Assembly: GCA_001949185.1 (NCBI GenBank)
Contig: BDGG01000004.1
Span: forward strand, 211,620 to 275,619
Direction: 5' to 3'
DNA: 64,000 nt
DNA from: Ramazzottius varieornatus
Lineage: Eukaryota > Animalia > Tardigrada
Shown piece by piece: positions 1 to 64,000 of this stretch. Made by a program: the position numbers and the translations under genes. The notes under the pieces are model-generated. The model saw only the letters and a program-made list of their open reading frames with translations. It was not told the origin of the DNA and did not search any database. Within the stretch, counting starts at the first letter, position 1; each line of letters begins with the position of its first letter.

Positions 1-367
1 AAACTGACACAGTATGAAATCATGAGATTTAATTCTATTCAGAGCCGAAACCTGACTTGCGAAACACGTCTATTGACTTGGACAGGAAACGAAAACGCTA
101 TGCTTATTCGTGTTCAAGATCCGCAGTACTTCGCCGCGACAACGAGAGATTCAATGCTTTGTTCAATTGATTATAAAATGAAGATTTTCTCATGGGGAGA
201 ATAAAAACAAAAAGTCCTTTCCAAGACAAACAGGCCGTCACTGCTCAGTAATTGTCGAATTTCGTGGCACAAGACAATAGCATTCTGAGGTCTTTTTCAA
301 ACCAACCTGCCGTCCGATATGCGGCAAACAGTGCACCTATAAACCCCTGCAATTTTTCTGTTCGCAG

Positions 368-2307
368 GAAGGAGATGTCTCAGTTTTTGAGGTCACCATT
401 CGATATCTTGGCGGTCTGCTGTCCTGCTATGCGTTGACGAAAGACAAGGTATGAAATGGTATGAACGCGTTTTTTCGGACAAACTACAGTAGTCTTCTCA
501 GTGCGTATCGATTCTGGTGGTTTAATATTTAGACAGGGCGTTGTCTCGTATCAGCCCTGCCGCTGGAAAATTCTGATGTGACAAACAGCTGGGGAACGGC
601 TAGGTCGAACCTGACGTCACGGCTCAAACCGATGTGTTAGCCGTGTATGTACGCTGTACCCATTGAACCGTCACGTAGACAAAGCCGGATTCGCTTGAGT
701 TGACTGATCCGGACTGCGAGCTGAAAGTCACATGATAGGCACTACATACGGACAACGCATCCTCACAGTGGCTATTGCGCAGCGGCAGGGCTCTCTCGTA
801 TGGTCATTTACATCACTTGCAGCTTTTGCAGCCGAGAAACAACCAGTCCGTTCATCACCTTCGTCCAAGTCTTCATTTTAGATATTTTTGGGCAAAGCCG
901 AGGAGCTGGCTACTTCCCTCATCCCGGCCTTTGATTCGCCAATGGGAATTCCATACTCTCTGCTCAACCTGAGGACGTGAGTGGAATCGTACTTGACCCA
1001 GCTGCTTGGTCGCATGAACGACCGCAAGACTTAATTTGATCTCCGTAGTGGAAAAAAGTTGTAGCATTGTTGTTGGTGGTCATATGGGTGCAGACGTTTG
1101 CGTCGATGAAGATGTTTGTGCTTCTAGTAGTAAAGCCAAGCAAAACCCCAAATGGACTTCCGGGATGTCTATACTTTCCGAAGTTGGATCTCTGCAGCTG
1201 GAGTGGACTTACCTGTCAAAAGCCACAGGCAAGAATGTTTTCAGTGAAAAGGTGAGGTTGTACTTTTCACTCCGACCTAATGTTCGGCATTCCGTGGGTC
1301 ACGTTGACGTAGTCCATCTGACCCAACTGCAACTCGTTGACACGATCTTTACAGGTCGCAAAGATTATCCAGCATCTGTATAACTTGACAAAGCCGGCAG
1401 GATTATATTCAAACTATCTGGATTCAATGAGCGGGAAATGGGGCTCGAAGTACGTTTCGCTCGGTGCATACGGAGACAGCTTCTACGAATACCTATTCAA
1501 GATGTGGCTTTGGGGCGGTAAAACGGACAAACGGCTGAAAGAGATGTTCGACAGTGCACTAGTGGCTGTTGAGAAACACACGATGAAGACTTCGAAGGCC
1601 GGCCTGCTTTATTTTACACGGTTTCCCAACGGAGCTCTGGACCAGATGGAACATTTGGCATGCTTCGCTGGAGGCATGTATGCTCTATCTGCTCCACATG
1701 CGGCCCAGCCCGAACGTTCTATGGAAGTTGCGAGAAATGTCACCACAACATGCCACGAATCATACGCTCGGACTGGTGAATCAGCGCTATGTTTATTCTA
1801 CGTCTGGTTCAATATCTAATCAGCGTTTTCTCTCACCTTAGCATATCACTTAGGGCCAGACATCTTTAACGTAGATCCTAGCACGCCTGCCAGCACGGGA
1901 CGTGAAGGACACAAAGCTTATTTGTTACGTCCGGAGGTTATCGAGTCTTACTTCTACTTGTGGCGACTGACCAAGGAACCTAGGTACAGAGAATGGGGAT
2001 GCGAAGTGGCTCAGGTACAACTGACTTGGAACCCTGAGAATCTCTAATACGAAGCGCGCGCAGTCAGATTTCATCCCACTAGTTTCTGTTTCAGGCCATT
2101 GAAACGTACTGCCGTACACCAAGCGCATATTCTGGGATCCAAAACGTGTACAACAACGAAGTTGTCCACGACGATTCAATGCCAACGTTTTTCTTGGCGG
2201 AGACGCTGAAATACTTATTTCTTTTGTTTGCCGAAGACGATGTCCTTCCACTGGACAAGTGGGTCTTTAACACGGAAGCACATCCCCTACCAGTGCAAGT
2301 GCCATAA
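368..2307 (+). CDS. Class I alpha-1,2-mannosidase (glycoside hydrolase family 47), 5'-partial. Exons ~368-448, 882-976, 1128-1251, 1355-1776, ~1843-2013, ~2096-2307
   Basis: The spliced translation contains GH47 motifs SVFEVTIRYLGGLLS, SEVGSLQLEW, GAYGDSFYEYL, MEHLACFAGGM, YLLRPEVIES, FFLAETLKY and FNTEAHP. Introns are GT-AG and the stop is TAA at 2305-2307. The N-terminus lies upstream of the window. Confidence 0.95.
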
Positions 2308-2390
2308 CTCGATCAAAAACCAAGATCGATTATCATACGGCAATAACCATTACTCTTCCAGGCTGTAGGGCTGCCCAGTGGTTCTCATGA

Positions 2391-2678
2391 TTCTCCAGCA
2401 AAATTTTCCTGCAGAACTTTCACATATGGGTTCTACACCTCACTTTGTGACATTTTTTATGGATGAGAGACTTCAACTTTGGATATCTTCCGATATTCTC
2501 GTCCGAGTTTAACGAAGTGGATTTTAGCAGATACCATAGAGCTTGCTCTCCAGAATGGGTATGATTTTGTGCTGTAACGCTTTCTCAAGACAGAAAAGAA
2601 ACGACTCGGTCGAATTGTCCTCAAAAGTGAGGTGTGGAACCCACATGGGGACGTTCTGCAGGAAAATTTTGCTGGAGA
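2391..2678. repeat. Inverted-repeat (MITE-like) element
   Basis: TCTCCAGCAAAATTTTCCTGCAGAAC...CACCTCACTTT (2392-2446) is the reverse complement of AAAGTGAGGTG...GTTCTGCAGGAAAATTTTGCTGGAGA (~2624-2678). Confidence 0.7.
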
Positions 2679-3312
2679 TGTCTTTTTGTTCTGTCGATAG
2701 AGCAATGCTTGTACTACATTTTGGCCAATTGGGTTTTGCCGTGTGCCTGCCACGTGACGGGACAGCGGCGGTCAAAAATGGCCTATATTTCCTTGTCTGA
2801 ACCACCGACCCTTACGGGTTGATTGCTTGAACTAGCGGCTTGCCTGTCACGTGAGCCGAAATTTTACAGCGTGTTCTTTCTGGTGGTATCAGAATTGTAA
2901 AAACCGGACGACGGGTTGAAGACGTACAGTACGAGCAATCAAATGGAGACCATGGTCGTACGATGACCCGTGACCGTGACTTTATTCGGTGCTGAAGCCA
3001 TAGCACATATGGTGCCCGATCCACTGATGCTAAATAGAGAGCCAGAGAGGCCCGCCTTCCGTTATACATGGTTTCCATTTCGCGCCTGCTGAGTGCATAG
3101 CAGGCACAGATCGGAAAGAGCGTCTTACCATTGACGCTCCCTACGGTTTCTATTGGACCTTAGGGAAACCTAAAAAACTCAAGTCTGTCGGACATGAAAG
3201 TTCCTGACTTGCACCAAATTGCCACCAAATTGCCACCGAACAGCACCCCGACGAAGCCCAATTCTATTTTTGACACGAATTCAAGGCTCCAGACGCTCTT
3301 CGAATCGGGTTA

Positions 3313-3679
3313 CTGTATCACCTCCGATAATTTATGTACGTCACAGCTATCTCTCTTGTAATGAAGTTTGCGATAAATCAAGCCGAAATCTCTTCTACGT
3401 CAATGGAGTACGTCATTTCAGTTCTTTTTACAGTAAACACATCAGAAAACCGCCGGAAGTGCTATGGTCCAGTTTGTGAAGAAGCCTTTGACTGAACAGC
3501 TGATTCACTAGTACTAGTACCGGACATAAGTCGCTACAGCTTTGCGCGATTGATTCGCCTTCTTGATTGACTCCAGGGACGTCATAGCCTCTTCGGCAAG
3601 TCAGCTATCGCAAACTCAGCATGTGTGTTTTTGTAGAAAACGTATCAGTGACGTACATAAATTATCGGAGGTAATACAG
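3313..3679. mobile_element. Tc1/mariner-type MITE with TA target duplication
   Basis: TIRs of ~32 bp: CTGTATCACCTCCGATAATTTATGTACGTCAC / GTGACGTACATAAATTATCGGAGGTAATACAG. TA flanks at 3311-3312 and 3680-3681. Confidence 0.85.
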
Positions 3680-3768
3680 TATAGCTGGTGTCGTCGATAG
3701 CGTTTTTAAGCAGTACGACGAGCAAGGTCTTACTTTGCTCAGCGTACAACTTTGCTCACCATAAGGTA

Positions 3769-3889
3769 CTGTAATGCTTCTTGAACTTCGCGAATCACGC
3801 CATTGCAAGCTCATGCTACATGCGTCATCATAGCCGTCAACTTCATGCGTACTGTGACGTCAGTCCACGATGTTCAACAAGCATTACGG
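3769..3889. mobile_element. Tiny TA-flanked MITE
   Basis: CTGTAATGCTTCTTGAAC / GTTCAACAAGCATTACGG inverted ends, with TA on both sides. Confidence 0.6.
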
Positions 3890-4425
3890 TACGCCACGAG
3901 CTATGCACAGGCTTCTTAGGCTTTGTGACTTAGCCGTGACGTTGGTGAGCAGAGTCGTACGCTGAGCGAAGTAAGACCTCGCTCGTCGTACTGCTCGCCA
4001 TGAACACTCCAGCAAAATACTGCGACTCGATTATTGGATCTCCAGCGCGACTTGATTACTTGATTAAATCCGTCAAAGCGCAGTGTAATCCATGTGCTAT
4101 GTGATTTAGCCGTTTGACCTCGACATGCTGTGTGGTGAATGTTTAGCAAGTCTTAAACTGAAACCAAAACATGTCCAGATTTCGAGCGAACGGACTGCAC
4201 TACGTTCGGCTATTCATCAGAAGACCGTTCTAAGTTGAAGTTTTGTTCGTTTGTTCAGAGATATTCCTTTCTTCGACCACTTGGATGACACAGGAAATGA
4301 TTATACGATCCCTACACAAAGACTCAGAAGTATTTACAATTCAAACTAAAGTACTGTACACGTGTACTATTGTATGTTACAACTCGCTTCGCCAGGAAAT
4401 CCACATCTACCGCCATCTTCCTTGT

Positions 4426-6193
4426 TTAGCAGTATGGTAAAAAATTAATGGCCGCACATGCCGGAGCTGATGGCCGGTAATCGAAGTACTGTCCGGCAGA
4501 GCATGTCTGGACACTCTGCGATGTTGCACTAGCGCAATAGCACCAATACGGACTGCAGGGATTCAACGTGAAGTAGTTGAACGAGGTCCCATATCGACCG
4601 GCGCAGTTGTTCGTGTTGCACATGGCTGCCAAACTGGTTGGGACGGTGGGCCACGCAGCGGGCGTCGGGGTGGTGGTGGGTGTCTTCATCGGACACCAGG
4701 TGGAGTTCCCTGCTTTGCACCTACCGGTCGAGCCGTCGTAGTAGGTCCCGCTCTGGCAGCCGTACAGCGTGGCAACACCGTTATTGCAGCCGCAAAGGAT
4801 GCTACTGCATGGCCATACCTGGTAGTAGGCGTTAGCTTTGCCTGAACAATAGGCGGCGTTACATACATCGTAACCCTTTGGTTTTCCGATGCTTGCGGCG
4901 GCGGTGGTCGTGGTCGGGGTCGTAGGTGCGACTGAGGTGGTGGTAGCCTTGGTTGTCGTGGTGGAACTTGTGGGTGCTCTCGTTGTGGTGGCGGTGATGG
5001 TGGTGACAGTTGTTGTGGTTGTTCCCGAGCCAGCGTTGGCATTCAACCCGTTCGACCCTCCGCACAGGCAGGTGGCTTTACAGCTGTCTTTGAAAGAGCT
5101 GGTGGAGCATGCCCCACTGGAAGACATCAGAGTGGCGCAGTTGGAGTACACATCGGTGTATGGACATGGGTTTGCTGCAATGGAGTCATTTACAATACTG
5201 AAAACTGATTAGTTTGGTTCTGATCAGATGAGAACTTACTGCACAGTTTCCCTTGGCTACAATTATTGGGACAAGCGGCACAAGAAGTTCCTGACTGGTA
5301 GACACTCTGCCCGTTGTAGTTCCCACTGTAGGAACCATACTTCATATAGTTCATGTTTTTGACTTCGACAAAAATTTAGAGCTGCAGTTTTTCAGAAACA
5401 CCTCGTGACGTGAAACAAACGACAAACTTACGCAGGGCAGTAGTTGCAGACGAAGAAATTCATGGATCCGCAGTTCGCCCAGCCGCAACCGATTTGCCAT
5501 GTTTTGGCCCAAACAATCTGCGAGAGAAAGGCTCATTGAGTTATCAGAAAACATAACTTCGATCACTGGATGTGTTCTCCAGTTCTCCAGCAGCATTTCA
5601 CCTGCGTGTAATGACCAGTAACGGCATTCGTGGAACACGTTGTGGCAGTGCTGTCGGTGCAGCTATTAACTTCATTGTACCACAAGTCTATCACCGTTTT
5701 CCACGACATGGGCGTACTTCCGCTGTTCATGGCGATATTTTGACCACAGCGGAATTCTGAAAGAAAACCCGACTATTAAGACAGAAAGATGAGCTTTCAG
5801 ACAGCGGAACAGAATATTCAGGTGATACATACGGGACGTGGTACGATTGTTGGAGTCGTTGTGTTGGTAGACGCAGTTGCTGGCGTGTTGTTGGGCACCA
5901 GCGGCGGCTTCGGCATTCCACTGGATTTCTAGCATGTTAGTGGCTGTGGGGGACGGCTTAGTACGAAGACAGTTGTGCTTCCGAACAATGTAGTCTCTAA
6001 CGGCCTGTTGGGACGGGTTGACAAGTGTGGAAGTGGTCTGGTCAATGGGGGTGGTCTGGTTGACCAGTGGATAGGTGTATAGGTTGGAAGCAGCATATGG
6101 CGACGCGCTTGGTGTGCAGTACTGTGCATCAGCCAAGGGCAGTGCGGCAAACCCGGAAAGGGCATTCAGAGCCAAAAGGAAAAAATTACTCAT
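4426..6193 (-). CDS. Secreted CRISP-like protein: signal peptide, CAP/SCP domain, hinge + ShK-like (ICR) domain, Thr-rich stalk, two chitin-binding type-2-like Cys domains. Exons 6193-5833, 5756-5602, 5517-5432, 5325-5241, 5174-4426
   Basis: The in-frame spliced product has HNCLR, WNAEAA, CGQNIA, WYNE, GHYTQIVWAKTWQIGCG, FFVCNYCPAGN and CAACPNNC..LCTNPCPYTDVYSNC..CKATCLC. It ends with two C..G.Y[YF]D....C modules. Confidence 0.9.
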
Positions 6194-7291
6194 TTTGGTC
6201 AGTAGCTGAAAATAGTCCTCAAACTGAAGAAAATGCTGTTGGCAAAAGGGTATTAGAGCCAGAACAGAACTGAAAAGACGAGCCAAATTATGGGCTTTTA
6301 TCCGGAAAGCAGTGCCAGTTTGTGAAGCAGGAAGTGCCAAAAATGCGGAAATTTTCGCCTAAACATTTGCGTGCTTATGTTTTCCAGTCTCTTTACGATC
6401 TCGTGAAATAAGCGTGTTCTAGAAGAATTTGATGTAGTGCAAGGCCCTGGACAGCGTAGTGTTCTGTGAATGGGGAGGTACTAAAACCGAAGACACTTGA
6501 AATTCGGGTGACTAGGCTTGATTCACAGTGGTAGCCAAGTGCCAAGCCAACGCTCAAGTTCACTGCCTTATAAAACTTACCTTCGCTTTTATCGCCACAT
6601 TTTACGTGTTTTTCATGATTTCTAACGGAAAGTAATACCGCATGGTCGAACTTTGGAGTACAAATTCCGGGACAGCTATTTTTAGTCAGCATCTGCTCAA
6701 ACAGCGCTGAACGACCGACTGCTCAATGTCTAACACTGGGCTGATCGACCGCACAAGACTAAGAATAAGTACCAAACGGCCACCATTCGCCAAGCGTTTT
6801 CGTTGGATCCAGTGTGTTTCTCTTATTTTCCAGTTGCCACTGGGAGCTGCTTGATCCTTCGTAATCCCGCCGAGCGAAGCGAGGCGTTTTAGGTTAAGTT
6901 TGACCACAAAGGAACAAAGGAATGACGCTTTTTGGGACGGACTCGGCGCCAAACGCATGGCCATTGGCTAGCGCGCCACAGCGGATCTGAAACAGCGCAC
7001 GCCCTTGCGTGATTCGTTCACCCGCGCACATGCATACTCAGCAGCAGTTGAATGTTCCTGGCTAGCAGTGTGCCTGTGCATGGCCAGTCGTAGTTTCTGA
7101 TTCCTGATCGAACATACGGAAGCGAGAAGCTCCATGCTTTCCCCAAACTCCTACAAACTCCTGCGAAGCGCGGATCCACTTTCTTGGAGCAACCGTCAGT
7201 TCAACCCATGCTGTGAGCAGCTGATCTTCCCGGTCCGGGTAATCTCTTCCCAAAAGACCCCGACAGAACGGAGGGACGAGAAAAAGAGTCG

Positions 7292-7356
7292 CGGGAGGGG
7301 TTAAGGGGATGGGGAAGGAGGGCGGGGGAGGGGGGAAGGGGGTGGAAGAAGGGGGA
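7292..7356 (+). repeat. G-rich purine tract with G-quadruplex potential
   Basis: At least nine runs of three or more G within ~65 bp. Confidence 0.5.
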
Positions 7357-7523
7357 AGTCGTGAAGACGTTGCATCAGGATTGTAGTGTTCAAGCCGAGC
7401 GGAGAGGGCGTTCTCGATCGAAAGCGTCCCATGTTAAGTTTGGCAACCCACGGCAGACTCGGAGCCAACCGCATGCCCATTGGCCGCTTTGCGCAACGGG
7501 AAATTGCGACGTGGCCACCGAAC

Positions 7524-8039
7524 TAAGGTTGTGCGTCCAGGCCATACCCTCTTGGAATGGAAAATGGGAAATTAATTCCTGACATTCCTATGTTCCTAAT
7601 TTCCTTTTCCAAAATCCTCCGATGGAAACTTGGAATTCCAAAACACTGTGAAAACGTATGTTATCGTGGGCATATCGATCAAGTTGTGCAATTTCTGCGC
7701 GAATAATGCTTGTACCATGCGGACGAATGCCTTTTCGGTCCAAAGTATTCCTGCTAACCGTCAGATATCACAGCCACGTCGAAAAAGCTGACCGTGCATC
7801 CTATAAAACCCACCATTTTTGTGGGTTCGAGAGACCTTCGATCAGGTGATCCGTTAACTTATCTGCAAAATTTGAATAACAGCGGAATTCCTCATGGAAT
7901 TCCTACTAGTTTTCCAGATTTCGCCTGTTTTCCAGAATAGGAATTCCACCGTTCCAAATCCACACCCCTTGGAACAGAAAGGAATTCCTGGAAAGGAACG
8001 GAATATGGAAAGGAATGGAACTTGGAATGCGTAACCTTA
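7524..8039. mobile_element. hAT-type MITE
   Basis: Ends TAAGGTTGTGC / GCGTAACCTTA. Perfect 8-bp TSD CACCGAAC (7516-7523 and 8040-8047). Subterminal GGAA/TTCC repeats. Confidence 0.85.
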
Positions 8040-8948
8040 CACCGAACTGAAGGTCCTTGAAAGGGCGAAATACGCTTGGCTCCCGATTGTTAAATTGTTG
8101 TTAGAAAACAGCACCGGGATGACGTTGCCTACTCTGGTCTTCTTCCTGAGACACCTAAAGAAGGACTACCAGCTGCAAATCTTTCCACGGTGAAAAATGG
8201 TACAGAGATGTTGCCCAGCCCGTTAGTACTAACTACAGTAGTATGACAGTGCCACAGACAGGGAAACAACAACAGAAGGCCGCTCGGATTTGTATTGCTT
8301 CTAGATTACCGATGCTGCTCGCTTGGCAGAGGGAACTCCGTCCACTGAATCCACAACGTGGCTCGTTTTCTGGGTGGTGATCCGCCAGGCCAGCTCAGGT
8401 TTCGTTCAAATGGCCAGACCACTGGCGCGTCGTGCGTATGGAGCGAGCGTCGCTATGCACATCCACCGATCATCGGGGAGAACAGGCAATAACGCTACCG
8501 GGTACGGCAGCTACAAATATTTCGTCCGAAGATTCGTTGCAGTAGTAGGATTCGGAAGCGAAATCCGCCACATTGGCTGCCACAGCGAGACACAAAGTCC
8601 GCTCCGGTCGAATGAGAATAACTGTTTCAAAGTGAAGTCAATCACGTTTACGGTTTCCAAAGCACGTTTACGGTTTCAGTGATCATCTTGAGAACTGGTA
8701 TAGAGTGCGTTGCTCGTACAGGACAAAGACCAACACCACTACGTCGATGACCTGTAGGTGCATGGTGGCATTTGAAGTGCACCTCTCAGCCGGTGGCCGG
8801 TAATTTTGTCCCGGCCGGTAATTTTGTCCCGGCCGATAATAAGGCGAACTGCGCGTATCGTGAGTGTACGCACAAGAAACCCATTGAAGTCCTTTACCCT
8901 TCGCTGATTAGAAACCAAATTCATCCTCCCTTGGCCCGTGTAGGCCTA

Positions 8949-9545
8949 AGCTCTGTTTCATCTACCGATGGGTGGTACTTTTGGCCTCCTGGCCAACCCA
9001 TCCAACATTTTTTATGGATACTTTCACGGCCATAGTTCTTAGTTCGCGAGGCGGGTCAACTTGACCGTTTTAGAAAGTTAAGATCAGCTTTCGATCATCC
9101 CGCTACGGGGGAAGATCAGGCGATAGGATCTCTGATCCTCAGTATATACGATCCTCCACACAGTCGTACGCGTGAATCCGTCCCGGGTAGTGAGCACGCG
9201 GCAGACCGGCCAATCAACGGTCAGCCGTCAATCAGTCGAAAAGATTNNNNNNNNNNNNNNNNNNNNNNNNNNNNNNNNNNNNNNNNNNNNNNNNNNCGTG
9301 CTCACTACCCGGGACGGATTCACGCGTACGACTGTGTGGAGGATCGTACATACTGAGGATCAGAGATCCTATCAGTTGATCTTCCCCGGTAGCGGGATGA
9401 TCGAAAGCTGATCTTAACTTTCTAAAACGGTCAAGTTGACCGCCTCGCGAACTAAGAACTATGGCCGTAAAAGAATCCATAAGAAATGTTGGATGGGTTG
9501 GCCAAGAGGCTAAAAGTACCACCCATCGGTAGGTGAAACTGAGCT
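8949..9545. mobile_element. Long-TIR fold-back DNA element, copy 1 (assembly gap in centre)
   Basis: Near-perfect inverted arms of ~250 bp (AGCTCTGTTTCATCTACCGATGGGTGGTACTTTT... / ...AAAAGTACCACCCATCGGTAGGTGAAACTGAGCT). Same family as 16076-16701. Confidence 0.85.
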
Positions 9546-10181
9546 CAGTGTACACTTAAACGCTCGCTTTGTCGCAGTTCGCGCACAATACTTCCCCCGG
9601 AATAAACGATACGGCACTTATTACCGATTGTCGCATACGGTTTTCGCTTCATGCATATGGAAATCTTGATTCTATAAACACGATAATCTAGTCCCGTCTG
9701 AAAAAAACGTGTCACCGCTAGTGTCTCGTCTGAAACAGGCTTTTTGATTTTTTCACTCGAGAGGAAGATTCCAAGCGCTAGATCTGGTACAGGGTAACCT
9801 ATTAGCTTCGATTACAGCTACATGCAGAACAAGGGTATGTGTCTCAGGCTTCCAGGCAGAAGAATTTAATTTTGATGTCAGCGGCTATGTACAAAACAGA
9901 TGTAATATTCCTCCAGCATGAGCAGAATTTGAGAGTCTATCAATCGGGTATGCTAAGGACTAACCAACCACAAGCTAGAACAGGTGATCTACAGTATACA
10001 AAAGAAAGAGATGTACATAAAGAAAATATAGTATGGGCATCAGTTTCTTTTTCAGAGCAGTTTGATCAACGGTATCGCTATTTCAAAGACAGGCGAGTTT
10101 TTGAAAAACATTTTCCTGCAAATTTTCCATCACGAGAATAAATAAACAATTTAGACAGCCACATTACGCAATGGAAGCCAG

Positions 10182-20694
<10,513 letters not shown>

Positions 20695-23439
20695 ATTACC
20701 CAAATCAACCCGCGCAGCAACCAATCTCAAAGAATCTCAACGTCCATCTTCCGTTGTAGCCATTATACTTCCCTGTGATGAAAAACATGATCTTAGCGGT
20801 CGCTCGAGGTGAAAACAGAGGGTGTAAAAACGAAGTGAGGAGAGCTTACGTGGAAATGTTGGTGAAGTGATGTTAGACACACACACGAACACACGCTGAG
20901 TCTTCACAATACGATCGAATACCAATGTTGTACTGAGGAAAAGTCTCCCTTAACCGTCTCTTGGCTCTTGGCTGGAGACGAGTGGTGCATTTTGAGTTCG
21001 GTGGATGTGTGGCAGCTGTTGGCAAGAGCGGCGCAGTAGATGTAGATGAGGAATCCAATCAAGCTCTTCCTGCCAAAGGACGCAACAAGCAGAAATTCGA
21101 TAAAGGCAACATTCCAACAGTGATTCCGTTTGGCATTAATCACTCCAGGGCTGCTCTGGGCTGCTGTACAGTCGACAGTGTTTCCAGTTAGAGTTCAGAC
21201 TTCAGACTGTGCTGGTACTTATAAATATACGTAAACGCCACCGTCGCCCAGCCTTTTCATTCCATCTCAATGGCACTCTAAACAGTCTTCCTTCCAGCTG
21301 TAAACGAGCCTTTCAGCGCAAATCACTAACAACACTGGGCGCTGTGAAAACATCAGCTGACTGCTGATTCGATACTCGCCGTTAGTAGAACCAAATAGAA
21401 ACCACGGCTCTTGTCACTAGCATCCACCAGCTCAACTTACGCTATTTCTATCCATGCAACCCATACATGGCTGAACAAGCCAACCTTGAATCAAGAATCA
21501 ATAATCCAAAGCCACATGGAACATGACCGGTTTAAAACGGGCAACTAACGTCGTCGCAGCCGCTCATACTGATGGAATGAAAGAGCCGGTTTCTATTGGA
21601 GCGAGCTATTCTTCTTTGAAATCAGCTGTACAGATTCGATTCGATCCCGATCAAACCAATCAAAGAGCAGTTCAAGCTTCTAGCGTACAACAGCACAGTT
21701 TAATGAGTCTATTCTGTTTAATTTTCTCACCAGGTATCAGCACCGTTTATGGACGATCGTCGGTGTGTGGAACTCCACCAGGAACGCCATCCATCCATAA
21801 TTCAACAAAGGTAAGACGGACAAACGTAAAGATTGATCGAGCTATTTTCGGTCCAGGCGCAATCAAACCACGCTGCCGTCGACGGAATGATGCAATGTTT
21901 CCAGTGAGCGTAATCGTTGGACGTCGTCGTCGTGGGCTAAAATGGGCAACAGAAAGTGCGAGATAGCTTTTGACACATGGCACAGCCGATGATAATAATT
22001 CCGCAGAGTTGCTGAGGCCTAGTTCATATCCATATCTCGCACACTCGTAGTGTAGGTACTACTGTTGTAGTCATCAATCCTGGCTTACTTGGCCAGCATG
22101 TCCCCAATATCACATTCCGCCAAAGATTACTCAGTGTGGGTTCTGCAAAACTTGATGACTTGATCTATCCACCTTATTACGAGTCAAAGAGAAACTCTGA
22201 GCAAATTCCAGCACAGATTTAGAGTTACTGTTTCGCAGACTGCTCTTTCTGCGAAGTGTGAAACAGCTGTCAAAATGAACAGCTGCAGTAATGTGGCTAC
22301 GATGAACTCACCCCAATCAAACCAACACGTATGCGCGTTTTGGCAGGTAGTATACTTTATCTGCCCGGCTGCTTGCCATTCATAGTGCAAAAGGGATTAT
22401 GGTTGGTCGAGCGGTACATTTTTAGCAGCAGAATTTGAATGATGTTCCGACACGCAGATGCCTTTGTTGCATCACTTGCACGTATTGTGCAGGGTGCAGC
22501 ACCTACTTCCGCTACGAACCAAGGTCAAAGGTTAGCAAGCATCCAAAGCAGATGGACCTTTGACCAGCGCATGTCCAATTCAGTAAGAAGGACGCCTGCT
22601 TTTCTTTGCCTCTCGATAATAACTCACGGACTGCCTTTGCAGTCTTCATTTCTGTCGGAATGTTTTATGAGCAGCATAATGCAATCTTTTTTCGTGATAA
22701 TGTCTTTTAGAAGGGCATCCAACGAGGAGGTCCAAAGTTTAGACTTTTTCCAAATCGGTTCCACTCAGACCAGTTGCGTTGTCCGCATTACTTGGAACAC
22801 TTTGAAAACTGGATTTTACAGTGCTTGTATGTATATACTTTGTATAGCATGGAAAATTGGAAATGGATGTATGGTTGAACATGGCGGAAGTAAAAAATCG
22901 CAAAGTATTCGTGGAACCAGAAAACACCAACAGACTACTGCAACTCTAGGCTCTAGCGCAAGCTACTCGTACAGTCAAGAGGTTTGTTTAGCAGACATTG
23001 CTGACTTGATCAAACAATGTACGATGACGATACAGCGAAGAGATACTTTGGACCAACAATTTGATCAGTTACTCGTTTGCTACGGGGTTGACTAGACTTT
23101 GTCGTACTTGTCCGAACTGCGCTTTTGTCAAACACAAATAAAAATGAGAATTTGAAGACCACCGCTTACCGGTCCCGCACTGTTCGCAGAGACCGGTACT
23201 GGACCTTGAGTCAGAGTGTTGTTAGGTCGGTAATGTCATGAGGTGTACGTATATGTGTCTAACAATTCAGGGACTGAAGAGCACCCGATCCCGACCGAGA
23301 TCGCGATTCAAGACCCGAAACTCGAGAAAGTCGTGGGACCTTGACTAAACCACATTGGTGTTTTATTCCACTTTCCTATCAACGTGCTGTCGACTGTTCC
23401 AAGTGAAAAGACTTTTCAAAATATGCTCTGTTAATCAGC

Positions 23440-24680
23440 TTAGCATAGTGAACAAACAGTTGATCGTGTTTTCGTCATAGGCGGCTTGGCGACCGGGTGG
23501 GGATCTTTTTGTTCGTGAGGAATCTACAGTAAAAAAGCTGAAAAAAGATCCATCCACCTTTTAAACTACTCAGAACGAGAGGTCCTCCTACCTGAGCAGC
23601 AACGATATCTTGCTCGAAATCGGCTCGACCAAGGCGTAGGCCTAGCACTGTAGCTGTAATCTTGCGGAATAGCGCGTGGACGCCATCTCCCGACTGAGCG
23701 GATACCAGGGCGATTTCCGCTATAGAAGTCTTCTCTGTGAACTCTCTTATTTTTTCCTGTTTCACTGCACGGATGTGCTGCATGTCCGCTAGAAACGTCA
23801 CCGGTCTCGTATCGACTGTCACAGAAAAACCGTCACGGAAAAAACGTCTGGCCTACATTTGTTCCCGACTAAGGCCAAGAAGGGTTCGGTTTTGCCAGTC
23901 ATCAATTTATCCCCCGGTTCCGCGAAGGTGGTCTGTTCGGTGAGAATATAATTGCTGGCTGTGTACCAGTCGTTGAGCTTCATGAAAGACGCGTTGTTCG
24001 TGATGTCGTACATGAACATTAGAACCTGAATAAAAGCAGGACGTATCGACTGATCACCGGGCTCGAAACTTACACGGCACACCCATGTGCCACTCGGGTC
24101 CCTTGCTATGTTGCGCAAACACGGGATCTTACATGAGCTTCATGAAGGTAACTTCTCAGCATTGGGCTTGCCAGCGTGCCCGATCCACCAGTGTCCCAGA
24201 TGTGCAGACTGACGTCCACATGACCTACAGCACAATCTGTGAAGCAGGTTACCGGATCGTTCAAAGGTGGAACGGAAAGTCAGATATGCATATTCCAGAA
24301 GTTCAAAACTATCTATATCCGTTCGGAGTCCTGCAATCTCTGCCCGAAGGAATTGTGGGTTCGGTCTGCGCCACATCAGCGTACCTGGAAAAGTTAAACG
24401 TTTCCTGTGGAACTCCACGCCGCTCGTCTGGATCGAGTCGCAGCTGAAACGATCTTCTAAGAACCTTTGGATCAGGGAGCTCTACAAAAAAGCGCCGCAA
24501 ATTTTTGTGAGGACGATATGTACCGGAAACCGTACGTGGAAGGACAGAGCCCAACTGTACTGCTGAGCGAATGGAGTAAAACCTTACCTTGCCAACTCCC
24601 GGTTCTCCTAATATCACAATCTTGAGCACCGGTTCCGACTGAGATTCTCCGGGACGGTCGTAAGAGTCGAACCCATCCAT
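23440..24680 (-). CDS. RAB28: Rab28-like small GTPase. Exons 24680-24588, 24481-24385, 24224-24133, 24025-23857, 23788-23592, 23523-23440
   Basis: P-loop GEPGVGKS, G3 WDTGG (Rab28 has WDIGG), YDITNNASF, LVGNKSD and VSAQSG. The C-terminus is a single CaaX-like CSLC*. Confidence 0.8.
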
Positions 24681-25358
24681 CTCGGTATAATTGCAGGCGG
24701 TTATGTCAGCCGGCTTTCCAAACTGGACATGGCTATTTTGATCACCTTGGACGAGGTTAACCTAAGAGTGGAGCACGTAAGGGACATAACATTACTGTAG
24801 TTGAAGGAACCCGCAATTCACTCGAAAGTAAGATTTATCCTACAGAGACGACAAAAAAATACGTCGGGTCTGTGTACGATTCGAACACTGTTTCCTGCGA
24901 AGTAACTTGTTAAGAAATAGTCGAACAACTGCAGCTGCACTACATATGGTTTTCTGCGTTGCAGTCCCACTGACTATGGTTCTGTGGGAATACGTCGTTG
25001 CGGTGAAGCTTGTTATGGAATTAAATATAACCGCGTCCGGGTTAGTATTCTTCCAGGTAAGCCACCTGTACGGCAGAGCGTGCGCATTTCATTCGTGTTG
25101 CCAACAAAGTAATCGATAGCGAGCTGCGTGTATAGCAGATTAGCATCTCTGGATAAAGTGTAATCAGCAAGCGGGGTGCTCCGCACCTGGTCCCATACAG
25201 CACTCAACTTTGTGCGGAATGGGCACCACCCATGAAAAGTCCTTGTACGTATGCGCCTTTGTGCACACGTACAAGAACTCAAATGCAGGAGCTTCCTTCC
25301 TCATCCTGCTCGTTCGACATTGGATCAACCGACAGACATACCAGTATGCTCAAATTAT

Positions 25359-27459
25359 CAGGTGTGGAAGTAAGACTTGTCCCCCCCTAAAACACTTTAA
25401 CTATAATTCATAGTTCTGCTCCCCCCTTCCTTTCGTTCCAAACACTTTTTTCTGTCAGTCCACCAACTCCCGTCCCTTGTTTGACACTTTATTATTGATT
25501 CAAGTTTCTCAACTCTGAGGTACGACAGGAATTATCAGATACTTTGGTTGAATAATGGATAACTGAAATTTCGGAGGTTTTGGTGTAGGAATTTAATCGA
25601 GGCACGAACCTATCTCGCACCGTCGACAATATCAGATCCGTGTTTGACGTTGAAACTTCTAACGCTTTTACTGTGGGTGATTGGTTCGATCGGGTTCGTT
25701 CTGAAGATGTTTCGTTCAAAAGTTTCCCTTACGGAAGACTGAAATCAAAAGTGAACGACAATGTACTGACCGATCATTTCACACCCGATTCTTCCCAAAC
25801 TATTGTGTAATTCCCACAAGACGAAGGTGTGCTTCCCTTAAGTTTCGCTGTGAATTCAAACGGAACGGGGAAGGCGAAAAAACAAGAGAAGTGAACACCC
25901 TACTTCGCGTACCTGAAAAAGAAACGCAGAGTTCGGCCTTTTCCCTCTTTCGGTTGCAAACAAGAACGAACCACATCGCTACCGGTAACAACGCGGTCAC
26001 TTCATAGAAGATAACTAAGCGAGAAATCGTGCGTTTTGACAGAGGTTAACCACCACAGAAAAGTTCGAACCGTGAGGGGCACTAAAAGAGGCACCATGAT
26101 AACATTATGATGGCCATCTCACACTCCCGACAGCCATAGATCTCTCTCACGCCGCAATGCGATAATGGTAGTCTGGATCTCTCTGGAAGAAGGATTATTC
26201 ACAGAAAACCTTCTCGTTCAACAGACGAAACTAATGCACGGACTCGACCCACCACTGTAGCCATGCTGCTAAAATCGGTTCAAAAACTGTGTTTGAACGA
26301 CATTTGCACAGACAACGAAAACTACACGATGCCGTTCTGAACTTCAAAAGATGAACAAAACACTTCATTGTTCACATCCAAAAGAAATCTTCTAAAAAGG
26401 GATCCATAAAAATACAGCGACCATTTTTCGAGCTCGTGGGGGTATCCTATGTCACCTGCTTCTTGACCGTTTTCCGTGTTCGCGAAAAAACTCCACAGCT
26501 ACGGATAATCTTTCGATCCACACATCGCCTCGAAATTAGTTAGGACAAAGATTTTTATACATGCGGCAAAGATAACTTGAAGTTTGTTCGGACCCGAAAG
26601 CAGATTTCGAGCTTCTCGTGGACCACGATATATACTGGGAAACTCGGAAAACTGCCTTTCACTGAACCACTGTGAAGTGCGAGCCTCAAATCTGGTCTTT
26701 CCGGCTCGCAAAAGGTGAGCCAAGTTATTTTTCACACGCCAAAACAGATTCCGTCTGGAAAACGGGCGCTTCTAAGTTTCTGGATAGCGTTTTTTGATGC
26801 TCAGTTTTCGGTCCTCCTTCCTTTCGTTTTGCAAAAAATCCCAAATTTGCTTTTCATTCTGCTCATCGTACGCATGTCTCAAACTATAAAACAGGGCCCA
26901 CATTGTACACGGAAAAAATCGGGAATTAACTGTGTGAAATTGAAATTTTGTCGGAAGCTCAGGTGGGAGGGATCAACTTGGCTGGAAAAGACTGTATCAG
27001 CTGCTCAACAACTAGGATTTTCTCCAGCCGGATAGAAGATTTTTGCCGGAAGTGAGTTTGAAAAGTGTCGTTGCAGAGTTTATTTTTCCTCCGCCCCCAG
27101 GCTTTTGCAGCAATGGAACTGTAAGGAACAGATTTGTTCGCTTACTTTGATAGCCAGATCGTGGCTATTTTCTACGAAAACTCTTCATCACGAAGCAAGT
27201 TAAAAGTTGGACGGATAGGGAATCGAACCCCCGCATGCTGCTTACATGGCGAGCACTCGCACCACTGGGCCATCCATTCTTACCTAGGCGCCTTTCGCGC
27301 ACTAGGTCAATCAATCCTTACAGAACGTAATGTCTCCCGAAAAATCTCGGGAGTGCCGTGCAAGTATGGGTGTACGAGTTGATCTAAAAGTCTGAGATAT
27401 GGCGTGAAAAAAACTTACTTCGGCAGAGGACAAGGGGACAAGTCATACTTCCGCACCTG
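25359..27459. mobile_element. Non-autonomous DNA transposon (~2.1 kb)
   Basis: TIRs of 26 bp, CAGGTGTGGAAGTAAGACTTGTCCCC / GGGGACAAGTCATACTTCCGCACCTG (24/26 match), with AT on both flanks. No transposase ORF is visible. Confidence 0.65.
27208..27279 (-). pseudogene. Degenerate tRNA-like sequence (tRNA pseudogene or SINE head)
   Basis: A-box TGGCCCAGTGG and B-box GGTTCGATTCC, followed by TTTT. The acceptor stem is partial and the D and anticodon stems are defective. Confidence 0.55.
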
Positions 27460-28300
27460 ATGATTCCGGCATTATAGTGCGACGGAGATCAACAAAACCG
27501 AATATCGTGGTACTCGTAATGACGATTGTTTCGACTGAGCATGCATGTAACAGAAGAAATACGTTTAGTGTGCCATGTGTGTGCTGTGTCGCGGGCTGGT
27601 ACATCTTTCAAAATTAAATTGAGCTACTTCTGCGACTTCCGCGAAAACTGAACTCTAGCCGAATTATGTCAACTTGGGTGGCGCTAAAGTACTCTGAGCA
27701 AGGCCCATAAAAACGGATTGATCAATCATCAAACAGCGTAATTGCACAGCGATCTTTGGTACGAGTATACAGTAGTACAGCAAGGATTTTTGGGTTCGTA
27801 CCAAGTTCGCCAATCAAAACCGGAGATACAGTAAAAGACCAGTACATGTAACCAGGCATGTGCTCCGTTGCTCGGTGCATGGAAATTGAAACTCCTCCTG
27901 GAAAGTTTCATTCGTCCCTTTTCCCATGCCGTTTGTGCTACAGTCCGGTCGCTCGAAATGTGTACAAACGTTTTCGCTTTCAGTTTAAGGCCTGCTAAAC
28001 ATCCACCAAACAGCATTCCATGGTGAAGTCCGAAATTACATCACACATACAGTACTCCGTACTCTTACTGGCATATTCAAATAATCAAGTCGCACGTTTC
28101 CGTTTGCGTGGGCAGGGTGAGCAGTATCGTTAACTTGGAATGATTTTCGTGTTCAAAAATTGGAAAATTCTGGACATATTTCAATCGACTGGACTGCACT
28201 ACTGATGAGTCTATTGCTTCTACCTTCTCATATGAGTGGGCAGGATGTTCGCAGCATGACCACTCAAATGATCTGATTTGTTGGTTGGCGTCAAATGTTG

Positions 28301-28580
28301 GCTGACGTCAATACAGGGCAGGGCAATCAAAAGGCTTGACTGCCCTTTCTGGTTCAGTTGGTTTGCAGCTGGTGCTGCTCTATCTTCCAGATTCTTTTCC
28401 GCCGTCTTCTCTGAAACACTAGCCTAAGATACAAATGGACAGGTATCTCAAGGTACTACCGAAAAGACTGGCCGGAAGAAACCGGTAAGACAGAGAAACA
28501 CCTGCTGCAAACCAGACAGCGGATTGCACCGGATGTGGCAACGAAGCCTTTTGATTGCCCCGCCCTGTGTTGACCTCAGC
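28301..28580. repeat. MITE-like inverted repeat
   Basis: GCTGACGTCAATACAGGGCAGGGCAATCAAAAGGCTT / AAGCCTTTTGATTGCCCCGCCCTGTGTTGACCTCAGC. Confidence 0.7.
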
Positions 28581-28824
28581 TCACTTCGATCGTTTGATTG
28601 GTAATATTATGAACGTTTTGCCCGCAATGAAATACGCAAAGCCACGCCCTACCAACAAAATCCTCGCATGTTGTTGAAACTTTTGCATACAACTTTTTCC
28701 ATCAATCGATCACCAGCAGTAGCGGAAACTTGCAGCTCGAAGCACCATTCAGTGCCCAACCACGTCGTGCACCGATGAAAAAAGCAGAGGAAAAATTCAA
28801 AACCATCGAAAAGCCGACGTGTTG

Positions 28825-29893
28825 CAGTGCAGATGGGCCAAGTGACTACCACCTGGCACATTGGCGTAGAAAAAAATCAGACTGTCTGCTTTTCTTTCGT
28901 TCTTTCACATGATATGTGCAACTTTCCCACGCTGCTTGCGCTGAGCTATAGCTTGTTGGTGTGCAGTGAGACCTTGGTCGCAAAAGCTGATTGGAATGAT
29001 TTCGGTGAGGGAGAGTTTTCGGCAGGAACAAATCGGACACTCTAGAACTCCATGCGCAATTATCTTTCCCCAGTTCGATTTTGACGGATGAAGACTATCC
29101 GGGTTCTTGTAAGAAAATAAAGAAGATCGCAAGAGGAGTCAAACCAAGTTGATTAATGAATTAAGACCGTCGAATTTGACCATTTTGCCCGCAAACCACT
29201 GCTCGTGAAAAAAAATATAATTCATGTTCCAAACCAAGAGCTCTCACCCACGACCGCTTGTCATGTAGCCAAGTCTCTGGACTAATGCTTTTGGGTGCCA
29301 AAGTTGCAAGGCCCTGTCAAACAAGTGCATGAGAATTTTCTGTAGTTCTCTCAAAATCAAAAAAAGTGGCCGATTCTCACGAACCCAGTTTTTTGCTAAA
29401 AGTCTTTCCCCACTCACGTTTCCCCAAGTCTGTCCAAAAGCGTTCCTAATTTCGAAAGATCAATTATTGGCTTCTCGTTCATGCTTTTAGTTGCCGGAAA
29501 AGATTCCAAAATATTTCGGGAAACCTTGTTTTCAGGCGCGCACCCTGTATTTCGGCCCAATTTCGATACAGTAGCTGTATCAGCGAATCAACAAGTGATA
29601 CAGAAGCAGTACTGTATCTTTCCCGGAAGTCAGGCTACCGTTAAACAATTTGCAATCAACAGTTCTAGTACAAAAGAGCAGAGGAGAGAAAATCGATATT
29701 TTCCCGAGGGAGAAACAGTGGAAAGTTCGCCTCGGAGCAGCTACGCGGCTGCACCCTCCCTAGTTCTGGGTTGATACTCGACTTCGTATAGACAATGTTT
29801 CTGGGCAAGTTATTTTTAAAGAGTAGCAACAGGGATACCAAATAAAGGAAAAATAGTTGTGAGGACCAGCCTACACGCAGTCGACAGCGCCGT
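28825..29893. mobile_element. Truncated copy of the Tc1/mariner-type non-autonomous element at 43481-44580 (inverse orientation)
   Basis: About 1.07 kb is near-identical to the reverse complement of 43520-44580, and the spurious ORFs are the same. Only one TIR (CAGTGCAGATGGGCCAAG) is retained. Confidence 0.9.
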
Positions 29894-30882
29894 CTCACCA
29901 CCGTTTGTCTAGACGTACCACCTTTCTTTCAGAATGGTTAATTAATTAGAACTTACAAGGGAAAGGCTCGCCTGTGGCTCGCTTTTCAAGTTCGCGGAAT
30001 GGCAAGTACCATGGTTGGGTTTGTTGATTAAATCATGACCTAGGAACTTGACGGAAGCTCGAAATTGTTTTCCTACACACTGACAAAACAGGAAAGGGAG
30101 GCGGTGATTAGGCGAAATATTGAGTTTCAATTTCATGAACTGCAACAGATTTCTTAAAAATAGTCAACGAGATTCGGCGAGACCGGTGAGCATGTATGGA
30201 TATGTCTTCATGCAGGAGTCACGGTATGTCTGGATCTGGAACCATCCAGATTAAATTCTGCAATGCGATTTGCAGATAGCTCAATTTCACACATCAGAAA
30301 TTCACTTTACACTCTTACAAAGTAATCATGTCTCAACTGGGTTTTCGAGAATCTCGCCATTGAATCACTTCGGATATGCCGGCACTTCAGTATGTGGTTG
30401 AATCCATCGAGTTCTAATTCGACGTTTATCCGGTCCAATCCAATACGGTTATTTGAAACGAGGAGAAACGAGTAACTGCAAGTATCGCTCCTGAACGAGT
30501 AAGAACGAGTACATGCGCTAGTGGAAACGAGATGCTAGTACTCGCCGGCCGAATAATCAGTTTGCTCGCCTTTCATTGGACCAACCCTAAAAACAAGCGG
30601 TTAACCGAGATGTGGGACGTCAGTACTCATGACCAGCGCCCCAACCAGTTTTACCACAGGGGAATTGTAAAGCATGCGAAGAAATCCTAGAAACGAGCCG
30701 CTGCGTGAAACGAATTCATTAAAAATATTTGAAATTCAAAAGATGATAATCTTTTTTTTCTCACGAAGCGAAGGAGGATTCGTTTCGCTTTTGCCACGAG
30801 AGAATTAATAGTCACTCGATTCAAGCAGGTGACTAATTTCCTTGATCAGAACTTCAGCTGGTTGACACCGTAGGGGAGCGTA

Positions 30883-31023
30883 CTGTATTCCCTCCAAGGT
30901 TTCGCGCAGTCACATCACAGGCCCATAAAATAGTACCTGGGGGTTGCTGACCAAACCATGGCTACCTGGGGATTATTTTATGGGCCTGTCGCGTGACTGC
31001 GCGAAACCTTGGAGGGAATACAG
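30883..31023. mobile_element. Small palindromic MITE
   Basis: CTGTATTCCCTCCAAGGTTTCGCGCAGTCAC...GGCCCATAAAATA pairs with TATTTTATGGGCC...GTGACTGCGCGAAACCTTGGAGGGAATACAG. Confidence 0.8.
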
Positions 31024-33542
31024 ATGTAATTCGTACTCGACTAGAGCAAGGCTCCCGTCCCGGGCAATCAAACAATCACAATGCATTTTGGCCAGCTCTA
31101 TTCAACTTGGTGGGCTAATTACTGTCACGCAGTATACCTGTATACTCATGGCGAACTTGAATTACTTTCGTCCGTCGTTCTGAGCAGAGTGGCACGAGCT
31201 TTGCAACTGCTGTAAGACTGCAACGAACGCTTTTCCGAAACAATATTTTGGAAACCCATTAGCACTCGTTTATCTGAATTCTACTGCTGGCTTTGCGATT
31301 CCCCTATGCTCGACTGACGCCTGGGACATCGCGGAAAACAGCGCTTGATATCGGCTGAATCAGTTCTAAATTTGGGTGCACGTGTGCCTCGCCGTGGATG
31401 GCAACGTAAGACAGGCGCGAAGTTTCGATTCGCGCATTTCGATTCCAGCGTTCCGAGTAAGTTTAAATCAGCCTACTCAAAAGCACGGAAATGAAAGAGC
31501 ACGTTCAACACCTCTTCGGAGAAACACAAAGTGGCATGATTCGAAAGTGCTGCCTACATGGTGATGCGATCTTGGTTGAGAAGTCCCTTCTGTTATGGTC
31601 CACGAAATCTTCAAAAGCTTTCTCCGGGCTATAATACTAGAAAGGGAGATGCTCACATGCGGCTCGGTCATTGACAAAATTACTACATGTCTGCAACCCA
31701 AAACTTTTTCCCTAGAACGAAACCACACGAAATTTCAAATGAAAAAGATGAAAAGCCCATCCCAACGACCCATCCTTCTTCCTTGCCTTACTTTCTCGGA
31801 ATGCCGGATACTGTACCACGAAGGTATTACGAGCTCACAAGCGGATTTTCGTTCGTCACGGAGGCCACTGGTTTAAATTTATCCAGAAAATATTCCCGAA
31901 TGCCAGCGTTTTCATCAACCTTGCACAGGTAGTCTAATGCGAATTTGTAGCTGCTAGTCCCGAATGACCTTTGCCTGATCCTCGGTGGTTTACTTAACTT
32001 CGTTGCCAATGTTGCAAGCGAGATCTGACTAGCTTTTTTGTCCAAAAATTCCTTCTCAAACGGTCCACGACCTCGTCAGAAGCTTTTTTCGGGTTATAAA
32101 TATGGTACCAGAGTGGGATATCGAAGCCCGGTCACTATGACCAAAGAGTAAGCGATGTTCTGGCAAGTTCAGAGAACAGGAAGGACTCACGATCCATAAA
32201 GATCCTGCTGTCGATAAACACTTCTTGCCACCTGTAATCAGATTAGAGGCGTGATCTAACTTTCTCCTCTCAGACTAATTAATGAAACCAATATGGCAAA
32301 AAGTGGTGCTCGGAGGTCTTGGTCGTGGCTCTTAGTTAGAAAGTGGTGTACGGAGTAAACGGTGGTGATGATCGGGATTGAAAGGTGGTATTAAGGGACT
32401 ATGGTGGTCGAAGGTGGTGTGCGGAGCCTGAATTATCTGAACTAAAACTGTATACCCTAATACTGAATTATTTATTCTGGAGTAAAACTGTAACCGAATT
32501 TGGGAGTAAAACTGAATACAACACTGGAGAAGATTTTCCACCTGCAACCAAGGGCCAACAAAGCATAAACTGTGCCCGTTCCTGAAGAACGATCAAAATA
32601 ATTAAGCACTGTTACTTACAAGTACGAGGAGCAAGACCCAACTTTTTTAACTCGCCAAACTGGTTACTACTTTTCTGACTAACGAATTTCTCAAAATCCA
32701 TCAGGTCCTGAAATTACAAATTAATTTACAAGTATCTCCCACAACCTTGCTTCATTCTGCGGCAGACAGAAGTTGGGAACATTGGAAGATCGTGACGAGA
32801 GAAATTCCAGAGTGGAAGCCATTCGAAGATGGCATCCGATGTTAGGAAGCACTCTTTCTGCAGAGGGCAGAACAAGGCAAGCCAGATTAAGCACACATGT
32901 GTCGAACCGAGCAGAATGACACATTTCTGAAAGTGTGCTCAGGGTTAATGATGACGCAACACAGCCGTTTTCATCCAAAATCGGAACGGCTACAACTTTG
33001 CTAACTTCCGAGCGAAAACGCATTGCTTTGACAGATTTATCTGAATCTCTCGGTGGACTTGCCGATCACTGAATCAAGGCCTAAACTGAACTGTGAATGC
33101 TAACTGGCTAAAACTTTGCTAACTTCTGCTCAGCCGCCAACTGGTTGTAGTCTAGATTCGCAGCGCTACCTTCACGATTTGGCTTAGCAAAGTGAGCTCG
33201 TTGGAGAAGTTGGGCCTCTCCTCGTACCCGAACTGATAGAGCGGAAGCCACAGCGGCACGCACAGCGCAATCATGAAGAAGATTGTACGCGTCATTGTTT
33301 TGACACATTGAAACGAAAGCGGTTAAAGCACGAGCAACGTGAGGGTGTACAATAAACACGTCAGTCTACATCAGCAGGTTTTGAAGAAGACCGGTAGACC
33401 AGCGACCTTGCCCACAGCTGTTTCCCGAACAGCGTCCGGGAAGATGCGGTATCTAACAGGGAAACGCGGAACCAGCTGCAGTTATATCAAAGTGAACAAC
33501 ATTGTTCGATCAACAAGCAAACCAGTTTGAACGTTGGCTTCT

Positions 33543-34321
33543 TCGCTGCGTATCGGCATGGGCATGTTGTCGAAGCTGGACAAGACGCTGGACATGGAAA
33601 TTCGACAAATAGCTGTTGGACAGCTGTACGGAACAATTGGATTGGACAAACTGAATACGAACTGCGCGTGAACGCAGCAGATACAAGAAGACAGTTTTTC
33701 GTGATCTCAGAAAAGAAGTAAAAGTGATAGAGCAAACGTCACAAAGCCCGATAGAAAAATCCCTAATTCAAAAAATTTATCGGTCAGCCAGGAGAATAAA
33801 TCAAATCAGCTGCGAATCTTATGCCGTATCTACTTTGGACTATTTTATAAATTATTTGTGCGCCACGCGATTTTCGGGAGGCCGGTATACAAAACTTACA
33901 AAGTCGCTCTGTCCAGTGGCGCACGGTTTTCGCCAATGACAATGCACACGTGCGCCGCTCGCGAGAACGATCATCCCATTTCGTTTGTCGACCCCTCAGA
34001 AATCGCTTAGCGCAGAGATAATGTGTCAAATTAGCCAAACTACGGTATTGGATTCGCAGATGGTTTGATTCATTCTAGTGGAATCTCAACGGACCTTAAA
34101 GTTTTTCCAATTATAGATAGTGCTATCGGACTTCATGACATTTGCATTATCAGTTTCGCTTCTTTTTTGAGATCACAAAAAACTGAGTTCGTGTTTCTGT
34201 TGCGTTCACGCGCAGATTGAACTCAGTTTGCTGTTCAGTACAGCTGCCTAACAAGAACTTGTCTAATGTCCATGTTCAGCGGGTTGTCCAGCTTTTACAA
34301 CATGCCATCGGCATGCAGTGA
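33543..34321. repeat. Long imperfect fold-back (~370-bp arms, short loop near 33940)
   Basis: Colinear reverse-complement blocks throughout, e.g. CTGCGCGTGAACGCA/TGCGTTCACGCGCAG, GTGATCTCA/TGAGATCAC, AAGCTGGACAA/TTGTCCAGCTT, GGCGCACG/CGTGCGCC. Confidence 0.85.
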
Positions 34322-34524
34322 GACACCGCCTCTTCTTTTGCAAGAGTATCGGAACTCGGGTTTGCCGGCTTCGGTCTTGCCCTTAACACTGGTGTTCTGA
34401 ACATTTGAGGATACGATAAAGGGAGCTCATCAGCTTCCTCTTAACTGAAGGCACAGAGAAGAAGGCTAGTGAGGCAACAGGGCAACCAGACGGTTTGATG
34501 TTTGATTCTCACACATCGTAAAAA

Positions 34525-37500
34525 CTTTTGCGGCATCGAAGTATTTCCTAAGATATCTCAATTAAAAACCAGATTTCAAAAGCATAATGCCGGCCTGGTA
34601 GGACCAGACCGCACACACAAAAAACAAACAAACAATATCTATGACACAGACAAAAGGCGGTTCTTCTTCGCATCTAAAATATTGTAAATCTCTTCCAAAG
34701 CTCGACTTTGAGCAAAAGTACCAAAAACACAAGCAGCATTTCCTCTTTGAATCCCAATGCTAATTTTTTGCTTCAAGACGAAAGAGATCTTGGTTCACCT
34801 GTCCTGTCCATGATCTTCTTACCAATCTTCTGGATGAGGTCCCTCGCTTCGTTCCCGAAAACACCGAAAGTCTCAAACCCCACCGCGCAGAACAGGTACC
34901 GTCCTTCCAGCTCCACGTACTTGGATCGTTTCTTTTCCTCAGCTTGGTTGGCAGCAAACCCAACCCTTTCGGTGGATCCCTGGAGATAGGTCTGTCCCAG
35001 AGTATCCACCACTGTAACGTCCCAGGCCAACGCCTTTCCCTGACACCAAGGCACGAGCGTCAGGCCATCCGGTCGCCTCCCGTCATCTCGTAGCAGTCCA
35101 TTCGGCTCTCTGATGTTATGCACCTGACAACTTGTCAGTGCACGATGGATGATGTCATTCAGAGCGTCGTGTCTGCTATGCCGTCCAGCACTGTTCTTAC
35201 AGGCGAGTCCGTGGCGTCCCAAGCCATCGACCTGCACTCCACATCGACAGGCATGCGGCTCGCACAGCTTGGCTCCAAGGCGTAGACCTACAGAAATTCT
35301 AAAACAATTGTCATCAAGAAGATTACCAAGGACTGAGACTGGCAAAGCGTCCAGCCAGGCTCCAGATTCTTTTGAGGAAACGGCATGGAGGCGGGCCTTC
35401 TCAGTAGGCGTGGATTGCTCTAGCGGGACTCGGAACTGACGTTCGACGATGGGTGTGTCCCACATCTTTCTTAATGATCGCATCAGGCTCGGCGGTGGCT
35501 CGACGTCGCAAATTGCACTCCACAAGGTGATTCCTTCGGCCGTAACTCCATCCAGGTCGGCTTCTGGGACGATCTGGGACACCAGGTGATGTGCCGCATG
35601 AACCGAAGCCAAGTAGGCGGGTAAAGCCAGCTCAGCAGCACACCTCAGTCGCAAACCTCCGTTAGCCACTGGCAGACTTGCTTGACGCCATGTGTCATCA
35701 TTCATGTCGATATTGGCAATCTTTGCTGCGCAAGACCGGATCGCGTCGTCGAAGTGTCTGAGGGACTGTTGGCACTTGTAAGCTGGGCTACAACGTAACA
35801 CGTAAAGCAACTTAGGGATACTCAGACAACTTTTCAACAAGAACAAAGCTTGGTGTGAAGAGATCTTCTCCAGGCGTAAAGTCATAAGCTCTGCAAGGGC
35901 CGTCTTCCCGTCCAGTACCTTGGGAATGGCTTCCGGGAAAAGTGGTGCACCTAAAAGGGTCAGGCTATGGCTCTCAGGAAGGAGGATACCCGGGCACTGA
36001 ACCTTCATCTTGGCAATGGCAGGTGTGCGTTCCCGGACCGTTTCACCGAAGGCGAATACCTCACACTTACTCATGTTGAGTTGCAAACCCAGAGCGGCAC
36101 CGGCACTGATGACTGTCTGTAAGTCAGCCGACACCTGTTCCAAGGTGCCACCGAGTGTTGCATCGTCCAAATACCACAGGTTGAACGGTGACGTGAGCGA
36201 CTTGGACAAGCTACGAGTAGCAAGACAAAACAGCAGCGGACCCAGAGGATCCCCTTGCTGGACACTGCACGCTGATTGCAGGACATGTTCACCATAGAGG
36301 AGGTTGGACGGTTGCCTGTAAAGCTGATACACAAAAGGGAAAAACTCAGAAAGGAGCCTGAGCACTTCCTGTAATAACCTGTCGCGAAACAAAGTATTAG
36401 ACGCATTACGAAAATCAAGCTTGAGGAGGACTTGACAGGTGCTATCGTGTTCCAGGAAGGCTCGAGTTGCATGGACAACTGCTTCGGCACCACCTTTCGT
36501 ACCGTAACCCAGCTGTTGGGGTCGAACCAACACTCCCATGGCTTCCATGACTCGTTTGCTTACTATCTTACCTGCCAGGCGACGTAGGGTTTGCCAACAG
36601 CGATCGGTCTAATGCCACCATCCTTCTTAAGAAGTGCTGTCAGAGAGGCTCCGTAAAGAACTGGGCAAATCTCATCAGGCACTTTTCCTTCCAGCATCAA
36701 CGTCATGAGGCAGGCAAGTTCGATGGAGGCAGGATCTCTTAATCCTCTCAACATGTCTTTGAGGTGCTGAGGTCTCAGTCCATCTGGGCCTCCGGCCGAT
36801 CCATTTGGAAAGCTGGTTACCGCTTGGAGGACTTCCTCGGCAGAGAATTGTCCAACCATGGGCATGAGGGACTGTTTCGGCGGAAACGACGGGTTATGCT
36901 GCTCGGCGGGATGCTTTGAGCGGAGTGCTTCCAACGTTTCCAAGGTGGGCGGGGTCATGACGTCATCCGAAGAAAGTATCCGGACGGCTCCACTGACGTC
37001 ACAATCCTTCAGCTTCTGCTCAACCCTTCTGTTCAGCAAAGAGTCCCCATCCATCTTCTTGTTACGCACCTTCTTGCTGTGTCCGGTCACTGTCACTTCG
37101 TTCATGGCAGGGCGGGACACATTCTCCTTCACGATCGACGTCAGGGATTTCTTCATTTGACTGTCTTTCTCAGGTTGCCGGAAGGCAATGGAGGGGAAGC
37201 GGAGAAGACTGGTCCAGCTATCGGCCGTGTTTGACCGGATACAGTCTCTAATCTTGCTGGCAAAAGCAGCTGCGGCCGTTGCTCTAGCTCCATGAGGGAT
37301 TCTGTGTAGGGTAGGGGGAGGACGCTTACCTAAAGCAGGGGGTTCTGGAAAAGAAACATTTACACGGGGTCTTAAGCTCTGCTCAAGAACAACTGTTCGA
37401 TCTGCCTGTGGCTTCTGCCTCTTCAAACATGGCCTCTTCCCCCGATGACTCTTCAGGTAGCCTTCACTCGCTGCTTTAAAACCACAAAGATCACAGACAA

Positions 37501-37551
37501 CGTCACCCCGAGAGTTGGGAGGCATTGGATGGGCAGATAACAAAAACAAAA
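34525..37551 (-). mobile_element. CRE-clade non-LTR retrotransposon (single ORF: Zn finger - RT - CCHC - restriction-like endonuclease), inactivated by two frameshifts
   Basis: Motifs: SAGGPDGLRPQHL, GGIRPIAVG, LKLDFRNA, VQQGDPLGPLLF, WYLDD, CRC...HGLAC, RHDALND, RRPDG, WDVT, EEKKRSKY, IQRGNA. Frameshifts at ~36590 and ~34775. Flanked by the direct repeat ATCGTAAAAA. Confidence 0.92.
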
Positions 37552-38779
37552 ATCGTAAAAAGTGCATGTTCGGTGCAAGACCACTGACTGGACAGCTGGT
37601 CCAGCTTGAATGTGGTTAACTGTACAAACAAGCCCAATATAACTTGCGCACACTCATGAATGAAAGGATTACTGCCCTCTTTCATACGTGGTCAAACTTG
37701 CGAACGACCTAATGTTTTATCTGGTCAAAGAAAGCTGACAGATTACTTTGCTGACAGAAAGACTACTGTGCTGTAAGGTTACAGTAGATTCCGAGTCGTT
37801 AGGAATAAGCTCAGCTGTAGAGAGCATTAGAGCGCGAGTGTGCATTGGACAGACCAGGGCGTTATTGATGTGTGTATTGACACGCATCGCTCTTCCTCAA
37901 CCTACCCGCCTTTTTGCGAGTTCGTATTGCACGATACAAACTTTTTCGCATAAATATGATACCATTAAATGGGAAATTTATATTTTTGAGCTATCTCAAA
38001 TCTTTAGGTTGCGTTGGCATATTTCGAGTTTGGCATCCGTTGTGCGTGTTTAAGCGAGGTCGCCTCGTGTTCGCCCATAGACCGCTATGATAAAGGCGGC
38101 TGGCTTGCACCGAACCTGCACTAAATCACAAGTACGTGTGAGAGTCAAACATCAAACTGAGCTTAACATTGCAGCTCTCCCTTTCTTGCCGCACGACATG
38201 ACTTCGTTATGTAGTGCGGCAAGCTGAAGGTGTCGCTTAGAACGACTTCTCTTCTGTAGAGTGGTGAGAACAGATAAATTGTCCCAACAACTTCTGGCCT
38301 AAGCATTGCAGGAATCCATGTCAAGTCCATATTTTGATGCGTTTTCGGATCTCTCGGCGACAAGTTGGGCAAAATTTAGGGACAAACTTATTTGACTCCT
38401 ATCGAGCCTTTCCTACGCCAACTCGTAGAGAATACGAAAGGGCATGGTGTAGTAATTCTGCCGCACGTCGCCGTGGAGCAAAGTCTCAGAAGACTGTTCT
38501 TCCTTTCGGGAAGTTTTTCCGTAACATTCTGGGTGCGATTATGAGCTGCGATACCCCCCCCATATGGGGCTTTGTGTTTAAACAAATGCAGGCGCATGAT
38601 TATGCTGTTGACGTCACTTTGACGTCACGTGACTACTGGTCAGACGACCAGATGAACCCCAGCATCATGCTCCTCGGCGTTCGATACACTATATTGCATC
38701 AGCAGTTTAACTTTGCTTTTGGGGTCCCAAAATTTAGAACCCGTTTCTGAGCAATTGGACTGGAGATAGTTTGTCCTCA

Positions 38780-41200
38780 CAAGGGATTAACGCCAGTCTG
38801 TCCACTCTGATCCTCAAACCAATATGATAGCATGATAGAGCAGAGTTTGCTCCACAAACTGAGATAAACTAAATCGGCGAAATAAAATCCTGAAAGACGC
38901 CACAGGAAGCGGAGGTGACGTCAAATTCAGGGCGGATCACCAGTGTGACAGCAAATCAACTGATTTGATTGCCTGATGGTTGATTTGATATTGATTGAAC
39001 CAGTTGCGCTTGTACTCTACGCTAAGCCAAGCGCAATCAGTTGTGCTGTGCCTGATGCTTCATTGCTCTTACATTCATCGTTCCGTTACTGCGTGATTTC
39101 CACTGTCGCCCGAAATGGATTCCGTTAATCCGATGAATGTGTTGAAGCTTCTGGAGGAGAACTACAAGCAGCTCTTCCAACTGGATGGACAACCGAGCGA
39201 GGCTGATAAGCAGTTAAAAGGACTCGTCAAAGGTATTGTACTGTTGCCGTTTACTATGGCTGACATTGATATGAGATATTCCACCTTTCTGTTTCTGTTT
39301 CTGTTTCAGAATTTATGGATATCAAAATCATCCGAGCAGGTAGTTCTTCGTTGGCACTTGAAGAAGACCTGCAATATGAACTGCAAACAGACATGCAGAC
39401 GTTCGACGAGATCGAGAAGTTGGTTGCTGCGTCTAATCAGCTGGCTGAACCCGACGAAAATCCTAGCCAAGAAGATCAAGTCGTCGAGCCTCTCTCCAGT
39501 GGAACGGAACCATCGTCCAACGAATTCTATGTCCAGCGAATACCGAACCCAAAACAGCCGCCAAGTAACGCAGTCACCCTTGACTACAAGAAACGCTCCG
39601 TCGATTTCTGGAGGAATGTCGCTACGAAGAAACGACGTAGCCTTTCGTGTGTCCAGACCAAGTTCAAGAAAGTCACAAGTATTCGACAACTCCAAGAATG
39701 GGAACGGCATGTTGCTGAGGGCGGTTCCAGATATGATAAGCTGAAGGCGCTGCGTTTGGAGACTGGCAAGCAGTTCTTCCTGGCCAAGCAGAAGCCTCAT
39801 ATTGCGAAAGATATGGATATTCGACGTTGGGCTGTTACTGCGAACCGAACCATTGGCCTGGTAGGTTTCACGGCGTCTCCGGACTGGGTGGGAAAGTTGA
39901 AGAGGTAAACACATTGAAGTATTAAAATGAAATATGTATCATTGCTTACGCAGATCACTTCAACCGAGAATTTCGCTCACGAGTTACTGCGCCATACTAA
40001 CGGGGTCGATATTGTAGGAATTACGGCATCGTCGATCGGAAGATCACCAAGTTCGTGACCGACAAGTACATTCAAGAAGCTCCGCAAGTAAAGAAAACTG
40101 CGGAGGAGTGTGTCGCCCTTGTCAGATCGAGGATCTCAGATTACGGCTTGGACTGTATGTGGAACACGGATCAGTCTGGGTTCGATTACGAGATGAGACC
40201 AGGGCGCACACTGCATCTGGCCGGCGCAAAACATGTTCTTGCGATCTGTCAGTCGGAGAACTCCATGACGCATAGCTACACGGTCATGATGACCATTTCG
40301 CCCGGCACGCGCAAGTTTCTCCCACAACTGTGGATCACTCTCCAGGAGGACAAAGGCGTTTTCGGTCCTATTGTGGCAAGGACAATGTTTAAAGCTGACA
40401 ACCTGTATGTCACTGCTTCGGCTTCGGGCAAGATGACAAAGAAGCTCTACTTGGAATGGTGTGAAAAGATATTGTTTTCTCATGTGGAAGATCGCTGCAT
40501 TCTACTGGCCGATTCGTTGAAAACCTATTCTGACCAGGAAGCTGTTTTGGAATTCAAGCCTGAAGAACTGGAATACGAAATGATCACGATTCCTCCGAAA
40601 GTGACTGGTGATATCCAACCACTGGACAGACTCTTCCGAATGTATAAAGACTTCTTCCGGAAGATCTCCAGTTTCATCATTTTGCACAGCCTTCCACTTC
40701 AAGTTCATCATCGAGACGTAATCCTCAAGATGCATTCTTTGGTTTACCAACAGTTCGCTAGGTCTCCCCGGTTTGGAGACCTAGCGAACCAGGCCTGGCA
40801 TCTGCGCGGCTATACCGACGAGTCCTTTGACTATGTAAATCCTACCGAATTCTCTTTCCCCAAGAAGTTGACTGGTCATTGCGACCATCAAAACTGGGAC
40901 GACCGGCTTTTGCTTAAGTGCGGCTGGTGCAAAGCTCCTCTCTGCTTCCATCACTTCTACGATCAGTATCACCTCTGTAAAATTTATCTTCCATGAGTTC
41001 TGTGAAATTTTAGACTGTGCTAGTATAGTTGGTCATGTCATGTCGATGTAAGAATTTGACGTCACTTCCGCTTCCTGTGGCGTCTTTCAGGATTTTATTG
41101 CGCCGATTTAGTTTATCTCAGTTTGTGGAGCAAACTCTGCTCTATCGTGCTATCATATTGGTTTGAGGATCAGAGTGGACAGACTGGCGTTAATCCCTTG
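38780..41200 (+). mobile_element. Autonomous Tc5-like (pogo/Tc1-mariner superfamily) DNA transposon
   Basis: TIRs of 149 bp (38780-38928 and 41052-41200) start with CAAGGG. The TCA duplication (38777-38779, 41201-41203) reconstructs a CTCAG target. Confidence 0.93.
39115..40996 (+). CDS. Tc5-like DDD transposase, 563 aa. Exons 39115-39232, 39310-39904, 40018-40996
   Basis: Two GT-AG introns splice in frame (1692 nt in total). Contains an HTH-CENPB-like FTASPDWVGKLKR, the catalytic WNTDQSG / LLADS / IQPLD, and a C-terminal CGWC...LCFHHF...HLC domain. Confidence 0.9.
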
Positions 41201-41244
41201 TCAGACTGGGCCGCCGATACCCAAGTCGTGTGCAAGCTGCTTAC

Positions 41245-41799
41245 TAGACCTGGAAAAAGTGTGATTAAGTGTGGTGTTTTTCGGCTTGGTATTCTTACAC
41301 ACCGAAACCACTTTTGCGGTGCGAAAGTCACACCACTTTTTTCAGTGTGATGTGAATCGGACACCACTCTTTTGGTGCACCACACCACACCAAAGCGAAA
41401 AACCGAAAAAGCAAAACTTGTACTTCATAACCGCTAGGGAGCAAACCTTGGCGTAACACAGATGTACAAACAGAAACCGAATGACAACAATGCACACACC
41501 GAAGCTAAACCTGACATCAGCATGCTTAATTCTACTGGTCCTGTCGGTTTTCCCTGTATATTTTGGCCACTCAAAGCGTGTCATGCTCCGCCTTAGTTCC
41601 CGATCAAGGCATGCCTTCCTGCGAAATAGTGCACCAGAAGTTTTTCGGTTTGGTGTAATGTGGTGTCCTCGAACACCGAAACCGAAAATTCGGTCTGGAA
41701 CGGACACCACGTTTTTCGATTTGGTGTTCTGCGCACACCGAAACCAAAAGTGTGATTTTTTTGGTGTGGTGTGGTAAAACCACACCATTGCCAGGTCTA
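41245..41799. mobile_element. hAT-type MITE
   Basis: Ends TAGACCTGG / CCAGGTCTA. Perfect 8-bp TSD CTGCTTAC (41237-41244 and 41800-41807). Many CACACC/GGTGTG and ACCGAAA subterminal repeats. Confidence 0.9.
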
Positions 41800-41826
41800 C
41801 TGCTTACCCAAAAACGAGGCGGTGCT

Positions 41827-42822
41827 TTAGCAACACAAAGCTCCTCTCAAGGCTTCCCGAAAACTCTTAACAGTAAACAAGCATGACAAAGGATCAAATA
41901 TGGAACTCAAAGTATACAGAACTGCAACAACTGGGTACATTCCGTGTACTCGGAAGCCGAAGGTCATGAGTGTGTAGTAAATCCGGATGGGCAGTAGCAG
42001 TGTCAGGACCACCAGTATAAGTGACGTCACGGTCAGGAGACAAGGTAGCCCGGGGAATTCCGGGATCAAGTCCGTGTTTCGCGTTTGCAGACCGATGTCT
42101 CGAGCTCCTCGCTACTGCGGGTTGGGCAACGTCCGGGACGGAAGGATTGATGCGAAAAGCCTTGCTCCGAGAACGAGTGAGTACTTTACTCAGGATAAAT
42201 GGATAGACGAAACACATCAAGACGACGGGAAGGTCGAACAGTACGATGTTGACAGCGATGTCAAAAGCCAGGACACCCGTCATTGCGGTCAAACACCGAA
42301 ACATAGCAGATCTCCCAGTCAAATGAGATGAGTCGACAAAACTTCTGGCGAATATCCAGACGTTGATGTAGAGCCAAATTGCAGCGCACAGAAGAATGGG
42401 TCTCTTGACTGAGCTGGAGAGATGGAACTCTCGGTAAGAGTGCGGCCACATCACAGCCCATAGCCGATTCAATGCTATGAGCACGTGAGGAAGTCAAGAG
42501 CGGCGCCTCCAACATGGTTGAGGTACTGGAGAAACGCACAAATGGCACAGGCGGAAAACGGTACGGAAAAAAGTCGTCCACCGTCTTGACGATGAAGACT
42601 ACTGAAGGGAACAACAGGTTAGCGGCGCACAGGTTTGAGCGTAGCAAGCCTGCTAAACAATGCAATTACCAACAGATTTAGTACACAAGCACATAGGTCG
42701 ATAAATAGGGATATGGTTGTCCGGTAGTTCCACGCAGGTTGAAACCGAAGGGTATCATTTCCCGTTCGGAGGTCGGCATCGCTTGTTTGATTGTCGAGCA
42801 ATACTTGGAAGCCTGAGCCCAT
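41827..42822 (-). pseudogene. Intronless orphan class A GPCR pseudogene (several frameshifts)
   Basis: TM segments are spread over at least four frames: LCACVLNLLVI, NLCAANLL, LIALNRLWAVMWPHSY, LFDLPVVLMCFVYPFI, SSIFDPLSCLF. Confidence 0.75.
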
Positions 42823-43140
42823 CTTCAGAAATGCCGGCAGTACAGAAATAGCTGAACTGCGATCCTAGTTTAACAATCGCCACGAAACGAAGCTATTACC
42901 ACAAGAGCCAAGAAATGGTGGAAGCTGGCAGGAAGTTGATATATAAAACCCTGGCATGCGGCTGCGATACGTAGATATCAGAAAATCCAAAAGCTGGTTA
43001 GGGAAGCAGCCTGTCGGTGGATGAGATTGATTGACGACCTCTTAGATGAGGTAATTCTAACACCAGACGCAACGCCCCAAGAGTGAAACGTTCATTTTCC
43101 GCCGCTTCATCGTTAAAACCCGTGTGTGCAGCTTTTACTA

Positions 43141-43338
43141 CACGCACGATGGGAAATTATGGAACAATAAAATATGGGACAGGCAGAAAGCGACGGCGAA
43201 ACGGAAATTCTACCGTAGAAAAGTATTAAAAAGTACATTAGGGTGAATCAGGTGTGAACGTACGTGCTTCCGTGCCGCCGTAGCGAAAAGGCCTGTCCCA
43301 TACTTTTTACTGTCCCATAATTACCCATCGTGAGCGTG
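43141..43338. repeat. Small MITE-like inverted repeat
   Basis: CACGATGGGAAATTATGGAACA...TATGGGACAGGC / GCCTGTCCCATA...TGTCCCATAATTACCCATCGTG. Confidence 0.7.
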
Positions 43339-43480
43339 AGTGAACGTTTGCCGAATTAAATGTCGCCCCTGCAGAAACGTACGATAATTGATGTGAACCT
43401 CTCTCGTTTGACGGGCCGACGTGAAACGACAAAATGTCAAGATGTCTGGAATCTGGACTGTCTTGCAAAGGTAGAACGTA

Positions 43481-44580
43481 CAGTGCGGATGGGCCAACTG
43501 ACTACCACCTCACGATATTCACGGCGCTGTCGACTGCGTGTAGGCTGGTCCTCACAACTATTTTTCCTTTATTTGGTATCCCTGTTGCTACTCTTTAAAA
43601 ATAACTTGCCCAGAAACATTGTCTATACGAAGTCGAGTATCAACCCAGAACTAGGGAGGGTGCAGCCGCGTAGCTGCTCCGAGGCGAACTTTCCACTGTT
43701 TCTCCCTCGGGAAAATATCGATTTTCTCTCCTCTGCTCTTTTGTACTAGAACTGTTGATTGCAAATTGTTTAACGGTAGCCTGACTTCCGGGAAAGATAC
43801 AGTACTGCTTCTGTATCACTTGTTGATTCGCTGATACAGCTACTGTATCGAAATTGGGCCGAAATACAGGGTGCGCGCCTGAAAACAAGGTTTCCCGAAA
43901 TATTTTGGAATCTTTTCCGGCAACTAAAAGCATGAACGAGAAGCCAATAATTGATCTTTCGAAATTAGGAACGCTTTTGGACAGACTTGGGGAAACGTGA
44001 GTGGGGAAAGACTTTTAGCAAAAAACTGGGTTCGTGAGAATCGGCCACTTTTTTTGATTTTGAGAGAACTACAGAAAATTCTCATGCACTTGTTTGACAG
44101 GGCCTTGCAACTTTGGCACCCAAAAGCATTAGTCCAGAGACTTGGCTACATGACAAGCGGTCGTNNNNNNNNNNNNNNNNNNNNNNNNNNNNNNNNNNNN
44201 NNNNNNNNNNNNNNGCGGGCAAATGGTCAATTCGACGGTCTTAATTCATTAATCAACTTGGTTTGACTCCTCTTGCGATCTTCTTTATTTTCTTACAAGA
44301 ACCCGGATAGTCTTCATCCGTCAAAATCGAACTGGGGAAAGATAATTGCGCATGGAGTTCTAGAGTGTCCGATTTGTTCCTGCCGAAAACTCTCCCTCAC
44401 CGAAATCATTCCAATCAGCTTTTGCGACCAAGGTCTCACTGCACACCAACAAGCTATAGCTCAGCGCAAGCAGCGTGGGAAAGTTGCACATATCATGTGA
44501 AAGAACGAAAGAAAAGCAGACAGTCTGATTTTTTTCTACGCCAATGTGCCAGGTGGTAGTCACTTGGCCCATCCGCACTG
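43481..44580. mobile_element. Complete non-autonomous Tc1/mariner-type element
   Basis: TIRs of 30 bp, CAGTGCGGATGGGCCAA[C/G]TGACTACCACCT, with TA at 43479-43480 and 44581-44582. Confidence 0.9.
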
Positions 44581-45283
44581 TACATAGGTAGTTCCGTCCA
44601 TACCAAACTTGCTATTATATTCAAAATATGATGGGAATGTATTATGGTCCATTTTTTTCGTCGTTTTGAAGTACAAGTCTGAATTCAATTCCTGAGTCAA
44701 GTCTACGCATTTTAGTTATACTTTCGTGAAATTCAGTTTTACTCCCTTTCGGGGAACCACGCTCCCAGACCTAGATTTGCTATTTTGAACCAGGGGAAAT
44801 AGAAACGATCTCCTTACGACGAATTACCAGAACTAGATAACACAGACAGTTGAATCCTGATTACAAGGATTCTGGTTGAAAAAATGTCGTTGTTACTTCT
44901 GTCGGTTTTAAGGACATCTGTTCCTGTAAGCGTTTGGATCAGTTTTAAGCAAACTACTGTAACTCGCATTTGGCAAGACGTGCCACCGCGATGTTTGTTT
45001 TTCCTCTGGCACGCTGAACCGCAGGAAGTGAATTGCGTCGAGCTGCATACGTCCATTTAATCAAAACTTGGGCAACCTTCGATCACTGCGATGGATGCGC
45101 TGCCTTATTGGTAGAGTTTTCCCATCTGCGCTTGTTGGCCCGTAGATTCCGACGTCAGCGATACGCTACAGTAAACCGGTCTAATTTCCCGCGCGCAAAA
45201 GTCTCTCCATTTAGGGAGGCTTTATAAGAACTGCTATCGCTGAAAACAGCACGGATTAGTTCATCTTTCCGAGCAGCGAAGCT

Positions 45284-46530
45284 ATGGAGAACTTCACCTG
45301 GAAAGTGCTGGCTGTAAACTGCTCCAACTCGACCATCTTTGCTTTAGCGAATTTTAGCAGCTCGCTCTCTGGCACTACGATAGTTTGGACGACGGCATAC
45401 ATTATCAACTTCGTAATCAAGCTTTCGGCGCTGCTGATTAACGCAACCTTACTCATCCTGTTCCTGAAGTGCAAATCAACTCGCACTCCGTTCAATGTGT
45501 ACCTTTTCAACCTCAGTTTCGCCAATACAGCGCACGTGTTCTTTTACTATTCCTTGACCTTAATCAACGACTTCGTGCATTTCCGAGGCCCTCCGCCACA
45601 TGCGCTCTGTATCGCATTTCGTTCCAGCAACCAGCTCTTCAGCGTAGGCATCACGAACTCACACTTCCTCTCATCGCTCTCAACCGTTTCTGGGCAGTTG
45701 TCAGTCCTATTTCGTACCGTCATTACCACCAAGGATCCACGCTCCGACGACCGCTTTTACTATGCTTAGCTATGTGGGTTTATGTACTCATTCTGATCTG
45801 CCCTACCTTCGCACTGGATATGACCCTGCCACGGTCTTCATCCGAAACCTCACACTGCTCTTTGTATCCCCGCGGGACGCGGTCGTGGCTGCTTCCAGCT
45901 ATCATCACAGGCTACGATATCCCTATCGGTCTGATTCTCCTAGTGTACCCATTCATCTGCTACAAAACCGTTGCCGCTGCTCGAGTGCGGCAGGTTAATG
46001 TGCCACGTCCGAGTGGACAAGGTGCAGAATTGCAGTAGGAGTACTAAGCAGAAATTTGCATGCATCCCGTTTGATAAGCTACTGTGTGAACTAAGTTATA
46101 CGTCATAGGCTACACGCTAACAGATTTTGTGGTGACTCGCAACTAAGGTTGGTACTATGGTTTTGACATTTTAGGTGCAAGTGGACGCCGGCGAAGCAGT
46201 AGACGCATCACAGAAAACGCTGAAGCTCCAGCCGCGACAAAAAGCTCTTCGGCCGAGCATTCGGTCGCCCCGGTTGCCCTTTGTGGAAGAGCTTTTCAGT
46301 TCCGTTTTCGTCGAAAGGAAAGTCAGTTCTTGACGTTGTCACTTCTTACTGTCAACGTGGGAGTCCTGCTGTATCCGTCGCCATTTTGGTTCACGTTAGC
46401 TATCGCCGGATTGAAACCGCCACCCGTCTTTCATATCGTGACACTTCTTCATTCTGTTGCGGCAGTTGTCGATCCATTACTTTTTTTAATTTCCGTGGAT
46501 TGGTTGCGAACAGCTCTGCGCATCTGTTGA
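45284..46530 (+). pseudogene. Orphan class A GPCR, paralog of 41827-42822. One frameshift at ~45668; intron 46022-46174
   Basis: Motifs: LINATLLILF, TPFNVYLFNLSFAN, LIALNRFWAVVSPISY, YDIPIGLILLVYPFI, AAVVDPLLFL. An extra TC in CTCTCATC breaks the frame. Confidence 0.75.
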
Positions 46531-46686
46531 TTACTGAGTATTTTTCGGGTGATCGATCGCACACTATACCAACCACCCAAAAACAATCGTTTGTATGTTC
46601 AACTGGCTCGCAAAACATGCGCTCGAAGGAGAGTGAACCAATACATCAGACACGAATCGAATGACGAACACTGGTGAGGAAAACGG

Positions 46687-47242
46687 TCATCTCAACCAGA
46701 CTGAAGCCGACAGAATTACAAAATAACAGGTAACCGTCGAAAAGTCAATTGATTCTCCGCGTATGGTGTTATTGCAGAGATCGGTGCCACATGTGCAGGT
46801 GGTCATCTTTTGGCCTTGAACCGTTCCGCTCTTGCATTCGCTTTTGCTCCCGCCCGGAACGAACTTGCCACACTCTCTTAAATCATACGTATCTTGACCA
46901 CCCCCTGAAAATACGTAGCGCGATTATGGCGCTCGAACACTACCACAGAACTGACCGAATATGCGTCGGAGGGCTTGAGATAATTTACTTGACACTCTGT
47001 ACACTAATCCGTCCCACACAGTGGGCGGGCAGTATTTTACCTGTGTAATGGACCTTCATACATCCATTTGCGCAAGTGGACTTCGTCCATGTGTCGTTTC
47101 CTCCACACTTCGTCTCAACTGTCAGGCCAAACGGAGCGGCGCAAACATAGCATTCAACCGCCGAACACCGGTCCATTTGAGACACCACGCCGATTATTAC
47201 CATCCACCCTACAGACCAGATGGGAAGGATAGGCTTCGTCAT
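46687..47242 (-). CDS. Ly6/uPAR three-finger (quiver/sleepless-like) protein, probably GPI-anchored. Exons 47242-47041, 46904-46687
   Basis: Signal peptide, then ECYVC...C...C...GCMK...RECG...C...CTCGTDLCN, then a hydrophobic C-terminal tail (TCYFVILSASVWLR*). The phase-1 intron splices in frame. Confidence 0.85.
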
Positions 47243-48499
47243 GACATGGCGTAAGGGAATGTCGCTGTACTGAATAACACAAACTTGTCTGAAGAAGAAT
47301 CTATAGCTAAATCAATGAGAGGGATGAGGGTTCTACGGTATGCATGTTTGTGTGAATGCACATGCCAAGACAGATTGATTGACTACCTTCGCAACCAAAT
47401 TGCGAAGGTCATTGTGTGTTAGGACTTTAATTTCTCCGTGTTAAATTCCGCGGCGTACAGCGACTCGCTGAAGATTAATGTAACGTCCCTCCGGGTTTTC
47501 CTCAAGCGAAGTGTCCTAAACCGAAGCCTCTTTTCAAGGTGTCCACGTACATACATTCTAGCTTGGTGTGGAACCGTGAACCAGTTTGAGCCTGGAACCA
47601 TGATGATAAATGTTTTGCACCATCACGAGAACACCGAGCAGCTGGTTAACAGATAACGGATTTGGCCCTGTCAGAAAGCAGTGTTGTCGGCATTTGTCAA
47701 TAAATTATGCATGCCGTTAGTTGTTTCAAGATCTGCACTGCTTGGATATGCGCTACTTGGATGAGCAGCACACCGCGTGATGCTCGAATGCATAACTTGG
47801 TTCCACGAGGAGACAACCAGTCAAAAGAACAGCAGTACTTTTCTTCCTTTTAGAGAATTATGGATCAACTTTAGACATTCATCAGTGGTGTGAAGTGTGA
47901 AGAAGGCTCACAATAGCGTCTAGGCGCCACTCGGCTGATTATTAAAGTGGAAAGAGGGCGTGATCTGATTACGAGGGCAGGATAAAGAACTGCTGGATGG
48001 AGAGCTAAGGCTGTACGGCGCTTGAGCCGCTTCTCTGCCGGATATCGCCGGCAGGGCTCTCCTACAAATTGACAGCTGCTTCAGTTTGGAGGCTGGGTCG
48101 CTGGAGAGCGACACAAGTGGTTTGGATCACATCAGTGTCGCTCAATACTGTGGCGTTTATCCGCACAGCTTTAAGTTTAGATTGCGCCGTTGATTCTTCT
48201 ACAGCAATATTTAGACAATATTGGCATTCCATACTTAATCTACGAGGATTGGCAGGCATCGCCGCGAGGTTCCTGCATGACAAGATGTCCACATAACGTT
48301 GATTCGTCTTGTTGTGACAGTCACTGCGTCACGGTCCCCACAGTTCCTTCATCCCTCCTCACTGCAGAGATTTTATATCCGGCTTTCATGTTTCCATTTC
48401 CTCTTTCGGCAATTACACTATCATTTCCCCCTCTTTCTTCCCTACTCATCCATTGTACAGTTGAACTTTTGGTGTATTGTTAAATTATCGTCTGTCAAA

Positions 48500-51400
48500 A
48501 TGAATGTCTCCATCCAAAACCAGTCATGTCCAGCTGCATTAGATCTGTCCAATGAGTCCTTCTGTTCGTTTTTTCCGGACGATTGTGGACCGAACAAGCC
48601 GATTATTAAAATAGAGACCGGTGAATTTATCGCCAAATTAGTTTTGTACCTGATAATTTTCATCTCGTCGTTTTTCGGGAATATTATGGTAATCCTGGTG
48701 GTGGTGCTTTACCGTTCGAAGATGCAAAGCAGCGCATACATTTATCTCTTGAATCTCAGCGTTGCCGGCTTAATTATCGCATTAGGTTGCATGTGGCCTA
48801 CTTTTATGGTCAACGTGGCCTACGAATATCCGCTCGGCGCAGCCATGTGCAAAATCCATCCATTCCTCCAGCGTATGTAGCAATTACAATTACTGCTCAA
48901 CTTGACAGTTTTATTGCACAACATGATCTTTTGTAACAGTCGTAAACGTTTGACATAAGCCAACCCAGCTCGTTCGGTGGGATCTCCTTCATCTGTCTGA
49001 TTGGATTTTTACAGAAATTTCTTCCCGAAGGATTTTTTAATCTGCGCATCTTAAAACCGTAGAACCGTCAACGATAAGCTCATATGTCGAAACAGCTTTC
49101 CCGATCTATCACTATGAATTATCCGAGGAAACTCTTTTGAATTCAGAAAGGACAGATTTCAAGCAAACATAAAATCTGAAATTTCGTTTGGTCTTTGTCT
49201 GAAACATGGGTATCTCCATATAACAATGCGTCCAAAGCATTTTCGCTTGCGAATGGCTTCTTATAACATCAAGTTCTTTGGAATATTGAACCGTACCATA
49301 GGTTCAATTGCCGCACTTTGCCGCGGTAATGAGATCAGAACGAACGGTTGAAAGATTCATGCTAGTGAAACCACACGGGTGTTAAGGGGCAATCTTGGCG
49401 TCGGCAACGCACTCTAGCCGGAGACGCGCATCAGCGACCACGTCTGTTGCATGTCGTCTGACTAAAGCTAGTGTTTGATTAACTGATCGAACACAGCTGC
49501 GCACATCGTATGATATTTGACCGTTGCGCGTGCCGGCTCATGCACCACACAGTCTTCACGTTCTTTTAGGTTGCCGCTTGTAACTTTCTAACCTGTGGTA
49601 GGAACTTGGCTCTGACTTTAGATTCGTGTTTCTTGGCATCTGTTTGATGTAGGCGTAAGTCTCGTCACGGTGAGACTTTAGGGTCCAGAAACTTCAAAAC
49701 GTTCTTCTGAGCAATTTGGTCAGACACTCGTTGGACGCAATGGAGATACCCATATTTTCCAACTATTGATCGATCTATCGGGTCGGTCGATATGACTGCG
49801 TTTTCTCGTGGCGCACGTTCGATAACCATTTTTCACCAGACAAATAAACTTTTTCAGTTTGTGTGATGTTCAAAAGTAACAACAAGCTTTCTATGATTTG
49901 TCACAGCAGCAACCGAAGCGATTCAATAAGAGAAGAAAATAGGGAAAATGATGGAAGCAGCAGCGCTCAGTTCGACTGGGGTGTGTTCGCATATTTTTGC
50001 GACAATACCCGTTACCACTTTCTCAAAACCGAGGCTGTGCCTCGTACATGTTCTATGTTACAAACGGGAACCCAGATCAAAATTCCGACCCATTTCAATG
50101 ATATGATTTTCGAAAGTTGCACTTACGGAAAGCGTAGTCATATGGAGCGACCTCCATACAAAGAACGATTTTCGAACTGAGTAGTCTTTTCCGGAGCGAC
50201 AGTATCGTGGGTTTCGAAGCTACCCATGAAACCAGGCCTGATACCGGGAAAACAGGGGGTGATCACCACTGACGTCTTCCGGATTCGCCATGCTGTGCTG
50301 TAAAGCGATACATTTCGTGTCAACAGAAGGCAGGTTGATACTGTATATACTTTTTCTGCGGCTCCTCGATAGCTACGGCGAACAATGTCAAGAAAAGCAG
50401 AAGCTGCTACTCTTTCCAAATGGTGATTAGCGTCATGATATTAGATTCAATTTGAACTGTCACACTGGAAGAAAAAGAAAACCAGGGAAAACAGCTCCGT
50501 TGAAAGATGCCACTGGAGAGAAAAAGGCATGAGCAGCCAGTGCACGACCCTGTCAAGTTTTTTCAACTGGAGTTTTCTATACAATATAAAGGATGATGGA
50601 GATAAATCGAGATATGTTTGTTCTCTTTGAAAAGCTTTGCGCAAATGAGGCGAGACGGTCTTGAACTGTAGAAGCGTTCTCCAGAGGTTGGTCGCATCGA
50701 CGCAGAGCGCTTCGTGACATGAGAGCTGGTCCCCGGTGATGGGCACTGGTCAATCAAACTCTGGCCAGAATCAGCTTTTCCTAACTTGGTACCTCGGACG
50801 GAAGTCCGAACATCATGAACTCTGTTCAATTCAGGCATGTGCTGTGGTATTTCAAAGTAGTTCGGATTAAGGATGCACTGATAATTTTTCGAAGCCGGTG
50901 ACTCTCCGTATCCCATCACTCTTCCCATCACACACGGTACTACGTGCAGCAGCGTAGACAAGACGGAGTGCGCAAAGTTCCTTCCCGCTTAGCTTCATTA
51001 CGAACTCGATCAATGTCGCAAAATTTAATGATCTTTTGATTGCTCTGTCAAAGGCCAGAAGTTCAGAAACATCTGCGATTTCGCTTCCTCTACGCTCGTT
51101 CCCCGCACCAGACCTAAAAGCGACACATACTTTTTTAATCTGTCGACAGAAAACCCCTCTACGGACGGCAGTCTGGACGTAATTTGATGAAATTATTCTG
51201 TAATACTTAACTATTTTAGATTGTTTGTTTTTGCAGTGACGTCGATGGTAAGCAGTGTCTTGACCTTGGCGACCATTGCGCTGGATCAATTTGTAGCCGT
51301 TGCCTTTCCCATCCATGCGCGCTTCACTCGTCGCTTATGGCCATCATGGGTCATTAGTGGAGTCTGGATCTTGGCAGCAGCGGCCTCCATACCATTCCTC

Positions 51401-54400
51401 ACACACAAGAAGCTCACTGAACTGCGCTTTTCCGACCACGTCAAGCTACATTGCTCAGAAGGTACGGTAGTGTACAATAGTCGAGGACTCATTGGCAATA
51501 CATCAGGCAAATGAGCCCTAATTTCAGATACCATCTGGCAACTTCCGGAAGGCGGTCAGAGTGTGTCTCTTCGCTTTGAAGCCATTGATTATTAGCCCAT
51601 CACAGCTCATTTCCTCATTGACTCAGTCTTTTCTTGATCAGTTCAAGGCAAAAAACATTACCCATTAATCAAATGCTGACAGATCCGTCACATTCCACTC
51701 CAAAGATGCTGAAATTAAACACCAGCTTCACCAACGAATTTTTTCCGATCCGTCTCGCCTTTGACTAACAGTTGACTCCGACAGAATTCACTGTAGCTTG
51801 GTTAAGCTAACTTAACTAACTTAACTTAGCTCAACATAACTTAACTTAAGCTAACTTAACAAGTCCCTTCGACGTTCGTCTACTAGCTGGATAAATATAA
51901 TATAAATAAATACAACACAACCCGAGGATAGGCTTAGTGCAGCAAGCGTAGTGAAGGCAGTTAACTTCGGGCAGTGGTGAATTCTGACCACAATTCACCG
52001 AGGTTTCACCAGTTCAACGTCTACGTAATTATCCGAAGTTTCACCACAGTTACGCGAACTTATCTGATGCCATCTCACGTTTTCTCCGCATACAGCTTTC
52101 CTAGTCCGTTGACCAAACACTTTTAAATACAGTACAGTTTCATGGTGATGCGCAAAGCGGATCACGGAATTCGCGAAGAGGAATAATTAAAAAAGAGCCC
52201 TTTACAACGAGCGGCCAGTGTAGTTGTTCCCTGCTGCCAGTCCCGGTGTTCCACCTCGTATAGCAAGTTGTCCGCTGCTGTCCGGACCGTGGTTTCCGTT
52301 CTTGGACAACGGAATAGGAAAGCTGTATGCGGAGAAACCGTGAGATTGCATCAGATAACTTCGGGTGATTATGGTGAACTGGTGGAGCTTCGGTGAATTA
52401 TGGTGAGAATTCACCATTGCCCGAAATTAACTGCATTCACTTCACTTGCCCGCACCAAGCCTACTCGAGGAATCCACTTTAAACAGCAACGAGCACAATC
52501 ATGTATCGCAGGATCGCTGAGAACCAGCGATGGAGCCTATGATTTACAGCATGTGACCTCACTTACTGTTCTTTTTCAACTTTAGTCAAGTTGAAAACCC
52601 GTTGAGTATTGTCAGAGTGATACACGTGCCGAAGCTGTTTGCCATGCCAGGCTTTATAGCATTGGATAGCATGGCACAATCACGCGGAGAGTTAGGTTTG
52701 GCAGGCTATGGGCTTCTTTTACCAGTGGAGAAAGCAGCAAGTTTGTCTGGCTAGTGTTCAGCATTGCTCTCAGTGAACTGACGCAGCTTTGACTTTTCTT
52801 CCCACTCTGTCAAGCAACTTTCTGCCGGATCCGTTGTTCCGTTTAAATGTTAGATTTTGAGGGCTATCTTTTTGCTCAAAGCAAAAAACATGTGCGGCCA
52901 CTGCAAGCCGGTAGAATAATTAATACAGTAGTAAAGTTAATTGCGTGTTACAAACTGTACTCGAATAACACTTAAGACCACGATCCTGCACACACTGTCT
53001 GATATGGCATACTTCCACCAAACCAATCAGACATCTATTCGGACAGGTTTCCTTTTCAATCTTGTCATTTTCACACATGCAAGTGCTGTTACCCACCGAT
53101 GCTGTGTAGGACGTCACAAGTCACGTGTCCAACATACGCGACTACAGCACGTGACCTAGACGTCACCTTTACCTATATTTGGGCGGAGTTACATTATCCA
53201 ATCCCAGTGGAGAAATCCTACGTCATCCAACTCTCCTCGTGATTTTCCATCAGAATTTTAGTACATTCTGCACGTGTATCACTCTGGTATTGTCGAATTA
53301 ATTTCGGCCTGCACAGCATGTCTGCTTCCGACTGTCGAGCAGAGTAGTGCGCGAGTGGACTGAGTTTCGGCCTATATCTGATCTTTGAGAAGGTTTGAGT
53401 TCTGCACAAAACTGGTATGGTAGCGCTAGAGTACACTGACGTAACTGGTCTTCTGTTCAACGGCTCAGCAGAGTTAACAATACACGATAACCACGATTAG
53501 TTCTTCGCTTTTCAGGACCGGATTAGGTGTAGAGTAGAGTGGGTCACCCGCTTACCAAAGCTTGTTCCGAATTAGCGGTATTCGTTTCCAAATTTTTAAA
53601 CTCATATATTGATCATAATTTCGTGATTATTTTGTTAATAAAATTGTTTCTCCGACTTGGCAAAAAGGACCCGAACGGTTATGGGACACAAAAATAATTT
53701 GTTTCATTTGCCAATCGTGATAAGCATTTCAGCGTCCATTTCCGCTGTCAACAAAAAAAGAGCCACATCAAAGTTCAATGAGTCTGTTCGCTAGAAATAT
53801 TTCAATTTTGCAGTGTGGGATTCTTATATGATCTTCGATCCATCTCAGGATGACTGTATCCGTCTGGAACCCGGCAAGACCGTTTACTATTCCTTCATCA
53901 CCACAGCCTTGTTTTTCTTCCCGGTGGGAGTCATGATGGTAGCCTATGCTGTTATAATGCGGAAAGTGTGGTTCATGCAGATCCCTGGCGATTACCCGGC
54001 CTACAACGCCGTCCACGCCAAATCAAAAGCTAAGGTACAAAATAGTACTGTTTTGGCCAGCAATAACCCCAAGCTTTCTTGCAAGGAGTGTTGATTCATG
54101 TCTTGCGCCTGATTTTCTGCGAAGGGCTTGAAGACGGTGTGATTATTGCTACGTTGTGTCTTTCCTATTGTTGCAGATCATCAAGCTGGTTGCCGCTGTT
54201 CTGGTGGCCTTTCTCATCTGTTGGATGCCATTACAAGTGCTTATCTTATTCGAACGATATCGACCAACAACGAGAGAGGTAAACGGAAAAAATGAGCATT
54301 CCAGCCGCTTTTTTCGTAAGGACAAACGCAGATCCTCCAGATGAAAGGTTGCAGCACAGTGTGAATTCCGCCGTGAAAGAATTTATCCGGGTGTCATGTT

Positions 54401-54845
54401 ATGAATATATTGGCGGTATCGTTCGAGTTTTACTATTGAACAATTGTCTGGGTTTCATCGTAGTTGCCGAAATGGTTCGACCAGTTTAAGTACTTCGCCC
54501 ATTTCATCGCTTACGCCAACAGCGCGATCAATCCATTGGTTTACTGTTCCCTCAACGGGAAATTCCGACAAGGTTTCATGGCAATTCTGACTTGCCACAA
54601 AAGTCGAATGAGAAGGAACAGTCTGGACGACTCGACACTAGGTAAGATGTCACTTTCAGTGATGTCTCGGCATGGTAACCCACCGCCTATACTGTTTTCG
54701 GTTTACAGTGACTCTACACACGGACGCAGCATCCCGGCGAGGTTCCCGCGCCGTTAGTTTCCACGTTTCCACCCATTCCATCCATACGAACGCCAACGAC
54801 GAGCCTCACTATGCGCTTCGAGGATTTCTTAGTGATCCTCACTGA
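48500..54845 (+). CDS. Neuropeptide-type class A GPCR (RFamide/orexin/tachykinin-related group). Exons 48500-48872, 51237-51461, 53814-54034, 54177-54278, 54464-54641, 54709-54845
   Basis: Motifs: FFGNIMVI, YLLNLSVA, MCKIHPFLQ, LTLATIALDQF, WILA, FFFP, FLICWMPLQ, YANSAINPLVY, KFRQGF. Splice phases are consistent. Confidence 0.9.
51801..51860. repeat. Degenerate (TTAAC)n microsatellite
   Basis: About 12 imperfect TTAAC/CTAAC units. Confidence 0.7.
51922..52470. mobile_element. Inverted-repeat MITE in a GPCR intron
   Basis: GCAGTTAACTTCGGGCAGTGGTGAATTCTGACCACAATTCACCGA / TCGGTGAATTATGGTGAGAATTCACCATTGCCCGAAATTAACTGC. The arms extend outward to TAGGCTT/AAGCCTA. Confidence 0.8.
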
Positions 54846-55422
54846 CCCAAGCTTTATTACTGCCATCCAACACGCTTAGTTGTTTTCTACCTTCCCTGCC
54901 GATCTGACACCATGAACGCTACAATAGTCCTCACGACGAGCTGTTTATGTCGCAAACGGTCGATTTAAAATTTGAGTTTGCTTGATCAACGGAAATTAGT
55001 CGTGAGTGAGACAAAATTGGATTTTTCGAAAGTCTCGGAAACGGGACCGGAAATGCGCTAGTTTTACGGGGTAGGTTTGTAGGCAAACTTTGCCTCCTGA
55101 CTAAGTTGAAATGCATGGTTTTCTCTCTGGCTCGTCTCTGTCTTCCGATATCCTCGACACTAATATCAAGAAGCCCATACGCGAAACGGTATCTCGCAAG
55201 GTGAAGCACTGTGCAGATAGAGATCAGCTGTGAAGTGAAAATTTGAAATTTTGAGTCAACTGTGCAGAGAATAATCCGTCTTCGCTTTCAAGATAAGCTA
55301 CTCGAGGGCTGCTTACATTGAAAGCGACACTTCGTAATCCACTTTCCAGATCAACACAATCAACGGAGTTTTACGGCCTGTCGTGAGGAGGACTAATATA
55401 GCTCGTTGTAGAGCACGGTTAC

Positions 55423-56090
55423 TAGTGATGTTCTTATATAGTAATATTTTATTAAATTAGATGATAGTAGATGGTTTTAGCATCTACTATGTTTAGTGAT
55501 ATTTAGTAAACGGATTTGGGCACCGGAAGCCAATATTAATATTTTAGTAGTTTGAAACTGAGGTCTGATGTTTTATTATTATTAAGATGTACATCATCCG
55601 TATATATTTTAGTGAAAGTAACGCTGCCGCTGCTTCGAAAAGCCGGTTGATTTGCTGAATTTGGCGCGTGTGCGTTAGTTATGTGGGTCGCGACCTGCCA
55701 TGTCACAGATTGCAGGTTCAGGATGCAAGGTCTAGTACGGGCACTGGTAGTGCAGACGCCAATTTCTCGTCTGTCCTTTTCCGTTATTTGAAAAGTACTG
55801 TCAGCCTGTCAGCGTCAGGTCAAACATCATACTCTCTTCGGGCGAATATCTAGCAGAGTGTTGCTGATGAGGATGGTTATGAGACTGGGTGCCACGACCT
55901 GCCGTTGAGTTCTCCAATACCAAAATATATAATACCAAACTCACGGGAGTGCTATCAATACTATTGTAATATTTCATTAGGTCAGGCGGAGGTTTTACTA
56001 TAGTAATTCCAAATTAGTTAGACTTCGGTGGACGGCTGATATTTACTTCTATTATATTGGATGTCATTATCCCATATTAGAACATCACTA
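55423..56090. mobile_element. hAT-like MITE relic
   Basis: Ends TAGTGATGTTCT / AGAACATCACTA with AT-rich subterminal repeats. The TSD is not preserved. Confidence 0.6.
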
Positions 56091-56418
56091 ACTTACCTAT
56101 TCATGTGTTCTGACTGGTAGAATTCACCTTGCTCCAGTGCACAGTGGTGCGTACTGCTCAGAACCGTGCCTGCACCAGAAAGCCAGTTAGCCCACAATCA
56201 TCTGCTTCGCTTGATTGAGTACAAAGCAGTAGACACTAGCCATCGTGACGTTAGCTCGATGATACGCTGTTCCAGTTGGACCAGTACACGCTGGTTCCAG
56301 TCGGCTGGCAATACTCGTTAAATCAACCAAGCTGCAGAATAGAAAAATGCTGATCAATTAATCAGTCAATCAATCAACTCAATAAAAGTACAGTAAAATA
56401 TTGTGCTGAGTCCGCAAG

Positions 56419-56560
56419 TTGTAATCAGTCCCGAAATCCGAAGCACGCGAACGCTTTCTTTTTTGCCAGCGATCGTTCCTGCATATTCTATTGTAATCAG
56501 TCCCGAAATCCGAAGCACGCGAACGCTTTCTTTCATGCCAGCGATCGTTCCTGCATATTC
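56419..56560. repeat. Tandem duplication of a 72-bp unit
   Basis: TTGTAATCAGTCCCGAAATCCGAAGCACGCGAACGC...CCTGCATATTC occurs twice head-to-tail. Confidence 0.9.
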
Positions 56561-57566
56561 CACCAGAATAAGGCACTTAGGACCTTACTTCGACAGTGTC
56601 CAGCAGAAGAGCAGCAAACTGGATGATCTGGGAGTTCCACTTGTGGTCCTAATAATACAGTAGATTGTCGCCTCCAAGTCGATCACCACGACGTACCGCA
56701 TCTTGCTGACAAGTGAGTCTCTTCCGAGCCTTCCGATACGCTTATCCTCCAACGAACAGAAGATTCCTGGAACGAAAAGAGGGGGAAGACTTCCGTAGCG
56801 CTTGTAAGAGGGCGAGAGGGTTTCCCGTAAAAATTCCGTAAGAAAAAGTCAGGAAAAGGAAAGCCGGTTTTGAACTGAACTTGAAGAAGACTGCAAAGTC
56901 GCAACCAGGCATCATTCTACCCAACAGCGTGCTACTGGGCCTGTTCGTGATCGCTCGTGGCGAGCCGTCCTGTCTAGAATCCAGTACACGCTGGTTTCCA
57001 GTCAATTTGCGCGAGTGCAGCAGTCCTATCACGCACCTACATACGCGTTCAAAAAATCAAGCGTACTGCTAAGCCGAAAGAGATGGACGAGCATTCCCGA
57101 AGTAGACAGCGCGCTCAACACGTTCGTGGGTCACTTGATCGGGCGAACTCTTTCATCCATTCAACGACCGGCATTTCAAAGGTGATCGCTCGTCGGAAGA
57201 TGCTGCCCAATGGCTTGGCCTGCCTCGGAAATACTCAAACATGGTAGGATGTCAACAGCCGTCCCTGTTCATTCTTCTCTGCTCAGCCAGCCAAGCATAG
57301 GAAGCATAGGAGCCTGAAGCATAGGAACACCCGGAAAACAGTCGACCCTTGATGCAAAAAGTGCGTGCATTCCTTGTGCCTCTCAAGCAGATAAAACTTG
57401 CAGCTGCTTGTTCTCCATCGCGACAACCTGTGAGGCTGTACAAGGCTCAGACGGTTTTTGATGTTCGCAGAAAGACTCTTTTTCTAACCTATTCAAAGTC
57501 GAACAACCATCCTTCAGCTCTTCGATAGTTCTTTGTTTAGCGCAAGTCCAACCTCATCGATTCGGG

Positions 57567-58617
57567 ATGGAATACATCGTGGTCATCGACTTTGAAGCTA
57601 CGTGCGACTGGAACCAGAAGATCGGCCAGCATGTCAACCAGATCATCGAGTTCGGAGCGGTGCTGGTCAGCACTCGCAATCAGCAAGTCGTAAGTTTGCT
57701 TTCCCTGCTCGGTGTTTCATGGAGAAGTTTCTATTCCTGTTTTCTCCCTGAACTCGAACGCGAAAATGGACGACGATTTGTCGATAAGTATGTTCTAGCC
57801 TCTAACTTGTTCGCTTGCAGGACAGCACCTTCCACTCTTACTGTCAGCCCAGCGGTGCCTTGCGAACCCTTAGCCGCTACTGTCTGGACCTGACCAAAGT
57901 TATTCAAGCCCAGGTCGACGCAGCTGCCCTGTTCCCGGAGGTCTTCCGTCGCTTCGAAGCTTGGCTGGTGCAAAATGGCCTGTCGGTCATCAGTGCTTCA
58001 AACTGGATCATGGCGTCCGACTCGTAAGTTTTCCCCACTTTTATTCTTAAAAATCTTGAGAGGGCGGCAAGCAATTGCGGGATGGCGCAGGTTTGCTTGT
58101 TATTTGCCGTAAACGTGCGCCACTTACACTACGACCATCCCGTATGCCATAACCGTTCTGATCTGGTTTGCCGACATGCTATTCGATGTGCTGAGAAGCT
58201 GACCGGTTCTTTGGTGCCGGCCTTTTTCTGTTTGATTGGTAGTGCCCTCTTGCTGGTTACAGGCGATTCGACTTCAATATCTATCTCTACAATCAATGCA
58301 AGCTGAACTATATCGTCTATCCGCACTACGCTCGACAGGTTCTGATGGTAGCCTCGTTTTACAAGCGATACTACTTGATGGTTGCCATCACCACCCGGAT
58401 GAGCAACGGCACCGCCACCATGCTGCAACGCTTCGGTATGACGCTCGAAGGCAAGCGTCATTCAGCTGTCGACGATGTTCGTAACTTGGCACGTGTCGTC
58501 ATCCGTATGATGCAGGATGGACATCTTCCCAAGATGCGAGCCAACATTGCCATCTATCCGGAACGTCAGTCGGCTGATCACAAGATACCGAAGTCCTGCT
58601 TCTTCGTTGACTTGTAA
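57567..58617 (+). CDS. ERI1/Snipper-family DEDDh 3'-5' exonuclease, 226 aa. Exons 57567-57689, 57821-58023, 58263-58617
   Basis: Motifs: VIDFEATC, IIEFGAV, FHSYCQP, LSRYCLDLT, FDF, LEGKRHSAVDDVRNLA. The spliced CDS is 681 nt and in frame. Confidence 0.9.
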
Positions 58618-59200
58618 TCCACCGAGGAAACTCCATTAAATTCATAATAGCTGCTGATCTTTTTAGTTGTAAAATTATAGGGCATTATAACTCGATTATT
58701 TCAAAAAGGAGTGTTAATTATGAGCTTTTGTCGATCGGACGAAACAATTGTTGAAAAGAATCCTTCGGGATTGGGGATTTGAACCGGTATTGCTGTGTTC
58801 TGGGAATCGGTTTTTGCGTTTCAGCATTTCGTACTTTATCGATGCCTACGAAATTCTTTATTTGATGTGTTTGCTAGTCTTCATATAGTTTACCATGATC
58901 TAGCATTTTGATTTTTGTGATTTTGATAGTTCTGCTGGCGTAATTAAACTTGAACCTGATGGACGATAAGGCTTTATTTGAACGGCTCGGAATCTTGAGC
59001 TAGAATCGCAAAACATGGGGAACATTGTTCTCTGAAGTCCGCATGCTTGCGAGCGACCGATCGCAACACAATGGTTTGTCCCAGTTTTCTTTAAATCAGA
59101 TGCGTGCGGGAAGACAGCACTGCCAGATCTTTTCTTAAATTTCGGAATTTTTTATATTCCGCGTTTCGGAAAGTTACTAATACTCCTCGCCTGGGTGAAC

Positions 59201-60974
59201 ATGGAAATCGGCGTCGTTTTTCTTTTCCTCTTTGCTATCTTTCTTCCCAGTATTCCTGGCTTGAAGGTGACGTTCTTCGGTCAGGAGCAGTATCAGGGTA
59301 AGTGCACATATTGCCCGTCTTTCTTCGGGACTTCTGATGGATTTTCGGTCCGCGCCCTAACGTAATACGAACGTATGCTAACTTCTTACTTTACCAGGTT
59401 CCAACAACAGCTTGGATGTCTTTAATAACTGCATGGACAGTAACGGTTTCGGTATCCGCCCAAACTCTCTAAAGTTATCAGATCCCAGCAAGTTAGCGTC
59501 GTCTCTGGGGAATCTATGTGTCAAGTTATGGCAAGGAAGAAGATGCACCGGTGCGTCGTACCTCGCGATCGGAGATAAACCCGCCCTAACCGATCTCTTC
59601 AATGACACCCATTCTGTTAGCAATTGTGCTATGGGCAACGTAAGTCCAAAAGAAAAATATTTGGGGCTTTTCCCAAACAAACATCTCACCTTGTGACGCT
59701 TCGACAACTACGAGACACTACTTTGAACGTGGCTTCGTTCGTTTTCCGTAAATCCAGGCATAAGATAAGGGATTCTAAAGTCCTATATTTCGGCATGTGT
59801 ACTGATCATTTTGGCTCTTTCGTTGTAGGGAACTCACCCACCTGCAATCTGGAGAGAACACTGGTATGAGCACGTGGAAGACCTCGAGCGCGTCTACTTC
59901 GATAAAGACATCGCAGTCTACTACGACTCGGCGGTCGATCGAGGCATCACCTGGCCCTTCAAGTACATCGGCGACATCTGGCGGTACACCAAGCAGACCT
60001 ACGGAAACTTCAGCCCAGACAACCGGCTGTTCGCGGTTCTTCACCACGGTCGGTACCATGGAGCCCACATGTCAACCCACACCAGCGCCACGCACGATTT
60101 TCGGACCCTGATCGATGGCGGGGTACCCGATGATCAAGGCTGGGCGACCGGACCAGCCTGGCGTCGTCACGAGGGACTCGAGGCTGTCGATATCCTGGTG
60201 AACGAGATCGGTGTTATCGTTGAGCACAGCGCCAAGGGCGTCATGGGTTCTCCTGCTCGACCCATATGGAAGAATGTCTGGGCGGAACTGTTTGCGTTCG
60301 ATGTGTTCACAGCCACCGGAAGACAGGAAGATGCTGATCGAATCTACAGCCTCGCTATTGAGAAGAAGGTCTTGCTGCGCGGTCTACCCTTTAAGCTCTT
60401 CGAAAGCTGGTTCTACCCAATCTATAAGAATTACGGTGGAGCAAAGGTGATGAATAAGTTTCTGACGTTATTGTCGGAAAACTTTCCCAAGGAGACGCTC
60501 GGCAACAAGTGGAGTAGATACTCGCGAGATCTGAACTACGGCGAGCTGGTCCACTTCTGGAACGGTGCCACTGGCGTGAATTTGAAAAACCTAGCAGATG
60601 TGGCATTTCCTTTGGCTTACAGAGGACAATTGTTGAATGCACAACTGCTTTTTCCCGCGGCCACTTACAACAGGACCGCCGTGGATTTCGCAACTGCGAC
60701 CACACCAGCGCCCAACACAACCAGAACCAGACCTCCAAGTTTACCAGCTAGCTTATCGGAAAGTCCAAGTGGTACTGCCGTTCAGCTGACTAGTCAGGAA
60801 GAAGGCAGTTTGGCTTGGAAGGGTGGTCTGATTGCGTGGGGCGTGGTCACCACATTGATTTTGATTGCCCTGCTGGCTGGCGTCTTGTTTGTGGTAGTCC
60901 GCAAAAGAAGAATGCTCGGGTCTTCCGGAAACAGAATGCTCCTTCGAGAAGACGATCTATCTGCTAACATGTGA
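59201..60974 (+). CDS. Type-I membrane protein: signal peptide, beta/gamma-crystallin-like module, bacterial-type metallopeptidase-like domain with a degenerate HExxH, Thr/Pro/Ser stalk, TM helix, short tail. Exons 59201-59297, 59398-59639, 59829-60974
   Basis: Three exons splice in frame. The product runs MEIGVVFLFLFAIFLP (signal), VTFFGQEQYQG / CVKLWQGRRCTG, PPAIWREHWYEH...NEIGVIVE...WAELF, and the TM GLIAWGVVTTLILIALLAGVLFVVV followed by RKRR. Confidence 0.85.
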
Positions 60975-61487
60975 TGTTTCTATTCGCGTCGATACCATAA
61001 AAAGTACTTACGCTCTAAACCTCTTTTCGTTTCAGTCTCACACTGTGTGTCCACGAAATCCACGCACCTGTACATATGAGTAACCTGTACTGGCAGTTTT
61101 CAAGGGCTTTTGCGTCAGTGTTACGTGCTCAGGCATCTAAAATCGTTTACTTCCATTTTTATATGCACGACAAGCAAAAAAATTTCTGCGGCAACGCGTA
61201 AATTCGGCTTCGAGTGGCCGCGGTTCTGATACTTTGCTCATCTTACCGTGGCGGTGTCAGACCTTTTAGGTTTGTCAGAAGAAACTATCTGGTTTCTGGC
61301 CGTCCCGCCGTTCTCACCTTCAGCCAATCTACCCCGTTCGAACGCCAGTGTGTTGTTGTCTGGACCGAAGACTGGAATATATTATGGGAAGATGGTGGGT
61401 CACTGTGGGTAAGTTATCGAGAATCGAGCTGTCATGCTCGAACAATGCGCAGGAATTTCAGGTGCGGAGTAGAGAAGTGTGACATTT

Positions 61488-62357
61488 ATGACGTTTTTTT
61501 CCTCTTCAGCTTGTATGCTTATTTCCGTAACATCCCTACTAGCGGCAACAGCCCCACGTGACAACGGTCAACGCGACGAGAAAGGAAATGTTGCGGTCCA
61601 GCAGCCCAACACTTCTGCCACTGCTGGTTCTCCAAACAACGTAAATCACAACGACACCAATCCAGAGAACCTTCCGACACGTAGCAATGTTACGATGACA
61701 CAGGCCAACAGTAAGGTTAACACGTCAAGTGTTTCGATTCCCGTGAAACGCGACGACCACCACCACTTTGCTGTCAAACTGCCGCCATCTAACAGTACGG
61801 AGCACAGAGAAGCTATCTTAGCAGAAACCCTCGCAGCTTTGACGAACCTGAAGCTAGCCCAGCGAAAAAGTGCTAACTCAACCACGCTTCCTGCTGCCCC
61901 TGCTGCCACGACTTCAGCCAACAGTAGTCATCTCGCCTTGCATCAGCAGAATGTCTCGGCTGAACACCACAGCGACCCGACTCCTAGCCTGCCGTCACCA
62001 GACATGAAATTGGTCCACATAAACTCCAGACTGGTGCAGGACCCCAAAGTTGCGCAGATGGTCAGCAGTCATACTTCTTGGGAGTCTCCGCTGTACAGCA
62101 CCAGAGTGGCCTTGGGTTTCTTCGTCGTATTCACCCTTGCGCTGTTGATTGGATCCGTTTTGATGTACCGTCGCATGCACAGGTAAGGTAAGACATTTGA
62201 TCACTGGGCGTGACTGCTACTGTATTATTAAATGGGAACTGCTCATGATGATATCAGTGCTTTCTGGGGTTTTAGAATGAGAGAGGAAGACCGTACAGTG
62301 TTCTCCTCCACAAGTTACGGCGACTTAAGGAACCATAATTACGACTTGGCACTGTAA
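61488..62357 (+). CDS. Mucin-like single-pass membrane protein of unknown function. Exons 61488-62182, 62276-62357
   Basis: Signal-like N-terminus, Ser/Thr/Asn-rich ectodomain with many NxS/T sites, and TM VALGFFVVFTLALLIGSVLM followed by YRR. The second exon is in frame and ends SYGDLRNHNYDLAL*. Confidence 0.7.
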
Positions 62358-62782
62358 CGCATGATCGGATGATAGCTCGTGTCGCTGTTTTCCGTGGTCT
62401 TTCTTTTGTTCATCTCTTTCTGTTGAGTTGTTACAGTACCTTAAACCTATCGCAGTCTACAGTTGCTCCAGTATAGTGGACCGATAGTTCTAACAAAACT
62501 CTCGAGTTTGTCCGGGGCTTACGAGCGAACGTAGCATTATTTTGATCTGATGGCACCGATAACCATGTCGGCGATTCTCTCATTAAACTGAGTTTGATGA
62601 AAGCTTCAAGCTTGTCCGCATCATGCTGCCGTACATGTACCGTTCATCGATCAAAGACATTTATTTTGCATCACCCATTTCGCGGTGTGTACGCACTTCT
62701 CTGGAACTTTGCCAGGCTCCTTCACGGAAACAAATGTTGCCGAGCTGAGGATCCTTCCGTTCTCTCAGACAATGGTAGTTTA

Positions 62783-63349
62783 TAGAGAAGGGATAAGTGT
62801 GATTAAGTTCGGTTTGGTATATTTCGATTCGGTAAATCCTCACACCGAATCGAAAGTCTCGGTATGAAGTCCACACCGATATTTTCAGTTTGGCAACTCG
62901 TCAGACAAAAATTTCAATTTACCAAACCGGATCACACCGAAAAATCGGTAAACCAAAACATAAAAAATCTCTTGTCGACGAAAACACAAGACGGAGCTAG
63001 CCCAAAACGGGGATTTCGTAAGCTATTTGGTGTGTCTTCAGACGGTAGAAGCGTTTTCCCATACCGCGTGGTTTGGCTAGCTAGCACCAAATACCGTGAA
63101 AAAGCCGGAAACTTTCCCGATATTGTAAAAAAATTGGTCAAATTCTTATCTTTCCGGGTCTTTCTGTATGTTTTGATTTACCTAAAGATTTCGATTTGGT
63201 ATCGATTTGGTGCGAACGCACACCGAGAAATCGATTTTTCGGTGTGGGGCTGACACCGATGTTTTCGGTTTCGGTATCTTCTCACACCAAATCGAAAAGT
63301 TCGATTTAGTTTCGATAAATTTCGGTAAATCACACTTATCACATCTCTA
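62783..63349. mobile_element. hAT-type MITE related to 41245-41799
   Basis: Ends TAGAGAAGGGATAAGTGTGATT / AATCACACTTATCACATCTCTA with CACACCGA/TCGGT repeats. It shares AAGTGTGATTAAGT with the 41245 element. Confidence 0.8.
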
Positions 63350-64000
63350 GACTAGTTTACCAGTGTCAGCTCTCCTTCGTAACATTGCAGCACGCAATGC
63401 GATTGTCTGCTTTACTGATCTGTTCCCAACGTTCGATGGATTGGCCAACGTTCGATGGATTGATCCACAGCAGGATCCTGCCATTTATATGAAATTTATC
63501 CAGTACACCGTGAAAGACGACACGGAATTGCTAAGGTGCTACCATGTCAAGTTCATGTTTGCCAGAGCTGAGTGGGAACCGTGCTGGAATTCTGCTTGTG
63601 ACAATGCCTGGACCGAATATTGCGACCTAGACTCCCACACGAACCATGTCCGGAACAGCATGAAGCCATAGTGTGACAGTTTTAACGCCTCATCTTGTCT
63701 CCTGACGCCTGACTCCGAACCTTTGCCAACAATGTGCGGCGGTATACCTCTTCGGTCTCTACTGAGCCTGAAGGTGGCGCATGCGTGCATTCCAGTTGGC
63801 TATAGACTATAGTTTGGCGATACATGAAAATGTTCCGCTGCTATACTTACAGGACGGACAAACGCCCTTAGTCCAAGCCTGCGCTTATTTCACTCTAACG
63901 TGGGACCAAGTCCAACAGCATCTTTTTGCTTCGCTCAAAACTTCAACTATAATTAAGATGAACATTTCCAGTGTTGTCCTTTTTCAAACCAGTACTATGC

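What the first reader, a model, noticed from the sequence alone, without database searches (positions are those of the whole stretch)
59201..60974. Chimeric cell-surface protein: crystallin-like module plus a bacterial-looking pseudo-peptidase on a mucin stalk (HGT-derived receptor candidate)
Seen: the ORF track shows only 59874-60974, but two upstream exons splice in frame. They add a signal peptide and a ~90-aa module with Greek-key-like motifs (TFFGQEQYQG, CVKLWQGRRCTG, FNDTHSVSNC). The ~270-aa core (WREHWYEH, YYDSAVDRGITWPF, WRYTKQTYG, WFYPIY, LNYGELVHFW) sits in one intronless exon with the stalk and TM. From memory, not a search: this core resembles a secreted actinobacterial/Bacteroidetes/fungal protein family carrying HE[VI]xHIVE with a downstream WAE, a gluzincin-like zinc site. 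Here the motif reads NEIGVIVE, so both histidines are absent. Inference: a horizontally acquired enzyme domain was domesticated, gained introns and a membrane anchor, and now acts as a non-catalytic binding receptor, possibly for microbial or glycan recognition.
Basis: partly seen in the sequence, partly recalled or inferred. Interest (0 to 1): 0.85.

Follow-up and report, generated by a model that had tools for sequence, protein, structure and literature searches.

The report
Bacterial dead-peptidase surface protein in tardigrade
A tardigrade gene encodes a membrane-anchored surface protein whose outer part was taken as one piece from soil bacteria (a crystallin-like domain plus a zinc-peptidase-like domain) and has lost its zinc-binding histidines. 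It most likely binds something rather than cutting it.

Summary
Window 59201-60974 (+) is Ramazzottius varieornatus gene RvY_08450 (494 aa). It has three exons, and transcript contigs from four studies show both GT..AG introns.

The protein reads: signal peptide, one βγ-crystallin domain, a roughly 280-aa zincin-fold domain, an S/T/P-rich stalk, one TM helix and a 22-aa tail. Predicted-structure matches to βγ-crystallins reach TM 0.6-0.69. The core matches M1, M4, M30 and M60-like peptidases at Z 11-13.

The core belongs to an uncharacterised bacterial family with no Pfam or NCBIfam model. A scan of species-representative bacterial and archaeal genomes gave 506 loci; the best 80 are soil Bacteroidota and Myxococcota. 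In 220 of 220 bacterial-type cores that carry the motif, it reads HExxH..E. The tardigrade reads NEIGVIVE, so both histidines are gone.

A Hymenobacter protein is collinear with residues 13-373. The animal additions are the introns, stalk, TM helix and tail.

The only animal relatives found are six further tardigrade loci and springtail proteins. Five of the tardigrade loci look like receptor tyrosine kinases: GH16-like domain, dead core, TM, then a kinase exon. The trees cannot count the number of transfers. The binding-receptor function remains an inference.

The parts
59093..59200 (+). 5' UTR; likely transcript start near 59093
   Evidence: Transcript contigs start at 59041-59093. In run X11 a template-switch-type oligo lies directly before 59093.
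59201..59297 (+). Exon 1 CDS: signal peptide (residues 1 to about 20) and the first β-strand of the crystallin module (residues 22-32, plus the first base of the G33 codon)
   Evidence: ATG at 59201 and donor GTAAGT at 59298. The joint 59296/7 to 59397/8 appears in 4 runs. Hydrophobic N-terminus; strand E22-28 in model 2.
59298..59397 (+). Intron 1 (100 nt, GT..AG, phase 1), inside the first Greek-key motif
59398..59639 (+). Exon 2 CDS: the rest of the βγ-crystallin domain (residues 33-113), with four Cys (C45, C73, C82, C109)
   Evidence: A crystallin-domain HMM built only from bacterial family members scores 21 bits and hits both Greek keys. The only PDB profile hits are spherulin 3a and γ-crystallin C. 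Model 2 has pLDDT about 81-84 here, with Foldseek TM 0.57-0.69 to Protein S, clostrillin, Ciona βγ-crystallin and AIM1.
59640..59828 (+). Intron 2 (189 nt, GT..AG, phase 0), exactly between the crystallin module and the core
59829..60674 (+). Exon 3, first part: zincin/gluzincin-fold core (residues 114-395), with no intron
   Evidence: pLDDT is above 90. VIA Z is 11-13 to M1, M30, M4 and M60-like peptidases; Foldseek agrees. Identity to bacterial homologues is 41-48%.
60201..60224 (+). Degenerate active-site motif NEIGVIVE (residues 238-245), where bacterial members read HExxH[IV]VE
   Evidence: Read from the sequence. H, E and H are each 100% conserved in 220 bacterial-type cores that carry HExxH. 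The motif lies on helix 231-250 of the model.
60285..60287 (+). Codon of E266 (in WAELF), the predicted third zinc ligand; retained
   Evidence: This column is 87% Glu in bacterial-type members. It lies on the next helix, 263-275. Its assignment as a zinc ligand is an inference from gluzincin architecture.
60675..60833 (+). S/T/P-rich stalk with two N-glycosylation sequons (residues 396-448)
   Evidence: S+T+P make up 40% of a 55-residue slice (residues 394-448) that overlaps the stalk, and there are NRT and NTT sequons. pLDDT is below 50.
60834..60905 (+). Transmembrane helix (residues 449-472)
   Evidence: A hydrophobic run followed by RKRR. Predicted helix 449-475.
60906..60974 (+). Short cytoplasmic tail (22 aa) and stop codon; no kinase
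   Evidence: No kinase motif was found downstream to the end of the window. Transcript contigs end at 61096-61217 with no further joint.
60975..61217 (+). 3' UTR
   Evidence: Contig ends lie at 61096, 61177, 61190 and 61217 in the four runs.

Best explanation
RvY_08450 is a real, expressed tardigrade gene for a type I membrane glycoprotein.

**Origin.** Its ectodomain is a single βγ-crystallin domain followed by a zincin-fold domain. This pair descends as one collinear unit from a secreted protein of soil bacteria (Bacteroidota/Myxococcota type). Inside the animal lineage the gene gained two spliceosomal introns, an S/T/P-rich stalk, a TM helix and a short tail.

**Loss of activity.** The two zinc-ligand histidines became Asn and Val, so the canonical metal site cannot form. 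The rest of the fold, and 43 of 60 family-conserved positions, are kept.

**Proposed function (inferred).** The dead domain holds, without cleaving, the ligand class that the bacterial enzymes act on. That is probably a glycan-decorated or cell-wall-associated polypeptide, because the bacterial enzymes are fused to carbohydrate-binding modules. The protein would present or sense this ligand at the cell surface. It could act as a kinase-less partner or decoy of its receptor-kinase paralogues.

**Shown versus inferred.** Shown: gene structure, expression, folds (predicted), motif loss, bacterial collinearity and taxonomic distribution. Inferred: direction and number of transfers, loss of catalysis, and ligand binding.
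For: - **Gene and splicing:**
- **Host context:** a 4.74-Mb contig carrying rhodopsin-type GPCR exons and a retroelement.
- **Core fold:** pLDDT above 90; VIA Z 11-13 to gluzincin catalytic domains (3cia, 1z1w, 7bb8, thermolysin, 7yx8, 5kd8).
- **Crystallin fold:**
- **Family is bacterial:** 276 representative clusters. A genome scan gave 506 loci, the best 80 from Chitinophaga, Niastella, Pedobacter, Mucilaginibacter, Cystobacter and related soil genera. Atlas clusters are 94-100% Bacteria.
- **Motif:** H, E and H are 100% conserved in 220 bacterial-type cores; the tardigrade has N238 and V242 but keeps E239, E245, E266 and D271.
- **Collinearity:** 39% identity over residues 13-373 with a Hymenobacter N-crystallin-plus-core protein. 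A bacterial-type metagenome ORF (P0190) shares the same four-Cys crystallin module.
- **Bacterial fusion partners:** CBM6/35, F5/8-C, T9SS tail and BSP.
- **Paralogues:** six further loci, all lacking the histidines. Five have a GH16-like exon, the core, a TM helix and a downstream PK_Tyr_Ser-Thr exon (E 1.8e-32).
- **Close relative:** an 87%-identical ORF fragment from a public (ENA) assembly, organism not identified, keeps NEIGVIVE.
- **Single tardigrade clade:** holding the six tardigrade rows together gives a higher likelihood than the free tree (AU p 0.65).
Against: - No binding, metal or activity data exist.
- The general-base Glu and two further acidic residues are retained, so a non-canonical metal site cannot be excluded from sequence alone.
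- The phylogeny is unresolved. RvY_08450 has a long branch (about 1.2-1.4), and its grouping with the paralogues could be long-branch attraction.
- It is more similar to bacterial proteins (up to 48%) than to its own paralogues (27-35%). That would also fit a separate, later transfer.
- The function of the bacterial family is unknown, so the ligand class is a guess.
- The join between the paralogues' ectodomain exons and kinase exons was not checked with RNA.
Confidence: 0.6

Rival explanations
1. Two separate acquisitions in the tardigrade lineage. RvY_08450 comes from a later, independent transfer of a bacterial crystallin-plus-core gene. The receptor-kinase paralogues come from an older transfer. 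The TM helix and tail of RvY_08450 were added independently or by exon shuffling.
For: - RvY_08450 is 41-48% identical to bacterial cores but only 27-35% to its own paralogues.
- FastTree and the quick trees place it apart from the paralogue clade, inside a bacterial polytomy.
- It alone keeps the bacterial N-terminal crystallin and most of the motif (xEIGxIVE).
Against: - Careful ML trees put it next to the paralogues, though with weak support.
- Constraining the six tardigrade rows to one clade raises the log-likelihood by 9.8 (AU p 0.65).
- MAFFT aligns its tail (..MLLREDDL..) with the paralogues' juxtamembrane, kinase-start stretch. This is weak evidence.
Confidence: 0.3
2. A structural or protective surface glycoprotein with no specific ligand. 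In this reading the folded dead domain is only a spacer or adhesive bulk on a mucin-like stalk, for example in cuticle or glycocalyx organisation, or it is shed.
For: - The protein has a stalk, a TM helix and a very short tail with no signalling domain.
- The next gene downstream also encodes an S/T/N-rich, single-TM protein.
Against: - 43 of 60 family-conserved positions are kept, including the active-site-helix acidic residues.
- An 87%-identical relative keeps the motif.
- The same domain is recruited next to kinase exons in paralogues, which suggests a ligand-dependent role.
Confidence: 0.2
3. The protein is still an enzyme. It would hydrolyse its substrate with a non-canonical site, using Asn238, Glu239, Glu245 and Glu266 with another metal or with none.
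For: E239, E245, E266 and D271 are retained. Some bacterial-type members also lack the histidines, for example REIGRIVE in a Polyangia protein.
Against: - H, E and H are invariant in 220 bacterial-type cores that carry the motif.
- Val242 cannot ligate a metal.
- All six other tardigrade loci, and many springtail-type copies, have lost even more of the site.
- From general knowledge: loss of a zinc ligand abolishes activity in characterised gluzincins.
Confidence: 0.05
4. Vertical inheritance, contamination or assembly artefact. Either this is an ancient animal family lost almost everywhere, or it is bacterial DNA wrongly placed in the assembly.
For: The AU test does not reject one clade holding all tardigrade and springtail-type sequences (p 0.40 and 0.57). 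Both groups are panarthropods.
Against: - **Against contamination:** two spliceosomal introns are removed in transcripts from four studies. The gene lies on a 4.74-Mb contig among animal genes. There are six further loci on four contigs.
- **Against ancient vertical descent:** named animal relatives came only from one tardigrade and one springtail species, against 506 bacterial loci. The bacterial domain architecture is retained collinearly.
Confidence: 0.05

Closest known systems
Uncharacterised bacterial secreted HExxH[IV]VE...WxE family. It has no Pfam or NCBIfam model. Sources label members 'T9SS type A sorting domain-containing protein', 'peptidase inhibitor family I36 protein', 'carbohydrate-binding protein' or 'hypothetical protein', in Chitinophaga, Niastella, Hymenobacter, Cystobacter and others.
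   Same: Clear homology: 41-48% identity over the roughly 270-aa core. The match is collinear, including an N-terminal βγ-crystallin domain (39% over 364 aa with the Hymenobacter protein). Both are secreted or extracellular.
   Different: The tardigrade protein has lost both zinc-ligand histidines. It has introns, an S/T/P-rich stalk, a TM helix and a cytoplasmic tail. It lacks the CBM, T9SS and BSP partners.
Gluzincin metallopeptidases: M1 aminopeptidases, thermolysin M4, lugdulysin M30, and the M60-like O-glycopeptidases AM0627 and BT4244
   Same: The predicted fold of the core matches their catalytic domains (Z 11-13, 200-250 aligned residues). The active-site helix and the following Glu-bearing helix are in equivalent places.
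   Different: Sequence identity is only 7-15%. No Pfam peptidase model matches. The HExxH motif is absent in the tardigrade protein, so it is not a functional member.
Basic secretory protein family (PF04450, 'Peptidase of plants and bacteria')
   Same: A profile-profile match has the HExxH helix and the downstream Glu in register (hhalign 83%, E 9e-6). Both domains occur side by side in some bacterial proteins.
   Different: The relation is only marginal, and the Pfam model itself does not hit the core. They are distinct domains.
Catalytically dead enzyme domains used as animal receptors: non-catalytic PGRPs such as PGRP-LC, GNBP/βGRP (inactive GH16), and non-proteolytic ADAMs such as ADAM22 (from general knowledge)
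   Same: The same logic applies: a hydrolase fold that has lost catalytic residues, displayed on or at the cell surface. The tardigrade paralogues even pair the dead zincin domain with a GH16-like domain.
   Different: The folds and ancestry are unrelated. Here the domain is of bacterial origin. Ligand binding has not been shown.
Microbial single-domain βγ-crystallins (Protein S, clostrillin, spherulin 3a) and the I36 inhibitor SMPI
   Same: The N-terminal module has two Greek-key motifs and a predicted βγ-crystallin fold (TM 0.6-0.69). It is homologous to the Crystall/I36-type domains fused to bacterial family members.
   Different: The Pfam Crystall model does not reach significance. In the second motif the aromatic residue is replaced by Cys. 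There are four conserved Cys. The first calcium-site motif is degenerate. The first Greek key is interrupted by a loop of about 10-20 residues.

Membership tests
Bacterial HExxH[IV]VE zincin-like family (unnamed) | Significant sequence homology over the whole roughly 270-aa core | tested here: met
   E values of 1e-42 to 1e-71, 36-48% identity, coverage of residues 3-272 of 274.
Bacterial HExxH[IV]VE zincin-like family (unnamed) | HExxH plus Glu at +3 on the active-site helix | tested here: not met
   The tardigrade reads NEIGVIVE. Both His are replaced and both Glu are kept. It is therefore a homologue but a pseudo-enzyme member.
Gluzincin metallopeptidases | Thermolysin-like catalytic fold | tested here: met
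   VIA Z 11-13 and Foldseek probability 0.9-1.0 to M1, M4, M30 and M60-like domains, on a model with pLDDT above 90.
Gluzincin metallopeptidases | Two His of HExxH and a downstream Glu as zinc ligands | tested here: not met
   The positions read N238 and V242. Only the downstream Glu (E266) is present.
Gluzincin metallopeptidases | Zinc binding and peptide hydrolysis | not testable with these tools
   Needs purified protein.
βγ-crystallin superfamily | Two Greek-key motifs with [YFW]xxxx[YF]xG and a conserved Ser | tested here: met
   The first motif is FGQEQYQG...NSL. The second is WQGRRCTG...HSVS, with Cys in place of the aromatic residue. A bacterial crystallin-domain HMM scores 21 bits and matches both motifs. 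The only PDB profile hits are βγ-crystallins, and they are weak (E 0.18-1.3).
βγ-crystallin superfamily | βγ-crystallin fold | tested here: met
   Model 2 has pLDDT about 81-84 for residues 21-40 and 62-115. Foldseek TM is 0.69 to 1nps, 0.64-0.67 to clostrillin and 0.66 to the Ciona crystallin. This is a predicted structure only; model 1, built with a poorer alignment, did not fold this region.
βγ-crystallin superfamily | Match to the Pfam Crystall (PF00030) or Inhibitor_I36 model | tested here: not met
   No Pfam hit at E up to 1 for the exon 2 translation. Bacterial relatives' domains do hit these models.
Horizontally acquired animal gene | Physically part of the host genome, with introns and expression | tested here: met
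   4.74-Mb contig, animal neighbours, and two GT..AG introns removed in contigs from four studies.
Horizontally acquired animal gene | Well-supported nesting inside a donor clade | tested here: inconclusive
   The backbone is unresolved. The nearest rows by path are Bacteroidota/Myxococcota-type, but no well-supported branch holds RvY_08450. AU tests reject neither one animal clade nor one tardigrade clade.
Horizontally acquired animal gene | Patchy animal distribution against broad donor distribution | tested here: met
   Named animal homologues come only from R. varieornatus and Orchesella dallaii, against 506 bacterial loci. Sampling of animals was limited by the tools.
Receptor tyrosine kinase | Cytoplasmic kinase domain | tested here: not met
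   The tail is 22 aa and no kinase motif lies downstream. Five paralogous loci do have PK_Tyr_Ser-Thr exons downstream on the same strand.

The most novel reading that the evidence does not exclude
A bacterial zincin domain, acquired horizontally and then inactivated, founded a new class of tardigrade pattern-recognition receptors. Five paralogues would be GH16-like plus dead-zincin receptor tyrosine kinases that sense microbial cell-wall material. RvY_08450 would be the least-diverged, kinase-less co-receptor or decoy that still shows the original bacterial crystallin-plus-core architecture. Springtails would have domesticated the same family, independently or by common descent.
Probability: 0.3. 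Interest if true: 0.8.

Novelty: new variant of a known kind. Interest (0 to 1): 0.62.

Why it matters
Horizontally acquired genes in animals are usually kept as enzymes, for example cell-wall hydrolases or detoxifying enzymes. Here a bacterial enzyme module appears to have been kept after losing its catalytic metal site. It was put on a membrane anchor and, in paralogues, wired to tyrosine-kinase exons. That would be a clear case of horizontal transfer supplying a new receptor ectodomain to an animal.

The finding also flags a sizeable bacterial zincin-like family with no Pfam or NCBIfam model. That family is often fused to βγ-crystallin/I36-like domains and carbohydrate-binding modules, and its substrate is unknown.

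R. varieornatus can be edited by DIPA-CRISPR (title and abstract of PMC11175437, listed; the paper itself was not read). The hypothesis is therefore directly testable.

Tried and rejected
**Searches that found nothing**
- Pfam and NCBIfam on the exons and on homologues gave no model for the core.
- A sequence search of the PDB with the core gave only chance hits.
- A literature search for the locus tag gave no paper. The supplements of the two tardigrade genome papers held nothing usable on this gene.
- Two topical literature searches found no description of this family or of such receptor kinases.
- Earlier scan notes held nothing on this gene.

**Tools or steps that failed**
I could not get the source organisms of the unnamed Logan and ENA ORFs. 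Their 'springtail-type' label rests only on clustering with two named Orchesella dallaii proteins.
- A profile search with the animal-type alignment returned only the query and its near-copy, probably swamped by low-complexity words.
It was repeated with a smaller alignment.
- The first AlphaFold model did not fold the N-terminal module. A collinear 35-sequence alignment did.
- A 136-row mixture-model tree did not finish, so I used 73-row subsets.

**Ideas tested and dropped**
- The four-Cys N-terminal module of P0190 was not found in the three bacterial genomes queried by handle or in the 301 sampled genomes of Chitinophaga's class. All matches there start at the core.
- I considered and rejected contamination, a kinase exon downstream of this gene, and a eukaryotic origin for the crystallin-plus-core fusion.

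Full-length work used the public protein P0001, and exon-wise searches used window references.
Full report
**1. What is in the window**

The window is from the tardigrade Ramazzottius varieornatus. The exon 3 translation is 100% identical to 'hypothetical protein RvY_08450' (P0001, 494 aa), which lies on a 4.74-Mb contig.

Reading the sequence gives this model:
- exon 1, 59201-59297: ATG at 59201, donor GTAAGT
- intron 1: 100 nt, phase 1
- exon 2, 59398-59639
- intron 2: 189 nt, phase 0, GTAAGT...AG
- exon 3, 59829-60974: ends in TGA

Exon-wise searches used window references. Full-length analyses used the public protein P0001, whose sequence, compared by eye, equals the three exon translations.

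Transcript-like contigs from four runs of four separate studies skip exactly these two introns. They run from about 59041/59093 to 61096-61217. In one run a template-switch-type oligo precedes 59093, which suggests the 5' end. These runs are on record only as 'RNA?'. The absence of both introns from every contig is what marks them as transcripts.

The next gene downstream is a separate transcript starting near 61274. No kinase motif lies downstream to the end of the window. Neighbouring ORFs include rhodopsin-type GPCR exons and a retroelement reverse transcriptase, which is an ordinary animal context.

**2. Anatomy of the protein**

- Residues 1 to about 20: hydrophobic signal peptide.
- Residues 22-113: an all-β module.
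- Residues 114-395: the core.
- Residues 396-448: stalk. S+T+P are 40% of a 55-residue slice spanning residues 394-448, with two N-glycosylation sequons.
- Residues 449-472: TM helix, followed by RKRR.
- A 22-aa tail.

**3. The core**

No Pfam or NCBIfam model matches it or its homologues.

An AlphaFold model built on 131 sequences gives pLDDT above 90 for residues 112-395. Foldseek and an exhaustive VIA-align search both return gluzincin catalytic domains and little else at the top. These are M1 aminopeptidases (3cia Z 13.1, 1z1w 12.8), lugdulysin M30 (12.6), thermolysin (11.3) and the M60-like O-glycopeptidases AM0627 and BT4244 (11.3-11.7). Each aligns 200-250 residues.

A profile-profile comparison with the BSP (PF04450) domains found in some fusion proteins gives 83% probability with the HExxH helices in register. 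This is a marginal, distant relation.

**4. The family and the motif**

An exhaustive HMMER search found 276 representative clusters. Nearly all carry HExxH[IV]VE.

In 220 bacterial-type cores that carry HExxH, the H, E and H columns are each 100% conserved. The Glu at +3 is 97% conserved and the Glu of W-x-E is 87%.

RvY_08450 reads N238-E-I-G-V242-I-V-E245 and keeps E266 and D271. Overall it keeps 43 of 60 family-conserved positions. An 87%-identical ORF fragment (P0009, from an ENA assembly, organism not identified) has the same NEIGVIVE.

**5. Who has the family**

A scan of species-representative bacterial and archaeal genomes gave 506 loci. The best 80, at 41-48% identity, are soil Bacteroidota (Chitinophaga, Niastella, Pedobacter, Mucilaginibacter, Dawidia) and Myxococcota (Cystobacter, Vitiosangium, Hyalangium). 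Named proteins also include Hymenobacter, Lysobacter, Micromonospora and an Armatimonadota MAG.

The family is patchy even in bacteria. Only 4 of 301 sampled genomes of Chitinophaga's class hold it.

Bacterial members are secreted. They are fused to βγ-crystallin/Inhibitor_I36 domains, CBM6/CBM35, F5/8 type C, T9SS sorting tails and sometimes BSP. No fungal member was seen.

**6. The N-terminal module**

The exon 2 translation has no Pfam hit. Three other lines of evidence support a βγ-crystallin domain:
- A five-sequence profile hits only βγ-crystallins in the whole PDB (spherulin 3a, γ-crystallin C). These hits are weak, E 0.18-1.3.
- An HMM built only from the crystallin domains of bacterial family members scores 21 bits on the tardigrade module and matches both Greek keys.
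- With a collinear 35-sequence alignment, AlphaFold folds residues 21-40 and 62-115 at pLDDT about 81-84. Foldseek then returns Protein S (TM 0.69, rmsd 2.9 Å), clostrillin (0.64-0.67), the Ciona βγ-crystallin (0.66), AIM1 and lens crystallins.

**7. Not a eukaryotic chimera**

Several bacterial members already have a βγ-crystallin domain directly N-terminal to the core. BLASTP of P0001 against the Hymenobacter weizhouensis protein P0245 is collinear from residue 13 to 373, at 39% identity over 364 aa. A bacterial-type metagenome ORF, P0190, pairs a crystallin module with the same four Cys positions with an HExxH core. Its core groups with a Chitinophaga protein at 100/95 support.

The crystallin-plus-core ectodomain therefore most likely entered as one piece. 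The animal additions are the introns, stalk, TM helix and tail. Intron 1 lies inside the first Greek key. Intron 2 lies exactly at the domain boundary.

**8. Animal relatives**

The tardigrade genome holds six more loci on four contigs. They are 27-35% identical to the query core and none has the histidines.

In five of them one long ORF encodes an N-terminal GH16-like domain (24.8 bits in L005, above Pfam's cut-off), the dead core, a TM helix and a juxtamembrane stretch. An ORF with a PK_Tyr_Ser-Thr domain follows on the same strand (E 1.8e-32 in L005, 1.7e-21 in L003). These look like receptor tyrosine kinases. The splice between ectodomain and kinase exons was not verified with RNA.

Outside tardigrades, the only named animal homologues are two proteins of the springtail Orchesella dallaii. 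One is CBM14 plus core. The other is signal peptide, four-Cys crystallin and a His-less core. A set of unnamed ORFs clusters with them. Some of these keep HExxH.

On the E-values, the best bacterial-type hits (3.5e-71, 9.2e-68) exceed the best non-tardigrade animal-type hits (1.3e-32, 3.4e-24) by about 89-108 natural-log units.

**9. Phylogeny**

The backbone is unresolved. FastTree and the quick trees place RvY_08450 in a bacterial polytomy, apart from the paralogue clade. Careful mixture-model trees put it weakly next to the paralogues or to other long branches.

AU tests gave:
- All 15 animal-type rows as one clade: not rejected, p 0.57, log-likelihood 6.1 higher than the free tree.
- The 21 tardigrade plus springtail-type rows as one clade: not rejected, p 0.40.
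- The six tardigrade rows as one clade: log-likelihood 9.8 higher than the free tree, p 0.65.

Long-branch attraction may contribute to these results. I therefore favour one acquisition in the tardigrade lineage, with RvY_08450 as the least-diverged copy. A second, later transfer is not excluded. Whether tardigrades and springtails share one event cannot be told from these data.

**10. Mechanism**

Shown: a surface-anchored, expressed protein with a well-conserved zincin fold that lacks two of its three canonical zinc ligands.

Inferred: it no longer hydrolyses its substrate but still binds something. Its position on a stalk suits ligand capture or sensing. Two observations point to a glycan-decorated or cell-wall ligand. 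The bacterial enzymes are fused to carbohydrate-binding modules. The closest solved folds include O-glycopeptidases.

The paralogues' combination of a GH16-like domain, the dead zincin and a kinase recalls dead-enzyme pattern-recognition proteins such as GNBP/βGRP and non-catalytic PGRPs, and non-proteolytic ADAM receptors (general knowledge). This is an analogy, not membership.

**11. Verdict**

The receptor function remains a reasoned hypothesis.

No paper found here describes this gene or family. I rate it a new variant of a known kind: a horizontally acquired gene reused as a dead-enzyme receptor module.

Limits:
- Animal genomes could not be searched directly.
- Only 150 of the 276 clusters were listed.

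Noticed in passing
G000 loci L002-L006 (C7:1840804-1841598 -, C7:1846001-1846792 +, C4:747979-748755 +, C19:258883-259671 +, C19:264094-264816 -): Five paralogous genes look like a tardigrade receptor-tyrosine-kinase family. Their ectodomain is a GH16-like domain plus the His-less zincin-like domain. The public models P0107 and P0136 end before the kinase exon, so the annotation may split these genes.
   Followed up: partly
G000 locus L007 (C10:62472-62864 +): A partial copy, nearly identical to the C-terminal half of the L005 ectodomain, with a diverged sequence after the TM helix. It is probably a recent fragmentary duplicate.
   Followed up: no
window 61274-62186 (+): The next gene is a separate transcript with an intron starting at 61409. 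It encodes an S/T/N-rich protein with a C-terminal TM helix and a very short tail, and has no Pfam match. Its topology matches the stalk, TM helix and tail of RvY_08450.
   Followed up: partly
P0090, P0183, P0185, P0188, P0189 (unnamed Logan/ENA ORFs): These ORFs fall in the same clade as the named springtail proteins. They combine the four-Cys βγ-crystallin module with an intact HExxH core, so catalytically competent copies may exist in animals. Their source organisms could not be retrieved.
   Followed up: partly
Bacterial homologues P0002, P0011, P0014, P0245 and others: A gluzincin-fold domain is fused to domains that hit Inhibitor_I36. From general knowledge, I36 is the fold of SMPI, a Streptomyces inhibitor of thermolysin-like peptidases. 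This raises the possibility of a built-in inhibitor or chaperone domain. Some members also carry a second zincin (BSP, PF04450).
   Followed up: no
P0008, P0041, P0050, P0063, P0064 and others (bacterial-type, e.g. a Polyangia MAG): Several bacterial-type members have also lost the histidines, for example REIGRIVE. Dead copies of this domain are therefore not restricted to animals.
   Followed up: no
window 34773-36548 (-), 45469-46038 (+), 48299-48880 (+): A reverse-transcriptase ORF (RVT_1) and two rhodopsin-type GPCR exon ORFs lie upstream of the gene. This is ordinary animal genome context.
   Followed up: partly
window 60930-60971 (+) versus L002-L006 juxtamembrane regions: MAFFT aligns the tail of RvY_08450 (..MLLREDDL..) with the paralogues' ..[FY][LIV][LIV]P[RS]xxL.. 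stretch, which is the usual start of a tyrosine-kinase domain. It could be a vestige of a lost kinase. The similarity is too short to test.
   Followed up: no
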